A stretch of 58,960 nucleotides of DNA, taken from the IMG/VR virus record IMGVR_UViG_3300029422_000005; one strand, written 5' to 3'. The position numbers and the translations under genes are program-made. The DNA is from a virus. This document shows, one piece after another, positions 1-58,960 of the stretch (the first letter of the stretch is position 1; each line of letters starts with the position of its first letter). The notes below the pieces were generated by a model. That model was not told the DNA's origin. It did no database searches and was given only the letters and a program-made list of their open reading frames with translations.

Positions 1-99
1 GGAGCCGCTCCACGTCATTTGCGCCCCACTGGATATCCTCCAGCAGGTCGAGAGCGTACAACGTGACGGCCTTACTCCATGCGCTGCGATCGTGGCGGG
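1..99. repeat. Terminal overlap: nt 1-99 are identical to nt 58862-58960 (circular-assembly overlap; unit length 58,861 bp)
   Basis: Direct comparison of the first and last lines of the window. Nt 100 (t) follows where the window ends. Confidence 0.95.
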
Positions 100-415
100 T
101 GTTGAGTTCGGCGCGGATGGTATCAGCGAGTGCGGTATAGTCGGGAGCGGTGGGGGCGTTGCTCTGCTCTGCTGCGGCCTGCTCCATCTCGTCGAGGATA
201 GCAAGGGCTTTGCGGTAGTCCTCGCGGCGCTCCTCGCAGCACTTGGGAGCGGTAATATAGCCGTTGAGCTCCGCGCGGAAATCTTGCTCCCAGTTGGTGC
301 AGTCCACACGAGGTGCGCCGTTTTCGTCAAGGTCGAAATCCTCCTCAAGGATGATTGCAGCAAAGAGGTCTTCCGCCCACAGGCGTTCCCAGTACTTTGT
401 GATGTTAATTTTCAT
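1..415 (-). CDS. Hypothetical protein, N-terminal part. The ORF crosses the circular junction and continues in 58533-58861 (744 nt, 247 aa in total)
   Basis: ATG at 415-413 with AGGAGG 7 nt upstream (rc of ...gtcctcctg...). Translation starts MKINITKYWERLWAEDLF. 415+329 nt is divisible by 3 and joins the ORF-track protein ...LYALDLLEDIQWG. Confidence 0.7.
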   Translation of the reverse strand, partial: MKINITKYWERLWAEDLFAAIILEEDFDLDENGAPRVDCTNWEQDFRAELNGYITAPKCCEERREDYRKALAILDEMEQAAAEQSNAPTAPDYTALADTIRAELNTRHDRSAWSKAVTLYALDLLEDIQWGANDVERL

Positions 416-477
416 GGTTTTTGTCCTCCTGTTTTGGTGTATTGTGGTTGTAGTCATTTATTTCTGAGCTTGTCTAT

Positions 478-505
478 ATTATATCATTTATATCTGAGCA
501 GTCAA
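478..505 (-). promoter_or_regulatory. Sigma-A-type promoter for the leftward junction-crossing operon (TTGACT-16-TATAAT on the minus strand)
   Basis: The rc of 471-510 reads agcccTTGACTgctcagatataaatgaTATAATatagaca. Confidence 0.6.
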
Positions 506-873
506 GGGCTTTACACAAAAAATACAGATATAAATGAGTATAAATATAGTGCCCGAAATTGTACACTTTGCCGGACACGGCTCACGCCCTCCAGTGTCGC
601 CGCCGCCGTACCGATCGCCCCCGCGCGGCCTGTCTGGTATCGAGTGCAGACCGGTGCAGCGTGTCCAACGTCCGGGCGTGTGTGTCGTGCCTTGCGTGGT
701 CTGCTCTGCCGCCTGTGATGTGCAGCCGTTCCGGGTGCGCTGGATGAGGCGGGGAGCCACCGGTGGGGTATATAGCCGCCGCCCAGCCCCGCCCGGTCAG
801 TCCCGTCACCACCGAAAAAATAAAAAAGGCTCAAAAAACACCCTACCCCCCATTGTCAATCTCAAAAATCCCG

Positions 874-905
874 CCAAAAAACAAAAAGACCCCTACAAAG
901 GGTCT
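874..905 (-). terminator. Hairpin plus U-run on the minus strand (agaccc/gggtct)
   Basis: A 6-bp stem at 887-892/900-905, preceded on the plus strand by an A-run, which is a T-run on the minus strand. Confidence 0.4.
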
Positions 906-955
906 GTGTTATGTGCTATACTTGCCTTACAAGCCTTGAAAGGGAGGAATCTACA

Positions 956-1582
956 ATGGCTAAAAGTAAAATGACAACGTGCAAGCACTGTGGCGCAGAA
1001 ATTGCCGCAAGCGCAAAGGTCTGCCCTCATTGTGGAGGCAAGAACAAGCCGCCTATCTATAAGCGTTGGTGGTTCATCGCTATCATCGTTCTGGTTGTCC
1101 TGTCTGCTATTGGCGGCTCTGGCAGTAGTTCTGACAGTTCCGCAAGCAGTAGCAAAGCGACATCCAAAACAAGTGCATCCACCGCTTCTTCCGTTGCGTC
1201 TGTGCCAGAAATCAGCGAGGATGACTACAAGGCTGAGTGCCAGACTGTGGACTATAAAGAGCTGTGCCGCTATCCTGAAAAGTATGAAGGCACTAAGATT
1301 GTAGTCAAGGTAAAGGTCTCGCAGATTATTGACGCAAACTTCTCCGGCAGCGAGAAGGCATGGAGAACCTACACGGACAACAGCGGATATGGCTTCTATG
1401 CCGATGACGAGTATTATATGCTGGATAAGCGCGGTGGCGATGCTGTGAAGATTCTGGAAGATGATATTATCACAGTCTATGGTGAGTTCACCGGGCTTGA
1501 GAAAATCACCAGAGCATTGACTAGCACTACCGATGAACTGCCCCGTATTGAAGTCAAGTACGCAGACCTTGTAGAGGAATAA
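956..1582 (+). CDS. Zinc-ribbon, single-pass membrane protein with a Ser-rich linker and an extracytoplasmic domain
   Basis: GGGAGGA RBS before the ATG at 956. CxxC...CxxC (CKHCGAEIAASAKVCPHCGG), a TM segment WWFIAIIVLVVLSAIGG, then an S-rich tract. Confidence 0.75.
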   Translation: MAKSKMTTCKHCGAEIAASAKVCPHCGGKNKPPIYKRWWFIAIIVLVVLSAIGGSGSSSDSSASSSKATSKTSASTASSVASVPEISEDDYKAECQTVDYKELCRYPEKYEGTKIVVKVKVSQIIDANFSGSEKAWRTYTDNSGYGFYADDEYYMLDKRGGDAVKILEDDIITVYGEFTGLEKITRALTSTTDELPRIEVKYADLVEE

Positions 1583-1595
1583 TCGCATAACACAA

Positions 1596-1633
1596 AAAGC
1601 CAGCGGCTAGATACTCTCTAACCACTGGCTTTT
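1596..1633. terminator. Bidirectional hairpin between convergent genes
   Basis: aaaagccagcgg...ccactggctttt. Stem with one mismatch, A-run 5' and T-run 3'. Confidence 0.55.
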
Positions 1634-1645
1634 CTTATAGGCTAT

Positions 1646-1921
1646 TTACGATTTAAGTGTTGGAAACATGATAGGAGCGCTGACTTCTTCCTTTTCCCTG
1701 AGAATGTCGAGCAAACAATCATTGTATCCCATTGAATAGCTGTCCTCGCAAAAATGTTGTACGGACGTTGCTAGTGCTACACTTACAACTTCTCTTGACC
1801 GCTTATCCTCTGGCATGATGATTTCTAATGCCTGATTAAGGACTTCATGGCTTTTTTCTAAAACGGCTTTGTGCTCTTCATTCTCAGCTTGTAGCCGAAA
1901 CATTTCTTCCGAGTAGTCCAT
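1646..1921 (-). CDS. Hypothetical protein (91 aa)
   Basis: ORF track. ATG at 1921 overlaps the upstream stop (TGATG), which suggests translational coupling. Confidence 0.6.
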   Translation of the reverse strand: MDYSEEMFRLQAENEEHKAVLEKSHEVLNQALEIIMPEDKRSREVVSVALATSVQHFCEDSYSMGYNDCLLDILREKEEVSAPIMFPTLKS

Positions 1922-2688
1922 CAGCACGTCTCCATTCTGATTTGCTCGCCAACAGGCAGATAGCCCGCTTCTTTAAGCTTGCTATAAATGAACTTCTGAC
2001 CGGCTCTCGTCCAGCGGGTGACCTCTTTCGTCTTGCCGTTCGGCAGCTCGATCGGATGCCCGACAACGTATCCGTTGCCAAGATACTTCTGGTAAGGAAT
2101 CCACTGTTTGTTCACAGTATGTTGGATGCCAAGCCCTCTAAGAATCTGGTTCAGCTTTCGTGCGCTCATGCCGTAGTTCATGGCAATCTGCGTTGTAGTC
2201 AGGCTTTCATCGGAAAGCAGCATCGCCTTTGCGTAGTCGGAATCAGGCTTCATCTTGGCGTTTTCCGCTTCCAAAGCCTTTACTTTCTTACGCTCCGTGT
2301 CAATAACACTGTTGGCAGCAATCAGAGCACGGCTCAACAGCATCTCTGTGGATTCTGGCTCTGGGTTGGTAAGCTTCTGCTCCATCTGATTGAAAGCATC
2401 AATGTACTTGAGCTTCCATTCAAGGGCTTCCTTGCCGGTAAAGCCAAACGTGAGTAAACTGAACCCATCCCGGTTCATAAGGTACATCGGATACTGTTTA
2501 CCACGATTTTCAAACGTGGTTTCGTAGAACATGGATTTGGTAGCCGAATTTTCGGCTACGAGATTCTTGATAGAATCAAGAACGTGCTTGTGTTCCTTCC
2601 CAAAATGTTCTGCCACTTCGCGGCTGGAAACGACAACTTGTCCGTTTTCGCTGATAAGATTGATAGCATATTTAACCTTTTGTTCCAT
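1921..2688 (-). CDS. Phage antirepressor/regulator, Rha N-terminal domain plus KilAC-type C-terminal domain
   Basis: MEQKVKYAINLISENGQVVVSSREVAEHFGKEHKHVL...YPMYLMNRDGFSLL... (Rha-like), then a C-terminal ...TTTQIA..YGMSARKLNQIL... AGGAG RBS before the ATG at 2688. Paralog at 39221-39979. Confidence 0.8.
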   Translation of the reverse strand: MEQKVKYAINLISENGQVVVSSREVAEHFGKEHKHVLDSIKNLVAENSATKSMFYETTFENRGKQYPMYLMNRDGFSLLTFGFTGKEALEWKLKYIDAFNQMEQKLTNPEPESTEMLLSRALIAANSVIDTERKKVKALEAENAKMKPDSDYAKAMLLSDESLTTTQIAMNYGMSARKLNQILRGLGIQHTVNKQWIPYQKYLGNGYVVGHPIELPNGKTKEVTRWTRAGQKFIYSKLKEAGYLPVGEQIRMETC

Positions 2689-2804
2689 AAAAACTCCTAT
2701 GGTTCTTGCGGAACAAGCCAATTCCTGCTATAATAAGGCTGGAACAGCTTGTTCCAGTGTTGTTTATGATACGTTCGCTGCGGCTGGTAACTTTAGCGAG
2801 CGTA

Positions 2805-2972
2805 TCATTTCTTTTCATTAAGCATCGGATGAAGCAAGAAGAACGATTCTCGCAGCGCAGAAGACAAGGAAACCATGTTCTTGATGCAGTAATCTTGCAA
2901 GTGATTGAACTGGCGTTCCGTCAAGCTGATAGTTAATGTGCGATTGTATCTCTCAGCATAAGGATTGCTCAT
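2805..2972 (-). CDS. Small ribbon-helix-helix (CopG-like) protein, 55 aa
   Basis: Below the ORF-track length cut-off. GGGGGTGG RBS. MSNPYAERYNRTLTISLTERQFNHLQDYCIKNMVSLSSALRESF... has a beta-strand plus two-helix pattern. Confidence 0.55.
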   Translation of the reverse strand: MSNPYAERYNRTLTISLTERQFNHLQDYCIKNMVSLSSALRESFFLLHPMLNEKK

Positions 2973-3102
2973 ATTAGCCCACCCCCTTTCGATTGTTGGT
3001 GATATTAGTATAACTATGTTTTGTGCTAAGTCAAGGTATGAAACACTATCCGTAGTACTGCTATCTGTACTATCTTCCCGTTTTCTACATTTTGCACAAA
3101 AC

Positions 3103-3261
3103 TTAGCTATCCTTTTTGGATGCTCCCGCTTCGTACCCTGCCCGGTAGTTCAGTTCGGACAGCTTGCCCAGCGCTTCTGCGTACTCCCTGTCCTCGCTGG
3201 TCGGCTCTTTGCCGTGTGCGAGGGTTTTTAGAAATTCTTCGGTTGTCGTGGGAAAATTCAT
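3103..3261 (-). CDS. Hypothetical small protein, 52 aa
   Basis: AAAGGAG RBS. MNFPTTTEEFLKTLAHGKEPTSEDREYAEALGKLSELNYRAGYEAGASKKDS. Confidence 0.45.
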   Translation of the reverse strand: MNFPTTTEEFLKTLAHGKEPTSEDREYAEALGKLSELNYRAGYEAGASKKDS

Positions 3262-3280
3262 GTTTTTTTGCTCCTTTCTA

Positions 3281-3309
3281 TTGCAGAAGCGGTCTGCTTC
3301 TGCTATAAT
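3281..3309 (+). promoter_or_regulatory. Promoter-like TTGCAG-17-TATAAT whose spacer is an 8-bp perfect hairpin (gcagaagc/gcttctgc)
   Basis: Read directly from the sequence. Lies in the divergent region upstream of the leftward small genes. Confidence 0.3.
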
Positions 3310-3534
3310 AATTGACAGAAACCGAGACTGCGCCCTTGGTTGCGTAGCTTCTGTTTTGTGGTGGAATAGGTCATCAGTGCAACTTTGGTCGGTGGTGCTG
3401 ATGGCCTATTTTTTTATGCCACAAAGGATAAATCTGCCGTTGTTGGCTGATTCATCGTGTGTTCTGCTGTCTTAGATTATAGACGCTTGGTATATAGTTG
3501 TCAACAGCCCAATTTGTATAATTTGTACGTTAAA

Positions 3535-3661
3535 ACACGTTTTAGTGTAAATTTTTGATAGTGGTTTTGACACTTTAATGTGTTAGAATTGGGACGGGAA
3601 TTTATAGTAAAACTTGATAATACGATAATTATACAACCTGTAAACTAACACAAAAAAGTGT
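3535..3661. promoter_or_regulatory. Candidate res (recombination) site: three ACAC-N6-GTGT inverted repeats
   Basis: Copies at 3535-3548, 3570-3583 and 3648-3661, in an AT-rich gap about 350 bp upstream of the serine resolvase gene. Confidence 0.45.
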
Positions 3662-3708
3662 TGATGGAAAAGTGACCCTATTGATAGTAAACATTTATTT
3701 TTTTACTC

Positions 3709-3737
3709 TTGACAGTCACATATATCTGAGTTATAAT
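3709..3737 (+). promoter_or_regulatory. Consensus promoter TTGACA-17-TATAAT
   Basis: ttgacagtcacatatatctgagttataat, 26 nt upstream of the ATG at 3763. Confidence 0.7.
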
Positions 3738-3762
3738 TGATTCAGAGAAAGGAAGATGCAAA

Positions 3763-3984
3763 ATGAGGGCAGGAGAAATTGTTTCTGAAATCATGAAATC
3801 TCAAAATGTCAAGGTTTCGGATATGTGCTACAAACTAAAAATCAAATCGAATGTTTTTTGCAATCGGCTTGTTCAAAAAAACATGAGTGTGAAAGTTTTA
3901 GACGAAATGCTGAGAATCCTTGATTATAAAATTATGGTGGTTCCTAGAGGAACTAAAGTTGATGGCGGATATGATGTTGAGTAA
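3763..3984 (+). CDS. Small HTH-like protein (73 aa)
   Basis: ORF track. GAAAGGAAG RBS. Helix-rich, with a weak XRE-like pattern. Confidence 0.55.
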   Translation: MRAGEIVSEIMKSQNVKVSDMCYKLKIKSNVFCNRLVQKNMSVKVLDEMLRILDYKIMVVPRGTKVDGGYDVE

Positions 3985-4007
3985 AACGAATTGGGTTGAG
4001 GTATGAT

Positions 4008-4664
4008 ATGCAGTACTTCTTAGCTAGAGTGTCTAGTAAGGAACAAAGCCTTGCAAGACAGCTTAAAATCGCACGAGATCGGTTCGACATCCCAGACGAG
4101 AATGTATTTTGTGATAAAATGACAGGCAGCAGCTTTGATCGCCCGCAATATAAACGATTGAAAGAGACTGTTAAGGCTGGGGATGAAGTCATCGTTAAGG
4201 AATTTGACCGATTCGGGCGTGACAAAGACGAAATGAAGCGAGAACTTCAATGGTTCAAAGAAAAAGGCGTGATTGTTCGCATTCTCGACATTCCGACCAC
4301 GCTTATTGACTTCCAAGACCAGACATGGGTGCTGGAAATGGTAAATAACATCCTTATTGAGGTTTTGGGCGCAGTAGCTGAACAGGAGCGCAAGAAAACC
4401 AAGCAGCGTCAGGCAGAGGGTATAGCTGCCATGCCTATTGTTGATGGCAAGAGAGTGTCAGCGAGAACAGGCCGTAGCTTCGGCAGACAGGAAAAGCAAG
4501 TTGACGAGAAGCAGTTTGAAAGCCTATTAAAACAACAGCAAAAAGGCAAAATTACCGTAAAAGAGTGCTGCAAGCAGCTTGGTATTGGAAAATCTACTTG
4601 GTATGAGCGTGTCGAAAGATATGCAAATAAAAATAGCGGCAGCCCAACCACAAGCCACCGCTAA
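4008..4664 (+). CDS. Small serine recombinase (resolvase/invertase family) with a C-terminal HTH
   Basis: MQYFLARVSSKEQSLARQ... (catalytic Ser motif), ...VKEFDRFGRD..., C-terminal ITVKECCKQLGIGKSTWYERV. Confidence 0.85.
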   Translation: MQYFLARVSSKEQSLARQLKIARDRFDIPDENVFCDKMTGSSFDRPQYKRLKETVKAGDEVIVKEFDRFGRDKDEMKRELQWFKEKGVIVRILDIPTTLIDFQDQTWVLEMVNNILIEVLGAVAEQERKKTKQRQAEGIAAMPIVDGKRVSARTGRSFGRQEKQVDEKQFESLLKQQQKGKITVKECCKQLGIGKSTWYERVERYANKNSGSPTTSHR

Positions 4665-4740
4665 GAGTACACCAAACCAATCAAAACAGGAAAAAGAATG
4701 GTGCAACCACAGTATACCATTCTTTTGGAGGAACATCAAT

Positions 4741-5085
4741 ATGAGTAAGAAACAAAAGATGGATTTAACTGAAAAACTAGAAAATATTCATGGCGGTAAT
4801 TTGATTGTTCAAGATGGAACGACAAAGCTACGTTCAATTTTTGATTTTGTGAAATACGAAGAATTGTTTGCTTTTGTTGAAGGATGCAAATTAGCAAATT
4901 CCATTCTGATTTTTGAAAATGAAGGATTGACCATTAAACCAACTGAATCAAACTTAGGGCAGAATATCCAGTTGGCTATGTATGCCAGCATTTGCGAAGA
5001 TAGCACGATGGTAAAACAATATCTTGATTACATTATGAAAGTTGGTTGTAATGGCAAACGTGAGCCGACATTATATAAAGAATGA
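4741..5085 (+). CDS. Hypothetical protein, paralog A of a tandem pair (114 aa)
   Basis: GGAGG RBS. Aligns by eye with 5157-5453 (GGNLIVQDGTTKLRSIFDF.../GEELIVKNGSITLRSMLDF...; C-terminal REPTLYKE/PKPTLYNQ). Confidence 0.65.
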   Translation: MSKKQKMDLTEKLENIHGGNLIVQDGTTKLRSIFDFVKYEELFAFVEGCKLANSILIFENEGLTIKPTESNLGQNIQLAMYASICEDSTMVKQYLDYIMKVGCNGKREPTLYKE

Positions 5086-5155
5086 CGCTGCCAAGCAGCT
5101 TGGCGTGACCCGCCAGACATGGTATCGGATTGCTGAACAGAGAAAGGCTGGATAA
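5084..5155 (+). pseudogene. Relic of a resolvase C-terminal HTH (23 codons, no start codon)
   Basis: Translates to DAAKQLGVTRQTWYRIAEQRKAG*. Compare the resolvase C-terminus CCKQLGIGKSTWYERVERY. Confidence 0.4.
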
Positions 5156-5156
5156 T

Positions 5157-5453
5157 ATGCAGGGAGAAGAACTGATTGTTAAGAACGGCAGTATCACATT
5201 GCGGTCTATGCTTGACTTTGGCGGTTTCCTTGAAATTAAGAGGTTTTTGGAAGCCTGTCATTCGGAAAACTGCACCGTAACTTTTGCAAACGAGGAAATT
5301 GTCATTTTTCCAAATGATTATGACGCTGCCAAAGATGCTCTCGTTTTTATTTACGGCACATTGGCAGAAAGACACAGTATTATTGAAAAGTATCTTCGTT
5401 ACAAGTTGATGCTTGGGGATGAAGAACCGAAGCCTACTTTATATAACCAGTGA
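5157..5453 (+). CDS. Hypothetical protein, paralog B of the tandem pair (98 aa)
   Basis: In frame within ORF 5130-5453. Similar to 4741-5085. Confidence 0.6.
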   Translation: MQGEELIVKNGSITLRSMLDFGGFLEIKRFLEACHSENCTVTFANEEIVIFPNDYDAAKDALVFIYGTLAERHSIIEKYLRYKLMLGDEEPKPTLYNQ

Positions 5454-5465
5454 AAGGAGTAGCTC

Positions 5466-5783
5466 ATGGACAACTTTAATGCCATCTACAAGATTCTCAA
5501 ACTGCTGGATAAGCACAAGGGCGATGAAGAATTTGACTATGAGCTTATCTCTGCAAAAGCAATGAAGATGAAGGTCTCTGACTGGGAGCAGATTATGATC
5601 GAACTGCAAATGAACGGTTTCATTCGCGGTCTGGTCTACACGCAAGACCTGACGAACAAGTTCCCGCATATTGTAGAGCCGATTCACCCGCAGATTACCT
5701 TGAAAGGCATGGAGTATCTATCCGAAAACAGCATAATGAAGAAGGTAGAAAAAGGATTAGAAACGGTCGGGCAGTTCTTTTAA
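5466..5783 (+). CDS. YjcQ-family protein
   Basis: AAAGGAG RBS. MDNFNAIYKILKLLDKHKGDEEFDYELISAKAM...ITLKGMEYLSENS resembles YjcQ (PF09639) from memory. Confidence 0.55.
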   Translation: MDNFNAIYKILKLLDKHKGDEEFDYELISAKAMKMKVSDWEQIMIELQMNGFIRGLVYTQDLTNKFPHIVEPIHPQITLKGMEYLSENSIMKKVEKGLETVGQFF

Positions 5784-5892
5784 TTGATTTTGAGAAAGAA
5801 ATTTTCTAAAATCGCATTATAAAACCGAATATTTGATTTTTGTGCAGTTGTAGGCACTCTTTACATTTTTAGGTAGGGGGTGCCTATTTTTT

Positions 5893-7560
5893 ATGCAGCC
5901 AAAACAGTGTATCGCCATCATTGACAGCATCAAAGCGTATGCAAAGCAGAATCCGACCGAAGCACAGGTCTATGAGGACTGGTTTCAGGCGGTTGTGAAC
6001 CTGAGAGACGCTCTGCCGCAAGACAAACGGTTCGATGCCTACAAATATTCTGGCGAGCTACGCTCTGTCTGTGCAGCCATGATGGGCAAGATGAAAACAG
6101 GCGAGGACGTGGCAAAGGTCTATGACATTATCGGCCGGACGTACCTGTTTGAAGCAAAGGATGTGTTTGACAGCTATTGCATCTACCTTGAATGGAACCG
6201 TGCGCCGGAGAAGAAGTTCTACCAGCCACGCAGACGTATTCTCCACACGCTTGTTAATGACCTAGAGGATTTGTTTTTCCATCGTGTAGATTTCTTGGGA
6301 ATTTCTATGGCTCCGAGAACAGGAAAATCGACTCTTTGTATATTTTTCATCACATGGCTGATGGGCAACCGTCCTGACGTTGCATCGGTTATGAGCGGAC
6401 ATTCCGACAAGCTGACCAACGGCTTCTATGGTGAAGTGTTGTCCATCATCACTGACCCTGTAACTTACAACTGGGGCAAAATCTTCCCTGACGTTCAGCT
6501 TGTGGACAAAAGTGCAAAGGACGAAAGCGTTGACTTGAACCGAAAGAAGCGCTTCCCCACCCTTACTTGCCGCTCTATTGGTGGCACGCTGACTGGTGCT
6601 GTTGAAATCGGTGAGGGCGGCGTTCTGTACAGCGATGACTTGATCGAGGACTTGGAGGAAAGCCTGAACGTTGAGCGTCTGAACAACAAGTACGATGCCT
6701 ACCTGAACCAGCTGAAAGACCGCAAAAAGCAGGGCGCATTGGAACTGATGGTCGGTACACGTTGGAACGTGCTTGACCCTCTGGGACGTATCCAGAACCA
6801 GTATGCGGAAAATCCAAAGTACCGATTCCGGGTGATTCCTGCGGTGGACGAAAACGGACACAGCAACTTCAATTATGACTACGGTGTGGGTTTTGACGAT
6901 GCCTACTACGCCGATATGAAAGCCAGCATTGATGATGCAACATGGTGGGCAAAGTACATGGGCAAGCCCTATGTGCGTGAAGGACTGCTCTTCCCTGCCG
7001 ATGAACTGCGGTATTTCAATGGCGTTCTGCCTGATGGGGAGCCTGATCGCAAGCTTATGGTCATGGATATTGCATGGGGCGGCGGCGACTTCACAGCTTG
7101 CCCTATCGCTTATGTGTACGGGGATGCTGTGTTTATCCCAGACCTTGTGTTCAACAACGGCGATAAGACCGTGACCAGACCAGAAGTCGTAGGAAAAATC
7201 ATCCAGCATAAAATCAACGTGGTGCGCGGTGAAGCCAACAACGGTGGTGACGAATACTGTGACGTGGTAGACAGCCAGCTCCGGCAGCAGGGCTATCACT
7301 GCTCTGTCCGCAGCCAACGTGCGCCAAGTGGACAAAGCAAACTGTCAAGAATCATCCAGTATGCGCCGGACATCAAACGGTTCTATTTCCTTGACGAAAA
7401 ACACCAGTCGAAAGAGTACAAGGCGTTCATGGAACAGGTCACGATGTTCACGCAGCTTGGCAAAGTTCCGCACGATGATGCCCCAGATAGTCTGGCACAG
7501 CTTGCTGATGAACTTTACAACGGAATCAGCAAAATTGAACCCATAAAAAGGCCATTTTGA
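5893..7560 (+). CDS. terL: Terminase large subunit
   Basis: 555 aa. Walker A-like GISMAPRTGKST, ATPase then nuclease arrangement (ends ...VPHDDAPDSLA), located just upstream of the portal gene. Confidence 0.9.
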   Translation: MQPKQCIAIIDSIKAYAKQNPTEAQVYEDWFQAVVNLRDALPQDKRFDAYKYSGELRSVCAAMMGKMKTGEDVAKVYDIIGRTYLFEAKDVFDSYCIYLEWNRAPEKKFYQPRRRILHTLVNDLEDLFFHRVDFLGISMAPRTGKSTLCIFFITWLMGNRPDVASVMSGHSDKLTNGFYGEVLSIITDPVTYNWGKIFPDVQLVDKSAKDESVDLNRKKRFPTLTCRSIGGTLTGAVEIGEGGVLYSDDLIEDLEESLNVERLNNKYDAYLNQLKDRKKQGALELMVGTRWNVLDPLGRIQNQYAENPKYRFRVIPAVDENGHSNFNYDYGVGFDDAYYADMKASIDDATWWAKYMGKPYVREGLLFPADELRYFNGVLPDGEPDRKLMVMDIAWGGGDFTACPIAYVYGDAVFIPDLVFNNGDKTVTRPEVVGKIIQHKINVVRGEANNGGDEYCDVVDSQLRQQGYHCSVRSQRAPSGQSKLSRIIQYAPDIKRFYFLDEKHQSKEYKAFMEQVTMFTQLGKVPHDDAPDSLAQLADELYNGISKIEPIKRPF

Positions 7561-7588
7561 AAAAAGTGGTAACGTATAATTTAATTTA

Positions 7589-7618
7589 TTGACTTTATAT
7601 CGTTGTTTTTGGTATAAT
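7589..7618 (+). promoter_or_regulatory. Strong promoter TTGACT-18-TGgTATAAT (extended -10)
   Basis: ttgactttatatcgttgtttttggtataat. No convincing ORF follows for about 590 nt. Confidence 0.6.
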
Positions 7619-7626
7619 GTGTGTAA

Positions 7627-7968
7627 GGAGTTGGCTACTCCGGCATGATGCCTGCTACAAGCTTTACGGCTCCGAGCTGAATGCTTTGAAGGCGTTCTCC
7701 TTTCTGCCCAGCAATGGTTTCCACGATCTTTCCCATTGCTGGGATATATAAGTTGCGTCCCGTGTTGGATGGGGTCTGGTTCGCCCTTAAAATCTTGACT
7801 TCCAGAATAAGGCGGTTCAAATCCGTCACGCAGCACAACGATTCACTTCTGTTTTCATGGAAATTTTCCTTTTACAACCTCCAATCGTTATTCCCGGCTC
7901 TCGATGAAATGGGTTTTTGGACATTTTACCATTTCAAAGAGCAACGATGAATCAAGCCGGGTCTTTAT
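7627..7968 (+). ncRNA. Candidate structured non-coding leader/RNA upstream of the tRNA
   Basis: Perfect 11-bp stem at 7707-7717/7733-7743. Nested stems at 7893-7899/7955-7961 (cccggct/agccggg) and gaaatgg/ccatttc. Only tiny ORFs on the plus strand. Confidence 0.35.
7752..7835 (+). other. tRNA-like element (acceptor stem plus T-arm only), not a canonical tRNA
   Basis: GTTGCGT...GGCGG-TTCAAAT-CCGTC-ACGCAGC-A, parallel to the real tRNA's GTTGCAT...ATTGG-TTCAAAT-CCATT-ATGCAGC-A. I could not fold a 5-bp/7-nt anticodon arm. Followed by CAA, not CCA. Confidence 0.3.
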
Positions 7969-8046
7969 GTTGCATTAGCTCAGTATGGCTAGAGCATTCG
8001 GCTCATAACCGGACATACATTGGTTCAAATCCATTATGCAGCACCA
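7969..8046 (+). tRNA. tRNA with CAT anticodon (Met elongator type, or Ile2 if lysidinylated), CCA encoded
   Basis: Hand-folded cloverleaf: acceptor gttgcat/atgcagc, D arm gctc-agtatggcta-gagc, anticodon arm ttcgg-ctCATaa-ccgga, variable loop catac, T arm attgg-ttcaaat-ccatt, then A-CCA. Confidence 0.85.
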
Positions 8047-8206
8047 AAATTGCAGCCCAACATCTGTCCGACAGCAGAATGAAACAGCTGCAATGGTTTC
8101 TCTAGGCGGAGAATAGCACGGCTGGAAGTGCGAACAGTTTCCCAGCAGCTTCTAACAGGTCTGTGCTCAACAGCCTGTTTCCAGGAATATTAGGAAAGGA
8201 GCGCAG

Positions 8207-8395
8207 ATGAAAGCAAAAGTCAGATGCAAGCATCCCCGCGAGGACGCAAACGGAAATCCGTGCGATTGCGGACGTTACCTTGGTGAAGTGGAAGGCAAGT
8301 TCTCTCTTCTGTGCCCTCTTTGCCATTGGATTACAATTGGAGATTCCAACTTTCCAAAAGATACATGGGTCTCCGTACCAAAGTTCAAAAACTGA
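8207..8395 (+). CDS. Small zinc-ribbon protein (Com-like?)
   Basis: AAAGGAG RBS. Cys pairs in VRCKH...CDCGRYLGEVEGKFSLLCPLCHW. Confidence 0.45.
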   Translation: MKAKVRCKHPREDANGNPCDCGRYLGEVEGKFSLLCPLCHWITIGDSNFPKDTWVSVPKFKN

Positions 8396-8487
8396 ATAGC
8401 TTTTGAAGCGCAGTTGTAAGCGCAGTGAGATAGACCTTAACAGGTTTGTCTTGCTGCGCTTTTTATTTTGCCGGAAAGGAGGAACGC

Positions 8488-10011
8488 ATGGCTGAGTATC
8501 AGACGGTTGTTGGTGGCTTTTTGAATGAGCCGCTAACCGGGCGTAGACCGATTGAAACGCCGGAGACGGAAATCAATCGGTCAAACGTGCTGAAAGTGGT
8601 CATGGGCAAGGCAGAGCCTATTCATCTGCTGAACAAGAACGAGATTCGCTTTTTGCACAACTACTACTTGGGCAGTCAGCCTGTCCTCCACCGCACGAAG
8701 GAGTACCACGCTGAAATCACCAATCGTATTGTAGAGAACCATGCCAACGAGTGCGTGGGCTTCTACACCGGCTACATGAGCGGCACCCCTTGCTCTTATG
8801 TGCGGTCTGAAACGGCAACTGGTGACGGTGAGGAAATTGCCCGCCTGTCCAACGCTTTGCAGTATGAGGGCAAGGATGCGCTTGATCGGCGGCTTTGGCA
8901 GTGGATGTTGGAGTGTGGGCAGGGATACCGCATCGCTCTTCCTGACAAGGGGTACAACGGCAACTACCCGGACGAAACGCCACTGCTGGTGGATGTTCCC
9001 AACCCGGATATGGCGTATGTGATTTACAACTCCGGCATCGGTCACAAGCCTATCGCCAACGTTCTGCACATCCCGCGCAATTATCAGAATGACCTGAACG
9101 ACCTGATTTGCGTGTATACATCGAACCAGTACTTTGAAATCGACAACGGCAAGGTTACAAAGTCTGAGAATCACTCTCTGGGAATGCTACCGATGGTCGA
9201 ATACAAGCTGAACCCGGAGCGAATGGGCTTGTTTGAACCGGCAATCCCTGTGCTGGATGCCATCAACGACCTTGAAAGCAACCGTTTGGACGGCGTGGCA
9301 CAGTTTATCCAGTCCATCATGGTGTTTACCAACTGCCTTGTGGACAAGGATGCTCTCGACCAAGTAAAAGAGCTTGGTGCAATGTGCCTGAAATCAACTT
9401 CTGGTTTGCCCGCTTCTGTGTCGCAGATTGCAAACGAGCTTGACCAGCAGCAGAGCCAGACCCTGCTTGATTCCATGTTGAACGTGTACCGCAGTCTGAC
9501 TGCCATGCCTAGTGCCACTGGCAGCGAGAACTCAACGTCTGACAACGTGGGCGCAGTTATCGTCCGCAACGGCTGGAATCACACCGAAGCAAGGGCGCAG
9601 CAGTACGAGAATATGTTCAAGTTTTCGGAACGCCAAAGCCTGTCTGTGATGCTGAAAATCTTGCGTGATACGGCTGGTTCTAAGTTGATGGCAAGTGACA
9701 TCAACATCAAACTGCCGCGCCGTCAGTATGACAACCAGCAGAGCAAGGTTCAGATTTTTGCACAGATGCTTAGTCAGAGCATTGACCCGCAGTTGGCGTT
9801 CACTACGCCCGGTCTGTTCCCTGACCCGCAGGCTGCTTACGAAATGAGCAAGCCATTCCTAATTGCCGCTGGCAAGCTGGGTGAGGATGGGAAAGCGCCG
9901 AAACCGCAGGAACAGCCGACAGACCATATTGTTGACGCTAACAAAATGGTTGGCAAACAAGCCGAGATAAAAAACGGAGAAAAAAATGGTGAAACAGGCT
10001 CTTCATACTGA
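8488..10011 (+). CDS. Portal protein (SPP1 gp6-like)
   Basis: GGAAAGGAGG RBS before the ATG at 8488. About 507 aa, positioned after TerL, with an acidic/basic C-terminal tail. Confidence 0.85.
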   Translation: MAEYQTVVGGFLNEPLTGRRPIETPETEINRSNVLKVVMGKAEPIHLLNKNEIRFLHNYYLGSQPVLHRTKEYHAEITNRIVENHANECVGFYTGYMSGTPCSYVRSETATGDGEEIARLSNALQYEGKDALDRRLWQWMLECGQGYRIALPDKGYNGNYPDETPLLVDVPNPDMAYVIYNSGIGHKPIANVLHIPRNYQNDLNDLICVYTSNQYFEIDNGKVTKSENHSLGMLPMVEYKLNPERMGLFEPAIPVLDAINDLESNRLDGVAQFIQSIMVFTNCLVDKDALDQVKELGAMCLKSTSGLPASVSQIANELDQQQSQTLLDSMLNVYRSLTAMPSATGSENSTSDNVGAVIVRNGWNHTEARAQQYENMFKFSERQSLSVMLKILRDTAGSKLMASDINIKLPRRQYDNQQSKVQIFAQMLSQSIDPQLAFTTPGLFPDPQAAYEMSKPFLIAAGKLGEDGKAPKPQEQPTDHIVDANKMVGKQAEIKNGEKNGETGSSY

Positions 10012-10153
10012 CGATGAGATTTCCAATGTGATGCTTCTTCTCTCAAAAATGAGAGAAGAATGTGCCGATGATGGCGAGTATACAAAAGAAAAAAAGCACA
10101 AAGCTATCGATTGGGCTCTGTACGGGCTTGGCAATATTCCAGTAACCGACTAA
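9986..10153 (+). CDS. Hypothetical small protein (55 aa) overlapping the portal 3' end
   Basis: GGAG 7 nt before the ATG at 9986. MVKQALHTDDEISNVMLLLSKMREECADDGEYTKEKKHKAIDWALYGLGNIPVTD. Confidence 0.35.
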   Translation: MVKQALHTDDEISNVMLLLSKMREECADDGEYTKEKKHKAIDWALYGLGNIPVTD

Positions 10154-10263
10154 AAATCATCCCGAATTTTCGGGCTGATATATTCCGGCAGGGAAGCCGG
10201 GATATAAATTTCGCAGCGTTGCAGGGAAGCAACGGTAAAAAAACGCAGGAGGAAATTAACGAT

Positions 10264-10845
10264 ATGAAACTCAATGTGTTGCTTGGTGATGCCTACAAAG
10301 AGGGCATGACCGCCGATGAAATCATTTCTGCGCTTGAAAAGGTTGCAGACCCTAGCGCAGAGGTTGAGAAGCTGCGCAACGCCGTGACGAAAGCCAATGG
10401 CGAAGCTGCTGAGTACAAGAAGCAGCTCAAGGCAAAGCGCACCGATGACGAGAATGCCGCGCAGGAACAGGCTGACAAGCTGGCAGAGATGCAGAAGCAG
10501 ATTGAAGCTTTGACTGCCGACAAGGAGAACCTCGTCAAGGAAAAGACCCTTGCATCTTACCGTGAGAAGTTTGTTGCACAGGGTTATGACGCTGAACTTG
10601 CCAACAAGGCTGCATCTGCACTGGCTGACGGTGATATGGACAAGGTTTTTAAATTCCAGTCGGAGTTTATGACCGCCCATGACACCGCATACAAGGCTTC
10701 CCTGCTGAAGGATATGCCCACGCCTCCGGGTGCGGACGGCAAGGGCGGTTCTGACAGTGATGGCGTGGCGTTTGCTAAGAGCCTTGCACAGCAGAACGCA
10801 AATACCTCTAAGGCATCGAGTGACGCAATGAGTGCTTTCCATTAA
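10264..10845 (+). CDS. Capsid scaffolding protein
   Basis: GCAGGAGG RBS. Coiled-coil, Ala/Lys/Glu-rich 193-aa protein between portal and capsid genes. Confidence 0.75.
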   Translation: MKLNVLLGDAYKEGMTADEIISALEKVADPSAEVEKLRNAVTKANGEAAEYKKQLKAKRTDDENAAQEQADKLAEMQKQIEALTADKENLVKEKTLASYREKFVAQGYDAELANKAASALADGDMDKVFKFQSEFMTAHDTAYKASLLKDMPTPPGADGKGGSDSDGVAFAKSLAQQNANTSKASSDAMSAFH

Positions 10846-10858
10846 CAAGGAGGAAAAC

Positions 10859-11227
10859 ATGAAGTTTACCAGAAACACGGTCAACGGAATCAACGATACC
10901 ATCCTTGCTTCCAATGACTACACCGCCATTCCTTTTACCGTGACCGAAACTGCTGCGGTTAAGGCTGGCTATCCCATGACGCTGGCTGGCAAGAAAGCTG
11001 TTGCTGCTGGCGAGACTGGTTCTAAGACCATCAACGCTGACGGCATCCTGCTGTATGACGTTGACCCGGCAGAGAACCCCAACGCTTCCCTGCTGATTCG
11101 TGGTGTTATCGACACCAAGAAGGCAGCAGCAAGTTCCAGTTTCACCTTTGACGCTGACGCAATCAAGGCACTCAAGACCGCCGTCCCCGGCATCTTCTGC
11201 CGTGACAACATCAGCGTGAACGCTTAA
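10859..11227 (+). CDS. Head-associated protein (decoration-like), 122 aa
   Basis: AAGGAGG RBS. Lies between the scaffold and major capsid genes. Function inferred from position only. Confidence 0.5.
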   Translation: MKFTRNTVNGINDTILASNDYTAIPFTVTETAAVKAGYPMTLAGKKAVAAGETGSKTINADGILLYDVDPAENPNASLLIRGVIDTKKAAASSSFTFDADAIKALKTAVPGIFCRDNISVNA

Positions 11228-11243
11228 TAGGAGGTAAAACAAC

Positions 11244-12320
11244 ATGGCACTGAATCTCAAGGAAGTCTTTGCCCCGGCTGCGATTGCCGCCTATTGGACG
11301 AATGACCCCACCAATGCGATGCCCTTTGCATCTGATGCATTGTTCCCCGCCAAGAAGAAGGCCGGTCTCGACCTGAAGTGGCTGCGTGGTCACAAGGGCA
11401 TTGGCGTGTCCCTGATGCCCAGCGCATTTGACGCAAAGGCTACGTTCCGTACCCGTGAGGGTTTCAAGTTCGATGAGACCGAGATGCCGTTTTTCCGTGA
11501 GGGCTACCATCTGGGCGAGAAAGACCGTCAAGAAATCCTGCGTGTTCTGGACAGCAATGACCCCTATGCCCGTGATGTGATGAACCGTCTGTACGATGAC
11601 ACCGCACAGCTTATCACTGGCGCGCGTATCGTTCCTGAGCGCATGATCTGGCAGCTGCTGGCTCCCACCAATGGCGTTCCCGGCATCACCATCAAGGCAA
11701 ACGGTGTGAACTACACCTACAACTACGACCCGGACGGCACTTGGAAGACCACCAACTACAAGGAAGTCTCTGTCGCAAAGTCCAAGTGGAACGTCACCAC
11801 CGCTACCCCCATTGCTGACCTGAATGCCGCAAAGGACGCTGTTCTGGCAAGCGTTGGCGAGGTCGTGACTGAGGTGTACATGAACACCGCCACCTTCCGC
11901 AACATGATTGCTGCGGACGAGGTGAAGAATCGGTTTATGACCGTCACCGCAAAGGCAAACGCAGTTCTGCTGGATACCGAAGCACGGCAGATTATCGAAT
12001 CCGCAACTGGGCTGACCATCCATCTGTACGACAAGATGTTCAAGGCAGACCAGTACAGCGCAAGCGAGAAGTATCTGCCTGACGGCATGGTGGTGGTTGC
12101 TCCTTCCGGCGCTCTGGGCAGCACTTGGTACGGCACTACCCCCGAGGAAGCTGACCTGCTGTCTGGTCAGTCTGGTGCATCCGTGTCCATCGTAAACACT
12201 GGTGTTGCCATCACCACTGAGCTGACCATTCACCCGGTCAACGCCAACGTCTATGCTTCCGAAATCGTCCTGCCGTCCTTTGAGCGCATGGACGCTGTGT
12301 ACTGTATCAAGGCTTACTAA
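11244..12320 (+). CDS. Major capsid protein (protein E-like family)
   Basis: TAGGAGG RBS. N-terminus ...DALFPAKKKAGLDLKWLRGHKG... is typical of the E-type MCP. 358 aa. Confidence 0.85.
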   Translation: MALNLKEVFAPAAIAAYWTNDPTNAMPFASDALFPAKKKAGLDLKWLRGHKGIGVSLMPSAFDAKATFRTREGFKFDETEMPFFREGYHLGEKDRQEILRVLDSNDPYARDVMNRLYDDTAQLITGARIVPERMIWQLLAPTNGVPGITIKANGVNYTYNYDPDGTWKTTNYKEVSVAKSKWNVTTATPIADLNAAKDAVLASVGEVVTEVYMNTATFRNMIAADEVKNRFMTVTAKANAVLLDTEARQIIESATGLTIHLYDKMFKADQYSASEKYLPDGMVVVAPSGALGSTWYGTTPEEADLLSGQSGASVSIVNTGVAITTELTIHPVNANVYASEIVLPSFERMDAVYCIKAY

Positions 12321-12340
12321 GGCGAAAGGAGGAAAGCAGC

Positions 12341-12685
12341 ATGGGAGACCAGTATTCCGAAGCGGCAGTCAAACTGGGACAGTACATCTCCCCTGCACTT
12401 GACCGTGAAATCACGGACGAGGACTACCCACTCTTCGACCTGCTGCTTGATTTTGCCAAAGACAAGATATTTGCACAGGGCTACCCATTCGGCAACAGGC
12501 CGGACGAGTTGCCCTTGCAGTATCAGTCGTTGCAGATACGCATTGCAGCGGAACTGTACAACCATATCGGCGCAAACGGACAGACGAGCTATACCAACAA
12601 CGGCATTACTCGTGTGTGGGAAAGTTCCGATGTGGCACAGTCCCTGCTAAATGAAGTAGTTCCGAGAGTAGGTGTTATCGGCTGA
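12341..12685 (+). CDS. Head-tail connector (gp6-like) protein
   Basis: AAAGGAGG RBS. Size and position immediately after the MCP. Confidence 0.6.
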   Translation: MGDQYSEAAVKLGQYISPALDREITDEDYPLFDLLLDFAKDKIFAQGYPFGNRPDELPLQYQSLQIRIAAELYNHIGANGQTSYTNNGITRVWESSDVAQSLLNEVVPRVGVIG

Positions 12686-13059
12686 TGTTTAATGGAAGCC
12701 CGCTGGATAAGCGCCCGCTGTGGTACTCAAACCCGGTTGGCGGAAAAACGCCTGTTGTTGACGAGTGGGGAAACGAAACCGGCGAAACATCGCAGACGTG
12801 GAGTGACCCAGCAAAGCTGATGCTGAACGTCAGCCCGCCTACTGGTTCTGCGGAAGCAAACCCTTTTGGAGCGTTTACGGATTATAGCTACGTTGTCAGT
12901 TCGTCCAGCAAAAAGCGCAATACACCGCTTTATGAAGGCACACACGTCTGGTTTCAGACAGACGTTTCAAAGCCCTTCAATTTCACTGTGGCCAAGGTTG
13001 CAGAGCATATCACGGATACGCTGTATGCGCTGAAAGAGGTGGCTGCAAGTGAAAATTAA
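12685..13059 (+). CDS. Head closure / head-tail adaptor protein (by position)
   Basis: ATG overlaps the upstream stop (TGATG). 124 aa. Confidence 0.5.
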   Translation: MFNGSPLDKRPLWYSNPVGGKTPVVDEWGNETGETSQTWSDPAKLMLNVSPPTGSAEANPFGAFTDYSYVVSSSSKKRNTPLYEGTHVWFQTDVSKPFNFTVAKVAEHITDTLYALKEVAASEN

Positions 13060-13570
13060 AGTGAGGTTGAGCGATGCTGGACTTCGTGATGCGGAACGTC
13101 AGATACAGGAGTACAAGGCCACCCTGAACAAAAAGGCTAGAGCGCTTGCTTTTCGTCTTTCTTGGCTGGGGCTTGAAGTCGCAAAGATACGTTTTGCTAA
13201 CGCGCAATACGCTGGTTCCAATGACGTGAAATGCCACATCAACCAAAAAGACAAGACTTGTACCATCGTTGCAGAGGGCAAGGCGGTTGCTTTTATCGAG
13301 TTTGGCACTGGCATACATCACAACGGATATGGCGGTGAACTACCGCCCGGTATTGGCGCGCATGGCTCTTACGGCAAAGGGCAAGGCGCAAACCGCAGAT
13401 GGTACTACTACGGCGAATCCGGCAATGCTGGCACGCCTGTCAAACAGGTGGATGGAAAAGGTCAGTTGAATTACACCGATGGCAACGAACCAGCTATGGC
13501 TATGTGGGGAGCTGTTGAGGAAATGGCTTCTCAAGTCGAAGCAACGTGGAGGGAGGTTTGGAATAGTTGA
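13049..13570 (+). CDS. HK97 gp10-like neck/tail-completion protein
   Basis: GTG start. ...AVAFIEFGTGIHHN... resembles the gp10 family. Position in the connector block. Confidence 0.55.
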   Translation: MKIKVRLSDAGLRDAERQIQEYKATLNKKARALAFRLSWLGLEVAKIRFANAQYAGSNDVKCHINQKDKTCTIVAEGKAVAFIEFGTGIHHNGYGGELPPGIGAHGSYGKGQGANRRWYYYGESGNAGTPVKQVDGKGQLNYTDGNEPAMAMWGAVEEMASQVEATWREVWNS

Positions 13571-13968
13571 TCGATTATCTCAATTCTATCTTCACGGCTG
13601 TTGCTAAGGAACTGCGAAAGCAAGTGCCCGGCATCTTCGTTACTGGTGAAATCAATGATAGCAACGTCAAGAAGTTTCCGTGTGTGCAGATAGAGGAAAA
13701 CAGCAATCTTCCTGTACACATTGATTCTGCTGGTCACAGCAAGTACGCTGCCGTTTCCCTGCGTGTGCGTGTCTACTCCAACAAGAACACCGGGCGCATT
13801 GCAGAAGCACGTTCCATCGTTGGAATCGTGGATTCTGTTCTTGAACCGCTTAAATTTTATCGCAAATCGTTTGCCCCGTTGAATGGGCTGTATAACAATT
13901 CCGTCTATCGGATTGATTGCAGCTATGGGGCAACAATCGGAGAGGACGGAATGATTTACCGAAACTAA
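13567..13968 (+). CDS. Tail-completion/terminator-like protein (by position)
   Basis: TTG start overlapping the upstream stop. 133 aa, immediately before the major tail gene. Confidence 0.5.
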   Translation: MIDYLNSIFTAVAKELRKQVPGIFVTGEINDSNVKKFPCVQIEENSNLPVHIDSAGHSKYAAVSLRVRVYSNKNTGRIAEARSIVGIVDSVLEPLKFYRKSFAPLNGLYNNSVYRIDCSYGATIGEDGMIYRN

Positions 13969-13983
13969 GGAGGTAAACATTCT

Positions 13984-14421
13984 ATGAGTACTGCTATCTC
14001 CGGTCTGAATACCACCCTGTATTGTGGCGACAGCGCAACCGCTCTGACGAAGCTGTGCGACATCAAGGATGTGCCCGACCTGATCTCTGAGCCGAACCTT
14101 CTGGATGCCACCACCTTGTCTGACCCCATGCAGGTCAACATCTTTGGCATCATCCAGAGCGACACCAAGTCTTTCACCGCCAACTACAACAAGGCTGACT
14201 ATACGAAGGTTAAGGCCGCTGGCTATGATGAAACTTCCGATAGCAACGCCGTGAAGTACTACGCCCTGAAGATGCAGGACGGCTCCGGCTTCACTTGGCA
14301 GGGCATGCATCAGGTTGGTCTGTCCGGCTTTGGCGTGGACGAGGTTGTGGAAATGACTATCAACTGCATCTTCACCAAGAAGCCTGAGTTCAGCGAGACC
14401 CTGACCGTCACTGGCGGCTAA
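13984..14421 (+). CDS. Major tail protein
   Basis: TAAGGAGG RBS. 145 aa, followed by a strong hairpin and then the chaperone and tape-measure genes. Confidence 0.75.
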   Translation: MSTAISGLNTTLYCGDSATALTKLCDIKDVPDLISEPNLLDATTLSDPMQVNIFGIIQSDTKSFTANYNKADYTKVKAAGYDETSDSNAVKYYALKMQDGSGFTWQGMHQVGLSGFGVDEVVEMTINCIFTKKPEFSETLTVTGG

Positions 14422-14447
14422 ACCGCAAAAATCGAATCAATCAAACC

Positions 14448-14480
14448 GGGCAGAACTGAACAACGGATTTGGTTCTGCCC
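14448..14480 (+). terminator. Hairpin gggcagaac/gttctgccc after the major tail gene (partial terminator/attenuator)
   Basis: Perfect 9-bp stem read directly from the sequence. Confidence 0.6.
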
Positions 14481-14505
14481 CTATTTATAAAGGAGAGCAT
14501 TTATT

Positions 14506-14853
14506 ATGGCTGCTAAGGTTATCAACTTTCATTCCCCTGATGGCAAGAACACTTACGAGCTGACTTTCACCCGTGACAGCGTGGAAGCCACCGAACGCGC
14601 AGGCTTTCAGATTGGCCAGTACACCCAGATGACCAATCTGCTGTCCAACTCCCGCGCCCTGTTCTACGGCGCTTTCATCGCACGAAACAAGGGCATCAAG
14701 CGCAAGGTTGTGGACGAGATGTTCCAGCACATCGAGGATAAGGAAGACCTGATGGGCGTTCTGCTTGAAATGTTCGTGGACGCTTCCAAGTCCCTGCTGG
14801 CAACTGACACTGAGGACAAGACCGCAAAAAACGCAACGTGGGAGATTGTGTAA
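14506..14853 (+). CDS. Tail assembly chaperone (G-like)
   Basis: AAAGGAG RBS. 115 aa directly upstream of the tape measure gene. Contains a slippery heptamer near its 3' end. Confidence 0.8.
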   Translation: MAAKVINFHSPDGKNTYELTFTRDSVEATERAGFQIGQYTQMTNLLSNSRALFYGAFIARNKGIKRKVVDEMFQHIEDKEDLMGVLLEMFVDASKSLLATDTEDKTAKNATWEIV

Positions 14854-15260
14854 CTGCACAATCTCAGGAAGCGGACGGAGAGGGAGAGCCATTTTCCTTC
14901 TCCAAGCTGTTTCACGATGTAGAAGCCTATTACATCTCCATCGGCATGACCTACGACCAGTTTTGGCACGGCGATGTCTGGCTGGCGAAGGTCTACCGTG
15001 ACGCAGAGGAACTGCGGGAACGCAGAGCCAATGCTGAAGCGTGGAGAAACGGCTTTTACATGGCATCTGCGCTTTCCTCTACGGTTGGCAATATGTTCCG
15101 AAAGAAAGGGTCTAGCCCCATCAAGTACATGGATAGACCGATTCCCCTTACTCAAAAGGAGAAAGACGAGTATGAATACCAACGCGCAGTTGAGGCGCAG
15201 GAGCGAATCAAGAGAATGATGTTCTCTATGATGGAAAGTGATGGTGGTAGTGATGGCTGA
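14506..15260 (+). CDS. Tail assembly chaperone -1 frameshift product (GT-like)
   Basis: A -1 slip on A_AAA_AAC (14826-14832) joins the zero frame to the open -1 frame, which reads ...KKRNVGDCVTAQSQEADGE... and ends at 15260. Confidence 0.7.
14826..14832 (+). promoter_or_regulatory. Programmed -1 ribosomal frameshift slippery heptamer AAAAAAC
   Basis: Zero-frame codons are gcA AAA AAC. The -1 frame is open from here to 15260. Confidence 0.7.
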
Positions 15261-18200
15261 TGTTGATATTACAAGCTTATCCGTAGAGATTTCTGCGGAA
15301 TCGCAGGGCGCAGAGCTTAATATCGACAAGCTCGCTACCGCCATTTCTAATTTGCGGACGAAAGGCAACGTCACAAAGGTTGTAAATAGCCTTGATAAGC
15401 TGGCTGGTTCCATTGCAGCGCTGAAACAGGCATCCGCTGGAATGTCCGGGCTGGACAAAATCACCAGCTTTCTGAATGGGCTTTCCAACGTCAACACGAC
15501 CGCAAGCGCAAAGAGCATCAACACGGTCGTGAACGCAATCAAGAAGATTCCTGCGGCGGTGTCTGGCTTGAACGGAACGGATTACTATGCTCTGAAAGAC
15601 AACATCAGAGAGGTTGCAAATGGTCTTTCACAGTTATCTATTTTGGATGCTGGAAATCTCAAATCCGTTGGAAGCGCTCTCAATGCGTTTGGAAAAATTC
15701 CAGAGCTGACAAACAAACTTGACCAAAAAACTCTTGACGCATTTGCTGTCGCTTGCGAAAAAATCTCAACTTCTCTTACTCCTCTTGCGTCTCAGCTTGA
15801 CAAGGTGGGCAACGCTTTTGCAAAGCTCCCTCCGCAGTTGAGTAAGGTTGTGACACAGGCCAACCGTGTGACCGCGGCCAACGAAAAGCAGCGCAAGAGC
15901 TATCTCAGTCTGTCCAATCAGATGAACGGCTTTATGCGAAACATGGCAAAGCTGGTCTCGCTGAAAGCTATCGCTGAGTATCTTGGCAACGCTGTTGCGA
16001 AGTTTAATGACTTTTACGAAGCAACAGACCTGTTCCATAATGCTATGGGCAATTTGAGCGGTGAAGCTGATACGCTAATTAGCAAGATGCAAGGCTTGCT
16101 TGGCGTTGACCCGACCAAAGCGATGACCTACATGGCTACCATCCAGAGCTTGGGTACTTCGTTTGGTCTGACCAGCGACAAAGCATACATTCTGTCCAAG
16201 AACCTGACCCAGCTTGCCTATGACGAAGGTTCCTATTGGAACAAGGACGTTGCAGAAACCTTTACCGCAATGTCCTCCGCAATCTCTGGTGAGATTGAGC
16301 CTATTCGCCGTTTGGGCATTGAACTGACTCAGGCGCGGTTACAGCAGGAGCTTCTGGCCTTAGGCTTTAACAAGCAGGTTTCTAGTTTGTCTCAGGCAGA
16401 TAAGGCGGTTCTGCGTTACATTGCCATTATGAAGCAGACTGCCAACGTGCAGGGCAACCTTGCACAGACCATCCAAAGCCCTGCGAACCAGATTAAGATT
16501 CTGAAAGCTCAGCTGGATATGCTGGCGAAGTCTGTTGGCTCTCTGCTCTACCCTGCCCTGAAATCCATTCTTCCCCCGCTGATTGCCGCCGTACAGCTCA
16601 TTCGAGAGTTCGTTGAGTGGGTGGCAAAGCTGATGGGTGTTAAGGTCGTGTTCACTGATTTCACTAAGAGCGCTGACAGTGTTGGCGGCATCAGCGACGC
16701 AATGGACGAAACAACCGATTCGACAAAGAAAGCCGCCAAAGCCCTCAAGGACTACACGATGGGCTTTGATGAACTGAACATCATTGACCCAACGCAGGGA
16801 AGCTCCGGCTCTGGCGGCGGCGCATATGCTGGCAATATCTTGGGCGATGTAGACCTGTCCGGCTACGATATGTTCAAGAACTATGTCGGCAACGCTGTGG
16901 ATGAAATCAAGGAAAAGCTACGCAAACTTGCTCCTATTGTTGCTGCTATCGGCGCCGGTTTTGCCGCATGGGCTATCGGGAATGCGCTTCTTACTGCGTT
17001 GAAAGACACTCATGATTGGGCATACAAGCTCGGGAAAATCGTTGGTGGTCTTAATCCAGAGCTATTTCTAGTAGCCGGGACGGTCGCCCTTATCGTTGGT
17101 CGATTTGTTCAACTTTATCAAAACAGCGAAAATTTCCGGCAAGGTTTAGCCCGTATCAAAGATTTGATTTACCTTGCGGGTCTTGGGTTTACGCAAGGCT
17201 GGAATATTTCTTTGACCGATGGGAAACTTGGCGAGTCTATCAAATGGCTAAAAGAAGCCCTTTCTAATCTCGGTCAAGCGATTTGGAATTTGATTCCTGA
17301 GGGATGGCAGGAGAAAATCTCTACTGCATTCGAGACAATTCAAAAAGTCGTCAAAGACCTTGACCTCGATTTGGGCGATTTGGTCATGACACTTATCGGA
17401 ATCGGTTTGACTATTAGCGGGCATCCCGTTGCTGGCCTTGCAGTTCTTGGCTTCGAAGCTATCTCTGTCGCCGTGCGTGGTCTTGGCAGCGAAAGCGAAG
17501 CAGAAGCATTTCAGCTGAAATCCGATTGGCACGATGCTTTCGTAAATTTCGGCACGATTGCGGCCGAAACAGTAGCAGACATCATAACTGCTCTCGGAAA
17601 TCTTATCAATGATTTTGCAATTCTTATCGGATGGATTGAAAATGGCGTTTCTGAAACGGAAATGCTCGACATCCAGATGAATGGAAATTTTCTTGAAGGT
17701 GCAATCGCGTCTCTTGCGCAAGTTATCCACGACATGGGCGTGTTCATTGGATGGATTATTAAAGGCGTAGACGAATCAGACCGCCTTGCCATCGCCGCCA
17801 ATGGAAACTTTGCGGAAAAATTTGTTCTCTTGATTGCTGATGTAATCAATGGAATCAAAGACGCTGTAACGTGGTTTGGAAAACTGATTGATAAAGTTTC
17901 TAAGTTTAATCCGTTAAGCGTTGGCAAAAACATTATTGATGGCATCACAAAGGGCATTACAGGAAACACCAATGTTTCAAACGACGCGGCTAAACAGCTC
18001 ACGGATGGAATTAAGAAAACTGCTCAAGATGAGCTTGATATCCACTCCCCGTCTAAGTGGTTCGAGCAAATCGGCGTTTATGTTGACCAGGGCCTTGCAA
18101 ACGGCATCACCGCCGCTCAAGGCTATGTTGATGCAGCCATGCAAGGGGTCATCAATGGTGCGACCAATGCTGGAAACCAGTTCATCGAACGGGGCAAGCA

Positions 18201-19194
18201 GACTGGTATTGGCTTTGTGAACAACCTTGACCAGACTCTCACCAGCACTTGGCAGCAGCTCGATGCCAATTTGCAGAATGATTTTTTTGGCACCATTCAG
18301 AACCTTTGGGAAGCCGCTCAGAGTGGCGATGTGAAGACCATCGGTACGACGATTGCTGCCGTGTTGTGGCACGCAATGGGCGAAGAGCAGCGCACTCAAA
18401 TCAAGACGATCGCAACCAATATGATTACCGACCTGAGCACGCAGCTGACTAATGCGCTGTCTACGTTGTCCGCACAGGCGTATCAGATTGGCGGCGAGCT
18501 TCTGAACGGCATTACCTCGAAATTCGGCGAGATTTTGCAGAAAACCAAACAGCTTGGCGGTTTCCTCAGCTCAACGTTCCAGGCCGTAAGAGGGCCGTTG
18601 AAATCTGTCGCTACGGCAATTAGCGCGGCTCTTTCTGGCGGGCTTGCAAGCGCTTTCCCGACCATCTATGCGTCTATGGGCACTCTGATTTCTACCATTG
18701 GCGCATCGTTCGTGGCGATGCTTAACGCCATCGGCGCGGCTTTGTCTGCTACTATTTTCGGCATTCCCGCAGGACTGGTTGCTCTGGGTGCTGCGGCTGT
18801 CCTGGCTGCTTCCATTGCTGGCATCGTTGGTGGCATGGGCGGCAAAAAGAGCTCTTCCAGTAGCTCCTATGGCTCTACTGGCTACGATGAATCCGACTTG
18901 GGGCAGATTGATTACAGCAACGTTCCTGGCACATCTCAGTACAACGATGTGAACAGTGGCGTGCAGAGCAGCTATGCAGCCAGTACCAAACAGATTAGCG
19001 CTGAAGAAATCCGTGAAGCTGTTTACAATGGCGCTTATAATGCTCTTCTTGATTACAAACAGCGGTACGGAAACGAGGATAAAGACAATATCCTTAAAAT
19101 CTATCTCGATGGCAAACAGCTTACCGCAACCGTTGAAAAGCGTAAAAACGAACGTGGCCGCTCTATTATGGGCACCGAAGCTTATAGCTATTAA
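15238..19194 (+). CDS. Tape measure protein (1318 aa; the true start may be the ATG at 15253)
   Basis: Largest ORF. Ala/Gly/Leu-rich with hydrophobic segments, directly after the G/GT chaperones. Confidence 0.9.
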   Translation: MMVVVMADVDITSLSVEISAESQGAELNIDKLATAISNLRTKGNVTKVVNSLDKLAGSIAALKQASAGMSGLDKITSFLNGLSNVNTTASAKSINTVVNAIKKIPAAVSGLNGTDYYALKDNIREVANGLSQLSILDAGNLKSVGSALNAFGKIPELTNKLDQKTLDAFAVACEKISTSLTPLASQLDKVGNAFAKLPPQLSKVVTQANRVTAANEKQRKSYLSLSNQMNGFMRNMAKLVSLKAIAEYLGNAVAKFNDFYEATDLFHNAMGNLSGEADTLISKMQGLLGVDPTKAMTYMATIQSLGTSFGLTSDKAYILSKNLTQLAYDEGSYWNKDVAETFTAMSSAISGEIEPIRRLGIELTQARLQQELLALGFNKQVSSLSQADKAVLRYIAIMKQTANVQGNLAQTIQSPANQIKILKAQLDMLAKSVGSLLYPALKSILPPLIAAVQLIREFVEWVAKLMGVKVVFTDFTKSADSVGGISDAMDETTDSTKKAAKALKDYTMGFDELNIIDPTQGSSGSGGGAYAGNILGDVDLSGYDMFKNYVGNAVDEIKEKLRKLAPIVAAIGAGFAAWAIGNALLTALKDTHDWAYKLGKIVGGLNPELFLVAGTVALIVGRFVQLYQNSENFRQGLARIKDLIYLAGLGFTQGWNISLTDGKLGESIKWLKEALSNLGQAIWNLIPEGWQEKISTAFETIQKVVKDLDLDLGDLVMTLIGIGLTISGHPVAGLAVLGFEAISVAVRGLGSESEAEAFQLKSDWHDAFVNFGTIAAETVADIITALGNLINDFAILIGWIENGVSETEMLDIQMNGNFLEGAIASLAQVIHDMGVFIGWIIKGVDESDRLAIAANGNFAEKFVLLIADVINGIKDAVTWFGKLIDKVSKFNPLSVGKNIIDGITKGITGNTNVSNDAAKQLTDGIKKTAQDELDIHSPSKWFEQIGVYVDQGLANGITAAQGYVDAAMQGVINGATNAGNQFIERGKQTGIGFVNNLDQTLTSTWQQLDANLQNDFFGTIQNLWEAAQSGDVKTIGTTIAAVLWHAMGEEQRTQIKTIATNMITDLSTQLTNALSTLSAQAYQIGGELLNGITSKFGEILQKTKQLGGFLSSTFQAVRGPLKSVATAISAALSGGLASAFPTIYASMGTLISTIGASFVAMLNAIGAALSATIFGIPAGLVALGAAAVLAASIAGIVGGMGGKKSSSSSSYGSTGYDESDLGQIDYSNVPGTSQYNDVNSGVQSSYAASTKQISAEEIREAVYNGAYNALLDYKQRYGNEDKDNILKIYLDGKQLTATVEKRKNERGRSIMGTEAYSY

Positions 19195-19208
19195 GGAGGT
19201 GAACCGCT

Positions 19209-19583
19209 TTGGCGATTCCAGCACTCATTACGATTGATGGCCGAGAAATGCCGGAGCCGTCTTCTTATGAAGCGACAACCAGCACTATTGTGGATTCTGG
19301 CCGTAACGTTCAGGGCAAGGTGGTCGGCTCCGTTGTTCGGCATGATGTCGCAAAGATTTCCGTAAAATGGAATTACCTCACTGCTGAACAATGGGCTGCT
19401 GCCATTAGCCCCTTCACTACCAAGTTTTACTGCTCCGTTCTGTTTTTAAACCAAGCCACGAACGCATACGAGACGCGGCAGATGTATGTTTCCGATCGAA
19501 CGGCTGGTATGTGGCGTAGAGGGCCTAAAACCGGCAAGATAATGGGCTGGACTAATTGCGCACTTGCGCTTGTGGAGGTTTGA
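19209..19583 (+). CDS. Tail protein (small distal-tail-like, by position)
   Basis: AAGGAGGTG RBS 7 nt before the TTG start. Immediately after the tape measure gene. Confidence 0.55.
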   Translation: MAIPALITIDGREMPEPSSYEATTSTIVDSGRNVQGKVVGSVVRHDVAKISVKWNYLTAEQWAAAISPFTTKFYCSVLFLNQATNAYETRQMYVSDRTAGMWRRGPKTGKIMGWTNCALALVEV

Positions 19584-19586
19584 TGT

Positions 19587-22424
19587 ATGGAACATCCATC
19601 TCAAGCATGGCTTGATAAGTTCAACTATACTCTTGTGCCGGAAGAGTTTGTTGAGATTTCTTACAATAGCACCGAACCAGGCGTTCAAGAGGATGCCACC
19701 GCAAGCGCAACTGCACAGGTTCCTTTTGGTAATATCGAAAATACCACGAAGGAACTTGACCGTGTATTGACGAAATATGCAACAGGGGAAACAAATCTGC
19801 ACGTTCTGGACGGCAGTTTCAGATTGTTGCCGGATTCTGTCCCCTACGCAGATGCCGGTTTTATCAGTCAGACGCTCGTGAGCGATTCCAGCCACCCGCG
19901 CATTATTCTTTCGTTCGGCAGCGTGCACACACGCGCCGTTCCTGGCTTGACGGTCGTTTGGTCGTCCATGATGAACGAATGGGCAGCTAAATTCAAGCTC
20001 ACGGCTTATAAGGGAACCGCCGTTGTGAGTACCATCACTGTATCGAACAACAGAAGTGTTTATTCTGAGACCGAATGGGAAATTTACGGTTACGACTCCA
20101 TTGCCATTGACATTCTGGAATGGAGCATTCCAAATCGTCGTGCTCGCATTGAATGGATCATGGTCGGCCTTCACAAGGTATATAGCAAAAAAGACCTTGT
20201 TTCGTACACGCACACATCCAGCCGAGACCCGATCTCGGCGCAGCTTCCTAAAGACAGCATCGAATTCTCTTTGGACAACAGCCAAAAAACGTGGGATGCT
20301 ATCAACCCTCGCGGCATGTTTCGATATCTGTATGAACGGCAGGAAGTGGACGTCCGTTATGGCATGGATGTGGATGGAGAAACGCAATGGATTAATGGCG
20401 GCAAATTCTATCTTTCGGAATGGAGCGTCCCTTCTAATGGCCTGGAAGCGTCTTTCACGGCTCGTGATGCCCTTGAGTTCATGATGACCTCAAACTACAC
20501 GGGTCGAAAGACGGGCACGCTTTATCAGATGTGCTACGACGCACTGGAGACGTTGCCCTCTAATGTTCCTTCGTTCTACATTTCCGAAGAGCTAAAAGAA
20601 TACAGCACCGATATTTCTTCCGAAAAAACTTCGTACAAGAACTCAGACATCCTGCAATTGGCCGCAAACGCAGCGGGTATGGCTTTGTACCAGACGCGAG
20701 ATGGTCACATTCGTATCGAGCGAGTCAACTTGACCGCAGAAGAGGGAACTGAAGTATACGAGATTCCAGTTATCAATAACTTCCAGTGGCCTGAAATCTC
20801 TTTTGCGTCCCGCGTCAAGAATGTGTCTTGCAACGTTAATGGCAAAGAGCATCTGTACCCGGAAGGCTCTAACGCGGAAGGCGTCACCCAGACCGTCAGC
20901 AACGAGCTGCTGACCGAAGCAATGCTTGTCAAGAGCAAAAACTCCATCACTGAAGCTTATGCTATGCTAGCAAACCGCAAAAAGGTCGAACTTGAGTATC
21001 GCGCCAGCCCGCACATCGATGCATTTGACCACGTAAAATTCAATCACAACTTTGGCTACGCATCCAGCGTCTTCGTAACGGAAAGCAAATACCAGTATAC
21101 GGGCTGTTTCAAAGGCACGATTTCCGGCTATGTCCTGGCAGACGTTTCGTCCGTGTCTTTGTCCTCGTCTTCTCTGTCGTTGATTTACAATGAGCCAAAG
21201 GTGTTGACCGCAGAACTTCTGCCTTATGACCCCGACTTGCCTACTGTCAGCTGGCGCGCTTCGCCGGAAGGAATCGTCACGCTTCGCGTTCTTACAAACG
21301 AATCCGGCAAATCCACCTGTGAGGTCAAGTACAATCGCAAGGGAAATGCTACCGTTTCGGCATACGTTGGCTCTGTCAGCTCGTCAATCCCGGTCGTCAA
21401 CAACTCTCCTTCTTTGTACTTGAGCACACGCGCTCTTGGCGTTCGTTGGGGCGCTCCGCAGGATATCACCGCAACGTTTGTACCTAATAACTACGGGGCT
21501 CCTGAAATCAACTGGTCTGCGTCTCCTTCTGACGTTGTTCGGCTGGATATCGTAGCCAAGAGCAACGGTTCTTCGACCTGTCGCGTGACCTGGCTCAAAA
21601 AAGGTAGCGCAACAATTACCGTTACCGCTGCTGAGGAAAAATCAACCTGTTCTGTCGTTGCAAGCCCTGCTACAATTGGCTCTCTTCCCATCGGAACAAC
21701 ACTTTATATCAAAGAAAGCAATCAAAGAACCGCATTTGTTCTTGCAAAGCATGATTATGAAGAAGCTTCTTCTAAGCTTGGTTTGATAACAACATTCCCC
21801 GGAAACGGAAAAGGCCTTTCTTTGCTCGCTCGTTCTTCCAAGACTGTACTTTCGCATGTGTGGAACACCGAAAGAGCTTCCTATAGTTATTTTACCAATA
21901 TATATTCCGGTAGCACTATTGACAAGTGGTTGAACGGCGAATATTTCAGAACGCTCGATTCTAGTATTTCCAGTAAAATCAAGAATACAAACATCCGAGT
22001 TTCTCCTGGCCCTAAAACTTATGAAGGCGATGACGGCCTTTCTCATACGACTGATGGCTCTGAGGTCTCTTGGGTATCTCGCAAAGTTTTCCTCTTGTCT
22101 GCAACAGAACTTGGCATGAGCTCTAGCGTTTCTGGCATTACTAAGGAGGGCACGGCTTTGCCGAATTGCAGTAAAGTGCTTTACAACATAATTGGAGACC
22201 AAAACTATACCTGGACTCGTTCCAGATGCTACGATGCAACTCCATTTGCTTACCCAGAAAATTACAAGTATAACAATTCTGCCGTTGTTTCTCCGTCCAA
22301 GTATAATAATAGCTATTATACATATACGGCAATTTCTGATGTCACAAAAAAGTATCCTGTTCTCCCGGCATTTACTCTTCCTGCCACATTGGAAGTTGAT
22401 GTTAATGGAAACGTTCTTACTTAA
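19587..22424 (+). CDS. Tail tip / receptor-binding protein with two Big_2-like Ig domains and a C-terminal variable domain
   Basis: 945 aa. Two similar segments (...PKVLTAELLPYDPDLPTVSWRASPEGIVTL...ATVSAYVG and ...ITATFVPNNYGAPEINWSASPSDVVRL...ATITVTA). C-terminal ...VFLLSATELG... module. Confidence 0.75.
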   Translation: MEHPSQAWLDKFNYTLVPEEFVEISYNSTEPGVQEDATASATAQVPFGNIENTTKELDRVLTKYATGETNLHVLDGSFRLLPDSVPYADAGFISQTLVSDSSHPRIILSFGSVHTRAVPGLTVVWSSMMNEWAAKFKLTAYKGTAVVSTITVSNNRSVYSETEWEIYGYDSIAIDILEWSIPNRRARIEWIMVGLHKVYSKKDLVSYTHTSSRDPISAQLPKDSIEFSLDNSQKTWDAINPRGMFRYLYERQEVDVRYGMDVDGETQWINGGKFYLSEWSVPSNGLEASFTARDALEFMMTSNYTGRKTGTLYQMCYDALETLPSNVPSFYISEELKEYSTDISSEKTSYKNSDILQLAANAAGMALYQTRDGHIRIERVNLTAEEGTEVYEIPVINNFQWPEISFASRVKNVSCNVNGKEHLYPEGSNAEGVTQTVSNELLTEAMLVKSKNSITEAYAMLANRKKVELEYRASPHIDAFDHVKFNHNFGYASSVFVTESKYQYTGCFKGTISGYVLADVSSVSLSSSSLSLIYNEPKVLTAELLPYDPDLPTVSWRASPEGIVTLRVLTNESGKSTCEVKYNRKGNATVSAYVGSVSSSIPVVNNSPSLYLSTRALGVRWGAPQDITATFVPNNYGAPEINWSASPSDVVRLDIVAKSNGSSTCRVTWLKKGSATITVTAAEEKSTCSVVASPATIGSLPIGTTLYIKESNQRTAFVLAKHDYEEASSKLGLITTFPGNGKGLSLLARSSKTVLSHVWNTERASYSYFTNIYSGSTIDKWLNGEYFRTLDSSISSKIKNTNIRVSPGPKTYEGDDGLSHTTDGSEVSWVSRKVFLLSATELGMSSSVSGITKEGTALPNCSKVLYNIIGDQNYTWTRSRCYDATPFAYPENYKYNNSAVVSPSKYNNSYYTYTAISDVTKKYPVLPAFTLPATLEVDVNGNVLT

Positions 22425-22436
22425 CAAGGAGGCTTT

Positions 22437-22901
22437 ATGGCAATATGGATTACAGACCGCACGCAGTCAGATGTTGACCGCGTGAACGAACTGCACGATA
22501 AAGCCAGCGTTGGAACGTGGACAGAAGAAGAACAAGCCGAATGGGCAGCTGGAATGAAAGGCGCTCTTAGCTACACGGATTACAACCGCGTCGAAAGCGG
22601 TGTGTCTGAGCTTGCGGCTACACTTGGTGCGTCCGTTTCCATCAAAACGAACTGGACGGCGGAAGGATACATGACCACAAGCGACGCAAATCGCTGGCTA
22701 TCGAACGTGTCCAGCATTCGGGCCAAGTGCAGCGGCCCCGGTGGTCTGCCAAGCACTCCAACCAGCATGGATAAGTTGGCATACAAGACCATGAATGAAA
22801 TCGAAGAAATTTTGGCCAAGATAGAGCGAATCGCAAACGATCATTTGCTTTACTGCGACGAGCCAATCTGTGGAGGTGAACCTTACTATGGTATTTGTTG
22901 A
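22437..22901 (+). CDS. Tail-fibre-associated hypothetical protein
   Basis: AAGGAGG RBS. MAIWITDRTQSDVDRVNEL... Position in the tail-fibre block. Confidence 0.55.
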   Translation: MAIWITDRTQSDVDRVNELHDKASVGTWTEEEQAEWAAGMKGALSYTDYNRVESGVSELAATLGASVSIKTNWTAEGYMTTSDANRWLSNVSSIRAKCSGPGGLPSTPTSMDKLAYKTMNEIEEILAKIERIANDHLLYCDEPICGGEPYYGIC

Positions 22902-23919
22902 CCGCAAGGCAAAGTACCCAGGCCGATGGACAATGAAAAAATCTGACGGCACATCGGAAGTTGTCACGTTGGTTCGCAATGATGAACCTGAGGTTGAAGG
23001 CACTCCGATGAACGCGGAGACGCTGAATACTTTAAGTGACGTTGCGGGCGCGGATGTTGCGCGTATACAGGCGGAAACTGCCGCAAAGAAGTCGGAGGAA
23101 GACCGTAAGAAAGCGGAAGCTGCCGCAGGAAACGCCGTCAACGACGCAACAAAGCTTATCAAAGGCTACACAGACAGCGCTCTCGCCAGCAAAGAAGCTG
23201 CCGAGAAAAGTCAGATTGATGCCAACACATCCCGCGAACAAGCTCAAAAAGCGCAGAAAGCTGCAGAGGACGCCGCAGAACTGGCTGGCTCAAGAGCTGG
23301 AACAGATAAGACCTTAAGTAAAGAAAACGCTCCAGCAGATGCAAAGGCTGTTGGGGACGCGCTAGACATCAATAAGCTTATTGAAGCCTTAGATGTAGAA
23401 AACAATATCCCTAAAGATTCAGATTACTTTGTTGGACAGCATGTTAATGGCGAAAACGAGTCTGCTGTGAGTTATCGCCGCAAGCCACTGAGCGCTCTCT
23501 GGAACTGGATTAAAGCGAAACTTGGAAGCGCTGCGTTCAAAGCAACTCGGACGCTGACGAGTGTAGGACCAAGTGGCTGGAAAGATGCTGCAACCGACCA
23601 GCAGTATGTGCCGGATATGGGTTTTATGGCCTATTGGAATGGCGCATACAGCGGAACTTCGTCGAATCTGGCGTACTGTAACCAAGGTGCATTTGGAAGT
23701 ATGATCAAAGTGGCGGCACGAAAGAATCACAATACAAGTGATACGTGGATTCCAGTCTGGTCAAACGACAATTTGGACTACATCCTGAAAAGCGAGTTGA
23801 ACGTGAAGTACGCTAATGGCGCAGGCAACGCGAACGGTTTTACCTTTGGTGCACAATCAAGCGACCCCGGTGCGAACTCTAGCTTGACGACCAATAAAGT
23901 TCTGTTTGTCTACGAATAA
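22888..23919 (+). CDS. Tail fibre protein
   Basis: GGAGGTG RBS before the ATG at 22888. MVFVDRKAKYPGRW... N-terminus, a coiled-coil A/E/K-rich stalk, and a C-terminal globular part. Confidence 0.65.
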   Translation: MVFVDRKAKYPGRWTMKKSDGTSEVVTLVRNDEPEVEGTPMNAETLNTLSDVAGADVARIQAETAAKKSEEDRKKAEAAAGNAVNDATKLIKGYTDSALASKEAAEKSQIDANTSREQAQKAQKAAEDAAELAGSRAGTDKTLSKENAPADAKAVGDALDINKLIEALDVENNIPKDSDYFVGQHVNGENESAVSYRRKPLSALWNWIKAKLGSAAFKATRTLTSVGPSGWKDAATDQQYVPDMGFMAYWNGAYSGTSSNLAYCNQGAFGSMIKVAARKNHNTSDTWIPVWSNDNLDYILKSELNVKYANGAGNANGFTFGAQSSDPGANSSLTTNKVLFVYE

Positions 23920-23926
23920 GTTCAAA

Positions 23927-24607
23927 ATGGAGGATGACATGGACGAGAAGACGATCGCGCCGGGCTACGAAGTGCCCGTATTGGACGAAGAGAAGAACGA
24001 CAACTATGCTGCGGTGGAAGCGGCGGTGAACGAGCACAACGAGACCGCACAGCCGGGCGAGACGTACTGGGGCATCTCCCTCGAAAACGAGAAGTACACC
24101 GTATACGAGTACGGCGAAGTGCCCACCCCGCCCACCGAGGAAGAGCAGATAGAAACGCTGCGGGCAAAGAAGCTGGAGGAAGCCTCCGACGCCTGCGAAG
24201 CGGCCATCACGGCGGGCATCGACGTACTGTTCGGGGACGGGACGCAGGAGCATTTCTCGCTGGAAGTGCCCGACCAATCCAACATCGACGGTGTGTTCAA
24301 CGCGGTGATGCTGGGGGCCACGGCCTACCCCTACCATGCGGACGGGAAGCAGTGCAAGCTGTACTCCGCCGCCGACATCGTGACGCTGTACACGGCAAAG
24401 CAGAGCGCCATCACCCAGCAGACCACCTACAACAACGCTTTGCGGCAGTGGATCGGCCGGGAGACGAGCCTTGAGGTGCTGAAGGGCATCTTCTATGGCG
24501 TGGAGCTGCCGGAGGACCTGAAAGCCGAGGTGGCGGACATCCTGCAGAAGGCAAAAGAGCAGGTGGAGGTCATTGCAAAGAAGCTGGAGCCCTCTCAAGC
24601 TCGCTGA
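23927..24607 (+). CDS. Hypothetical acidic protein (start 23927 or 23939), first gene of the GC-rich block
   Basis: ORF track 23906-24607. The TTCAAAATGGAGG motif supplies GGAGG 6 nt before the ATG at 23939. Confidence 0.6.
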   Translation: MEDDMDEKTIAPGYEVPVLDEEKNDNYAAVEAAVNEHNETAQPGETYWGISLENEKYTVYEYGEVPTPPTEEEQIETLRAKKLEEASDACEAAITAGIDVLFGDGTQEHFSLEVPDQSNIDGVFNAVMLGATAYPYHADGKQCKLYSAADIVTLYTAKQSAITQQTTYNNALRQWIGRETSLEVLKGIFYGVELPEDLKAEVADILQKAKEQVEVIAKKLEPSQAR

Positions 24608-24689
24608 CGCTCGCCAGCTCTCCCAAAGGGCGAGCCCTTGGCAAAGAGGAAAGGCTTGTGCGAAAAATTCAAAATGGAGCAATGGAGCG

Positions 24690-25109
24690 ATGAAACGGGA
24701 ATTTGTGAAACTATCCATCTTAGCGGCGCTGGGCGGGTTGCTCTACATGGGAGTGGAGCTGCTCTGGCGGGACCGCACCCACTGGACCATGGGCATCGTG
24801 GGCGGGGTATGCTTTGTGCTCATCGGGGGCTTAAACAACTACCTGCCCTGGGAAATGCCCATCTGGAAGCAGGCGCTCTGCGGCAGCGCCCTGGTGACCG
24901 CCGTGGAGCTGGTGGCGGGGATCATCCTGAATTTATATCTGGGCCTCGGCATCTGGGACTACTCGGGCCTGCCCTGCAACCTGCTGGGACAGATCTGCCT
25001 GCCGTTCAGCCTGCTGTGGGTGGCGATGAGCGTTCTCTGCATTTTTGTGGACGACGCGCTGCGGTGGAGGCTGTTCCACGAGGAGAAGCCGCACTACCGA
25101 TGGCTTTAA
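24690..25109 (+). CDS. Polytopic membrane protein (DUF1113/CmpB-like), possible lysis-associated
   Basis: MKREFVKLSILAALGGLLYMGVELLWRDRTHW... with 4 predicted TM segments. In frame within ORF 24573-25109. Confidence 0.65.
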   Translation: MKREFVKLSILAALGGLLYMGVELLWRDRTHWTMGIVGGVCFVLIGGLNNYLPWEMPIWKQALCGSALVTAVELVAGIILNLYLGLGIWDYSGLPCNLLGQICLPFSLLWVAMSVLCIFVDDALRWRLFHEEKPHYRWL

Positions 25110-25121
25110 GGAGAAATCAAA

Positions 25122-25577
25122 ATGGGAAAGAATTTATTTGTGGGCGTCGGCGGCAAAGCCCGGCACGTCAAGGCCCTGTACGTCGGCGTCGGCGGAAAGG
25201 CAAGAAAAGTCAAGAAAGTGTACGTCGGCGTCGGCGGGAAGGCCAGGCTGGTGCACCAGAGCTATATCCCAGTGACGGGGATAACATACTCTCACTTGAA
25301 TGACTCTAATTACGATGACCTTTGGATTTATTTCAAACTGACTCCGACGAATGCTACAAATTTAACTGTAACATTCACCAAGGACAGCAACCAAATAAGA
25401 TTTACGTCATCAACAACTATGGTTGCCGACAGTAATGGGTATGTTTATATACGAGCCACTGCTGGTGGAGCATTTAACGTCTCCGTATGGATAACTGTTA
25501 CTGCTACTGCAGCAGATGGTAAGAGCGACTACATAAAAGTAAAGTTGACGAATAGAAAATGGGAAACGACATACTAA
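25122..25577 (+). CDS. Repeat-containing protein: three YVGVGGKARxVKK repeats plus a beta-rich C-terminal domain
   Basis: TAAGGAG RBS. GC-rich repeat N-terminus and AT-rich C-terminus. Confidence 0.65.
   Translation: MGKNLFVGVGGKARHVKALYVGVGGKARKVKKVYVGVGGKARLVHQSYIPVTGITYSHLNDSNYDDLWIYFKLTPTNATNLTVTFTKDSNQIRFTSSTTMVADSNGYVYIRATAGGAFNVSVWITVTATAADGKSDYIKVKLTNRKWETTY
25140..25256 (+). repeat. About 39-42-bp tandem repeat (about 2.8 copies) encoding GVGGKARxVKxxYV
   Basis: gtcggcgtcggcgg[a/g]aaggc... repeated, read directly from the sequence. Confidence 0.8.
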
Positions 25578-25855
25578 CCGTACCGCCTTTAGTATTCCGC
25601 AAACACCATATAATTCTGATTGTGGTTTTCTCTGGAGCTTGCATTGAACCGTCCATTGGGCGGGAGATTTCAAAATGGAGCGCAAAGAAAAAGCAGACAG
25701 CCGGAATGAACTACCTGCGAACCATTATTTATCCCGATAGTAGGAGCCGCACTGAACGATTTGTGAAATTTCAAAATGGAGGTGAAAACCATGGGAATCG
25801 AAAGTTATTCCCTCGCTAGAATACAATATTCTAATAAACAATAAGGAGGCGCGAT

Positions 25856-26668
25856 ATGAAAGCACTCTTTGATTTTATCTCCAAGCTTCTTGCAGCCCTC
25901 TCCCGCGCTGCCGGAGACAAGGCAGAGGAGCCGGACGCCCCCACTCCTGAAAAAGTGTCCACTGTGGACACCCAGAGCGCCACTCCCCCCGGCTGGGAGG
26001 GCGCACCACCCTACCGCTACATCGACGTGAGCCGGTATCAGGGCAAAATCACCCTCGACGGCTGGCGCAAGGTCAAAGCGGCTGGCTACAAGGGCGTCAT
26101 GCTCAAGACGGTCTCCACGAATCCGAAGATGAGCAAGCGGGCAGATGGTCTGTACATCGACCCCACCTTTGAGCGCAACTACCGCGGCGCCCGGGCCGCT
26201 GGGCTGGACGTGGGTGTCTACTACTACACCTACGCCACCAGCGAGGCTATGGCGGATGCAGAGCTGGCCCTTGTGCGGGAAGCGGTACGCGGCAAAGAAC
26301 TCACCATGCCCGTGTGCGTGGACGTGGAAGAAAATAAGATCAAAAAACTCTCCACGCTTGACCTCACCAACGTGGTGGCCTATGCGCTGGAAAAGGTGGA
26401 AGCCATGGGCTTTTATGCCCAGCTGTACACCTACACGGGCTACAGCTATGAGCTGGACATGCAGCGCCTGGCAGGCCGCTGGGACGTCTGGCTGGCCGAC
26501 TACACGGGCGAGACGCCCAAGGTGGATTACATCTACCACGCCCACCAGCACACCAGCAAGGGCTCTGTGCCGGGCATTACGGGAAATGTGGACCTCAACG
26601 TGACAGAGATCAACTACCCGAAAATCATCCGCAAGAAGGGCCTGACCCGTCTTCGGGAGGGCGCATGA
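25856..26668 (+). CDS. Endolysin, glycoside hydrolase family 25 muramidase
   Basis: TAAGGAGG RBS. ...YIDVSRYQGKITLDGWRKVKAAGYKGVMLK...GVYYYTYA...DVWLADY... matches GH25 motifs. Confidence 0.85.
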   Translation: MKALFDFISKLLAALSRAAGDKAEEPDAPTPEKVSTVDTQSATPPGWEGAPPYRYIDVSRYQGKITLDGWRKVKAAGYKGVMLKTVSTNPKMSKRADGLYIDPTFERNYRGARAAGLDVGVYYYTYATSEAMADAELALVREAVRGKELTMPVCVDVEENKIKKLSTLDLTNVVAYALEKVEAMGFYAQLYTYTGYSYELDMQRLAGRWDVWLADYTGETPKVDYIYHAHQHTSKGSVPGITGNVDLNVTEINYPKIIRKKGLTRLREGA

Positions 26669-26922
26669 GCGACGCGATCATCGTAGCACTCATCACTGGC
26701 GGCCTGAGCCTGAGCGGCGTGCTTATCTCTAACATCATGGCCGCTCAAAACATGGACGCCAAGCTGGAAAAACAGCAGGCCATTACCGACACTAAGCTGG
26801 ACGAGCTGACCCGGGAAGTCCGGACACATAACAATTTTGCCCAGCGCATCCCGGTGCTTGAAGAACAGATGAAAGTGGCGAACCACCGCATTGCAGACCT
26901 CGAAAAAGAGAAAGGAGAGTAA
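26665..26922 (+). CDS. N-terminal TM plus coiled-coil protein (holin/lysis accessory, XhlA-like?)
   Basis: ATGA overlap with the endolysin stop. IIVALITGGLSLSGVLISNIMAA TM segment, then a heptad-rich tail. Confidence 0.55.
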   Translation: MSDAIIVALITGGLSLSGVLISNIMAAQNMDAKLEKQQAITDTKLDELTREVRTHNNFAQRIPVLEEQMKVANHRIADLEKEKGE

Positions 26923-26925
26923 TAC

Positions 26926-27264
26926 ATGGCAATAATCAATAACATTTTGGGCGTCATTCCCGTCCCGGTGGCGGCAGTGCTCATGCTGGGCGGCTTCATC
27001 TTCTACGCCCTTGGCTGCATCCGGCTGGGCTATGGTGCGGCGGTCAAGCCCACCGTGCTCCAGCTCATCACGCAGGCAGAAAAGGACATCCAGGGCACCA
27101 AAAAAGGCGCAGAGCGCAAAGCCTGGGTGGCTCAGATGCTCCGCGCGGCCCTGGCCACAAGCAAATACGGAAGATTTATCTCGTGGGCCATCACCGATGA
27201 AACCATCGGCATCGTGATTCAATTTTTCTTCGACCGCATGAAAGCGGCACTGGAAAAGCAGTAA
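26926..27264 (+). CDS. Holin (LL-H-like)
   Basis: AAAGGAG RBS. N-terminal TM VIPVPVAAVLMLGGFIFYALGCI. 112 aa, adjacent to the endolysin. Confidence 0.6.
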   Translation: MAIINNILGVIPVPVAAVLMLGGFIFYALGCIRLGYGAAVKPTVLQLITQAEKDIQGTKKGAERKAWVAQMLRAALATSKYGRFISWAITDETIGIVIQFFFDRMKAALEKQ

Positions 27265-27277
27265 GGAGGCATAATAC

Positions 27278-27532
27278 ATGGACTTGAGAAACACTGTCGA
27301 AATGATGCTCAGCAGCGATTACAAGGAGCGTTTTCGCGCGGAGTATTACCAGACCAAAATCCGCTATGAAAAGCTGCACCGCATGACTATCCAGTACGAG
27401 GCCGGAACTTTGAATTTTACGCCGTCCTGTTCTTTGGCTCTTTTGAGAGAGCAAAAAGCGGCTATGGGGAATTATCTCCATGCACTCGAAGTCCGTGCAG
27501 AAATCGAAAACATTGATTTAAGCATGAGTTAA
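27278..27532 (+). CDS. Hypothetical protein (84 aa)
   Basis: TAAGGAGG RBS. ...YEKLHRMTIQYEAGTLNFTPSCSLALLREQKAAMGNYLHALEVRAEIE... is a widespread phage protein of unknown function (from memory). Confidence 0.6.
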   Translation: MDLRNTVEMMLSSDYKERFRAEYYQTKIRYEKLHRMTIQYEAGTLNFTPSCSLALLREQKAAMGNYLHALEVRAEIENIDLSMS

Positions 27533-27544
27533 GAGGAGATTATT

Positions 27545-27781
27545 ATGGCAAGCACTACATACGAGCATTTTGTTGACACCAGCAAAATGTACGCCGTACA
27601 AAGACGTTTTCGTGACTTAACGAAAACATTCTGCGATTTTGTTAAGGTCAACAAAATCGACCATCTCGGTAACGTCACCGTAATGGTGCGCAACGCCGGA
27701 GAGTTGCCGCAGCCTTTCTGGCTCGGTGCTGCCTGTGGCGGCGGCTCGTGTAGTGCTGCCACTGTGCCTGCAAGGACTTGA
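27545..27781 (+). CDS. Hypothetical protein, possibly the N-terminal half of a split late regulator
   Basis: GAGGAG RBS. Overlaps the next ORF, which is open in the other frame from 27684. Confidence 0.5.
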   Translation: MASTTYEHFVDTSKMYAVQRRFRDLTKTFCDFVKVNKIDHLGNVTVMVRNAGELPQPFWLGAACGGGSCSAATVPART

Positions 27782-27959
27782 CCAACAGCAGATTACAGCC
27801 GCCATCAAAAGCGCACCGCTTGGGAGGGTTGACCGTAAGATAGCCTTACTGCGGTACGTTGAGCGGCTTCCGCTTCCGGAAATTGCAGCACAGACACATT
27901 ACAGCCGGACGGCAATAGGCTATCGGCTGAAAAGCATTGAAAAAATGCTGGATGTGTGA
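27726..27959 (+). CDS. Sigma-70 region-4-like HTH protein (ArpU/RinA-type late regulator C-terminus)
   Basis: ...DRKIALLRYVERLPLPEIAAQTHYSRTAIGYRLKSIEKML. GTG start with no obvious RBS. Confidence 0.55.
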   Translation: MLPVAAARVVLPLCLQGLDQQQITAAIKSAPLGRVDRKIALLRYVERLPLPEIAAQTHYSRTAIGYRLKSIEKMLDV

Positions 27960-28013
27960 TATAATAACTGTGTTAGTCGAATTAGTTTTGAGCCTCTGCT
28001 CTGACAATTCAAA

Positions 28014-28050
28014 AAGCGGCAGGCTTTCGGGTTTGCCGCTTTTCTTTTTG
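28014..28050 (+). terminator. Rho-independent terminator ending the late/lysis operon
   Basis: agcggca-N12-tgccgct followed by ttttcttttt. Confidence 0.75.
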
Positions 28051-28057
28051 CACGAAT

Positions 28058-28262
28058 TGTGGTATAATGATCTCAACAAATCCTCCCGGCCTCTCGAAGA
28101 AGCGCATTAGGGTGGATATTTGATACAGTCTCCCGCTCGCCTACTCACAGTGCGTACCATGCGAGAGACGTAATTTTTCCGCTTCGGCGGCAGGGCGATT
28201 ACTCGCTCACTTATAATCCATCAGCTTTAGGCTGGTGGATTTTGTTTTATTCGCACTAGTTT
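28058..28262 (+). ncRNA. Candidate sRNA/leader unit 1 (extended -10 promoter to intrinsic terminator)
   Basis: tgtggtataat at 28058-28068. Internal stems gtctc(ccg)ctcgc/gcgagagac and ccgc-ttcg-gcgg. Terminator ccatcagc-tttag-gctggtgg plus attttgtttt. Confidence 0.4.
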
Positions 28263-28385
28263 TGTCGAAAATATTGCCATATATTGGATGATGTGATATC
28301 TTAGCATTGCACTCCAAAGTGTGTACCATTAACAGTTAAGCGCTCATGCGGATTTTTCCGTGTGGGCGCTTTTCTTTTTTGTCCT
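28263..28385 (+). ncRNA. Candidate sRNA/leader unit 2, ending in a 13-bp-stem terminator
   Basis: agcgctcatgcgg-atttttc-ccgtgtgggcgct plus tttcttttttg. Shares the box AGTG[C/T]GTACCAT with unit 1. Confidence 0.4.
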
Positions 28386-28454
28386 TCGTTGTACGTTCGT
28401 TGTCCTTTGCTTTTTGCTGATGCGGTACACTGAGAGCACAAGGAGGGATGTTTT

Positions 28455-28973
28455 ATGAGCTATTATCCGGCACCCGGAGCGCCCTACGTTCCGCAGCAGC
28501 CTGTCAATCCTTACGGCGGCATGGGCACTGTTGGTCTTACCGCTTCCCTGCCGAACACACAGATGCAACAGGCACAGCCGCAGCGTCCGCAGCCGATGAA
28601 TGGGCAGCAGCCTGTTCAGCAGTCGGCACAGGACGGAGGTTGGTTACTCGGCAGACCTGTTTCCAGCAGGGAAGAATTTCTGGCGATACCGTCAGACCTG
28701 TACGGCAGACCGACCTATTGCCCGGACTTGCGCAGTGGCGTGATCTACTGCAAGCGGCTCAACCCGGACACCTGTGAATCCTATGTACAGGAGTTTTACA
28801 GCCCGGAAGCATGGCGACAGATGCAAGCACAACAGGCGCAGCAGACCGCTGCACCGACACAGCAGTATGTGCCTATTGAGCAGTACAATGCCCTTGTCCA
28901 CCGACTGGATGAACTGGAAAAATGGCAGAAGAGCTTTTCTAAGCCCGCTACCGCAGCGAAGAAAGGAGAATAA
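28455..28973 (+). CDS. Orphan-operon protein A: Pro/Gln-rich N-terminus, central Cys-containing domain, C-terminal helix
   Basis: AAGGAGGG RBS. MSYYPAPGAPYVPQQPVNPYGG...QQAQPQRPQPMNGQQPVQQ... Confidence 0.7.
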   Translation: MSYYPAPGAPYVPQQPVNPYGGMGTVGLTASLPNTQMQQAQPQRPQPMNGQQPVQQSAQDGGWLLGRPVSSREEFLAIPSDLYGRPTYCPDLRSGVIYCKRLNPDTCESYVQEFYSPEAWRQMQAQQAQQTAAPTQQYVPIEQYNALVHRLDELEKWQKSFSKPATAAKKGE

Positions 28974-28976
28974 GCG

Positions 28977-29228
28977 ATGCCCTCTCCATTTGATATGATT
29001 ACTCACAGCCCTATCATGCAGCTTGCAAATCTGGCTCGTGCCGGGCAAAACCCGATGGGGCTTATCCAGCAGTTGGGTGGGCAGAGCGCACCCATCATGC
29101 AGGGGCTGAACCTGATTCAGGGAAAGAACGAATCACAGCTCCGGACGATGGCGCAGAACCTCGCCATAGAGCGCGGCATCGACCTGAACCAGCTGGCAAG
29201 CGTCCTGAATTTGACGCTTCCGAAGTGA
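28977..29228 (+). CDS. Orphan-operon protein B (83 aa, Gln/Leu/Asn-rich)
   Basis: AAAGGAG RBS, 3 nt after the stop of A. Confidence 0.65.
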   Translation: MPSPFDMITHSPIMQLANLARAGQNPMGLIQQLGGQSAPIMQGLNLIQGKNESQLRTMAQNLAIERGIDLNQLASVLNLTLPK

Positions 29229-29240
29229 GGAGGCTTTACA

Positions 29241-29402
29241 ATGGATGATTTTGAAAACAGCCATCCAGAAAAAGATTTTGACATCAACAATCTGTGTGGC
29301 AATGACAAAATATGGATTCCTTTAATGCTCGGATTGATTTTCGGCGCTGTCAGCAAAACGTGGGACGACCCGAAAGATAAAAAAGACAATCCTCCAAGCT
29401 GA
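29241..29402 (+). CDS. Orphan-operon protein C: 53-aa single-TM peptide starting MDDF
   Basis: GAGGAGG RBS. MDDFENSHPEKDFDINNLCGNDKIWIPLMLGLIFGAVSKTWDDPKDKKDNPPS. Below the ORF-track length cut-off. Confidence 0.55.
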   Translation: MDDFENSHPEKDFDINNLCGNDKIWIPLMLGLIFGAVSKTWDDPKDKKDNPPS

Positions 29403-29543
29403 CTTAACAATCCCCAAATAATCATCCCTCTAAGCGAAACGCTTCTCAGTTTTTGCGGACTTGACAAAAACCGCATTTGTTTGGCTTCGCCCATCGCATA
29501 CGGCGGTGGGATGGCATAACGCAAAACTGAAAGGAGTTTTGTT

Positions 29544-30416
29544 ATGGACGATTTTGCAACTGGCTATCTGGCTGGGCAGGACGGCGGCAATAACAACAGC
29601 GGATTCTTCGGCAACGAAGGTCTGTGGGCGGTTATCATCCTCGCCATCATCTTCGGCTGGGGCGCAAACGGCTATGACCGCAACGGCGGCGACAACGGCA
29701 TGAACGCCTACATCCCCTATCTGGTCGGCACCGGAGCAAGCGGTCAGGGCGGTGCGGACACCCGCGCAGCTCTGTCTGAGGGCTTCTACCAGCAGGACAC
29801 CTCCCGCTCTCTGGCGGGTATCCAGAGCGGTATCTGCTCTCTGGGCTATGACCAGCTGGCGCAGATCAATGGCATCAACGCCAACATTGCGAACGGCTTT
29901 GCTGGCGTGAACAGCGCCATCTGTCAGCTTGGCTACCAGAACGCACAGCTCGTGAACGGTCTGGAACGCAGCGTGTCCAATGGCGACAACGCCATCAACC
30001 TTGCCATCATGCAGGAGGGCAACGCACGGCAGGCTGGCCAGACCGCACTTGCCACGCAGCTGGCATCTTGCTGCTGCGAGAACAAGCAGCTGATCGGCGA
30101 CCTGAAGTACACCATCGCAACAGAGGACTGCGCTACCCGTCAGGCTATCGCAGACAATGCCCGCGCAGTTATCGACAACTGCAACGCGAACTACCGCGCT
30201 ATGATGGACTACTTCACGCAGGATAAGATCGCCACTCTGACCGCTGAGAACCAGAACCTCAAGTTCGCCGCTTCTCAGGATCGGCAGAATGCGCTTTTGA
30301 CCACCGTGATGTCCCAGCAGACTGATACCATCCTGAACCGGGTCAATCCTCGTCCGATTCCCGCTTATCAGGTGGCAAACCCTAACGTGGGCGTGAACTG
30401 CTGCGGCTGCTGCTAA
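29544..30416 (+). CDS. Orphan-operon protein D: MDDF N-terminus, TM anchor, internal about-27-aa repeats, Cys clusters, C-terminal NCCGCC
   Basis: AAAGGAG RBS. LWAVIILAIIFGWG TM. GIQSGICSLGYDQLAQINGINANIANGF / AGVNSAICQLGYQNAQLVNGLERSVSNG. ASCCCENK. Ends VGVNCCGCC. Confidence 0.75.
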   Translation: MDDFATGYLAGQDGGNNNSGFFGNEGLWAVIILAIIFGWGANGYDRNGGDNGMNAYIPYLVGTGASGQGGADTRAALSEGFYQQDTSRSLAGIQSGICSLGYDQLAQINGINANIANGFAGVNSAICQLGYQNAQLVNGLERSVSNGDNAINLAIMQEGNARQAGQTALATQLASCCCENKQLIGDLKYTIATEDCATRQAIADNARAVIDNCNANYRAMMDYFTQDKIATLTAENQNLKFAASQDRQNALLTTVMSQQTDTILNRVNPRPIPAYQVANPNVGVNCCGCC

Positions 30417-30451
30417 CCAACACACTCCCCGATAACACCGGGTGAACCATC

Positions 30452-30488
30452 GGGGCAGGGGTAAGACACCTCTGCCCCTGATTTTTTA
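30452..30488 (+). terminator. Intra-operon intrinsic terminator/attenuator between D and E
   Basis: ggggcag-N13-ctgcccc plus tgatttttt, preceded by a second stem ccccgat/atcgggg. Confidence 0.6.
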
Positions 30489-30501
30489 GGAGGAAAACAT
30501 T

Positions 30502-30873
30502 ATGGCTTGCAAAACAAGCTGCAAACTCTGCTCCCACTTGGTCATCAGTCAGGCGGTCACGTTCGCCAACGATACGCTGACCATCAATATCCCTGCTGGC
30601 GCATACCAGAACGGAGAGAAGTATTGCATCGTGGTTGCCCAGAGCATCCCGGACACGACCACCATCAACGCCCCTGTTGTCATTACCATCGGTGCAGGTA
30701 CGACCGCATACCCTCTGACAGACTGCAACTGCGCTCAGGCAACCGCCGAGAGCATCCACACCCGCACCCGTTACGCTACCCGCGTTGCAACGTCTGCGAC
30801 CGGCACAGGCACGTTCAAGTATCTTGGCTGCTTCTGCCGTTCCCACGCTGGCGCGCCCGCGTCCATTTCTTGA
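30502..30873 (+). CDS. Orphan-operon protein E: beta-rich, Thr/Ala-rich 123-aa protein with terminal Cys motifs
   Basis: TAGGAGG RBS. MACKTSCKLCSH..., ...DCNCAQ..., ...YLGCFCRSH... Confidence 0.7.
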   Translation: MACKTSCKLCSHLVISQAVTFANDTLTINIPAGAYQNGEKYCIVVAQSIPDTTTINAPVVITIGAGTTAYPLTDCNCAQATAESIHTRTRYATRVATSATGTGTFKYLGCFCRSHAGAPASIS

Positions 30874-30886
30874 GGAGGTATAGATT

Positions 30887-31525
30887 ATGGGCAAGACTAA
30901 TTTTCGCCGCATGATGATGCTCCGTGACCACGACAAAGACCGTGAGCCGGAACGTGACCGCCTTGAGGAAGAGCGTGACCGCAGGGAGCGTGAGATGGAA
31001 CGCCGTCTGCGTAAGCTTGAAGGTGGCAACGACCGCTATCCCTATTATCCGCAGGAGGAGAACCGCTACATTGACCCATACCCCATCCCCCGCTACCCTG
31101 ACGTAGAGTATGGACGCAAGATGCCGCAAATCGGCTTCTCACAAAACGGCGACTGGGATAAGCGGTCGGGACAGTACGAACGTGGCGGCGCAGACAGCCG
31201 CTCCATCAAGATGCCACGCCAGCACCTCACCCACGATGAAGCGGAGGAATGGTGCGACAGCATGGTGAACGCTGATGGCACGAAAGGCTGTCACTGGACG
31301 CTGGAACAGACACAGGATGTTGCCAAGCAGCGCAATATCACCTGCGACCCAAACGATTTCTGGGCTGTCATGAACATGATGTACTCGGATTATTGTCAGG
31401 TTGCAAAGCGTCAGTCCGTTGACACTCCTGGCTTCTACGCTGACATGGCAAAGGCGTTCCTTGAGGACGTAGATGCCGCAGATGGCAAGGCATATCTCTA
31501 CTGGGATTGCATTGCTGATAAGTAA
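30887..31525 (+). CDS. Orphan-operon protein F: Arg/Asp/Glu-rich N-terminal tract plus a Cys/Trp-containing C-terminal domain
   Basis: GAGGAGG RBS. RDHDKDREPERDRLEEERDRREREMERRLRK..., C-terminal ...ADGTKGCHWTLEQTQDVAKQRNITCDPNDFWAVMNMMYSDYCQVAK... Confidence 0.7.
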   Translation: MGKTNFRRMMMLRDHDKDREPERDRLEEERDRREREMERRLRKLEGGNDRYPYYPQEENRYIDPYPIPRYPDVEYGRKMPQIGFSQNGDWDKRSGQYERGGADSRSIKMPRQHLTHDEAEEWCDSMVNADGTKGCHWTLEQTQDVAKQRNITCDPNDFWAVMNMMYSDYCQVAKRQSVDTPGFYADMAKAFLEDVDAADGKAYLYWDCIADK

Positions 31526-31530
31526 ATAAG

Positions 31531-31565
31531 AACCCCTGTGTAGTCGTAATGACCGCACAGGGGTT
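31531..31565. terminator. Bidirectional hairpin (aacccctgtg/cacaggggtt) between convergent operons
   Basis: Perfect 10-bp stem read directly from the sequence. Confidence 0.7.
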
Positions 31566-31571
31566 TGTACT

Positions 31572-31985
31572 TTAGCAAGTTCCTGTATCTCCAATTTTCT
31601 TCATGGTGCTCTTAAGATTTGGCACATCTGCTTCCGGCATTTTACGTTTGATGCCAATAATCGCTTGCGTGATTCCAGCTTTGTTTAACTGGTTTACAGA
31701 CTTACGGAACACAAAATCAATGTTCATATTCGCCTTGATTGTTCCGTCATCTTCAAGATAGCAGTTTGGAATCCACACATTTTGATTGCTTCCATTGATT
31801 TTGAAACGCTTTGCTTTGTAGCAACCGTAATCCTCTCTTACAATCAGCTCAACAGGAATACCCTTGTAATACTGCGTGTCAGTATTGTACTTTTCAGCCA
31901 GTTTTGCTTTACGTTTTGCTACCTCTGCGTTGATTTTGGCTTGTTCCTCTTTGCTTCTGTGCTTGCGTGGTCTATATGGTCGCAT
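31572..31985 (-). CDS. Hypothetical basic protein (137 aa)
   Basis: ORF track. Lys/Arg-rich N-terminus. Confidence 0.6.
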   Translation of the reverse strand: MRPYRPRKHRSKEEQAKINAEVAKRKAKLAEKYNTDTQYYKGIPVELIVREDYGCYKAKRFKINGSNQNVWIPNCYLEDDGTIKANMNIDFVFRKSVNQLNKAGITQAIIGIKRKMPEADVPNLKSTMKKIGDTGTC

Positions 31986-32004
31986 ACAAAACCCTCCAAC
32001 GCCA

Positions 32005-32919
32005 TTAGCCTAAGTCAATCTGGTCTTTCGACGCTGCAACGGACAGGTTGTAGATGTACTCTCCTGCCGTAAATCCGTGCTTGCGGGCTTCTCTCGTAAC
32101 GAACGTCCGCTCGCTGTCGCTCATAAGAATTGTGATTCGCTTGCTACGTTTGCCGTCACCCTTCTGCCCCTGATGGGAAGTGTAAGGCTGAATCTCCATC
32201 GTGCGCTTTGCATCGCTGACAGATAGGTTGGTAAGAGCAATCATAATCTGCTGGTTCTGCTGAACGATGGCTTGCAAGACTTCCGTGTTCTTCATCAGCA
32301 CTTGCAAGATTGCATCGTTCTGCGCGTCAGGCTTGTTCTCCTGCTGGTTCATACTGTAAGAGCCAGTCTTGCGAAGCGTAGGAAGCACATCATGCGTTAC
32401 CCATCTCTTAAAACGGCGAAGCTTCTCAATCCTTTCCTTGATTTCGATGGGGTACTCATCTGACACCCCATGATTATGCGCTTTTTGCGGCTGCATTGCA
32501 AAAAGAAGAGCATATAACCCGGATTCGTTGATAACAGTCACTGTTTGCTCACGCCCAAGAGAATCTTTGATTTTCAAGGAACGCTTATCGCAATCGTCAA
32601 TTCGTCCGATGCTTCTATTTGGGTTCTTGTCTTGAAACGCATTACATACATCCCTACCGACAAACCAGTACTCTCCGTTTTTCACAAATGTTCTGATTGA
32701 GCCAAACTCTTCGTTCTTAAAGATTTGAAGTGCGTTTCTGTTATCCATCATATCCTCCATATTCAACTGTTTGGCATCTTCCACGCCGACCTCATACGCC
32801 TTGTAAGTGATGCGAGATAACGCTTCCGCAATCTCATAATCATCCTTATTGAGCGGACGACCATTGTTGTTTTTCTTGAAGTTTTCGAGAATCTCTTCTT
32901 TCGTTGCCGGAATGTTCAT
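32005..32919 (-). CDS. BRO-N-domain antirepressor-like protein with a C-terminal RHH module
   Basis: ...LQIFKNEEFGSIRTFVKNGEYWFVGRDVCNAF... (BRO-N). C-terminal GDGKRSKRITILMSDSERTFVTREARKHGFTAGEYIYNL. Start set at MNIPATKEE. Confidence 0.7.
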   Translation of the reverse strand: MNIPATKEEILENFKKNNNGRPLNKDDYEIAEALSRITYKAYEVGVEDAKQLNMEDMMDNRNALQIFKNEEFGSIRTFVKNGEYWFVGRDVCNAFQDKNPNRSIGRIDDCDKRSLKIKDSLGREQTVTVINESGLYALLFAMQPQKAHNHGVSDEYPIEIKERIEKLRRFKRWVTHDVLPTLRKTGSYSMNQQENKPDAQNDAILQVLMKNTEVLQAIVQQNQQIMIALTNLSVSDAKRTMEIQPYTSHQGQKGDGKRSKRITILMSDSERTFVTREARKHGFTAGEYIYNLSVAASKDQIDLG

Positions 32920-33053
32920 TGGCTTTACCACAAAAATCTTGCTTGTAATGCAACTATGAAGATGATATAATGGATTTATCACCCATAATCGCATGGAGTG
33001 TAATCCCTTAAACTGCCGGTGACCGCCAAGTTACGAACAGTTTAGGGGATTTT

Positions 33054-33227
33054 TTATTTTTGATGTTCAAGCCATTGCTGGACAGCTTCACGAACGGCTT
33101 CTCCCTTAGAAATGCCGTTTTTTTCGCAATAATCCGAAAGCTGTTTGTCAGTATTCACGTCCAAACGGACGCTTGTGCGAACACTGTTCGGGTTTTCCAG
33201 CTTTGGTCTTCCCATTTTTGCACTCAT
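33054..33227 (-). CDS. Small RHH (CopG/MetJ-like) protein, 57 aa
   Basis: GGAGGTG RBS. MSAKMGRPKLENPNSVRTSVRLDVNTDKQLSDYCEKNGISKGEAVREAVQQWLEHQK. Below the ORF-track length cut-off. Confidence 0.6.
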   Translation of the reverse strand: MSAKMGRPKLENPNSVRTSVRLDVNTDKQLSDYCEKNGISKGEAVREAVQQWLEHQK

Positions 33228-33257
33228 GCGTTCACCTCCACTTTTGAGCGCACATTA

Positions 33258-33286
33258 AGTATACTATTTGTGTGCTTAAAAGTCAA
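33258..33286 (-). promoter_or_regulatory. Promoter TTGACT-17-TATACT on the minus strand
   Basis: The rc reads ttgacttttaagcacacaaatagtatact. About 30 nt upstream of the RHH gene. Confidence 0.55.
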
Positions 33287-33339
33287 TACCTACTACCGGA
33301 AGATACAGTTTGCAGGTATATCGTGTTTCACGACATACC

Positions 33340-33912
33340 TCAATCCTCCAAGAAATCTTCCAACTCAATCTTCCCATCTGCCGCAGCAGCAGCCAGAGCG
33401 TACACATACTGCCCGATGGTCATTCCGTGCCGTCTGGCTTCACGGTTGATATACTTGCGCTCTTCCTCGCTCATAAGAATGGTAATGCGCTTTGAACGCT
33501 TGCCATCACCGCTTGCAACGCCCTGATGCGATACTGGCATCGGGATTTTTTTCTTTGTCAAGCCAGCTTCGGCTAGTGCACCAGATACATCGCCCTGTTC
33601 GATAAGACGTTGAACTTCCTTCGCTTGTTTCAGCTTCTTTGGCTTACTTTCGCTTACTACGGCATTGCTCGGCTGTGTTTCGCTGTCTTTGGCTTGCTTC
33701 GGCTTAATACTGCTTAGTTGTGCTTCATTAGGCTGTGCATGGCTGCCTGTGGCTTCACTAGGCTTAATCTGTGCTTGTTCGGCTTCGTTCGGCTTTGCTT
33801 GGCTTACTTCTTCTTCCTTTGGCTCACTTCGGCTTAATGGCTGTTCCGAAAAAACAGGCTGGAAGTCAAACCCGCCAAGCAAACCCGTGGATTTTTTGCT
33901 GGTTGACTTCAT
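33340..33912 (-). CDS. Low-complexity repeat protein with a C-terminal RHH module (candidate centromere-binding partner of ParA)
   Basis: ATGA overlap with the upstream stop. KP[NS]EA/QPNEA repeats. C-terminal GDGKRSKRITILMSEEERKYINREARRHGMTIGQYVYAL. Confidence 0.65.
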   Translation of the reverse strand: MKSTSKKSTGLLGGFDFQPVFSEQPLSRSEPKEEEVSQAKPNEAEQAQIKPSEATGSHAQPNEAQLSSIKPKQAKDSETQPSNAVVSESKPKKLKQAKEVQRLIEQGDVSGALAEAGLTKKKIPMPVSHQGVASGDGKRSKRITILMSEEERKYINREARRHGMTIGQYVYALAAAAADGKIELEDFLED

Positions 33913-34304
33913 TCTTCTTCCTCCCAATCTTCATCAAGGTCAGGAACGGTCGGCAACGGCATCCAGTGAGTTATATTATGCGGCTTTCCGCTTTTGTCCC
34001 GCCATTCCTTAAAATCTTCTTCATAGCCTACAATTTCTACATCGTATTCGTCTTTGCTAAACCCGATAACGTATGGGTTTAGTTCATCTGGCATTTCATC
34101 TTCTGATTTCGCCCATTGATTATTTGCAAGTTCTTTCTGCCACTTTTTGCAATATTTTTCAGCTAGATACCACTGAGAATGAAACGCCATTTCTTTCTCT
34201 TTATCGGAAAGGTCATTAAATGAAAAACCAAAATTGATAATGTAGACTTGCTCCGTGTCATCAGAACAAGTTGCATTCAAAAGATGTGGGTACAAATCGC
34301 TCAT
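33909..34304 (-). CDS. Acidic protein with a DUF551-like C-terminus
   Basis: ...GKPHNITHWMPLPTVPDLDEDWEEEE. Start overlaps the parA stop. Confidence 0.6.
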   Translation of the reverse strand: MSDLYPHLLNATCSDDTEQVYIINFGFSFNDLSDKEKEMAFHSQWYLAEKYCKKWQKELANNQWAKSEDEMPDELNPYVIGFSKDEYDVEIVGYEEDFKEWRDKSGKPHNITHWMPLPTVPDLDEDWEEEE

Positions 34305-35071
34305 TTTTCTTTCCCCTCTACAATCTTCTTTGCCAGCTCTTTGAAATCCTCTGCGCTGGTACTCTTTGCCGTGTCACCACTAAACAGGCTGTGACGTTCT
34401 GCCTGCGCCTTACGAACGCCCATAGACGGTCTAATCTTCACGTCCAGCAGGGTTGTACCCATGCTCTGTGCAATCACAGGAAGCTGCTCCACAACCTCTT
34501 TGGACAGGTTCTCACGGCTCTTGTACTGGTTCAGAAGCAGACCTTCAATCTTCAAAGTCGGGTTGAAGTATCTGCGAACATCGCTGATGGTCTGCGAAAG
34601 CTGGCTCAAACCAGCCAGTGCGTATCGGTCTGCTGTGATGGGCACGACGATGCTGTTGGCGGCGATCAGCGCGTTCACAAGCGCAAGACCAAGCTGCGGA
34701 GGAGTGTCCAGCACAATGTAATCGTACTGTTCAGACACGCTTTCAAGGGCTTCTCGCAGCCGGAAGTTCTTGCCCATGTCCCGGACAAGCTGTTCATCAA
34801 TGTCCTTCAATGCGTTGTCGGACGGCAGAATGTCACCGGCTTCACAGTGCTGGATTCCTTCTTCGACCGTGCCTTGCCGTGTCATCACATCAAATAGGGT
34901 GCATACGTCCTCTGTCTGTGCACCATAGGTGTCCGTTGCGTTGCACTGGGCATCGCAGTCCACCAGCAAGACCTTCTTGCCAAGTAACTGCAACGCACCA
35001 GCCAGACAGGTGCTTGTGGTGGTCTTTCCTGTGCCGCCCTTTTGGTTGGCGATAGCTATGATTTTTGCCAT
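34301..35071 (-). CDS. parA: ParA-family partition ATPase
   Basis: MAKIIAIANQKGGTGKTTTS (deviant Walker A KGGxGKT). 256 aa, immediately downstream of rep. Confidence 0.9.
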   Translation of the reverse strand: MAKIIAIANQKGGTGKTTTSTCLAGALQLLGKKVLLVDCDAQCNATDTYGAQTEDVCTLFDVMTRQGTVEEGIQHCEAGDILPSDNALKDIDEQLVRDMGKNFRLREALESVSEQYDYIVLDTPPQLGLALVNALIAANSIVVPITADRYALAGLSQLSQTISDVRRYFNPTLKIEGLLLNQYKSRENLSKEVVEQLPVIAQSMGTTLLDVKIRPSMGVRKAQAERHSLFSGDTAKSTSAEDFKELAKKIVEGKEK

Positions 35072-35086
35072 TTTATCACTCTTTCT

Positions 35087-36166
35087 TTATTTGCTGTTAA
35101 GCGCTTCGATAGAATAGAACACTGGCATATACTTGTCCACAACGCCTGCCTTGTCTACGCTTCTAATCAGATAGCCAACAGGTCTGTCCGGAAACGGAGA
35201 CCTATCCAAAGACAAAATGTCATTATATGCTGCCTTTACCGTGTCGTAAACCGCCTCTCTTCGTCTTGGCAGCTTGATTTCAGGATGCTCTTTCTTCATC
35301 CACTTTTCAATCACCTTTGCCACGTCAATGCAGTCCTGCTTTTCCAGTTCGTCGCACACAGACCAGTCGAAATCCTCATATCCGCTTCTGCGGGGCTTTC
35401 TGACGGCTTTTTGAGGTTCGGTCAGCACTTCGCTTGCCTGCGCTTCAATCAGCTTCTCAGACGCTTTAATTTTGGGCTTAAACTTGACTGCCACAGCCTT
35501 TCGTGCCACAAGGACTGGTTCGTAGGTCACAACAATGTCAGACACGGCATTGATTTCATCTACCGCAACGTCAATCACTCGTTTGCGAAGGTTCTTATAA
35601 ACATCGTAGCTGGCTTCCATTGCACCGAGCTGCTCTCTCAACTTCTTCAGACTGATTTCATGCGGTTTGTTGTCCATATTCAACCAGTCCCGAAGAATCG
35701 AGTAAAGCAAGATGCTGTACTGTGACTTCATTCGTGACGTGTAACGCAGCCGATACCGAACATATCCGCTTTCGGCAATGTCAAAGAAGATAGAGCGCAG
35801 GTCAGGGTTGCATGTGATTGCTACAACGTAAGACCTTGTTTCGGGCACATAGTCCAGTTTTGCCCTTGTAAACAAGACAAAGCTTTCAAACGTTCCTTTC
35901 TCCTTGTCAATCGGAATCGACACCGTATTTCCTAAAAAGTGCTTAATCTGCGGCTCAACCCTTCTTGCATCAAGGCTTTTCAGTCCAAGAAGCTCCCTAT
36001 ATTCCGCCAAAGTGAACTCCACACGGCTGCTGTTTGGGTCTCTCGGATTTATTCTTGATAGGTAAACCTCCAACAACCGAAGTTCTCCTGCGGTGTAGTC
36101 CCTGAACTTTGCCCAAACAAGGGATTTGCTTTTCTCGACAAGGTTGTTGTCTGATATTTTTGGCAT
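35087..36166 (-). CDS. Plasmid replication initiator (Rep_3/RepB-like)
   Basis: AAAGGAAG RBS. MPKISDNNLVEKSKSLVWAKFRDYTAGELRLLEVYLSRINP... Iteron array immediately upstream. Confidence 0.8.
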   Translation of the reverse strand: MPKISDNNLVEKSKSLVWAKFRDYTAGELRLLEVYLSRINPRDPNSSRVEFTLAEYRELLGLKSLDARRVEPQIKHFLGNTVSIPIDKEKGTFESFVLFTRAKLDYVPETRSYVVAITCNPDLRSIFFDIAESGYVRYRLRYTSRMKSQYSILLYSILRDWLNMDNKPHEISLKKLREQLGAMEASYDVYKNLRKRVIDVAVDEINAVSDIVVTYEPVLVARKAVAVKFKPKIKASEKLIEAQASEVLTEPQKAVRKPRRSGYEDFDWSVCDELEKQDCIDVAKVIEKWMKKEHPEIKLPRRREAVYDTVKAAYNDILSLDRSPFPDRPVGYLIRSVDKAGVVDKYMPVFYSIEALNSK

Positions 36167-36205
36167 CTGCTCACTTCCTTTAATGATCTGAAAACAGTAT
36201 ACCAC

Positions 36206-36763
36206 AAGTAGGGGGACGTGTCAACCGTTTTCGTCCCCCATGGCTTGTCTTTTTGTCCCCCGTATCCTCGTCATTTTGTCCCCCGTGACTTGTCAAAACG
36301 CCCCCCATGCTTTGTCATTTTGTCCCCCATCTACATATTATATATTAAACAAGAAATAAACAAGAGATTAAATATCATCGTTAAATAGCCGATGACGATA
36401 ATTTTCAACAAATTCTTTATTTTTCCATTCCAGTTTGTGGATAACTCAAGCCGTCACTTGCTGAATAAGACTGTACCGGTGGTGAATCGACCTTCCATTA
36501 GCCATGCCAAACGTGGGCGGATTGTGAATAGGTGTACAAAAAGTGGATGGAAATGTATACCTAATCTGCACGATGGGGGACAGATTGACAAGCCACTCAA
36601 TCGCAAATAGCTGAATAACGATAATTCGTTATTTATTCCGCGCGAATGTTGTCGATTCACAGCCTATGGGGGACGGAATGACAAGGTAAATTTTCCCGAT
36701 AGGTGTACAAAAAGTGGATGGACGTGGACAAAATGTTCTTCAAAAACTGCGATAATTCGACAA
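36206..36763. promoter_or_regulatory. Plasmid origin region (oriV candidate): iterons, AT-rich stretch 36330-36390, inverted iterons, 24-bp direct repeats
   Basis: ATGGGGGAC...GACAAG at 36573-36592 and 36666-36685. ATAGGTGTACAAAAAGTGGATGGA at 36528-36551 and 36699-36722. Confidence 0.7.
36211..36330. repeat. Iteron array: five direct TTTTGTCCCCC[A/G]T-type repeats at 22-23-bp spacing plus one inverted copy
   Basis: GTCCCCC cores at 36233, 36255, 36278, 36300 (degenerate GCCCCCC) and 36322. GGGGGAC at 36211. Confidence 0.85.
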
Positions 36764-37357
36764 TCAGCGAAAAATGTTTTCTTCGTTGATGGTATAAGAA
36801 TCGTTTCGTTTCATGGCCGCAGCTTCCCCACAGTCCTGTGCCTGATATAAAATCTGCATATTGGGCTGTGTTCCGTCTGGGTCTGGGTCAGTTTTGGTGG
36901 CCTGTGCCATTTCATAATGACCTGTGACGGTGCGGCAGACGGACACACGATCACGCAAAGTCGTGTGAAGGTTGGCTACCATTTCGCACAGAACAGCAAG
37001 GTAATCTGAGCCGTGATTGCCATAGATCAGATAACACAGAAGGTCAATTTCTTGCGGATGGGCTTCTTTGATATGCTCTATCAGCGTATCTCTCTTTCTC
37101 TCGGTGCTGGCATCGCCAGCCAGACTTTCCAATAAGCCAGGATGCAAACAGGTGTCTATGTACGGTTTGACCGCAACGCCGCAGCACACGAACCACTTTA
37201 TGATGGTAGGAGCATCTGGGGTCATTGTCCCTTGCTCGTAACGAAAAATGGATGTCCGGCCTACACCCATTTTGTCCGCAAGCTTCTGTTGGCTAAGTCC
37301 GGATTCCGCTCTTGCCATCTCTAACGCTTTTGCCACTCGTATCCTATAATCATCCAT
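36764..37357 (-). CDS. XRE-family HTH regulator with a C-terminal domain (repressor candidate)
   Basis: MDDYRIRVAKALEMARAESGLSQQKLADKMGVGRTSIFRYEQG... Divergent from the rightward early genes. Confidence 0.75.
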   Translation of the reverse strand: MDDYRIRVAKALEMARAESGLSQQKLADKMGVGRTSIFRYEQGTMTPDAPTIIKWFVCCGVAVKPYIDTCLHPGLLESLAGDASTERKRDTLIEHIKEAHPQEIDLLCYLIYGNHGSDYLAVLCEMVANLHTTLRDRVSVCRTVTGHYEMAQATKTDPDPDGTQPNMQILYQAQDCGEAAAMKRNDSYTINEENIFR

Positions 37358-37518
37358 AAATACCCCTCTTTCGACAAAATGATACAAAAGCAAAGAAATT
37401 TAACTGATATATTGTTCAAAATGTGAAACAATAATTGAAAAAAGTCGCTGTTCCATTGAAACAGCGAGATGTGGTATAACAATATTGTCAAAAAATTCCA
37501 AAGAAGAAGGGAACAAAA

Positions 37519-37629
37519 ATGAAAGAAACTGTAATCTGGAACCATGAACGTATGCCGATCATCGACGGAATGCCTGCCAGCGTTCCCGATGGGCAGCCAC
37601 ACACACCTGAACCGTGGGAGGAAAGCTAA
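37519..37629 (+). CDS. Hypothetical 36-aa peptide
   Basis: ATG at 37519. TAATG overlap with the next gene. MKETVIWNHERMPIIDGMPASVPDGQPHTPEPWEES. Confidence 0.35.
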   Translation: MKETVIWNHERMPIIDGMPASVPDGQPHTPEPWEES

Positions 37630-37835
37630 TGAACCGAACTGTAGATGCTCTGATTATCCCATACGCTCGCAGACGGACGCTGGAGCTTGTCCTGAGCCTT
37701 TCTGGGTACGAAGCTGATAAAGATGCTTACCTTGAAGCAAAAGGCATCCTGGAACGTGCCATAGCCGCCTTAGACGATGGACGTGACCCGGCAGACAGCA
37801 TCGAACGCATTGACGGACAGCTTGTGGAACTGTGA
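37629..37835 (+). CDS. Hypothetical protein (68 aa)
   Basis: GGGAGG RBS. In frame within ORF 37614-37835. Confidence 0.55.
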   Translation: MNRTVDALIIPYARRRTLELVLSLSGYEADKDAYLEAKGILERAIAALDDGRDPADSIERIDGQLVEL

Positions 37836-37847
37836 AAGGAGAAGAAG

Positions 37848-38093
37848 ATGGACTTTACGAATGGATTCTATAAAGCCGAAAACCCTGTCGTTCTTGAAGA
37901 AGTGAAAACCTTCCTCCAGTCAATGGAACGGCGTGGAGCAACCGTAAAAGACTTAGAAGATGCCATTGTGCAGTTAAACAATGTTTCGCATAGCATCAGC
38001 ACAAACGCGCTCGTCAAAGCAGATGTGCTGGACAAGTTGCCTGAAAACCCCTTTCGTTCCATTCTCAACGGAATGTTACAAAGCAAAGGGTAA
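37848..38093 (+). CDS. Hypothetical protein (81 aa)
   Basis: ORF track. AAAGGAGAAG RBS. Confidence 0.55.
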   Translation: MDFTNGFYKAENPVVLEEVKTFLQSMERRGATVKDLEDAIVQLNNVSHSISTNALVKADVLDKLPENPFRSILNGMLQSKG

Positions 38094-38279
38094 CTTAAAC
38101 TTAATGTGGCTCTTAATCATTGTCATCGCAATTTTTGGCTTCCCCGACGCAAAGTAATTGATGTGAAGAAAACGTTCGATTTTTACGAAGTTGTTCAAAA
38201 TGCATTGACTTAACAACTAAAAGATGTATATTTGTATCAAATGAACATCTGCACTTACCGATCGGGAGGATATGCCACA

Positions 38280-38381
38280 ATGAGTGAACAGGAAAGAGCC
38301 AAGATTGACCGATTTATTGCATGGCTGCTGGAACATCCTGAAAAGATTCCGGAAGCGGAACAAGCACTAGACCTAGAATAA
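38280..38381 (+). CDS. Hypothetical 33-aa peptide with its own promoter-like element and terminator
   Basis: GGGAGG RBS. MSEQERAKIDRFIAWLLEHPEKIPEAEQALDLE. TTGACT...TATATT lies upstream. Confidence 0.35.
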   Translation: MSEQERAKIDRFIAWLLEHPEKIPEAEQALDLE

Positions 38382-38386
38382 CAGAA

Positions 38387-38436
38387 AATCCCTTGCGCAG
38401 AGCTACACCAGCCCGGCACAAGGGATTCTTTTATTT
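38387..38436. terminator. Bidirectional terminator aatcccttg/caagggatt plus T-run
   Basis: A 9-bp stem between convergent 38280-38381(+) and 38452-38772(-). Confidence 0.7.
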
Positions 38437-38451
38437 TACCGGGCATGAACG

Positions 38452-38772
38452 TTACATCTTCTCGATCAGGTTCATCAGAGCTTCACGCTGTTCTTTCGGC
38501 ATAGATTCAAGCTTTCTTCTAATCCGCTCCACTGCTGCATCGACTTCACTTTGCGGCTGCTGGGGCGGGTTTTCTTTTTGGACGCCAGTGAGTTCCTCAA
38601 CCGTAACACCTAGTGCGTTGGCTACTGGCAAAAGCATTTCATCTGGAAAATCTCTGTCGGTAGTCAGCATTTGAGAGATATAACCCCTGCTTTTTCCGAT
38701 TTCTCTGCACACAAAGGATATATTCACACCTTTATTGGCAGCGATTTTCTTAGCTCGCTCCACATTGCGCAT
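38452..38772 (-). CDS. XRE-family HTH repressor (CI-like side of the switch)
   Basis: MRNVERAKKIAANKGVNISFVCREIGKSRGYISQML... Divergent from a Cro-like gene. Confidence 0.75.
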   Translation of the reverse strand: MRNVERAKKIAANKGVNISFVCREIGKSRGYISQMLTTDRDFPDEMLLPVANALGVTVEELTGVQKENPPQQPQSEVDAAVERIRRKLESMPKEQREALMNLIEKM

Positions 38773-38832
38773 AGAAAAAGACCTCTCTTTTTGTGCAAAT
38801 AGCCAAATGTTCACAGAATTGAAGATTGACTA

Positions 38833-38861
38833 TTGAAAAATAGCCACTTGGCTAGTATAAT
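38833..38861 (+). promoter_or_regulatory. Promoter TTGAAA-17-TATAAT with the palindromic operator TAGCCAcTTGGCTA in its spacer
   Basis: Palindrome at 38841-38854. Extra TAGCCA/TGGCTA half-sites near 38800 and 38994. Confidence 0.55.
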
Positions 38862-38999
38862 ATGAAGCACAGGGCAAACAAAAACCAAGACCCCTGAAAA
38901 ATCTATCGGGAAGTCGCTGGAAAATGTTCACTTTGTACCTCGCAACTACATAGTAGCATATTTTCTAGTAAAATGCAAGCCAAGAAAGGAGAATGGCTA

Positions 39000-39200
39000 G
39001 TGAATCTTTCTAAAATCGACGAGTTTCGCAAGTTGCATGGTCTGTCTCGTACTGACTTGGAAGTAGCTGCTGGTTTGAGCAACGGCGCACTGGGCAAGTG
39101 GGAACGCTCCGCAAATGGGCCGAGCGTTCGACAGCTTGTGAAAGTCGCTGATTACTTCCGCGTGTCGGTGGATGCTCTTCTTGTAAGAGATAAGCAGTAA
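39000..39200 (+). CDS. XRE-family HTH protein (Cro-like)
   Basis: AAAGGAG RBS 8 nt before the GTG at 39000. ...LHGLSRTDLEVAAGLSNGALGKWERS...VADYFRVSVDALL. Confidence 0.7.
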   Translation: MNLSKIDEFRKLHGLSRTDLEVAAGLSNGALGKWERSANGPSVRQLVKVADYFRVSVDALLVRDKQ

Positions 39201-39220
39201 ATCATAAGAAAGGGTTAAAA

Positions 39221-39979
39221 ATGAACGACATTATCTTATCTATGCAGAATGGCGAGCCTGTGGTTTCCAGCCGTCAGATTGCAGAGAGCTTTGAGAAGCG
39301 TCATGACCATGTGATGCGTGACATCGAAGACATTATGAGGGGTCTCCCCAAAAATGGGGACACCCCCATGTTCTACAAGACCGAGTACGTCCATGAGCAG
39401 AACGGCCAGAGCTACCCCATGTATCTGATGAACCGTGACGGCTTTACACTGTTGGCAATGGGCTTCAATGGCAAGGCTGCTCTCGAATGGAAACTGAAGT
39501 ACATTGCAGCGTTCAACGAAATGGAAAAGAAGCTGGCCGAAAAGCCGCAGCTTACCCGGTCGCAACTCCTTGCAACTGCACTGATCGCAGCGCATGAGGA
39601 ACTGGAACAGAAGGACAAGCAGATTGAAACCATGAAACCGAAAGCGCTTTTTGCAGATGCCGTGAGTGCTAGCAAAAAGAGCATTTTGGTTGGTGAAATG
39701 GCAAAGTTGCTATCTCAGAACGGCATTAACATCGGTCAGAACCGCTTGTTTGACTGGCTACGCCGGAATGGCTATCTCATCAAAGACCCGAAACGTAGCG
39801 ATTACAACTTGCCTACACAGCGGAGTATGGAGATGGGGCTGTTTGAAATCAAAGAGACCACGATTCAGCACAGCGACCACATTTCTATCAACCGCACTCC
39901 GAAGATTTCCGGTCGCGGCCAAGTCTACTTTGTAAACCTCTTCTTGAAAGTAGAGAAGAACCAGAAAGCGGAGGGCTGA
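39221..39979 (+). CDS. Rha plus KilAC antirepressor (second copy)
   Basis: ...VVSSRQIAESFEKRHDHVMRDIE...YPMYLMNRDGFTLLAMGF... C-terminal ...ILVGEMAKLLSQNGINIGQNRLF... Confidence 0.8.
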   Translation: MNDIILSMQNGEPVVSSRQIAESFEKRHDHVMRDIEDIMRGLPKNGDTPMFYKTEYVHEQNGQSYPMYLMNRDGFTLLAMGFNGKAALEWKLKYIAAFNEMEKKLAEKPQLTRSQLLATALIAAHEELEQKDKQIETMKPKALFADAVSASKKSILVGEMAKLLSQNGINIGQNRLFDWLRRNGYLIKDPKRSDYNLPTQRSMEMGLFEIKETTIQHSDHISINRTPKISGRGQVYFVNLFLKVEKNQKAEG

Positions 39980-39981
39980 AC

Positions 39982-40377
39982 ATGGAACAGATTATCACCT
40001 TAAAGGTAGACCTTGAATACCCGGAAGAAGCGCACCACGCCATTGATGAGGCGGTCAAGGTCTACGAAGCGGACAGACTGAAGTGGACAGAAGAGGAGAT
40101 TGCCGAAGCGAAGCATCTGGCGATGAAGATCATGGAACAGTTGTGCTTGGATGGGTATAGCATTGAATGGTGCGAAGTCACGGAAGCGTACTACTACAAG
40201 GCAGTTTCTGTTTGGCTTAAAAGCCCGGGCGATGAAAGCTTTAAGCGAAATGCAACGTGCTGCATCCTTTCTGCTTATTTTGATACTTGGGTTTCCAAGT
40301 GTGTCTGCCTGTGCCGGGCTACCAGCAGGGATGTGCCCGCTTTTATCGTCAAAAAGGTCGGTGAGTGCTGGCAATGA
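39982..40377 (+). CDS. Hypothetical protein (131 aa)
   Basis: ORF track. Confidence 0.55.
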   Translation: MEQIITLKVDLEYPEEAHHAIDEAVKVYEADRLKWTEEEIAEAKHLAMKIMEQLCLDGYSIEWCEVTEAYYYKAVSVWLKSPGDESFKRNATCCILSAYFDTWVSKCVCLCRATSRDVPAFIVKKVGECWQ

Positions 40378-40547
40378 AATTTTGTAAAGCGCAAAGCCGT
40401 AAGCGTAGATTGAAACTGGCGATGGCAGCGGGCGTGTCACGGAACGAAGCCAACAAGGTACTGTGGATGGAAAAGATGCTGAACCAGTGTTTTGAAAGGC
40501 ATAACCGGGAAGCCAAGAAGAAAGCAGGAGAGCAGTATGGAGATTAA
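40374..40547 (+). CDS. Hypothetical basic protein (57 aa)
   Basis: ATGA overlap with the upstream stop. Confidence 0.45.
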   Translation: MKFCKAQSRKRRLKLAMAAGVSRNEANKVLWMEKMLNQCFERHNREAKKKAGEQYGD

Positions 40548-40980
40548 ATACTGTGAGCGCTGTGGAGCTCTTCTTGGAATGGTAGCCGCAAATCGAAAAT
40601 ACTGCCTTAACTGCTACAGCATTGCAAATTTGGAGCGAGGCAGAGAACGTAACCGAAAACGAACTGAGGCCAAGCGAAAAGAAACCGCAAAGCCTGTTCC
40701 TTGCGCTTGGTGCGGTAAACCACTTGTGCGGAGAAATGTTTGCCAGAAGTATCACGCAGAGTGCTCGAAAGCAGCTTACGCGACCTCACAAAAAAAGCTG
40801 CGCGAGAAGTATCGAAAAAGCGGTAAAAGCGGCCAATACAAGAAGCCGGAGCGGAAAAAGGCAAAGCCGAAGAATAAGGACTATACCATCGAGGAAATAA
40901 AAGCAAAGGCAAAGGAGCTTGGCACAACATACGGCAAGGTAGTGCTTGGACTACAGCTTGGAACGATTGATAGGTGGTAA
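40537..40980 (+). CDS. Zinc-ribbon protein with a Lys/Arg-rich C-terminus
   Basis: GGAGAG RBS. YCERCGALL...CLNCY and PCAWCGKPL... Confidence 0.55.
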   Translation: MEIKYCERCGALLGMVAANRKYCLNCYSIANLERGRERNRKRTEAKRKETAKPVPCAWCGKPLVRRNVCQKYHAECSKAAYATSQKKLREKYRKSGKSGQYKKPERKKAKPKNKDYTIEEIKAKAKELGTTYGKVVLGLQLGTIDRW

Positions 40981-41074
40981 AGATGAACGGCAAATATTAT
41001 GGAAAGCGAGAGATTCGATGGCAAAGCCGAGAAGCTAACCGCCTAGAACATATTCACAGAAAGGACTATAAGAA

Positions 41075-41275
41075 ATGTACAAAAACAAAAGATACAAGCG
41101 AAAGCTTGCACGGGATGACCTGTCCCACAAAGCGTACGAGCTCGTAAATGATATGTATGGCATGGTCATTAGTTCCGGCTTGAAGCTGAAAGAAATCCGC
41201 ATGGTTTGTGTAATGCTGCGCAAGAAAATCGAAAACACGGTTGCAGAATGTGCCGTTGGTGGACGGGAGGGCTGA
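41075..41275 (+). CDS. Hypothetical protein (66 aa)
   Basis: ORF track. Confidence 0.45.
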   Translation: MYKNKRYKRKLARDDLSHKAYELVNDMYGMVISSGLKLKEIRMVCVMLRKKIENTVAECAVGGREG

Positions 41276-41277
41276 GT

Positions 41278-41472
41278 GTGAAGACGTTGGTTGAACTTAT
41301 CTTGATTTGGGCCGGGACGCTAGCAATCGTCCTGGCATTCCTCCTTGTGAATATGTGGTTGATGAACGAGATCTGTGTTATGGTTGGCATTGAAGCTGCG
41401 AAATACACTATTGCAGCCGCAGCCATCGCCGCATCGGCTTGGGTATTCGGGCACAAGGGTGAGAAAAAATGA
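41278..41472 (+). CDS. Small membrane protein (2 TM)
   Basis: GTG start after GGGAGGG. VKTLVELILIWAGTLAIVLAFLLVNMWLMN... Confidence 0.45.
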   Translation: MKTLVELILIWAGTLAIVLAFLLVNMWLMNEICVMVGIEAAKYTIAAAAIAASAWVFGHKGEKK

Positions 41473-41705
41473 CGCTCGAAGATGCCATGAAAGAACGCGG
41501 CATTCGTGTGAATGAGCTTTGTCGAAAAAGCACAGTGTCGAGGCCGACACTGGATAGCATTCTCGGGAGAAGAAGAGCCAGGCACAAAGAAGGAATCAGA
41601 ACGGGGACACTTTTGAAGATATGCGATGTTCTGAACGCATACGCAATCGTCGATGGCTCAAACCCGGACTACTTCGATGTCGTGTTGAAAAAGGTGGAAA
41701 AATGA
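41469..41705 (+). CDS. Small HTH protein
   Basis: ATGA overlap. ...GIRVNELCRKSTVSRPTLDSIL... Confidence 0.55.
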   Translation: MTLEDAMKERGIRVNELCRKSTVSRPTLDSILGRRRARHKEGIRTGTLLKICDVLNAYAIVDGSNPDYFDVVLKKVEK

Positions 41706-41962
41706 AAAGCGCAAAAGGGACGATATTAGTTACAGTTGGGATTTTGTTCTCGATCTGGTCTGTTAGTTGCGGAAACTCAATTGAAAACGCAACAACGCTT
41801 GGAGCTGGGCTGTTTTACACTTTTCTCTCGGTTTCGCTTTTGGCTGTAGCACTTGTCATGTGCGCGCTTGGTGTTACTGCGGAAAATGAATATGACGACC
41901 GTAAAAGCAAGAAAATCAGCCGTGCAACACATCATACCAACAAATGGAGGAATGCAGAATGA
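41702..41962 (+). CDS. Small membrane protein
   Basis: ATGA overlap. Two hydrophobic segments. Confidence 0.5.
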   Translation: MKSAKGTILVTVGILFSIWSVSCGNSIENATTLGAGLFYTFLSVSLLAVALVMCALGVTAENEYDDRKSKKISRATHHTNKWRNAE

Positions 41963-42108
41963 ACGAAATGTACGATTGCTCCGGCTGTTTTGATCGGTTC
42001 GGTGGCGTGGTTGAGCCGCCCGATGACTACTACTTCGCACCCAGAGCGGACGAAGAGCCTGAATGGCAGCGGCCAGATGAAGCGGATTCCGTGTGCTGGG
42101 GAGATTGA
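41959..42108 (+). CDS. Hypothetical acidic 49-aa protein
   Basis: ATGA overlap. MNEMYDCSGCFDRFGGVVEPPDDYYF... Confidence 0.35.
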   Translation: MNEMYDCSGCFDRFGGVVEPPDDYYFAPRADEEPEWQRPDEADSVCWGD

Positions 42109-42178
42109 TTTTTGTACAGCCGTATTAAGCCAAAGTAAGAGCAATGAAGCCTAATGAAGCCGAAGAAAGGAAAGAAAA

Positions 42179-42808
42179 ATGGCAGTATTAGTAATGGTCT
42201 ACGGTCATTCCGGCAGCGGTAAGTCCGCTTCGCTTCGGAACTTTGACCCGGAACAGGTTGCGGTTATCAACGTTCTTGGCAAGCCGCTGCCTTTCCGCAG
42301 CAACATGAAAACCTATATCACCAACGACTACGGCAAAATTGACACCGCAATCCACAGCACCAAGCGTAAGTCCATCGTCATTGATGATGCCACCTATCTT
42401 ATGACTGGCGAGTTCATGCGGAACGCAAAGGTTGCTGGATACCAGAAGTTTACCGACATGGCAGCAAACTTCAACACCCTGCTGATGCGGGCGAAGGAAC
42501 TGCCGGACGATGTTGTGGTCTACTTTTTCGGTCACAGCGAGCGTGACGGAGACGGTGGCGAAAAGTTCAAGACCATCGGCAAGCTGCTGGACGAAAAAGT
42601 CTGCGTGGAAGGGTACTTTACCATCGTTCTGAAAACTGTTGTGCAGGATGGGCGATACCTGTTCAGCACTCGCAATGATGGGATTGACACCGTGAAAACC
42701 CCTCTTGGGATGTTCAACGATGCGCTGATCGAGAACGACCTCGCAGCCGTAGACAAGACCATCCGTGAGTATTACAACATCCCGGTTCAGAACGAACAAG
42801 AAGGTTGA
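42179..42808 (+). CDS. AAA_24/Sak4-like recombination ATPase
   Basis: VLVMVYGHSGSGKSASL (Walker A). About 209 aa, followed by a DUF669-type gene as in Sak4 modules. Confidence 0.75.
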   Translation: MAVLVMVYGHSGSGKSASLRNFDPEQVAVINVLGKPLPFRSNMKTYITNDYGKIDTAIHSTKRKSIVIDDATYLMTGEFMRNAKVAGYQKFTDMAANFNTLLMRAKELPDDVVVYFFGHSERDGDGGEKFKTIGKLLDEKVCVEGYFTIVLKTVVQDGRYLFSTRNDGIDTVKTPLGMFNDALIENDLAAVDKTIREYYNIPVQNEQEG

Positions 42809-42815
42809 AAGGACT

Positions 42816-43019
42816 ATGCATATTGACCGTATCGAACTAATTGCAGAGATGTCACGGCAGGGCATTAAGACGCAGGAACTTGCATATAGAGCGGGTATTC
42901 CTTGTTCCTTTGTAAAAGCCCTCCGTAAAGGTAAGACACCAACTTACGGTTCTGTTTATTTAGTCGCTAAAATATTGGGCGTTCCTATCAAAGATCTTTT
43001 AGAAAACAAAGGAGAATAA
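42816..43019 (+). CDS. Small XRE-like HTH protein
   Basis: MHIDRIELIAEMSRQGIKTQELAYRAGIPCSFVKALRKG... Confidence 0.55.
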   Translation: MHIDRIELIAEMSRQGIKTQELAYRAGIPCSFVKALRKGKTPTYGSVYLVAKILGVPIKDLLENKGE

Positions 43020-43022
43020 CAG

Positions 43023-43595
43023 ATGAAGAACATTAACTGGAATGACGTGCAGGAAGCAACTGAACGCCGTGACCTGCCTGTTGGCGGCTATGTTGCCGGT
43101 ATCTGCAAGGCAACGGACGAACCCGCAAAGGAGCGTCTGAACATTGAGTGGGAAGTCGCAGAGGGCGAGTTCAAGGGCTACTGGCGTGAGCAGACCGCTT
43201 CCCTTGTCGAGCGTGGCAAGTTGAATCCTGGCGAATGGGCATGGGGCGGCAAGACCATCAAGAGCTACAAGGAAAAGGCACTGCCGTTCTTCAAGGGCTT
43301 CATCACCGCTGTGGAGCAGTCCAATCCCGGTTACAAGTTTAACAACGATGAAAAGACCCTGCGTGGCAAGCTGGTCGGCGTGGTTCTCCGTGAGGAAGAG
43401 TACATGGGCAACGATGGCAACATCAAGACGAAGCTGGTCGTTGACCGATTCACCAGCGTGGACAAGATTCGTTCCGGCGATTATGAGGTCAGACCGAAAA
43501 AAACGCTGGCTGGCGGGTCTGGCTCCGGCTACTCGCAGGGCGGGAACGATGACTTTTCCGTAATTGAGGGCAATGCGGATGACATGCCATTCTGA
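43023..43595 (+). CDS. DUF669-family ssDNA-binding-like protein
   Basis: AAAGGAG RBS. Gly/Ser linker and an acidic C-terminal tip ...EGNADDMPF (SSB-tail-like). Confidence 0.65.
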   Translation: MKNINWNDVQEATERRDLPVGGYVAGICKATDEPAKERLNIEWEVAEGEFKGYWREQTASLVERGKLNPGEWAWGGKTIKSYKEKALPFFKGFITAVEQSNPGYKFNNDEKTLRGKLVGVVLREEEYMGNDGNIKTKLVVDRFTSVDKIRSGDYEVRPKKTLAGGSGSGYSQGGNDDFSVIEGNADDMPF

Positions 43596-43663
43596 CCTGT
43601 AAGGCATTGAACGCCTACCTTATATAAAAGCTGTGCTATCTGGCTGAACGGGCGTTTGGAAAG

Positions 43664-44395
43664 ATGAAACACTTGGGCGACATCACAAAGATTCACGGCG
43701 ACAAGATAGAGCCCGTGGACTGCATCACGTTCGGAAGCCCATGTCAGGATTTGTCCATTGCTGGACGCAGGGTGGGACTTGCGGGCGAACGCTCCGGGTT
43801 GTTCATGGAAGCGGTTCGAATCATAAAAGAAATGAGGTCAAGCACAAATGGACTGTATCCAACTTTCGCTGTTTGGGAAAACGTGCCCGGGGCTTTCAGT
43901 TCCAACGGCGGAGAAGATTTCAGAGCCGTGCTGGAAGAGCTTGCCCGCGTGGGACAACCAGACGCTTCAATTCCTAGACCTCCGAGGGGGGGCAGATGGA
44001 GCAAAGCCGGAGCAATCGCCGGAAACGGATGGTCTTTGGCTTGGCGACAGCTTGACGCTCAATATTGGGGAGTCCCCCAACGCCGAAAGAGAATCGCTCT
44101 TGTCGTGGATTTTGGAGGTCAACGCGCCGGAGAAATATTATTTGAGCGCACGAGCCTGTCAAGGCATCCTGACCCGTGCATCCCGGCGTGGAAAGAAACT
44201 GCCGGACTTACTGCAAACTGCCCTACTGGAAATGATCGAGTGGTGGCAGGGGGGGCGGAACACAGCCTATACCTTGAAAATACGTTCGGGATGCACGGGC
44301 GGCGGCAAGAGCGCACTGGTACAAACGGAGAAAACCGGGACGCTATCGACGCTCCAAGACCAGACGCATTTCCAAGCGATTCCCGTCTTAAATGA
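43664..44395 (+). CDS. C5 DNA methyltransferase fragment carrying motifs IV, VI and VIII only (motif I absent)
   Basis: FGSPCQDLS (IV), WENVPGAF (VI), LDAQYWGVPQRRKR (VIII). Begins MKHLGDITKIHG. The tail after ...ILFERTSL looks non-protein-like. Confidence 0.7.
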   Translation: MKHLGDITKIHGDKIEPVDCITFGSPCQDLSIAGRRVGLAGERSGLFMEAVRIIKEMRSSTNGLYPTFAVWENVPGAFSSNGGEDFRAVLEELARVGQPDASIPRPPRGGRWSKAGAIAGNGWSLAWRQLDAQYWGVPQRRKRIALVVDFGGQRAGEILFERTSLSRHPDPCIPAWKETAGLTANCPTGNDRVVAGGAEHSLYLENTFGMHGRRQERTGTNGENRDAIDAPRPDAFPSDSRLK

Positions 44396-45164
44396 CCAAG
44401 GCGGAGGGGCGATGAGTGTGTCCTATAACATGACGGGGACATTGCGGGCATCGGAACACGGACACCAACCTATTGTTCTGGAAAGTAACCAAATCCACGC
44501 AACGGTTACACAGACCGGCATCTGCCCAACGCTTCCAGCAAGCATGGGCCTTGGCGGCGGGTATGTTCCAATGGTCACGGAAAGAAAAATATTTGATGCA
44601 AGAGGAAATGGTGACGGCCAGATAGTGCCGACAATCACAGGCGACCACGAAAACAGAATCACAGATTACACGGCTATTGCAATCGAACGCAAGACCTTCA
44701 ACGAACAGTCTTTCAGCCACTACAAGGAAAGTGGCAAATGCTCAACCTTGAAAGCAAAAGCTGGGAACATTGGCAATGGCAGCGAATGCCTGATTGCAGA
44801 GAAAACTATCCGTTGGATTGTCCGCCGCCTGACCCCTGCTGAATGCGAACGGTTACAAGGATTTCCGAGCGGATGGACGGACATTGGTGACTGGACGGAT
44901 AGCAAAGGAAAGAAGCACAAATACGCTGACAGTCCACGGTACAAGGCTCTGGGCAACTCAATCGCTTTGCCACAGTGGTTCTGGCTGGTGCAGAGGATGC
45001 GCCCTTACCTGAAAGAAAAGCCTACGCTGGGTAGCTTATTCGATGGTATTGGTGGTTTCCCTCTGGTCTGGCAAAGAGCATACGGCGAGGGTACTGCACG
45101 CTGGGCAAGCGAAATCGAAAGCTTCTGCGTAGCTGTAACAAAAAGGAGATTCGGCGAAGAATGA
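43848..45164 (+). CDS. C5 DNA methyltransferase partner: target-recognition-like region, motifs IX and X, then motif I at the extreme C-terminus. Overlaps the previous ORF by 548 nt in another frame
   Basis: RRLTPAECERLQGFPSGWT (IX), YKALGNSIALP (X), TLGSLFDGIGGFPL...WASEIE (I/II) at about 45030-45120. GAGG lies 10 nt before the ATG at 43848. Confidence 0.7.
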   Translation: MDCIQLSLFGKTCPGLSVPTAEKISEPCWKSLPAWDNQTLQFLDLRGGADGAKPEQSPETDGLWLGDSLTLNIGESPNAERESLLSWILEVNAPEKYYLSARACQGILTRASRRGKKLPDLLQTALLEMIEWWQGGRNTAYTLKIRSGCTGGGKSALVQTEKTGTLSTLQDQTHFQAIPVLNDQGGGAMSVSYNMTGTLRASEHGHQPIVLESNQIHATVTQTGICPTLPASMGLGGGYVPMVTERKIFDARGNGDGQIVPTITGDHENRITDYTAIAIERKTFNEQSFSHYKESGKCSTLKAKAGNIGNGSECLIAEKTIRWIVRRLTPAECERLQGFPSGWTDIGDWTDSKGKKHKYADSPRYKALGNSIALPQWFWLVQRMRPYLKEKPTLGSLFDGIGGFPLVWQRAYGEGTARWASEIESFCVAVTKRRFGEE

Positions 45165-45379
45165 TTACCTGTTGTCTCAACTGCAAATCACGCCACACAG
45201 CTTGCCACGACACTTGCGAGAAGTATAAGGCAGAGAAGAAAGACTTCGAGGAGCGCAAGGCATTCGTGTATGAGCTGAACCACAGCCAGAGCGTATACTA
45301 CCGCGACTACGAGGATAAGCACCGGGAGCGTGGTAAGAAGCGGTATCTCGGAAGTGAATTTAGAGGTGAACGAGGATGA
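45161..45379 (+). CDS. Cys-rich small protein (72 aa)
   Basis: ATGA overlap. CCLNCKSRHTACHDTC. Confidence 0.5.
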   Translation: MITCCLNCKSRHTACHDTCEKYKAEKKDFEERKAFVYELNHSQSVYYRDYEDKHRERGKKRYLGSEFRGERG

Positions 45380-45744
45380 GACTTGTTGACGTAGAGCCGA
45401 TTATTGAAGGGTGGAAAGAAACCGGGAACAGTAAAAAAGCCAAAGCTAAAGCGCTTATGAACAGCGGAATTTACTCTGAATACAATAAAGGTGTTGCCCT
45501 TGACGCCGCTTCTGACCTTGTTTTGGCACTTGCCGAACAGCTTGAAAACGCTCCATCAATTGCGTGGACAAATGTAAAAGACAAACAACCGAAAGAAGAT
45601 GGAATTTATCTTGCTGTTTACGATTCTTTGATCTGGGAAAATCTGATTGGGAAAAGGAAGTTTGTAAACGGAAAGTGGATTGACAATAAAAACCCAGTCA
45701 AGTTCTGGATGCTAATTCCTAAAATTCCGGGAGACAACGAATGA
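45376..45744 (+). CDS. DUF551-like protein (paralog of 47940-48314)
   Basis: MRLVDVEPIIEGWKETGNSKKAKAK... versus MKLVDVDPIIAAWKTVGVGKKNEAK... C-terminal ...KFWMLIPKIP. Confidence 0.6.
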   Translation: MRLVDVEPIIEGWKETGNSKKAKAKALMNSGIYSEYNKGVALDAASDLVLALAEQLENAPSIAWTNVKDKQPKEDGIYLAVYDSLIWENLIGKRKFVNGKWIDNKNPVKFWMLIPKIPGDNE

Positions 45745-46274
45745 ACACCGGGAAACAGTTTGAAGCAGACTTCAAAGCATCCGTTCCATCCGATGCGTGG
45801 TGCTACCGTCTGAAAGACAGTGCTGCCACATACTACGGCGGCAACGAGAACCTGTCATTTTCTATCGACAACATCTGCGACTTCCTTGTGTACCGATACC
45901 CGATGAACCACCTGTTCGAGCTGAAAACCATTGAAACACCCTCTATCCCTCTGGAAAAGGTGTTCGGTAAGTACGACAAGGCAAAGTGCAAATACCGCAA
46001 GGAAAAGCACATTACTGATATGGTGGAAGCAATGGGGTACGGCGGTCAGACCGCCCATGTGATAGTGAATTACAAGGCGGTCAACCGCACTTTTGCAATC
46101 CCAGCCAGCAAGGTTCTGGCGTTCCGTTACAACGAGAGCCGGAAGAGTATCCCTTGGCGGTGGGCAGAGCAAGAGGGGATAGAGGTCAAAGCAAAAAGGC
46201 TGCGTGTCCATTGGCGGTATGACGTGGATGGGCTGCTAAAGAGATTGGAGAAAGAACATGGCATTGATATGTAA
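45741..46274 (+). CDS. recU: RecU-like Holliday junction resolvase
   Basis: MNTGKQFEADF...DFLVYRYP..LFELKT... pattern (G..FE, D, E.K). Confidence 0.6.
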   Translation: MNTGKQFEADFKASVPSDAWCYRLKDSAATYYGGNENLSFSIDNICDFLVYRYPMNHLFELKTIETPSIPLEKVFGKYDKAKCKYRKEKHITDMVEAMGYGGQTAHVIVNYKAVNRTFAIPASKVLAFRYNESRKSIPWRWAEQEGIEVKAKRLRVHWRYDVDGLLKRLEKEHGIDM

Positions 46275-46431
46275 TAGGTGTGGTGAAATGTTTACACTTG
46301 AGGAATATAACAAAATGAAGAACAAACTTGAGGTTCGGCCAATAATCGGTGGAGAAGAAGGATGGAGCGTTCTTCTTTGCCCCTCTTGCATGGCAAAGCT
46401 GAACGATTGGCTGAAAGGAGAACAGAAGTGA
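46258..46431 (+). CDS. Zinc-ribbon 57-aa protein
   Basis: GGAGAAAG RBS. CNRCG...CPSC. Overlaps the recU 3' end by 17 nt. Confidence 0.4.
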   Translation: MALICNRCGEMFTLEEYNKMKNKLEVRPIIGGEEGWSVLLCPSCMAKLNDWLKGEQK

Positions 46432-46757
46432 GCAAGAAAGTTTCGGACATTCTGCCCAAGACGGAAATCTTGGCACAGTTGGCAGAAGAAGCATCTGAAC
46501 TGGCACAGGCCGCGTTGAAGCTGCGCCGTGCGCTGGATGGCACGAACCCGACACCGAAGAGCGTTGCGGAGTGTGAAGCGAATCTGCTGGAAGAATTTGC
46601 GGACATAAGTAACGCAATCAACGCTTTATGCAATGCTTGGTTTGGAGATGACCTCGATTCTGAATGCGAATTTTGGGACGAAGAGTTTGAAATTGAGGAT
46701 GCTAAATACAAGCGCTGGCTCTCTCACCTTGAATCAAAGGAGAATAAAAATGGCTGA
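46428..46757 (+). CDS. MazG-like all-alpha NTP-pyrophosphohydrolase-like protein
   Basis: AAAGGAG RBS before the GTG. ...LAEEASELAQAALKLRRAL...LLEEFADI... Confidence 0.4.
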   Translation: MSKKVSDILPKTEILAQLAEEASELAQAALKLRRALDGTNPTPKSVAECEANLLEEFADISNAINALCNAWFGDDLDSECEFWDEEFEIEDAKYKRWLSHLESKENKNG

Positions 46758-47013
46758 ATATCATGTTGGATGCGGGCTATTCGGAACCATCTATGCCGGA
46801 ACGATGATGAAGCAACGGAAAGATGGATTGCAACTATGGAGAAGCAAGTCTGATGTGACCGATGAAGCGGTCTCCGCTGTTCTGTCTCATTTTGTTATTG
46901 AAATGGATAGTTTAGACAAAGCGAAACTCGAAAAAGTGTGGGGCGTTATTGGAAACAAGAAGCTAAAAGTTACATTCGAGCTTTCCGCCGATAAGGAGCA
47001 GTCAGATGAATAA
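46750..47013 (+). CDS. Hypothetical protein (87 aa)
   Basis: Overlaps the upstream stop by 8 nt. MAEYHVGCGLFGTIYAGT... Confidence 0.5.
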   Translation: MAEYHVGCGLFGTIYAGTMMKQRKDGLQLWRSKSDVTDEAVSAVLSHFVIEMDSLDKAKLEKVWGVIGNKKLKVTFELSADKEQSDE

Positions 47014-47329
47014 GCACAGAAACCGCCCCTCGAATGGCAATCAGGCAATGTCATCCAACCTCCGCAAAATTGCACGGCAGAACCAGTTGTACGGCTTTCG
47101 CATGGCTCTGGATGGTGTCACCGCCACATGGGGCGCACTGATTCAGAACCTTCGGTGCGATGCAGACCTGACCGAGGAACAGGTGCAGAAAATCATCCGC
47201 ATCGGTGACAGGTACTGGGAGATGGTCGGCAAGTTCAAAGAAGAGGACATGACCCCTGACGAGTTTGCAGATTACATCACAGCAAAGTCAGAACAGGTTG
47301 AAAAAGAGCTGAGGGAAAGGTGGAGCTGA
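47006..47329 (+). CDS. Hypothetical protein (107 aa)
   Basis: ORF track. Overlapping start and stop with its neighbours. Confidence 0.55.
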   Translation: MNKHRNRPSNGNQAMSSNLRKIARQNQLYGFRMALDGVTATWGALIQNLRCDADLTEEQVQKIIRIGDRYWEMVGKFKEEDMTPDEFADYITAKSEQVEKELRERWS

Positions 47330-47586
47330 TGGCAATATTTTCGGTAGAAGCTATTTCGGAAATCACTTCAATAAATCCAAAGTCTTGCCGTATTAAAGGA
47401 GCAACGTTCACTTGTTACTTCTGCAATACTGCCATTTCTGTGTGTGATGCGCGCGTTGCAACTGCAATGGCAGATAATGGGGAAACTCCTATTTGTCCGA
47501 TTTGTGGAAAGAAAACCATATGCAGTCTATATGAGTTTCAATCGCACGAAAATCCAAACATCATAGAGGATGTTAGATGGAGGTAA
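47329..47586 (+). CDS. Zinc-ribbon-like hypothetical protein (85 aa)
   Basis: TGATG overlap. CYFCN...CPICG. Confidence 0.5.
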   Translation: MAIFSVEAISEITSINPKSCRIKGATFTCYFCNTAISVCDARVATAMADNGETPICPICGKKTICSLYEFQSHENPNIIEDVRWR

Positions 47587-47588
47587 CA

Positions 47589-47771
47589 ATGTTTGAATTT
47601 GTAACTCGCTGGCTGGTCTGCCTAGTCCTGCTGGCGGTAGTAGTTCAGTCCGAACGGACAATCAAAGACATGGCAGACAACCTATTTGAAAAACGTCAGG
47701 CAATGCTTGTCTGGCTGTTCATCAACGTGTGTCTGGTCGCTTGTACGGCAGTTGTGATGGGGTGGAAATGA
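47589..47771 (+). CDS. Small membrane protein (2 TM)
   Basis: GGAGG RBS. MFEFVTRWLVCLVLLAVVV... Confidence 0.5.
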   Translation: MFEFVTRWLVCLVLLAVVVQSERTIKDMADNLFEKRQAMLVWLFINVCLVACTAVVMGWK

Positions 47772-47935
47772 TGGACAACGAACTTTACTGCCCGATGAAG
47801 ATGACCAGCAATCCGCTTGGTCGGTGCGTATGCGAGAAAGAAAAGTGCGCTTGGTGGCGGCAGTTAGACAACTGCTGTTCCGTTTGGTGGATTGCAACCG
47901 AGTTGGACAAAATCGAAACGAAGATGAAGAGGTGA
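47768..47935 (+). CDS. Cys/Trp-rich 55-aa protein
   Basis: ATGA overlap. Confidence 0.4.
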   Translation: MMDNELYCPMKMTSNPLGRCVCEKEKCAWWRQLDNCCSVWWIATELDKIETKMKR

Positions 47936-47939
47936 GAGT

Positions 47940-48314
47940 GTGAAACTGGTTGATGTTGATCCAATTATTGCGGCTTGGAAAACTGTTGGTGTTGGCAAAA
48001 AGAATGAAGCGAAGTCGTTTTTGAATAGCAAAAACTTCATCGTATACATACAAGGACAAATCAGAAGTAGCATTGGAGATGTATTTTTAGATTTAGCAAA
48101 CGTATTGGAAAAATCTGAGCCCGCCAATATATGGTTTGATGCCAAGAAAGTTTTACCCGAAAAAGACAAAGAAGTTCTCGTAAAAAGAAAAAAGTTCGGC
48201 ATTGAAATTGCATTTTTATCTTATGACGGATTATGGCAAGAGCGCGACGAGTACATTGTATTTGGAGATGTAACTCATTGGGCGTATCTTCCTGAACCGC
48301 CAAAGGAGATCTGA
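47940..48314 (+). CDS. DUF551-like protein (paralog of 45376-45744)
   Basis: GTG start. C-terminal ...GDVTHWAYLPEPP. Confidence 0.6.
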   Translation: MKLVDVDPIIAAWKTVGVGKKNEAKSFLNSKNFIVYIQGQIRSSIGDVFLDLANVLEKSEPANIWFDAKKVLPEKDKEVLVKRKKFGIEIAFLSYDGLWQERDEYIVFGDVTHWAYLPEPPKEI

Positions 48315-48317
48315 CAC

Positions 48318-48659
48318 ATGGCAACGACAGAAATGAAAAAGCGAATTTACCTTGTTCTCGAAACCGAAGCGGACGAGGATGACAAGAGCATCCGTAGCGA
48401 TATTGAGCAAGAACTTGGAATGGCTACACATTATTTCGAAACCTGCTCTTATAGCGAAATCGGGTTTGAGGGCTTGTGGAGAAGCGCATTCGAGCAACCA
48501 CCTAAGAAAGAAGATGCAGATGAAAACGGCTATGTGATGGCGATTGCTGGCCCGATCACAAAGTCCGCTTGCGTAGGTTATCCATATAAGTGGTTGTGGA
48601 ATGAAGTTGCAAAGCATCCATGTGCATACCCTGTTTGGAAACCCATCAAGGAGGTCTGA
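48318..48659 (+). CDS. Hypothetical protein (113 aa)
   Basis: ORF track. Confidence 0.55.
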   Translation: MATTEMKKRIYLVLETEADEDDKSIRSDIEQELGMATHYFETCSYSEIGFEGLWRSAFEQPPKKEDADENGYVMAIAGPITKSACVGYPYKWLWNEVAKHPCAYPVWKPIKEV

Positions 48660-48662
48660 TAC

Positions 48663-49430
48663 ATGGCAACACCCCCGAAGCGTGGTCGTGGCAGACCGCC
48701 GCTGACCGAAGCTGAAAAGAAAAAGCGTGAGAAGCGGGCGCAAAAGGCGAAAGAAGAAGCCGCTGCGAAGCGTGAGAAAGAGCGAGAGAAGAAGAAGCAA
48801 CAGATGCTTAACAAGCGGAAATCTATCCGTTCACAGGTGAGTAAAAAGGTGAAAGAACAACAGGAGTTGGCAATCACGAGGTCTAAGATGATGAACACAG
48901 GCGATTTGCAGTCGAGAATCGGTGGCGAAGAGGACAAGAAGGTCATCGGCATGATTGCAGCCAAGTATTTTGGCGACCTTCCGAGCGTGGACATGAACAA
49001 CCCGATTGAAGTGCAGCAACGTCTTGACTTCTTCTTTGACGCTTGCATCGAAGCCAGAATCTCTCCTGTGGTGGAATGGATTGCACTGGTGCTGGGCATC
49101 GAATGGGTGAGCCTGAAGCAGATTATGGCGGGCAAACGCCGTGACGACAGCTTGCAGCAGAAGTACATCTTAAAGCTGATTCTGCAAATGCAGTCCATGT
49201 GGGCGTACAACGGTATGTACGGTCAGGAGAACCCGGCAGAGTGGATTTTCCGAGCTAAGAACTATTTTGGCATGAAGGATAACGTGGAAGTCACCGTTGC
49301 ACCGCCTGAACAGCCGTTGGGTGATGCCCAGAGCGCAGAGCAGTTGGCTCAGAAGTACCAGACAGCTTTGCCGAAAGGGATTGACGTTGAGTACAGAGAG
49401 GTGGCGAAAAATGAAACAACGGTTGGTTGA
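48663..49430 (+). CDS. terS: Terminase small subunit (GP3_package-like), with a Lys/Glu-rich N-terminal extension
   Basis: ...QQRLDFFFDACIEARISPVVEWIALVLGIEWVSLKQIMAG...NPAEWIFRAKNYFGMKDNVE... matches the HTH and ...KN.FG..D pattern of gp3-type TerS (from memory). Confidence 0.55.
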   Translation: MATPPKRGRGRPPLTEAEKKKREKRAQKAKEEAAAKREKEREKKKQQMLNKRKSIRSQVSKKVKEQQELAITRSKMMNTGDLQSRIGGEEDKKVIGMIAAKYFGDLPSVDMNNPIEVQQRLDFFFDACIEARISPVVEWIALVLGIEWVSLKQIMAGKRRDDSLQQKYILKLILQMQSMWAYNGMYGQENPAEWIFRAKNYFGMKDNVEVTVAPPEQPLGDAQSAEQLAQKYQTALPKGIDVEYREVAKNETTVG

Positions 49431-50196
49431 CTTCTCCGACCCGATTCTTTCAGCGGTGCTGTTTATCTTGCTTAAAGACCGTACTACCGGAAAAAACATC
49501 ATATGGGCGACAGAGCCACCGCCTGAACTAGGCGCAGGCTTTGCGGATGAAATCACGTTAGAACAAATCAAGAAGTGCCCGCCAGTGCCACGAGTTCTCA
49601 AGCGTCTGGATGAGCAGAAGCAAAGAACCAAAGCAAAAGCGGAGGTTTTCACTCCTTCTTGGGTCTGCAAAAAGATGATAGACATGGGCGAAGAAAACGG
49701 TGCGATGCCCGATATGAAGAAAGAGCCTATCAAGTACATCCATTCAACAGTCCTTGAAATCACTTGCGGAGAAGCACCGTTCCTTGTGAACCGATACGAC
49801 ACGGTAACAGGCAAAAAGATTCCAGTACCAAAACGGAAAGGACTATTTGACCGCAAACTGAAATGTGTAAACAACTGGTTTGATTGGAATGTCTGGACAT
49901 GGCACGATGTGGCAGAGGACGCAGCGATGACTACATACGGCTATGAGTGGCAGGGTGACAGCCTGTTGCTTGCAAGAGCAAATATGCTTCTGACATGGCG
50001 AGAGAACTTTAAGTGGCTGTTCGGCATAGAGCCTGACGCTGGAAAGGTTCGCAACATGGCTGCTATCATCTCATGGAACGTCTGGCAGATGGATGGGCTG
50101 AAAAAGACCGTGCCCGGCACGGACATTCCGTGCAAAATCAAAGACTGGAAAGCCGACAAAGAAATCCTGTTCAAGGACGTTGGGGAAGAAGAATAA
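49411..50196 (+). CDS. Hypothetical protein with a methyltransferase-like N-terminal pattern but a degenerate SAM motif
   Basis: EVFTPSWVCKKM then LEITCGEAPFL (compare LEPxCGxGxFL). No NPPY/DPPY seen. Confidence 0.5.
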   Translation: MKQRLVDFSDPILSAVLFILLKDRTTGKNIIWATEPPPELGAGFADEITLEQIKKCPPVPRVLKRLDEQKQRTKAKAEVFTPSWVCKKMIDMGEENGAMPDMKKEPIKYIHSTVLEITCGEAPFLVNRYDTVTGKKIPVPKRKGLFDRKLKCVNNWFDWNVWTWHDVAEDAAMTTYGYEWQGDSLLLARANMLLTWRENFKWLFGIEPDAGKVRNMAAIISWNVWQMDGLKKTVPGTDIPCKIKDWKADKEILFKDVGEEE

Positions 50197-50525
50197 TGTT
50201 TGCTAATATCTACGAAACCGCAAAGGATGTATCGTTCTGCGTTGCTGGATGTGCTGGTATGCTCTTTGCAACTAGCTTTTTCTTAAAACTTACGTTTGAT
50301 ATGATTTCCAAAGTCTACTATTTATACCGCACCCTTGGAAGAAGGGGGAAAGAGTTTCTGGAATACAGTCGTTGTCGTGGAGATTTTGACACATATCTGC
50401 GTGACCGTGAAAGTAAGAGGAAGTTTTGGGACGAATATTACAAGAAAAAATATCAGGATGAAGCAATAAAATGCACTGGCGATTGTTCTGATTGCTCGAA
50501 AGCGAATTGCTTGGACAGGGTTTGA
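50196..50525 (+). CDS. Membrane-anchored Cys-rich protein (109 aa)
   Basis: TAATG overlap. Hydrophobic N-terminus, C-terminal CTGDCSDCSKANC. Confidence 0.5.
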   Translation: MFANIYETAKDVSFCVAGCAGMLFATSFFLKLTFDMISKVYYLYRTLGRRGKEFLEYSRCRGDFDTYLRDRESKRKFWDEYYKKKYQDEAIKCTGDCSDCSKANCLDRV

Positions 50526-50536
50526 GGTGACAACTA

Positions 50537-50740
50537 ATGCAAACTGACAGAGGAATCTACCACAAGCGAGTATGTGACCGCTGCGGAGCGGTTCTGGGCG
50601 GCAGGATGATGAACCCTGACGAATACTTCAAGGACTGGTCGTGGCGCAGGGACACAGGCGACCTGTGCCCGGAGTGCTATGCAGAGTACAAGCGAGTGAT
50701 CGGGCGGTTCAACAGGGGAAAGAGAGGACAAAGAAAATGA
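50537..50740 (+). CDS. Zinc-ribbon protein (67 aa)
   Basis: CDRCG...CPEC. Confidence 0.5.
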   Translation: MQTDRGIYHKRVCDRCGAVLGGRMMNPDEYFKDWSWRRDTGDLCPECYAEYKRVIGRFNRGKRGQRK

Positions 50741-50970
50741 AAAAGTGTGCTCTTTACAGATGCAAACAGTGCTTTGCAACCATGGCGGACGAAGGCGATG
50801 TCAGAATCGACAAAGACATTGTTGATTGGATGTTTGAAAACGAAATGGAAGAAAGCAAAATTGGGTTTATCGCAAAGTTCAAAATAAGCGATAAAGTTCT
50901 CATCCATCGTTGCTCCAGTAACACCGTTGGATTGTGTGAGTTTATCGGATGGAAGGAGATAGAGGAATGA
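50737..50970 (+). CDS. Hypothetical protein (77 aa)
   Basis: ATGA overlap. Confidence 0.5.
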   Translation: MKKCALYRCKQCFATMADEGDVRIDKDIVDWMFENEMEESKIGFIAKFKISDKVLIHRCSSNTVGLCEFIGWKEIEE

Positions 50971-51206
50971 ACTTCTACTGCACAACCGAACATTGCTCTT
51001 GCATGGGCATCAAGCAGTTTTCCGCTGGCAAGGCTATCCGATGCACGGCAGAATCCTGCAAGAACAAATCTGAGCCGTCCTGTGGCTCTTGCAAATGGTA
51101 CGCAGAGCCGGAGGGCGTGTGTGTGAACGACCAGTCAGAATACGTTGCAGACTTCGTGTGGGACGAACGTGGATGCAAGGAATGGGAGAAAAAAGAGAAT
51201 GAGTAA
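50967..51206 (+). CDS. Cys-rich protein (79 aa)
   Basis: ATGA overlap. 11 Cys residues. Confidence 0.5.
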   Translation: MNFYCTTEHCSCMGIKQFSAGKAIRCTAESCKNKSEPSCGSCKWYAEPEGVCVNDQSEYVADFVWDERGCKEWEKKENE

Positions 51207-51423
51207 TCTTGGAAATGCGTTGATTGTGGTTTTAGCTTCTTTTCTGGTTGGAACATTTATATGTGGGATAGCATATCTCATTGAAAAAATTTTGATATGG
51301 GATATATTGTTGAACGAAATTTCCGATGAAAAGATAAAGGTTCTTGCGGATGCAATTCTCCACATTTTTACTTTTTTGATTGGATTTGTGGTCTTATATA
51401 CGATGTACAAGGCGGGAGTATAA
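51199..51423 (+). CDS. Small membrane protein (2 TM)
   Basis: Overlapping start. MSNLGNALIVVLASFLVGTFICGIAYL... Confidence 0.5.
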   Translation: MSNLGNALIVVLASFLVGTFICGIAYLIEKILIWDILLNEISDEKIKVLADAILHIFTFLIGFVVLYTMYKAGV

Positions 51424-51425
51424 AA

Positions 51426-51923
51426 ATGACAACAGGGGAGAAAATCAAGAAACGCAGGCTTGAACTTGGCATCACGCAGAAAGATGTTGCAAGGATGATT
51501 GGAACAACCAATGCGTATGTAAGTGCCGTTGAAAAGCAAAAGCGTGGCGTGAAGAAAGAAACGAGGCTGGCAAAATTCGCAGAAGCCCTTCAATGCAGCG
51601 TGAACGATTTGAAGTCGGATGCGACAAAAGGCACGGTAGACCCAACCAATGACGATTTCGGTGCAGTCTGCAACTGCGCTGTCCGCTACTGCTTGGGCAG
51701 ACGGTCATATATGCCTAGCTTTGTTTGCGGATACATCACACCACTCCTGCCGGAACTGACAGACAAGACGTTGGATTGTTTTGAACGTGACATTGCAGAA
51801 TGCAAGCGGACTGGTTTTGACTTTGGCGATTCCTGCGACTATGAGACGTGGGATGCGTTTTACAAGGCGCTTTGTAATGAGATTGAGAGGAGAAAGGGCG
51901 ATGGAAGCCAGACGACCGATTGA
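51426..51923 (+). CDS. XRE-family HTH protein with a C-terminal domain
   Basis: MTTGEKIKKRRLELGITQKDVARMIGTTNAYVSAVEKQKRG... Confidence 0.7.
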   Translation: MTTGEKIKKRRLELGITQKDVARMIGTTNAYVSAVEKQKRGVKKETRLAKFAEALQCSVNDLKSDATKGTVDPTNDDFGAVCNCAVRYCLGRRSYMPSFVCGYITPLLPELTDKTLDCFERDIAECKRTGFDFGDSCDYETWDAFYKALCNEIERRKGDGSQTTD

Positions 51924-52074
51924 TGCTAATGCACTACGGAAGCGCATTGAAGAATGGATGCAGGAATTAGAGCAAGAGTTTACTGTCGAGTACGCCTACA
52001 TGGGATATGCGCTTGATGATGTGCTTGATTACATCGACACTGCGCCAACAATCGAGGTGAAAAACAATGGCTAA
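51901..52074 (+). CDS. Hypothetical 57-aa protein
   Basis: GGAGAAAGGG RBS. In frame within ORF 51781-52074. Confidence 0.4.
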   Translation: MEARRPIDANALRKRIEEWMQELEQEFTVEYAYMGYALDDVLDYIDTAPTIEVKNNG

Positions 52075-52360
52075 TTATCCAGAATACCTTGAACGAAGCG
52101 CACTTATTAAAAGAATCCGGAAAGCTTATTGCGATGGCTGCGAAAACTACAATGGAGTTAAATGCCGTGCCTGCGGTATTGGTGATGCCATTGACGTTGT
52201 GGAAGATGCCCCAACAGCCTTAGAGCGTACCGCTGAATGGATTGTACAGGACGATACGTTCACAAGATTCGAGTGTAGCGGATGCCACACAAAAAATCAT
52301 CACACACGTTGGGACTACTGCCCGAACTGTGGAGCGAAAATGGAGAACGCGCATGGCTAA
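52067..52360 (+). CDS. Zinc-ribbon/Cys-rich protein (97 aa)
   Basis: CDGC...CRAC...CSGC...CPNC. Confidence 0.55.
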   Translation: MANYPEYLERSALIKRIRKAYCDGCENYNGVKCRACGIGDAIDVVEDAPTALERTAEWIVQDDTFTRFECSGCHTKNHHTRWDYCPNCGAKMENAHG

Positions 52361-52592
52361 CACACTTTGGCATCCAGCAAGCGAACAGCCACGAGAGAGA
52401 ACGTAGCTTTTGTTGCTTGCGACTAAGACAACGTGGCGTGATAAAGATGGAAAAATGTTGCAAGCAATCTCGCCGACAGCGTACTTTCTTGGCTGTTACG
52501 CAGACGGTCAGTTCTGGGATGAGATAGGCGAGAGACTGCCGAAAGACGTGACGGTGACGTATTGGATGCGCATTTATGCGCCGGAGGAATGA
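52353..52592 (+). pseudogene. DUF551-like gene interrupted by an in-frame TAG at 52404-52406
   Basis: MANTLWHPASEQPRERT-TAG-LLLLATKTTWRDKDG...VTYWMRIYAPEE. The ATG overlaps the upstream stop by 8 nt. Confidence 0.5.
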
Positions 52593-52593
52593 T

Positions 52594-52827
52594 ATGAGTG
52601 GCGAACTCAATGATTTTTTTAAAGCGTTTACGGAAGCAGCTGACAAGTTCTGCAATGAACTTGAAAAATTTGCAAAAGCAGTTAAGCAGTGCGAGACGCA
52701 ATCAGGATGCTACAATCCGAAAGACAAAAGAAAGCCAAAGCACACACGCCCGATTTACGGCAGAGGCAAGAAACCTTGTGACGGATTCAGGTCAATTATC
52801 AGAACGAGAGAGGGGTTTAGAAAGTGA
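52594..52827 (+). CDS. Hypothetical basic protein (77 aa)
   Basis: GGAGGAATGAT then ATG. Confidence 0.5.
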   Translation: MSGELNDFFKAFTEAADKFCNELEKFAKAVKQCETQSGCYNPKDKRKPKHTRPIYGRGKKPCDGFRSIIRTREGFRK

Positions 52828-53105
52828 AAAAGCTTAAATTTCCTGAGGATTTCTTTGCATACGACAACCCGGGCTGCCCCGACAAGGACATTGAAAAAGC
52901 CGTAAACAGGATGAAGAACTGGATGAATGGCGAGACCTACAAGAGCAACCCTTGGTTCTTTATGGCTGCTGGCAACTATCTGATTGTCGGTCTGATTGCT
53001 GAGGATAGGCAGAAAACAATCTACGTTGCACGGCAGTATTATGAGATAGTCAATATTCCGGGCGAAGGCTGGCTGCGTGAACCTGACGCTGAGTGCCAAT
53101 TTTAA
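52824..53105 (+). CDS. Hypothetical protein (93 aa)
   Basis: GTGA overlap. Confidence 0.5.
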   Translation: MKKLKFPEDFFAYDNPGCPDKDIEKAVNRMKNWMNGETYKSNPWFFMAAGNYLIVGLIAEDRQKTIYVARQYYEIVNIPGEGWLREPDAECQF

Positions 53106-53117
53106 GGAGGATTAAAG

Positions 53118-53348
53118 ATGGAAGAACTTAAGAGATGCCCGTTCTGCGGTGGGAAAGTTGCCATTGCCGAAACAGGCGACCATTTGACAAGCTGGATGTC
53201 CATAACAAGAGGAAACTGCAAGAATGGATGCAAGTGCCGGGTATTCATGGAAAGCAAGCCATACAACTCTGATTATTCCGAAGCGGATAAAGAAAAGATT
53301 AAGAAAGACCTTATCGAAGCATGGAATAAACGCTACAAAGAGGACTAA
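53118..53348 (+). CDS. Lar-family restriction-alleviation-like zinc protein
   Basis: TAAGGAGG RBS. LKRCPFCGGKVAI...CKNGCKCRVF...LIEAWNKRY, the Lar-family pattern from memory. Confidence 0.55.
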   Translation: MEELKRCPFCGGKVAIAETGDHLTSWMSITRGNCKNGCKCRVFMESKPYNSDYSEADKEKIKKDLIEAWNKRYKED

Positions 53349-53350
53349 GT

Positions 53351-53989
53351 ATGGACAAAAAACGAGACAGCTTTACATTCCGGCGATACTACTTTGAAGC
53401 CATCTCCACGCTGAAAAGCAAAGAGAAGCTGGAACTATACGATGCAATCTGTGCATACGTTTTTGAAGAAAAAGACGCAACTTTGAACTCAAAAAAAGCA
53501 GAATCTTGTTTCATTTTGATTAAGCATCTGCTCGATGAAGAGTGGAAAAGAAGCGGTATTGCGTCGAAAGGATGGTCTACACGAAAGTCGGTTCATCCTC
53601 ATGTCATAAATGAGATGAAGGTCAGCTCATCTATGGGTTCAAAGTCAGATGACGATGAACTCACTATATCAACTGACAGTCATATGAACGTCAAGACCTT
53701 GCCGGAGAGCGCAGTCAAAAAGAAAACTGACATCTTCTCCGACTTTGCTCATGGCGATAAAGCCCTGCTGGAATCACTGCGAGAGTTCGCACAGATGCGT
53801 ACAAGAATCAAGAAGCCTATGACAGACCGGGCAAAACAGATGCTCTGCAACAAGCTGGAAAAGTTTGATCGGCATGACTGGAAAGCCATTCTTGACCAGA
53901 GCATCTATGCCGGATGGCAGGACGTTTACGCATTGAAACAGGATGACCAGTACGAGCAAAGTACGGAGATGGAGTTTCCTAGACTATGA
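53351..53989 (+). CDS. Replisome-organizer / helicase-loader-like protein
   Basis: The N-terminus (FTFRRYYFEAISTL...LELYDAICAYVFEE) and C-terminus (...REFAQMRTRIKKPMTDRAKQML...AGWQDVY) resemble DnaD-like phage replication proteins. Directly upstream of dnaB. Confidence 0.5.
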   Translation: MDKKRDSFTFRRYYFEAISTLKSKEKLELYDAICAYVFEEKDATLNSKKAESCFILIKHLLDEEWKRSGIASKGWSTRKSVHPHVINEMKVSSSMGSKSDDDELTISTDSHMNVKTLPESAVKKKTDIFSDFAHGDKALLESLREFAQMRTRIKKPMTDRAKQMLCNKLEKFDRHDWKAILDQSIYAGWQDVYALKQDDQYEQSTEMEFPRL

Positions 53990-55191
53990 CAATGGACGTT
54001 CAAACGGTATTTATCGGTGCGCTGATGATCTGCAAGCCGGGCGTTGTGGATGAAATCATACCAGACCTTGAACTTGACTTGTTCAGACCTGAACTGAGAG
54101 ACGCTTTTGCGGCCGTTCAGGGCTATTGGACGGCTAGAGGAAAGATAGATATCGTCGAGATAAACACGCAGCATCCAGACGTAGCGCAGACGCTCTTGTC
54201 GTGTGTACAAACCTGTGAATCAGAGTGTGTACGAATTGACAGGGAGCAGATGCAGCGTTTGGCACAGCTTATCAGAGAACAAGCTGCACTCACTCGTGTG
54301 CAATGTCTGGCATTTCAGATGACCAGTGAGCTTACCGACTATTCTGATCTATCAGACATTTACCAGCAGATGGGCGAAGCAATGAGCCTGAAAGCTGAGG
54401 AAGAAGATGCGTGGACATACGAGGATGTGCTGAACGACTATGTGCTTCACATGGACGAGAAACCTGTGTACATCAAGACAGGCCTAGAGCGTCTGGATGA
54501 AGCACTACACATCTCACCGGGTGATTTCATCATCATCGGCGGTAGACCGTCTGCGGGCAAGACAGCCCTGTCCCTGCAAATAGCAGCAAGCATGGCAAAG
54601 CAAAACTACACCGTGTACTATTTCAGCTTGGAAACCAGCAAACGAAAGCTGGGTGCACGTCTGATGGCTAATCAAATATACTGTCCTCTAGACACGGTGA
54701 AAAATAAGGCGGTCAGCTTGAATGAGATTGACGGACAGGCAAAGAACATGAAGATGCCCTTATATATCCGCTCCGCTGCTGGAAAGAACGTGGCGTGGAT
54801 GAAGGCACAGGCTCTCCGTAAAAAGGCTCAGGTCATCTTCGTAGACTATCTTCAACTCATCCACGAAACAGGCGCAAAGGATAGATATGCCGCCATTACA
54901 GCCATATCCATTGCCCTGCACGAGCTGGCACAGACCACAGGCATTGTCGTGGTAGCTCTGGCACAGCTTAATCGAAACCCATCCAAGCCCGGAGCAACGC
55001 CTACTAACTCCGACTTGCGAGAGAGCGGACAGATTGAACAGGACGCTGATGCAATCATTCTTTTGTCCGGAGACAACCCCGACAAGTACCTATTCCGGCT
55101 AAGCAAGAACAAGGAAGGCGAGATAGGCGACCTTCCCATTACGTTTAACAAGCAGATTCAACGATTCCAAGAGTATACTTGGATGGACTGA
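53986..55191 (+). CDS. dnaB: Replicative DNA helicase (DnaB family)
   Basis: IIIGGRPSAGKTALSLQ (Walker A), ...VIFVDYLQLI... (Walker B), ...LRESGQIEQDAD... Confidence 0.85.
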   Translation: MTMDVQTVFIGALMICKPGVVDEIIPDLELDLFRPELRDAFAAVQGYWTARGKIDIVEINTQHPDVAQTLLSCVQTCESECVRIDREQMQRLAQLIREQAALTRVQCLAFQMTSELTDYSDLSDIYQQMGEAMSLKAEEEDAWTYEDVLNDYVLHMDEKPVYIKTGLERLDEALHISPGDFIIIGGRPSAGKTALSLQIAASMAKQNYTVYYFSLETSKRKLGARLMANQIYCPLDTVKNKAVSLNEIDGQAKNMKMPLYIRSAAGKNVAWMKAQALRKKAQVIFVDYLQLIHETGAKDRYAAITAISIALHELAQTTGIVVVALAQLNRNPSKPGATPTNSDLRESGQIEQDADAIILLSGDNPDKYLFRLSKNKEGEIGDLPITFNKQIQRFQEYTWMD

Positions 55192-55200
55192 GCACACGGG

Positions 55201-55229
55201 CTGTCAGCAATGGCAGTCTTTTGTTTTTG
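55201..55229 (+). terminator. Intrinsic terminator after dnaB
   Basis: ctgtca-gcaa-tggcag plus tcttttgtttttg. Confidence 0.6.
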
Positions 55230-55275
55230 CCAACTCCACGAGAAAGCCTGTTTTAAGACGTTTTAGATGCTAGAT

Positions 55276-56520
55276 GATAACTTTATCGACTTCCACGCGA
55301 AAACGCGCCACAGACGCTCGTAGACGGCTCTCCGTTGATGCTGATGACACATTTCAGACCAGACCAAGCAACCAGACCGATGCAAGAGCGTGGGAAACGG
55401 CTTTTCAAGACCAGACGTGAAAGTTATCGGGACAATCAGAAAAACGCGGCAGACAGGCTCCTACACGCCTTTCCAGCGATGATAGTAGCAAGATGAGTGG
55501 ATGCCAACGACTATTTGTAAAATCTCAGGACTGATTGAGACGAAAAACGCTTCGACTATCACTTTCGGAAATGGCTTTCAAATTTTTGTCCCCTTTCCCC
55601 CTTGTTTCCTCTTCCCCCCTTTTGTCCCCCTCTTTCCCCTACAACCCCTATTACCCCCTATAATCCCCCTAACATCTTCCGTGCTCCCCCTTTCCCTCCC
55701 CGTGTGTTTAGCGCGTCCGCGGGCGTTATATGTGCGGGCGCGCGTTGACGGAGCCGGGTGTGCCACGATGGTTCAAAAGTGAATAAATAACAGTTATGCG
55801 AAATTGAAAACTGGTTCTTTCCCCCTACAACCCTCTATCTCCAAAGCCAGACCGTTAGCCAGCAGAGCAGACCGTAGGCGAGAACTGGCGTGAGATTCGG
55901 GCTGGTGGATGGTCTACGACTATTTCACATGGAGAATTAACTTCATTTTGTAGTCGGCTTGATATGTACAAATGTTGCATAGCGGTATGAGCGGTTGATT
56001 ACAAATTGAAAGCGAATGACCAGCTGGATAGTCTTATTAGATAGTTAAAAGTATTGAGGTATTGCCGAATAAATAATCCTAGTCGATTGATATGATATGG
56101 TTGTAGTTGTCAGTAATTAAATCGGAGAAGAACTAACCGAATCAGATGATACAACTATTCCATTGGAATAATAGTTAAAAAGATTGAGTAATTGTTTGCG
56201 ACTATTATAATAAGTACGATGATTAAAGATTTTGAGGTAATGCGATGGAGATTAAAATTGACAGGCATCTTGACAGCTATTGATTTTGGGAGTGGTCGGA
56301 TGACTTAGCGACTATCGCACCTCTCTTTCTCTAAAAGGAGAACGACTATTTCACACAAAAAATACACGACTATTTGACGATAGCTCGCAAGAAAACGCTA
56401 CGACTATTACTCTGCGACTATTAGCGGACTGTTCGTTACTATACTATATATAGGACTTTCAAAAGCTGGTCGTCTGACGGCTTTACGACTATTTTATCAG
56501 AGAAACTACGACTATTGCTG
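55276..56520. repeat. Repeat-dense non-coding region (candidate phage lytic origin)
   Basis: [A/G]CGACTAT[T/C] x11, all in the same orientation. CAGACC x5 or more. Three TTAAA(A)GATTGAGGTAAT-like copies. C/T-rich tract at about 55583-55706 with two Rep-iteron-like TTTTGTCCCC(C) copies. Confidence 0.6.
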
Positions 56521-57012
56521 ACCTCTATTAGCTATCGGGCGAAAACCCGAAAAGAGATACGGCGGTAGCCGTCAATAGTTCCGCGCCGCCAGACTGACCC
56601 TGTACAGGTGGAGATGCTGACCCCGTCAGGCTGGCATGGTCTGCAATATGCGCACTGTCTGACATGGAGTCATAACAGGGACGCGCTCTTATATACCTTA
56701 TTATAATAAGGCGGCTGTGCTGCCCTGTATAACGTCCGGTGCGGCGTCTGGTATCTGGTATGCGCTGGAGGTGCTGCGCCGCTGTGATACGCTCCAGCGT
56801 TGCACAGGCGGTAATATAGCCGCTTGTGTCGGTCTGGTATCTGTGGCGGCTGAGCTGTTACAATCGCAGGAAAAGCGCCTGTAAAGCTTTGCGCGCTGTT
56901 TTGCGGCGTGGGTGGTATAAGTTGCATGTGCGACACAAAACACGCTGTAAACGCTTGTATGGGGCTGTATTGCAAAAGGGCAAAATAAAAGCCCTGCACC
57001 GTGTCGGATGCA

Positions 57013-57043
57013 AGGCAAAAGAAAAGCCCGGCGCGTAGCCGGG
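57013..57043 (-). terminator. Intrinsic terminator of the leftward operon (gcccggc/gccgggc plus U-run on the minus strand)
   Basis: Stem at 57025-57031/57037-57043. A-run at 57017-57024 on the plus strand. Confidence 0.7.
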
Positions 57044-57051
57044 CATATATA

Positions 57052-57246
57052 TTAGATTTCGCTGGCTTCAATCGCTGCACAGCTCCAAGCTTTTTCACCG
57101 GGAACGGTGTAGTACAAACAGTAAACGTTTGTATACGAATTGTATAGTAATGTGTATTTATAGCCTTCCTCTTCATATTTATCAAGCTGGCTTTTAATCA
57201 TCTTGCGAATGATGATTTTATAAAAATTTCTATCATGTACGGCCAT
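57052..57246 (-). CDS. Hypothetical protein (64 aa)
   Basis: ORF track. GGAGG RBS on the minus strand. Confidence 0.55.
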   Translation of the reverse strand: MAVHDRNFYKIIIRKMIKSQLDKYEEEGYKYTLLYNSYTNVYCLYYTVPGEKAWSCAAIEASEI

Positions 57247-57259
57247 TGTAAAACCTCCT

Positions 57260-57517
57260 TTATCTGATGTGTTTTAATCCTGTGACTCTTTTCACCCAAT
57301 CATAGCGGGGGTCTTTGTCTGGGTTGTAGATATGAGCCTCGCGCCACTCAGCGCTTTGGATTGCCTCAAAAAAATCGCTGTCGCTCATGCGTTCACATCT
57401 TACTTCAAGCTCTGAAAGTCGGGGGCAGTCTTTTTTGTGATGCTCAATGCCGCAACCGTTTGGACTCCAGACAATGCCGTCGCCCGTGTCATATTCATAA
57501 ATGCTTTTAATCATCAT
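57260..57517 (-). CDS. Hypothetical protein (85 aa)
   Basis: ORF track. Confidence 0.55.
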   Translation of the reverse strand: MMIKSIYEYDTGDGIVWSPNGCGIEHHKKDCPRLSELEVRCERMSDSDFFEAIQSAEWREAHIYNPDKDPRYDWVKRVTGLKHIR

Positions 57518-57672
57518 GCTTTTTCACTCACTTTCTGGGCCTTGCCCCTTTACTTTAGTATACCATGTTTGCAGTCCATTAGATAGGATTTTCAAAAAAT
57601 ATTTTTGCTCTTTTGGGCAATGGGGCGGGGTTGCTTTATCCGGTACAGCCCCGCTAAAGTGTCCGGGCGGCA

Positions 57673-57738
57673 TTACTTGGACGCCTTAAACAGCGCCGAG
57701 AAAAACCAGAAGAAAAACAGGACGCTAGAAAAAATCAT
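57673..57738 (-). CDS. Hydrophobic 21-aa peptide
   Basis: ATGA overlap with the upstream stop. MIFSSVLFFFWFFSALFKASK. Confidence 0.3.
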   Translation of the reverse strand: MIFSSVLFFFWFFSALFKASK

Positions 57739-57911
57739 GCGATCGCCTCCCGCCAAACCTCTTTATGTGCCGGGATGGATTTACAGGCGATTACATAGCG
57801 GGCCGGGTCAATCATGCGAGACTTTACGAACTGGGCACGCTCCAACGTTGAGAACGGCCCACAGAAAAACTTACCATTTGGGAGCATCAAATAAAAACCG
57901 TGATACAACAT
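57735..57911 (-). CDS. Hypothetical protein (58 aa)
   Basis: TAGGAGG RBS before the ATG at 57911 (MLYHGFYLMLPNGKFF...). Confidence 0.5.
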   Translation of the reverse strand: MLYHGFYLMLPNGKFFCGPFSTLERAQFVKSRMIDPARYVIACKSIPAHKEVWREAIA

Positions 57912-57925
57912 CTTAAAACCTCCTA

Positions 57926-58189
57926 TCAAACCACGCTGAACCGCTTGTATGTGGTGCGCTTGCTGCACTCAGCATAAATATCCGGGTGCGCTGCCTGCAA
58001 AAGCTTGCTGTCAAGTCGGACGCTTTGCACGTCCTTGTAAATGGCCTTTGCCGTGCCCTGTACCATTTCGGGCGCGCCGTGCATCATGTTGATTATATCC
58101 GCCTTGATTGCATCATTCATTGCTTCTAATTCTTCCATGAGCCGCTTGTTTTCGCGGTATGCGTTCACTTTTTCTTCAAACGTCGTCAT
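57926..58189 (-). CDS. Hypothetical coiled-coil protein (87 aa)
   Basis: ORF track. Confidence 0.55.
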   Translation of the reverse strand: MTTFEEKVNAYRENKRLMEELEAMNDAIKADIINMMHGAPEMVQGTAKAIYKDVQSVRLDSKLLQAAHPDIYAECSKRTTYKRFSVV

Positions 58190-58192
58190 TTT

Positions 58193-58417
58193 TTACGCCT
58201 CCATATAATTTGCGGGGAATGCTTCTCCGATATCCTGATAGCTTGTAAAGACGTGCGCGGAGCCCGTCAAATAATCGTGCAGACCTGCACGCAGGGCACA
58301 AAAAATACTATCAATATCGTACCTTTTGTTTTTTTCTGCATAGTTGCGCTGCCAGTGGTCTATATAGTCCCGGATAGCGGCAATCATTCCAGATGTACCA
58401 CGCCATATTATAGGCAA
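58193..58417 (-). CDS. Hypothetical protein, probably the 3' part of a gene starting at 58475 in the adjacent frame
   Basis: The ORF-track frame lacks an RBS. A strong AAGGAGGG RBS precedes the ATG at 58475 (MKYHKIRGVDKSTCTAEQKIAYNMAWYIWN...), which is one frame away. Confidence 0.45.
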   Translation of the reverse strand: MPIIWRGTSGMIAAIRDYIDHWQRNYAEKNKRYDIDSIFCALRAGLHDYLTGSAHVFTSYQDIGEAFPANYMEA

Positions 58418-58491
58418 TTTTCTGCTCCGCTGTGCAGGTGGATTTGTCCACCCCTCTAATTTTATGGTATTTCATCGTTTTGCCCTCCTTG

Positions 58492-58587
58492 TTAGCTGTT
58501 AAGAAATGCTATCATAACTAGTGCGCCGGAGATCATGCCGCCCACGTACCAGAGGGCGGCCCACTGGGTTGCATCAAGTACCAGCAT
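58492..58587 (-). CDS. Hydrophobic 31-aa peptide
   Basis: AAGGGGGTG RBS. MLVLDATQWAALWYVGGMISGALVMIAFLNS. Confidence 0.35.
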   Translation of the reverse strand: MLVLDATQWAALWYVGGMISGALVMIAFLNS

Positions 58588-58960
58588 ATTACTGCACCCC
58601 CTTGCAATACAGGCCGTTGGTGCGGCAGATAGTGCGGATACGGTTGCAAGCCTGATACAAGTGCGCGAGCTTGCACATCAAGCCACGTCTCCCGGCTGTT
58701 AGGCTCATACACCCCGCCGTGCTTGCGCTTGAGTTCGGAGGGGGTGCAGACGCGGGCGGCGATATCGGCATTGTAGCAGATGGAGCAGCCGCCGTTGCTG
58801 TACTGCTCCCAGCAGCTTGCACCGTTGAGCGCCCACCGCTCAAGCTCTGCACCGTCAATCGGGAGCCGCTCCACGTCATTTGCGCCCCACTGGATATCCT
58901 CCAGCAGGTCGAGAGCGTACAACGTGACGGCCTTACTCCATGCGCTGCGATCGTGGCGGG
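58533..58960 (-). CDS. C-terminal part of the junction-crossing hypothetical protein (same gene as 1-415)
   Basis: ORF track 58533-58922. The frame is continuous through the 99-nt overlap to the ATG at 415. Confidence 0.7.
   Translation of the reverse strand, partial: RHDRSAWSKAVTLYALDLLEDIQWGANDVERLPIDGAELERWALNGASCWEQYSNGGCSICYNADIAARVCTPSELKRKHGGVYEPNSRETWLDVQARALVSGLQPYPHYLPHQRPVLQGGAVICWYLMQPSGPPSGTWAA
58862..58960. repeat. Second copy of the 99-nt terminal overlap
   Basis: Identical to nt 1-99. Confidence 0.95.

Follow-up and report, generated by a model that had tools for sequence, protein, structure and literature searches.

The window, a stretch of 58,960 nucleotides of viral DNA (IMG/VR record IMGVR_UViG_3300029422_000005), contains six consecutive open reading frames on the plus strand, here named A to F. 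These encode proteins of 172 aa (A, 28455-28973), 83 aa (B, 28977-29228), 53 aa (C, 29241-29402), 290 aa (D, 29544-30416), 123 aa (E, 30502-30873) and 212 aa (F, 30887-31525). The strong ribosome-binding sites described in an earlier note on this DNA were found at each of them, with a GGAGG-like site located 5-10 nt upstream of every ATG. Comparison with 33-71 near relatives indicated purifying selection, with pN/pS ratios from 0.05 to 0.19 (A 0.077, B 0.098, C 0.193, D 0.121, E 0.104 and F 0.049). Thus, based on the ribosome-binding sites and these ratios, we conclude that A to F are genes and not chance open reading frames. The flanks were also as reported, with endolysin and holin-like genes upstream and Ant, ParA and Rep genes on the opposite strand downstream.

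Searches of Pfam, PHROGs, NCBIfam, PADLOC and PDB gave no match that assigns a function, and the profile searches (Pfam, PHROGs and NCBIfam) found no enzyme-like domains. The statement in the earlier note that the six proteins fall outside the virion, lysis, replication and defence families agrees with the profile searches, which gave no such match. The description of the operon as an orphan was wrong, since the proteins have thousands of homologues and belong to three PHROG families and one Pfam DUF. Of the overall interpretation given in that note, the accessory or cargo module and the membrane-type helix of D were retained, whereas the orphan status and the spore-coat or Ena reading were not.

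Just 5' of the cassette, a GTG-started plus-strand gene (27726..27959) encodes a small HTH protein of 77 aa of the sigma-70 region-4/LuxR type. It matched the NCBIfam sigma70-ECF model at 1.4e-4, below the cut-off, and the transcriptional regulator family phrog_36 at 1.2e-4. Equivalent small HTH genes were located 5' of A in 25 of 65 dereplicated lineages; among those of other lineages, one matches PF04545 at 6.6e-7 and another GerE at 9e-8. The gene is probably a regulator that accompanies the cassette. A sigma-70-like promoter was predicted on the plus strand at 27937..27965 (TTGAAA, 17 nt, TATAAT, with an extended -10 TG), matching 11 of 12 consensus positions. The leader that follows (28012..28371, plus strand) contains three terminator-like hairpins at 28012-28043, 28215-28241 and 28338-28371 (z -3.4, -2.6 and -5.7); it is a mosaic across 80 relatives and matched no Rfam family.

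The intrinsic terminator said to split ABCD from EF is real, being represented by a plus-strand hairpin at 30452-30478 (-25.2 kcal/mol, z -4.0) that is followed by the T-run TGATTTTTT. A strong hairpin recurs 3' of the D stop codon in 58 of 82 lineages, as compared to 24/82 inside D and 17/81 further downstream in the controls. The hairpin expected at the end of the operon was found as a plus-strand stem-loop at 31530..31566 (-24.8 kcal/mol, z -6.7), which is shared with a convergent minus-strand gene ending at 31572.

We analyzed the composition of the cassette in 254 loci, which were dereplicated to 82 D lineages. Analysis of co-occurrence confirmed that the genes form a recurring block across these lineages, with a core of A-B-D followed by a small beta-sandwich protein, either E or an unrelated substitute, E', and then by F or F', which are charged and of low complexity. 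D was followed by E or E' in 72 of 79 lineages, A was located beside D in 56 of 73, and F or F' was identified in 47 of 74. The hosts on the Clostridia side include Clostridia MAGs and Anaerotruncus, and members of the D family were also found in crAss-like phages, Bacteroides phages and viruses of Methanomassiliicoccales. Lysis genes precede the cassette in the present window, bajarodcaudo virus 5, the C. perfringens phage CPD1 and the crAss-like cr116_1. In the last of these, the cassette is an insertion of 3.7 kb between the orthologues of crAss001 gp30 and gp31, two genes that are spaced by 236 bp in crAss001. It lies between endolysin and integrase in locus L093, and 3' of the head genes, between these and genes for SGNH-esterase proteins, in L168. 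In L136 it is found beside an integrase among methylase, integrase and anti-repressor genes, and not among structural genes.

The cargo ('moron') position proposed earlier is in line with the promoter-like site of the cassette, its leader with terminators and its closing terminator, and with its presence or absence at the same spot in related viruses. Like the lambda genes bor and lom, the cassette is self-contained, carries a promoter-like site and terminators, lies at the end of a late operon beside a lysogeny or maintenance module, and comes and goes among related phages. Morons in their classic form are single genes, whereas the cassette is a conserved multi-gene unit that occurs in bacterial as well as archaeal viruses. 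An unrecognised anti-phage defence or superinfection-exclusion system at such a prophage hot spot, expressed from the resident phage-plasmid, would fit the adjoining integrase or plasmid-maintenance module, the predicted host-type promoter with its flanking terminators and the membrane-type anchor on D. We consider this unlikely, as PADLOC gave no match and no nuclease, ATPase, NADase or other effector-like domain was found. Furthermore, the cassette has a late-gene position in crAss-like phages, and a set of six proteins that look structural would be atypical of a defence system.

Protein A (phrog_21718) consists of a Pro/Gln/Tyr-rich N-terminus, a small conserved domain with the motif G[RK]xV.S.EE...G...IY.K...G...Y, a coiled-coil and a Lys-rich tail; the Pro/Gln richness of the N-terminus noted before was confirmed (24 Q, 20 P). 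Protein B is helical and rich in Gln, Met and Asn. It was identified in 42 of 73 lineages, which is probably too low a count because B is short and copies are missed by the profile. In the D versions from crAss phages, Bacteroides phages and archaeal viruses, the N-terminus carries a motif like the C-terminal one of B. Protein C was found in 35 of 80 near relatives and is hence an optional component. The MDDF start that C was said to share with D, followed by a similar hydrophobic helix, is seen in both sequences.

Protein D is the core protein; it matched phrog_16490 at 3.9e-39 and has 7,307 homologues. An acidic N-tail is followed by a single hydrophobic helix ending in WGxNG and by an Asn/Gln/Ala-rich helical region with two repeats; the C-terminal part holds a nearly invariant CCC triplet, a PxPxPAYxVxNP motif and a CxC-rich tail. 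The tandem repeats, already noticed in the first reading, are 24-28 aa long and identical at 11 of 24 residues when aligned on IC.LGY; the CCC cluster lies at residues 176-178, and the NCCGCC terminus was likewise confirmed. In the family alignments, CCC varies little or not at all and every tail is CxC-rich; Gly, Tyr and Cys are abundant in the tails. The membrane-type helix is supported by the sequence itself and by the hydropathy of the family: the hydrophobic core begins near residue 27, and its 15-residue Kyte-Doolittle mean is at least 2.0 in 85% of 217 members. The N-tails of these members contain on average 3.9 Asp/Glu versus 0.9 Lys/Arg, and no clear positive-inside signal was seen on the C-terminal side of the helix (0.74 Lys/Arg versus 0.73 Asp/Glu). 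Helix and WGxNG motif are conserved in the Firmicutes phage, crAss and archaeal versions. The hydrophobic stretch is short (approximately 15 residues) with Gly and Asn on its flanks and could alternatively be a buried anchor within a protein assembly.

Homologues of D have been annotated by others as 'viral fiber' or 'spike'. The label 'spike protein/glycoprotein' in crAss-like genomes derives from class I viral fusion proteins (influenza HA2, coronavirus S2), which resemble D in a hydrophobic Gly/Trp-rich N-terminal segment, long helical repeats and a Cys-rich C-terminal end. However, the best E-values of 0.17-0.7 (13-14 bits) are not significant and D has no C-terminal membrane anchor; the likeness is probably due to composition.

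Protein E has 2,043 homologues, in 369 clusters at 50% identity, and its cysteines are located at residues 3, 7, 10, 42, 75, 77, 110 and 112. The AlphaFold2 model (pLDDT 86.5, pTM 0.77) displays an 8-strand beta-sandwich with a flexible N-terminal arm that carries C3, C7 and C10, consistent with the beta-rich protein with a Cys-rich N-terminus described earlier. The arm is conserved family-wide: at least 90% of 71 diverse members have C10, and all three residues are invariant among closer members. E and E', which show no detectable relationship to each other, are free-standing proteins of 120-140 aa without a shaft.

A floppy Cys-rich arm on a beta-sandwich is the layout of the Ena subunits of Bacillus (Ena1A/Ena1B, DUF3992), in which the conserved N-terminal Cys may link subunits, and the earlier note had raised disulfide-linked surface or spore-coat subunits. 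Under spore-surface conversion or Ena-like appendages, E would be the pilus subunit and its N-terminal Cys the connector, and it fits that many hosts are spore-forming Clostridia and that E' weakly resembles an exosporium protein domain, BclA_C. However, E has no match to DUF3992 or any other Pfam family at E <= 1, and no Ena or F-Ena entry is found among the best 50 of 200 weak PDB fold matches. Neither signal peptides nor sporulation-type features were seen in A to F when the sequences were read by eye, and the protein that accompanies E bears a membrane-type anchor. The crAss-like, Bacteroides and Methanomassiliicoccales viruses also have members of the D family, with neighbours of apparently similar layout, although their hosts do not sporulate. 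The Ena-type appendage was thus largely refuted by fold, profile and host evidence, and we regard it as highly improbable.

The main rival to a membrane assembly is an accessory virion fibre or decoration, which we consider possible but somewhat doubtful. In such a structure, D would be the shaft, a trimeric coiled-coil attached to the particle by its hydrophobic N-terminus, E or E' would be a distal knob joined through the Cys-rich ends, and A, B and F would assist in assembly or attachment. The model of E weakly resembles tail-fibre tip domains: in BFVD it first retrieved its own small uncharacterised relatives and then, as the best other matches, parts of long tail-fibre or collagen-repeat proteins (E-values 5e-5 to 1e-2, superposition TM about 0.45-0.6). 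The best PDB match, to a chain from the baseplate and tail-fibre complex of phage Pa193, was not significant (E-value 0.09), and E' matched BclA_C, a trimeric C1q/TNF-like knob fold, at 1.8e-4, below the cut-off. Unlike fibre tips and the BclA knob, E and E' are not borne on a shaft, and the matches are weak or under curated cut-offs. The names given to D homologues by other annotators also favour a fibre, as does the orientation of the cassette, which is the same as that of the late genes, with the L168 copy between head genes and SGNH-esterase proteins. The SGNH-esterase domain is known from tail fibres. Collagen-repeat or Gp10_C genes adjoin the cassette in sister phage-plasmids, in the same post-lysis region. 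As a dispensable module, the cassette would be gained and lost in the manner of side or head fibres, and a virion role would account for its occurrence in viruses whose hosts belong to three widely different groups.

Against a fibre, none of A to F matched a PHROG tail, head or fibre family. What is conserved in D from siphovirus-like to crAss-like and archaeal viruses is the helix with WGxNG; the site of docking on particles so different should vary, whereas a lipid membrane is common to all hosts. The conserved hairpin between D and E speaks against a 1:1 shaft-knob product, and the probable HTH regulator of the cassette and the setting of the L136 copy likewise argue against a virion part. 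An apparent fusion of D to a collagen-fibre gene (P0188) was seen on a single contig and resembles the mid-domain assembly chimeras observed for E.

In protein F, residues 109-202 matched PF25223 (DUF7841) at 5e-26 (91.6 bits, cut-off 25.2), and the Arg/Asp/Glu repeats reported at its start correspond to an N-terminal half rich in Arg/Asp/Glu and in Tyr/Pro. Taken together, A to F look like parts of a self-assembling structure, none of them being enzyme-like. The low-complexity A (Gln/Pro/Tyr), B (Met/Gln) and F/F' (Arg/Asp/Glu/Tyr), together with the Cys-rich D and E, could form a cross-linked or phase-separated matrix in the infected cell or around released particles, for example a coat that hardens through Cys oxidation once the virus exits the anoxic gut. 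The composition of A, B, F and F' and of the Gly/Tyr/Cys-rich D tails, the lack of enzyme-like domains and the finding that all host groups so far are strict gut anaerobes are compatible with a matrix. We nevertheless judge it improbable, as its basis is composition, with neither homology nor structure behind it. Conserved folded domains are also present in A and F, and a matrix leaves the conserved hydrophobic helix of D unexplained.

Our preferred explanation, to which we tentatively assign a probability of about 0.35, is an assembly of D, tethered to the membrane and with E and F as minor partners, that acts late in infection at the cytoplasmic membrane. As the terminator-like hairpin after D is conserved across lineages, E and F would be produced at lower levels than D. 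D would enter the cytoplasmic membrane via its single hydrophobic helix and keep the long helical, Cys-rich part on the cytoplasmic side, as suggested by the short acidic N-tail with almost no Lys/Arg, the lack of signal peptides in its partners and the high Cys content. D may oligomerise through the coiled-coil region, and its CCC triplet and CxC-rich tail may bind metal or cross-link and recruit the Cys-rich arm of E. A and B would handle the N-terminal and hydrophobic region of D, to which a B-like motif appears to be fused in the crAss and archaeal versions, and C, as a copy of the D N-terminus, would modulate D. The assembly might control egress or lysis or, less likely, block superinfection. 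A membrane target late in infection is proposed because the membrane is the sole partner common to Clostridia, Bacteroides and wall-less methanogens, and because lysis genes often adjoin the cassette. The cassette proteins matched no holin, spanin or exclusion family. The fold of E, nearest to distal tail-fibre parts, and the BclA_C-like E' fit a fibre knob better than a cytoplasmic factor, and fibre-like genes occupy the same post-lysis region in near relatives; both observations run against a membrane assembly.

Two-component spanins (Rz/Rz1) and XhlA and XepA of PBSX are lysis accessory proteins that offer a comparison. They share with the cassette a membrane-type anchor at the N-terminus with a coiled-coil behind it, a small Cys-bearing partner, genes that adjoin holin and endolysin, and a non-enzymatic action. 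In contrast, there is no homology, E lacks a lipoprotein signal, spanins would find no outer membrane to fuse in Gram-positive and archaeal hosts, and the cassette comprises five or six genes and probably its own regulator.

Thousands of gut viruses that infect Clostridia, Bacteroides or methanogenic archaea carry the cassette. Since it is located in different places in different viruses, the conclusion that it represents an autonomous, horizontally mobile accessory module of tailed viruses of strict gut anaerobes is well supported.

The six genes of the cysteine-rich accessory cassette were all found on the plus strand, where an earlier note made from the sequence had placed them: gene A at 28455-28973, B at 28977-29228, C at 29241-29402, D at 29544-30416, E at 30502-30873 and F at 30887-31525. 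A GGAGG-type site lies a few bases 5' of each of the six ATGs. The compositional details listed in the note were also present, namely a Pro/Gln-rich N-terminus in A, the initial MDDF and the hydrophobic helix common to C and D, the two repeats, CCC cluster (residues 176-178) and NCCGCC end of D, the eight cysteines of E and the Arg/Asp/Glu-rich half of F. The pN/pS ratios, calculated against a set of 80 near-relative loci from an IMG/VR scan (D identity 92-100%), were 0.077 for A, 0.098 for B, 0.193 for C, 0.121 for D, 0.104 for E and 0.049 for F. Thus, A to F are genes under clear purifying selection and not chance ORFs. Only 35 of the 80 near relatives contain C, an optional copy of the D N-terminus.

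On the 5' side of the cassette are GH25-type endolysin and holin-like genes, with the lysis genes at 25856-27264, and on the 3' side, on the opposite strand, are genes for an anti-repressor, ParA and a Rep protein. The proposed location, where the late arm ends and the plasmid maintenance genes adjoin, is thus correct. The window is probably the complete or near-complete genome of a very common gut phage-plasmid lineage; many IMG/VR contigs of 56-61 kb, mostly from dataset 3300045988, encode a D protein of 92-100% identity, and the nearest GenBank phage records are from human faecal samples. Elsewhere in the window, a RAGATH-5 RNA (RF02685) was matched over the full length of the model on the minus strand at 57614-57666 (62.2 bits, gathering score 50), and a tRNA-Met (CAT) gene is located on the plus strand at 7969-8046, within the packaging/head region. 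The post-lysis region is a swap site for fibre-like genes: between the holin and HTH genes, near relatives carry a collagen-repeat, fibre-like gene (640-750 aa), the corresponding gene of sister phage-plasmids encodes a Gp10_C (PF21939) protein, and the window has only an 84-aa gene (27278-27532). In the near relatives and sister phage-plasmids, these fibre-like genes are found at 4047-6296 (locus L021), 3619-5667 (L031), 3816-5744 (L044) and 2067-2573 (L256).

Conservation of the cassette was analyzed in 254 loci with a D gene, for which ORFs were called, neighbours clustered and profiles built, and which were reduced to 82 D lineages at 80% identity. Among the lineages with enough flanking sequence, A was identified near D in 56 of 73, B in 42 of 73, E or a counterpart in 72 of 79, F or a counterpart in 47 of 74 and a small HTH protein of the sigma-region-4/LuxR type in 25 of 65. 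The gene directly 3' of D encodes E in 33 lineages and an unrelated protein of 125-140 aa, here called E', in 39. It is followed by F, with its DUF7841 domain, or by F', which is rich in Arg, Asp, Tyr and Met and has a helical C-terminus. The same gene order was recovered from unrelated genomes, confirming co-occurrence as a block. It recurs in Clostridium perfringens phage CPD1 and in the metagenomic phages L001-L004; bajarodcaudo virus 5 has a holin, an endolysin and a small HTH gene followed by A-, B-, D- and E-like genes, and a temperate phage carries the cassette between a CHAP endolysin and an integrase.

Several additional genes were observed around these loci. Outside the window lineage, which lacks it, a small HExxH protein (105-130 aa) not recognised by Pfam is encoded at 90 loci, on the same strand and 1-3 kb 3' of D (for example L168 10019-10405 and L136 11611-11931). 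The crAss-like cassette L007 also encodes two small HExxH-motif proteins (5141-5488 and 7721-8116). In CPD1, a 216-aa ORF, HNH-type endonuclease-like by eye, interrupts the cassette between its B-like and D-like genes (L006 5573-6223). The DUF7841 protein P0464 (loci L256-L258), labelled Segatella hominis at NCBI, is 90% identical to F over the domain; the L256-L258 contigs are of the ParA/Rep3 phage-plasmid type, like the window, and the Segatella hominis contig is probably mis-binned. Apparent fusions joined D or E to a collagen fibre protein, a small terminase subunit, a ROK kinase, a CHAP domain or an integrase. Since the candidate Rosetta-stone proteins P0188 (a collagen fibre plus the C-terminal half of D), P0294, P0349, P0361 and P0375 have mid-domain breaks joining unrelated genes, they were treated as assembly chimeras, and apparent fusions in metagenomic protein sets are unreliable functional links.

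The surroundings of the cassette vary by lineage. It follows the lysis genes in several, lies between major capsid/adaptor genes and two SGNH-esterase proteins in locus L168, and in locus L136 has a tyrosine integrase, methylases and an anti-repressor as neighbours. The genomic hosts of the D family are mostly gut Clostridia (Oscillospiraceae, Acutalibacteraceae, Lachnospiraceae and the Anaerotruncus colihominis chromosome), the nearest genomic match being a Clostridiales MAG (94%). D homologues were also identified in Bacteroides uniformis phage C3_41T2LP, in two Methanomassiliicoccales viruses and in crAss-like phages, where they had been annotated as "spike protein/glycoprotein" or "viral fiber". 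In the crAss-like genome cr116_1, the cassette forms part of a 3.7-kb block between orthologues of crAss001 gp30 (45% identity) and gp31 (47% identity), two genes that are 236 bp apart in crAss001. The crAss cassette encodes a D protein with an N-terminal B-like motif, a beta-rich protein of 136 aa with cysteines, a protein that begins beta-rich and contains a coiled-coil, and a 74-aa charged protein; on our reading of the sequences, its layout is the same as in the window. The crAss001 virion has reportedly been mapped by cryo-EM, and we infer that the cassette is not a core particle component of the crAss group. Like moron-type accessory units, the cassette has a promoter-like site and flanking terminators, is present in some related genomes and absent from others, as the insertion in cr116_1 shows by comparison with crAss001, and varies in its neighbourhood.

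The leader between the HTH gene (27726-27959) and A is 495 nt long, and the plus-strand segment 27937-28454 contains a near-consensus sigma-70-type promoter, which lies within the HTH gene at its 3' end, and then three terminator-like hairpins. Segments of the leader are kept in different subsets of the 80 relatives, and a search against Rfam returned no family for it; the hairpins could represent attenuation, antitermination or small RNAs. Both hairpins described in the note, one with a T-run separating D from E (30452-30478) and one closing the operon (31530-31566), are real features of the sequence, their predicted folds being much more stable than those of shuffled controls (z -4.0 and -6.7, respectively). 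In 58 of 82 lineages, the D stop codon is followed by a strong hairpin (at most -15 kcal/mol within 45 nt), as compared to 24 of 82 for control segments inside D and 17 of 81 further downstream, and the hairpin sequences vary between lineages. From this enrichment, we read the hairpin as a selected expression feature, either for more product from A-D than from E-F or for a stable end of the A-D transcript. Upstream, a 78-aa ORF (27545-27781) and the sigma-region-4-like ORF (27726-27959, GTG start) overlap in different frames on the plus strand, as they do in L021, L031 and L044 if the longest possible start of each ORF is taken. The overlap could reflect two separate genes or a single sigma-like factor with a frameshift.

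The description of the operon as an orphan was not borne out by the database searches. D matches phrog_16490 (3.9e-39, 136 bits), a label also given to the archaeal-virus D homologues in their own GenBank records, A matches phrog_21718 (1.2e-9) and residues 109-202 of F match Pfam DUF7841 (PF25223; 5e-26, 91.6 bits, cut-off 25.2), all three being families of unknown function. A search of a 5.8-billion-protein collection identified at least 7,307 clusters at 90% identity for D, single clusters having thousands of member sequences, as well as 2,043 homologues of E. The E profile retrieved 369 clusters at 50% identity, and F has 228 homologues, nearly all of the 120 listed carrying DUF7841 alone. 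Informative names were absent among the homologues found. Scans of all six proteins against Pfam, PHROGs, NCBIfam and PADLOC returned only families of unknown function, which upholds the earlier reluctance to assign any of them to a virion, lysis, replication or known defence family. No significant PDB match was obtained in sequence and profile searches with E, E', F and the E, D and A families, and no Pfam family was common to more than two of 20 diverse A members. Two further ideas, that A is GerQ-like and that downstream proteins in other phages are ferritin-like or CotJ-like, were dropped as the Pfam matches were absent. Literature searches on the C. perfringens carrier phages, the B. uniformis phage, the Methanomassiliicoccales viruses, DUF7841 and the "viral fiber" label of crAss-like phages yielded no functional or proteomic data for cassette genes. 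The cassette is a real, conserved and mobile accessory unit with D and a beta-sandwich protein at its core, and these searches detected no relation to any characterised family. A defence system is unlikely, as none of the six proteins matched a PADLOC-DB 2.0 family at E <= 0.1 and enzymatic domains are lacking.

The D family has a short, acidic N-tail (mean 3.9 Asp/Glu and 0.9 Lys/Arg) and, from about residue 27, a hydrophobic core that ends in WGxNG. The 15-residue Kyte-Doolittle mean of this core reaches at least 2.0 in 85% of 217 sequences, and the 19-residue maximum for D in the window is 1.70; on hydropathy, D is thus predicted to have a membrane-spanning segment. The body contains Gly-rich linkers, Asn/Gln/Ala-rich helical repeats, the motifs AASQxxQN and PxPxPAYxVxNP and a CCC cluster that is invariant or nearly so. 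The C-terminal tail is CxC-rich throughout the family (for example GCGCNSGCGC), with no clear pattern relating tail type to an E or E' partner. Likeness of the D family profile to the class I viral fusion proteins HA2 and S2 was not significant (best E 0.17-0.7, 13-14 bits).

For E, an AlphaFold2 model based on a 71-sequence alignment confirmed the suggested beta-rich body as an 8-strand beta-sandwich (pLDDT 86.5, pTM 0.77; 26 close homologues alone gave pLDDT 51). Low pLDDT over the first ten residues is compatible with a flexible arm; this segment contains C3, C7 and C10, which are invariant in the 26 close homologues, C10 being kept in at least 90% of the 71 diverse members. Such an N-terminal connector with conserved cysteines is also a feature of Ena subunits. 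However, E matches no Pfam family at E <= 1, and hence neither DUF3992 nor BclA_C, neither E nor its family profile has a PDB sequence match, the jellyroll fold was not matched, and no Ena entry is present among the best 50 Foldseek PDB matches listed. Moreover, Ena is known from spore-forming Firmicutes, whereas the partner family, D, extends to crAss-like and Bacteroides phages and Methanomassiliicoccales viruses, and thus to non-sporulating hosts. An Ena or spore-coat function is therefore disfavoured by both fold and host range.

The fold of E and E', together with the fibre genes nearby in sister phages, would fit an accessory fibre, which we regard as the main rival reading, only slightly less probable than the one favoured below. 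Foldseek gave no PDB match to E at E <= 0.001, the best being a chain of the phage Pa193 baseplate/tail-fibre complex (E 0.09, TMq 0.45, not significant). In BFVD, the top matches are small uncharacterised phage proteins, followed by parts of long fibre/collagen-repeat proteins, a weak likeness at TM 0.45-0.6, and neither D nor E passes for any tail-category PHROG; A has a single marginal match to a tail-fibre PHROG (E 0.034). The BFVD matches also include a crAss-like "DUF7841 domain-containing protein", which hints that an E-like fold and the F domain occur in one polypeptide. E' corresponds to phrog_20016, and its profile is unrelated to that of E (hhalign probability 0.5%). As regards BclA_C/C1q-TNF-like knobs, E' of locus L107 scored below the curated cut-off of 38 for BclA_C (PF18573; 21.8 bits, E 1.8e-4) and E' of L108 did not match.

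We favour a membrane-tethered assembly that acts on the cytoplasmic membrane late in infection, to which we assign a probability of roughly 35%. The hydrophobic helix of D is kept across very different virion types and host envelopes, a lipid membrane being the only feature common to all those hosts, and the cassette repeatedly adjoins lysis genes. Like holins and spanins, D has a predicted membrane-spanning segment; in contrast to them, A to F have no lysis-category match in PHROGs, Pfam or NCBIfam. The note's picture of a cargo unit whose products include a membrane-anchored protein and cysteine-bearing termini is partly supported. Further elements of our model are suggested by sequence features only: D would be anchored in the membrane with its bulk in the cytoplasm, its cysteines may join it to E, and A and B may serve its N-terminal region. 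More speculatively, and in our view rather unlikely, tailed viruses of gut Bacteria and Archaea might share an unrecognised membrane machine independent of host type, in which an abundant, membrane-anchored coiled-coil D, linked through cysteines or metal, works with minor beta-sandwich and low-complexity partners and, through the cytoplasmic membrane alone, offers a new means of egress, lysis control or exclusion.

Within the "dark matter" of human-gut phages, the D and E families rank among the more frequent genes, and they cross the host boundary between Bacteria and Archaea and reach crAss-like phages. The families themselves were listed as unknowns before; the novelty lies in joining them into a single cross-domain cassette of defined architecture. 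With five or six families linked by a core, a regulator and an internal terminator that is conserved, hypothetical proteins that had been scattered become a single unit, the function of which can be tested in cultured carriers, the C. perfringens phages and one B. uniformis phage. A fibre function would make the cassette a new two-part, cysteine-linked fibre design specific to viruses of anaerobes. If it acts on the membrane, it could expose an egress or exclusion step common to viruses of hosts with very different envelopes.

Follow-up and report, generated by a model that had tools for sequence, protein, structure and literature searches.

A phage C5 cytosine methyltransferase circularly permuted between motifs II and III, a gene embedded in its +1 frame and an allele in which the two are fused

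How do the motifs of a single C5 cytosine methyltransferase come to lie, out of their canonical order, on two overlapping phage open reading frames? The question is raised by positions 43,664 to 45,164 of the window, the whole stretch of 58,960 nucleotides of viral DNA analysed here (IMG/VR record IMGVR_UViG_3300029422_000005). An earlier note, made from the letters of this DNA alone, described the locus as a split and motif-permuted enzyme and offered three readings, namely genuine dual coding, a recoding event that joins the frames and a decayed gene. We propose, with a probability of about 0.8, that a permuted methyltransferase, a gene embedded within it and a fusion of the two through the loss of 2 nt are combined here in one phage gene module. 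The features of the locus, with motifs read from the sequence, are as follows.

43606..43663, plus strand: leader, conserved, directly 5' of the methyltransferase start codon
43664..44395, plus strand: ORF1, 243 aa, ATG start; N-terminal fragment of the permuted C5-methyltransferase with motifs III (HLGDIT), IV (PCQ), VI (ENV) and VIII (QRRKR), followed by ILFE and a linker
43739-43747, plus strand: motif IV, PCQ
43833-35, plus strand: TGA, stop in the +1 frame and boundary of the embedded ORF
43834..43837, plus strand: GAGG, Shine-Dalgarno-like core, 10 nt 5' of the embedded gene's ATG
43848..44255, plus strand: embedded +1-frame gene, ~135 codons, MDCIQLSLFGKT...EKYYLSARACQGILTRASRRGKKLPDLLQTALLEMIEWWQGG, lying over motifs VI-VIII and the linker
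43848..45164, plus strand: ORF2, 438 aa, ATG start, in another frame than ORF1; the embedded gene (43848-44255) fused to the 3' part of the methyltransferase (44256-45164), which holds the TRD (..YTLKIRSGC..TGTLSTLQDQ..), motif IX, motif X and the motif I-II block
43877-43885, plus strand: motif VI, ENV
43986..43992, plus strand: G7 run "G1", between motifs VI and VII, in frame in the window
44078-44092, plus strand: motif VIII, QRRKR
44249..44255, plus strand: G7 run "G2", 3'-terminal in the embedded gene; the frame is broken here
44256-44395, plus strand: out-of-frame tail of ORF1, its last 46 codons, a wrong-frame reading of the TRD region
44823-44867, plus strand: motif IX, RRLTPAECERLQGFP
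44952-44972, plus strand: motif X, GNSIALP
45024..45164, plus strand: C-terminal motif I-II block, TLGSLFDGIGGFPL...WASEIESFCVAVTKRRFGEE and the stop; the permuted N-terminal segment of canonical enzymes
45033-45059, plus strand: motif I, SLFDGIGGF, then WASEIE, of which ASEIE is motif II

The ORF listing bears out two same-strand ORFs in different frames with an overlap of 548 nt (43848-44395), and direct reading of the sequence located every motif that the earlier note had assigned to ORF1 and ORF2. The linear order given there, IV-VI-VIII / TRD-IX-X-I, also stands; with HLGDIT as motif III and ASEIE as motif II, it becomes in strict terms III-IV-VI-VIII / TRD-IX-X-I-II. The catalytic and AdoMet motifs I, II, IV, VI, VIII, IX and X are all present, spread over two ORFs in the window, and in place of the canonical I-to-X order in one chain we found III..X-I-II with a division at 44249-44255. 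The Pfam profile PF00145 matches residues 3-97 of ORF1 (profile positions 46-134, E 4.5e-24) and residues 288-375 of ORF2 (profile positions 230-313, E 2.2e-8), with scores of 85.9 and 34.4 bits, respectively, and a cut-off of 22. Intact relatives score 112.6 bits (L003) and 118.9 bits (L004), and L003 reaches 103.5 bits with TIGR00675 (cut-off 100.65).

Motif order was assigned to each of 160 loci of the family by tblastn of the motif I-II and IX-X blocks. The permuted order is found in 28 loci, as a single ORF in 22 of them, and every permuted gene has a permuted nearest neighbour. Most permuted relatives are one polypeptide of 440-690 aa, among them L003 (591 aa) and L004 (453 aa), and the breakpoint is the same in all 19 permuted single-ORF relatives (of the 22) with termini examined. 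The N-terminus lies at motif III (MKHLGD) and the C-terminus after motif II, a topology other than that of the M.BssHII type. With phmmer, the intact homolog P0123 aligns to M.HhaI through residues 458-499 (HhaI 16-55), 4-89 (HhaI 58-136) and 382-406 (HhaI 266-290). The canonical relative Javan191 starts MSKELTLGSLFDGSGGFPL...SSEIEPFPIRVTTKRMPEVKHLGD, and the II/III junction is spanned in a canonical relative by ..VTTKRMPEV followed directly by KHLGD... By motif order and alignment, the methyltransferase is circularly permuted at unit length and cut between motifs II and III (III-IV-VI-VIII-TRD-IX-X-I-II). It is a genuine and conserved permutation, shared by an entire clade and not confined to the window genome. 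Our literature search, of partial coverage, found no account of a natural II/III-permuted C5-methyltransferase. An AlphaFold2 model of the intact permuted P0123 (68 close homologs) had a mean pLDDT of 39 and was unusable, so that the fold integrity of the permuted enzyme is judged from sequence only.

The gene, which the earlier note described as divided over two polypeptides, is not designed in that way. Besides the 22 permuted single-ORF loci, the databases contain hundreds of homologs with about 90% identity, each as one ORF, and the best 120 matches to the repaired protein are single proteins of 440-597 aa with 91-100% coverage and 72-92% identity. Over the family, 137 of the 147 loci with a scorable frame state are single ORFs, and the two-gene state is not the conserved one.

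The leader is nearly invariant in an alignment of the window with L003, L004, L008, L009 and L010, and it accompanies the methyltransferase gene despite a differing upstream gene (SSB in L008 and L010, a 190-aa protein in the window). A promoter and terminator scan of 43400-45400 gave nothing above shuffles on the plus strand, leader included. The idea that the leader is a relic of ancestral motif-II coding sequence (in-frame LAERAFGK vs canonical TAKRFPDV) was dropped because more diverged permuted members have unrelated upstream sequence.

What, then, is encoded in the second frame of the overlap? The 160 loci were picked by methyltransferase-frame patterns alone, and all of them keep the +1 frame open for at least 123 codons. 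The +1 ORF starts nearly always 13 codons before WENV and ends ~120-137 codons after it in most loci (further on if extended or fused); in the same loci, the +2 frame is typically open for 20-60 codons. A codon-shuffle null with the methyltransferase protein held fixed expects 2.5 +1-frame stops per 130-codon core, with an average probability of 0.09 for none, while no stop was observed in the core of 153 out of 158 loci; outside the core, the same genes carry 4.7 +1-frame stops per 100 codons. In 44 genes with <70% mutual identity, the linker after ILFE has an identity of 0.61 in the +1 frame (null 0.17, z about 111) vs 0.26 in the methyltransferase frame. Conservation of the +1 frame is far above that of the methyltransferase frame over the last ~45 codons of the embedded gene and modestly above the null in the N-terminal half of the protein. 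The flanks of the embedded ORF are close to the null, both upstream (0.29 vs 0.26, z 4.6) and downstream (0.12 vs 0.11, z 1.4). Moreover, nucleotide diversity at the three methyltransferase codon positions is 0.31/0.19/0.63 upstream and 0.59/0.39/0.28 in the linker, an inversion that is the pattern of a stretch that codes in the +1 frame. Phylogenetic relatedness does not enter the shuffle nulls, and kinship is addressed, informally, by the flank controls and the codon-position inversion.

The putative start signals are conserved as well. Of 43 loci, 42 have ATG as the embedded start and 37 have the start at the identical position, and gaaATGAGG ahead of it is nearly invariant in 43 non-redundant relatives. 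Its GAGG is formed from the Met-Arg codons (ATG AGG) of the methyltransferase KEMR, and the +1 residue read from the Arg codon has a conservation of 0.76 vs a null of 0.20.

The frame-2 similarity might also be a passive by-product of strong conservation in the methyltransferase frame, with the embedded gene absent. Several +1 motifs do sit on conserved methyltransferase motifs (FGK on WENV, LNxGExP on DAQYWGVPQ, EKYYLS on EILFE) and the +2 frame, too, is somewhat above its null. However, the highest +1 conservation falls where the methyltransferase frame is poorly conserved, codon-position diversity is inverted in the linker, the expected stops are missing, and both the ATG and the GAGG are conserved. 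Furthermore, some lineages have the +1 ORF extended to 183-224 aa, helical-looking, opposite a methyltransferase frame that is low-complexity and charged there. We give a by-product next to no credence and, in our view, the tests described have already refuted it.

Checked frame by frame across the overlap, both frames are constrained, the hidden one more strongly in the linker. Open frame, conservation and codon positions across homologs establish 43848-44255 as a conserved embedded gene with selection on both frames. Of the three readings offered at the outset, genuine dual coding is correct for this segment; that both frames are open and look protein-like holds far beyond chance in the family-wide tests, but is meaningful only within 43848-44255 and not over the whole overlap. 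The frame-2 peptide is no part of the methyltransferase and belongs instead to the separate embedded gene, which occurs as well in methyltransferase genes of canonical order from Clostridia and Bacilli and from Streptococcus, Providencia and Pseudomonas phages. Judged from such comparisons, the embedded gene is older than the permutation. The idea of a frame-2 methyltransferase domain reached via two programmed frameshifts was rejected, because motif VIII would be skipped and a conserved start belongs to the ORF itself.

The predicted embedded protein is basic, with ~135 aa, and its gene has about 400 nt in common with the catalytic motifs VI-VIII of the methyltransferase. The N-terminal ~85 residues are predicted to be disordered, and the C-terminal ~45 residues make up a confident helical unit, the only confident part of the AlphaFold2 model, with the consensus LSQIL..VPEKYYLSxKACxGILRRAxxRGKxLPxxLxxAL. 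Searches of Pfam, NCBIfam and PADLOC gave no match, PHROGs gave only a weak one (phrog_16143, a "DNA methyltransferase" family of unannotated function), and Foldseek of the model against the PDB gave no structural neighbour (best E 3.5). The embedded peptide was found out of frame within annotated methyltransferase CDSs of Javan191, UF_RH7 and PSTRCR_117lys (E 4e-22 to 6e-14). At 50% identity the family falls into 3044 clusters, and at 90% identity into at least 6720; few members carry a source name, and that name is "hypothetical" or "uncharacterised" protein. A description of the embedded ORF was not found in the literature, which was searched with partial coverage.

ORF2 begins as the embedded gene and ends as the methyltransferase, and the alignment at the G2 run accounts for this. 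The window (GGCAG--GGGGGGCGG) lacks 2 nt relative to the intact alleles of L009 (GGCAGAGGGGGGGCGG) and L010 (GGCAGATGGGGGGCGG), and the lost nucleotides include non-G bases (GA or AT). The single-ORF proteins of these relatives (L009/P0123 and L010/P0121) stay in the ORF1 frame past 44255. The break (44249-44255) sits after ILFE and the linker, ahead of ..YTLKIRSGC..TGTLSTLQDQ and a few codons before the normal stop of the embedded gene. As this comparison of alleles demonstrates, the split is a 2-nt loss at the G7 run that puts TRD-IX-X-I-II into the frame of the embedded gene. The 548-nt overlap of ORF2 is therefore an embedded gene plus an indel, and no bespoke overlap.

The 2-nt gap is common to L008, L171 and L172, whose flanks differ from those of the window. 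The exact ORF2 protein was found in at least 24 contigs or assemblies (45 index blocks of the collection; ENA and Logan samples), and the split allele occurs in at least three mosaic backgrounds, for instance with other upstream genes (L008) or other downstream genes (L172), with no further lesions over 1.5 kb in any assembly. A sequencing or assembly error at the homopolymer, such that the real phage has one ORF, would fit a break exactly at a G7 run, homopolymers being error-prone and the data metagenomic. The recurrence of an identical allele in so many contigs, also where the neighbouring genes differ, and a difference of 2 nt with non-G bases, unlike a single-G miscount, make an error very unlikely. 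Decay, as the earlier note had considered it, describes the allele correctly as frame-broken; identity in these assemblies and backgrounds speaks against the remainder of that claim.

Independent frame switches or fusions were found at the run homologous to G2 in L013 (G8), L022 (G9), L026 (G5) and L075 (G8), and another independent fusion at a homopolymer in L030 (C10). Tract-length polymorphism that changes the frame within the ORF was found among close relatives (L013 G8 vs L018 G7; L026 G5 vs L027 G7), most sequences being metagenome assemblies, in which homopolymer lengths can be mis-called. Half of the loci with a run of at least 7 at the G2 site are out of frame (6/12), compared with 4/148 loci lacking such a run. 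The homolog of the G1 tract is G9 in FP_Toutatis and G14 in Lelie, both isolate phages, whose methyltransferase genes are also broken, at G1 instead of G2. All assemblies found have the window allele with the same G7, which argues against fast switching at the G2 tract. Nor does an allele this uniform allow selection on the split form to be tested within a lineage.

Alternatively, +1 ribosomal or transcriptional slippage on the G7 run might join the ORFs at expression and restore a full-length methyltransferase. The run reads gca ggg ggg gcg in the ORF1 frame, where a Gly-tRNA on GGG could re-pair one base downstream on GGG, and re-pairing would yield ..VVAGGRNTAYTLKIRSGC.., as in intact homologs. 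For transcriptional slippage, G-runs are less prone than A/T runs. No stimulatory element accompanies the run, the slippery context lacks conservation (the site varies among intact relatives, and L003 and L004 are without the run), and nothing demands slippage, because both ORFs have their own starts. We consider recoding improbable.

In the reading that we prefer, a permuted methyltransferase with an embedded gene and a fusion by 2-nt loss, the embedded gene would start at its own GAGG/ATG signals, which are made from methyltransferase codons. Loss of 2 nt at the G7 run places TRD-IX-X-I-II in the embedded gene's frame, and ORF1 (III-VIII) and ORF2 (from the start of the embedded gene) would presumably both be made. 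Their products may reassemble as an active two-chain enzyme, or may represent the alternative or OFF state of a slippage-prone switch. Engineered Class B permutants split at this position do reassemble, and we lean slightly towards the split form retaining methyltransferase activity.

A dead methyltransferase, with ORF2 as a meaningless by-product of which the embedded part alone may still matter, is possible but the less probable case. It would agree with the single ORFs of most relatives, with the 46 out-of-frame codons in which ORF1 finishes and with the genes of Toutatis and Lelie, broken at the other G-run. It does not readily explain why 1.5 kb are free of further lesions in any assembly, nor the persistence of the allele over at least three mosaic backgrounds. 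In addition, 6 of the 10 frame-broken genes among the 160 loci are embedded-gene fusions of this same type despite a permissive target of a few tens of nt, and the split falls at the position at which fragments, both natural (M.AquI) and engineered, complement one another (PMC5944983, PMC3404938).

More tentatively, and with the odds against it, the embedded product might be a functional partner of the enzyme, with two hypermutable G tracts on either side of the dual-coding segment acting as a multi-state epigenetic bet-hedging switch in gut-phage lineages. The whole of this doubtful scheme would have three outputs: the free partner with an intact methylase, a fusion of the partner with the TRD half (two-chain), and a chimeric or OFF form. 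If true, the switch could be a hedge between hosts with methylation-sensitive and hosts with methylation-dependent restriction.

In bacteria and dsDNA phages, long overlapping genes on the same strand are a rarity, and claims of them are usually contested. The embedded gene is backed by thousands of diverged sequences, and its region is more constrained in the hidden than in the annotated frame. Standard annotation misses it, leaving it usually uncalled and otherwise "hypothetical". Deletion or codon optimisation of such methyltransferases, or any functional study of them, would alter a second protein unknowingly. The permuted gene would provide a natural counterpart to the best-tolerated engineered topology of C5-methyltransferase permutation, and a living clade, whose canonical sister genes are about 60% identical, opens permutation by duplication and truncation to testing. 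In homopolymer-linked fusions, the embedded gene may let a frameshift that would otherwise be lethal yield a viable two-chain architecture, possibly a phase-variable switch in abundant human-gut phages (Faecalibacterium/Oscillospirales).

Among known systems, the natural permuted C5-methyltransferases M.BssHII, M.Alw26I, M2.Eco31I, M.Esp3I and M2.BsaI ("Type H/J") have motif X ahead of motif I (PMC5944983). The window gene resembles them as a C5-methyltransferase with all ten motifs circularly permuted and X before I. It differs in being cut between II and III, while Type H/J enzymes are cut in the variable region, with IX-X before I-VIII; a 2018 REBASE survey had found no natural enzyme permuted outside that region (PMC5944983). 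Engineered Class B permutants (cp62M.MpeI type) have their new N-terminus between motifs II and III and are the most active, about as the wild type, and those split at the ORF1/ORF2 position reassemble (PMC5944983). With them the window gene shares unit length and termini that fall between motifs II and III, according to the alignment of P0123 with HhaI, and with the split versions the same division into fragments. Unlike the window gene, Class B permutants are laboratory constructs of unrelated CG-specific enzymes, and they have neither an embedded gene nor an extra domain fused to the TRD fragment.

Lee et al. reportedly described in 1995 that the small subunit of M.EcoHK31I is encoded inside the large-subunit gene in another reading frame. 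M.AquI consists of two chains, with the division behind motif VIII, in the variable region (PMC3404938). As in both of these enzymes, methyltransferase motifs are divided between two chains in the window. However, their second chain is a piece of the methyltransferase (IX-X, or IX), whereas the out-of-frame product of the window has no motif block; in contrast to both, the embedded gene is free-standing in most relatives, which are single ORFs, and the split is specific to the allele. In actinophages, methylase genes of the ShiLan type carry sporadic, mobile insertions of an HNH homing endonuclease in a third frame (PMC11855218). They likewise hide an ORF in another frame of a phage methylase gene, but the embedded ORF described here is no insertion; it is overprinted on core motifs, occurs throughout its methyltransferase clade and is without a known domain.

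Viral overprinted genes typically are long +1 ORFs within an older gene, with a disorder-rich product that is best conserved where the older frame is least constrained. The embedded gene has each of these traits, and its frame kept open, excess conservation and putative start signals of its own are those expected of an overprinted gene. Unlike overprints of compact RNA and ssDNA viruses, it sits in an enzyme gene that is widespread, across phyla, in dsDNA phages, prophages and bacterial mobile elements. Phase-variable methyltransferases (phasevarions) carry their tracts in mod/hsd genes, are mainly bacterial Type I/III enzymes and switch ON/OFF. The G tracts described here similarly lie within a methyltransferase ORF and differ in length among close relatives, with changes of frame. 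Unlike phasevarions, the gene is phage-borne and two tracts bracket a dual-coding segment, and a frame change would, beyond truncation, re-route translation into a second real frame with free, fused or chimeric products.

The two ORFs share a strand but not a reading frame, with a 548-nt overlap, exactly as the earlier note had it, and the methyltransferase motifs that it assigned to them are readable in the sequence, where a further gene is embedded in the second frame:

43664-44395, same strand as ORF2: ORF1, 243 aa
43739-47: PCQ
43834-37: GAGG, ~10 nt 5' of the embedded ATG
43848: ATG of the embedded gene
43848-45164, same strand as ORF1, other frame: ORF2, 438 aa
43877-85: ENV
43986-92: second G-run (G7), between motifs VI and VII
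44078-92: QRRKR
44823-67: motif IX
44952-72: motif X
45033-59: motif I

Positions 46-134 of the Pfam profile PF00145 fall in ORF1 and positions 230-313 in ORF2. The genome is of siphovirus type (terminase, portal, major head protein, tape measure) and also encodes a Sak4-like annealing protein, a Holliday junction resolvase and DnaB.

The proposed circular permutation was confirmed by residue-level comparison with M.HhaI, by a junction in a canonical relative and by 28 permuted loci among 160. Using phmmer against PDB chains, residues 458-499 of the intact homolog P0123 aligned with HhaI 16-55 (motifs I-II), 4-89 with 58-136 (III-VI) and 382-406 with 266-290 (IX). Permuted genes begin M-KHLGD and end ..VTKRRFGEE*, and the canonical gene of Streptococcus phage Javan191 is continuous over that junction (...SSEIEPFPIRVTTKRMPEV-KHLGDVSKI...); thus the permutation is of unit length and its cut falls between motifs II and III. 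The division over two polypeptides, also proposed earlier, holds for the window but not for the clade, since 22 of the 28 permuted genes are single ORFs. In each of the two closest GenBank contigs the gene is one ORF (591 aa in L003, 453 aa in L004), laid out MKHLGDITKI..PCQ..ENV..QRRKR..TRD..IX..X..SLFDG(I/L)GGF..ASEIE..KRRFGEE*. With the window protein repaired by frame joining at the G-run as query, the best 120 matches were all single proteins (440-597 aa, 91-100% coverage, 72-92% identity), many on ~55-60 kb contigs. Judged by sequence comparison, the permutation is real, conserved and as a rule single-chain. The breakpoint was identical in 19 of 19 single-ORF permuted members with printed termini (22 single-ORF members in all). 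Moreover, each permuted gene has another permuted gene as its nearest neighbour, and the 28 fall into two pure clusters (22 and 6 members), which points to one origin, at most two.

The ~58-nt leader 5' of the methyltransferase ATG (43606-43663, ..CGCCTACCTTATATAAAAGCTGTGCTATCTGGCTGAACGGGCGTTTGGAAAG) hardly varies among relatives and may act as a promoter or in regulation and move with the gene; the genes 5' of it vary (SSB in some relatives, a phrog_18107 protein in others). On the 3' side, a 72-aa Cys-rich ORF (MITCCLNCKSRHTACHDTCEKYK..., 45161-45379), without a Pfam match, overlaps the methyltransferase stop through ATGA and likewise comes after the gene in L003, L004, L009, L010, L171 and L172.

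At the G-run 44249-44255 the window is 2 nt shorter than the intact alleles of contigs L009 (P0123) and L010 (P0121): it has GGCAG--GGGGGGCGG where they have GGCAGAGGGGGGGCGG and GGCAGATGGGGGGCGG, respectively. The loss falls a few codons 5' of the embedded gene's normal stop, so that the embedded ORF reads on into the TRD-IX-X-I-II half, and ORF1 ends in 46 out-of-frame codons. A read error is very unlikely, as the same allele recurs in many contigs, some of them with differing flanks. L008 carries the identical split allele behind other upstream genes, and the exact 438-aa ORF2 product was found in 45 index blocks of the public collection, on at least 24 contigs of mostly ~58 kb, including L172 with its different downstream region.

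The second-frame text is a conserved gene in its own right, embedded in the methyltransferase gene. The 43848-44255 peptide had no Pfam or NCBIfam match; its relatives number 3044 at the 50%-cluster level (874 with E <= 1e-10), and the few with a source name are all called hypothetical or uncharacterised. By tblastn, Javan191, Pseudomonas phage UF_RH7 and Providencia phage PSTRCR_117lys each have the peptide encoded inside a canonical-order methyltransferase gene, in the +1 frame of the annotated CDS; that frame is open there for 135-151 codons. The UF_RH7 frame (L006 1501-1956, 151 codons) lacks an ATG at the conserved position and its first ATG lies 28 codons in, so proteobacterial embedded genes may use another start codon or give a shorter product. 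In Javan191, an annotated homing endonuclease gene (L005 542-1156) separates the C5-methyltransferase gene bearing the embedded ORF from an adenine methyltransferase gene. Most of the sequences analysed are metagenomic. Circularity was avoided by analysing the 160 loci fetched by methyltransferase-frame patterns only. In every one of these the +1 frame stayed open for 123 codons or more, starting nearly always 13 codons 5' of WENV and ending mostly ~120-137 codons past it (further in extended or fused loci); open stretches of the +2 frame were typically 20-60 codons.

Dual coding, one of the readings raised earlier, was borne out over 43848-44255 by stop counts, conservation, codon positions and start signals. 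Shuffling synonymous codons with each methyltransferase protein held fixed, a null that ignores kinship among genes, predicted 2.5 +1-frame stops per 130-codon core (mean P(0) = 0.09), whereas 153 of 158 loci had none; outside the core the same genes had 4.7 per 100 codons. Among 44 genes below 70% mutual identity, against a null ignoring phylogeny, both frames were kept from post-VIII to ILFE (methyltransferase 0.67, +1 frame 0.66, null 0.27), and in the linker after ILFE the +1 frame was ahead (0.61 vs 0.26, null 0.17). Immediately beyond either end of the ORF, +1-frame conservation was near null (upstream 0.29 vs 0.26, downstream 0.12 vs 0.11). Nucleotide diversity by methyltransferase codon position was 0.31/0.19/0.63 upstream and 0.59/0.39/0.28 in the linker, where the wobble position is shifted to the third position of the +1 frame. 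The start codon was ATG in 42 of 43 loci, at an identical position in 37, preceded by a nearly invariant gaaATGAGG that places GAGG ~10 nt upstream, built from the Met-Arg codons of methyltransferase KEMR. A minus-strand sigma-70-like pair (44134-44162; TTGACA, 16-17 nt spacer, TAATAT) also lies in this segment; the count of such sites there was not above shuffles.

Fusions of the same kind occur at six further loci, of which four are permuted and two are canonical. Where a close in-frame relative was available for comparison (L013, G8, vs L018, G7; L026, G5, vs L027, G7), the fusion arose independently at a homopolymer of this site; the other fusion loci have G9 (L022), G8 (L075), C10 (L030) and merely a nearby G6 (L093). 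Where the run at the fusion site was 7 or longer, 6 of 12 loci were out of frame, vs 4 of the 148 loci lacking such a run. The second run reached at least G6 in 14 of 28 permuted vs 3 of 130 canonical loci. The isolate phages FP_Toutatis (G9) and Lelie (G14), identical over ~200 nt aligned around this tract, are both out of frame, the in-frame length being G10 or G13. Among database proteins, P0256 (457 aa) and P0370 (539 aa) are full-length single ORFs in which methyltransferase III-VI is followed by the C-terminal half of the embedded protein, which replaces motifs VII-VIII and leaves no QxRxR, and then by TRD-IX-X-I-II. Read as double-frameshift combinations, such proteins mean that every frame combination allowed by the two tracts occurs in nature. 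The pattern is the footprint of slippage-prone tracts, and the window's G7 allele looks stable.

The predicted embedded protein is basic, with a median pI of 9.2. In an AlphaFold2 model built on 90 diverse homologs, the N-terminal ~85 residues are disordered and the C-terminal part is a helical unit predicted with confidence (pLDDT 82-96); no structural neighbour in PDB and no defence-system match were found. Longer embedded ORFs of 183-224 aa (L011, L012, L014, L019, L023, L025) have helical-looking, coiled-coil-like text (..AAAKAMEMLIAEEQKRIRREKLTALNERKERIREKAEK..). The extension lies ~300-480 nt past WENV in L011, L012, L014 and L019. All six are single-ORF relatives, and over the insertion their methyltransferase frame is charged and of low complexity (GRGRKGDGDADCRRTETDK..), as if the hidden frame were the one it serves.

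In the window, both ORFs would be translated, with ORF2 initiated at the start codon of the embedded gene, and the two chains may reassemble into an active enzyme. The split allele could instead be an OFF or alternative state of the enzyme. The embedded protein has been joined to the DNA-recognition half repeatedly and the fusions are tolerated, a weak 'Rosetta-stone' hint that this protein works with the methyltransferase. In the literature searched, with partial coverage, we found neither the embedded gene nor a C5-methyltransferase naturally permuted between motifs II and III described. The embedded gene is distinct from the HNH insertions that lie out of frame in methylase genes of actinophages (PMC11855218). 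Natural permuted C5-methyltransferases known or in REBASE in 2018 were all cut in the variable region, in contrast to the II/III cut of the window clade, which is shared with the engineered 'Class B' permutants, whose activity was the highest of all, at about wild-type level (PMC5944983).
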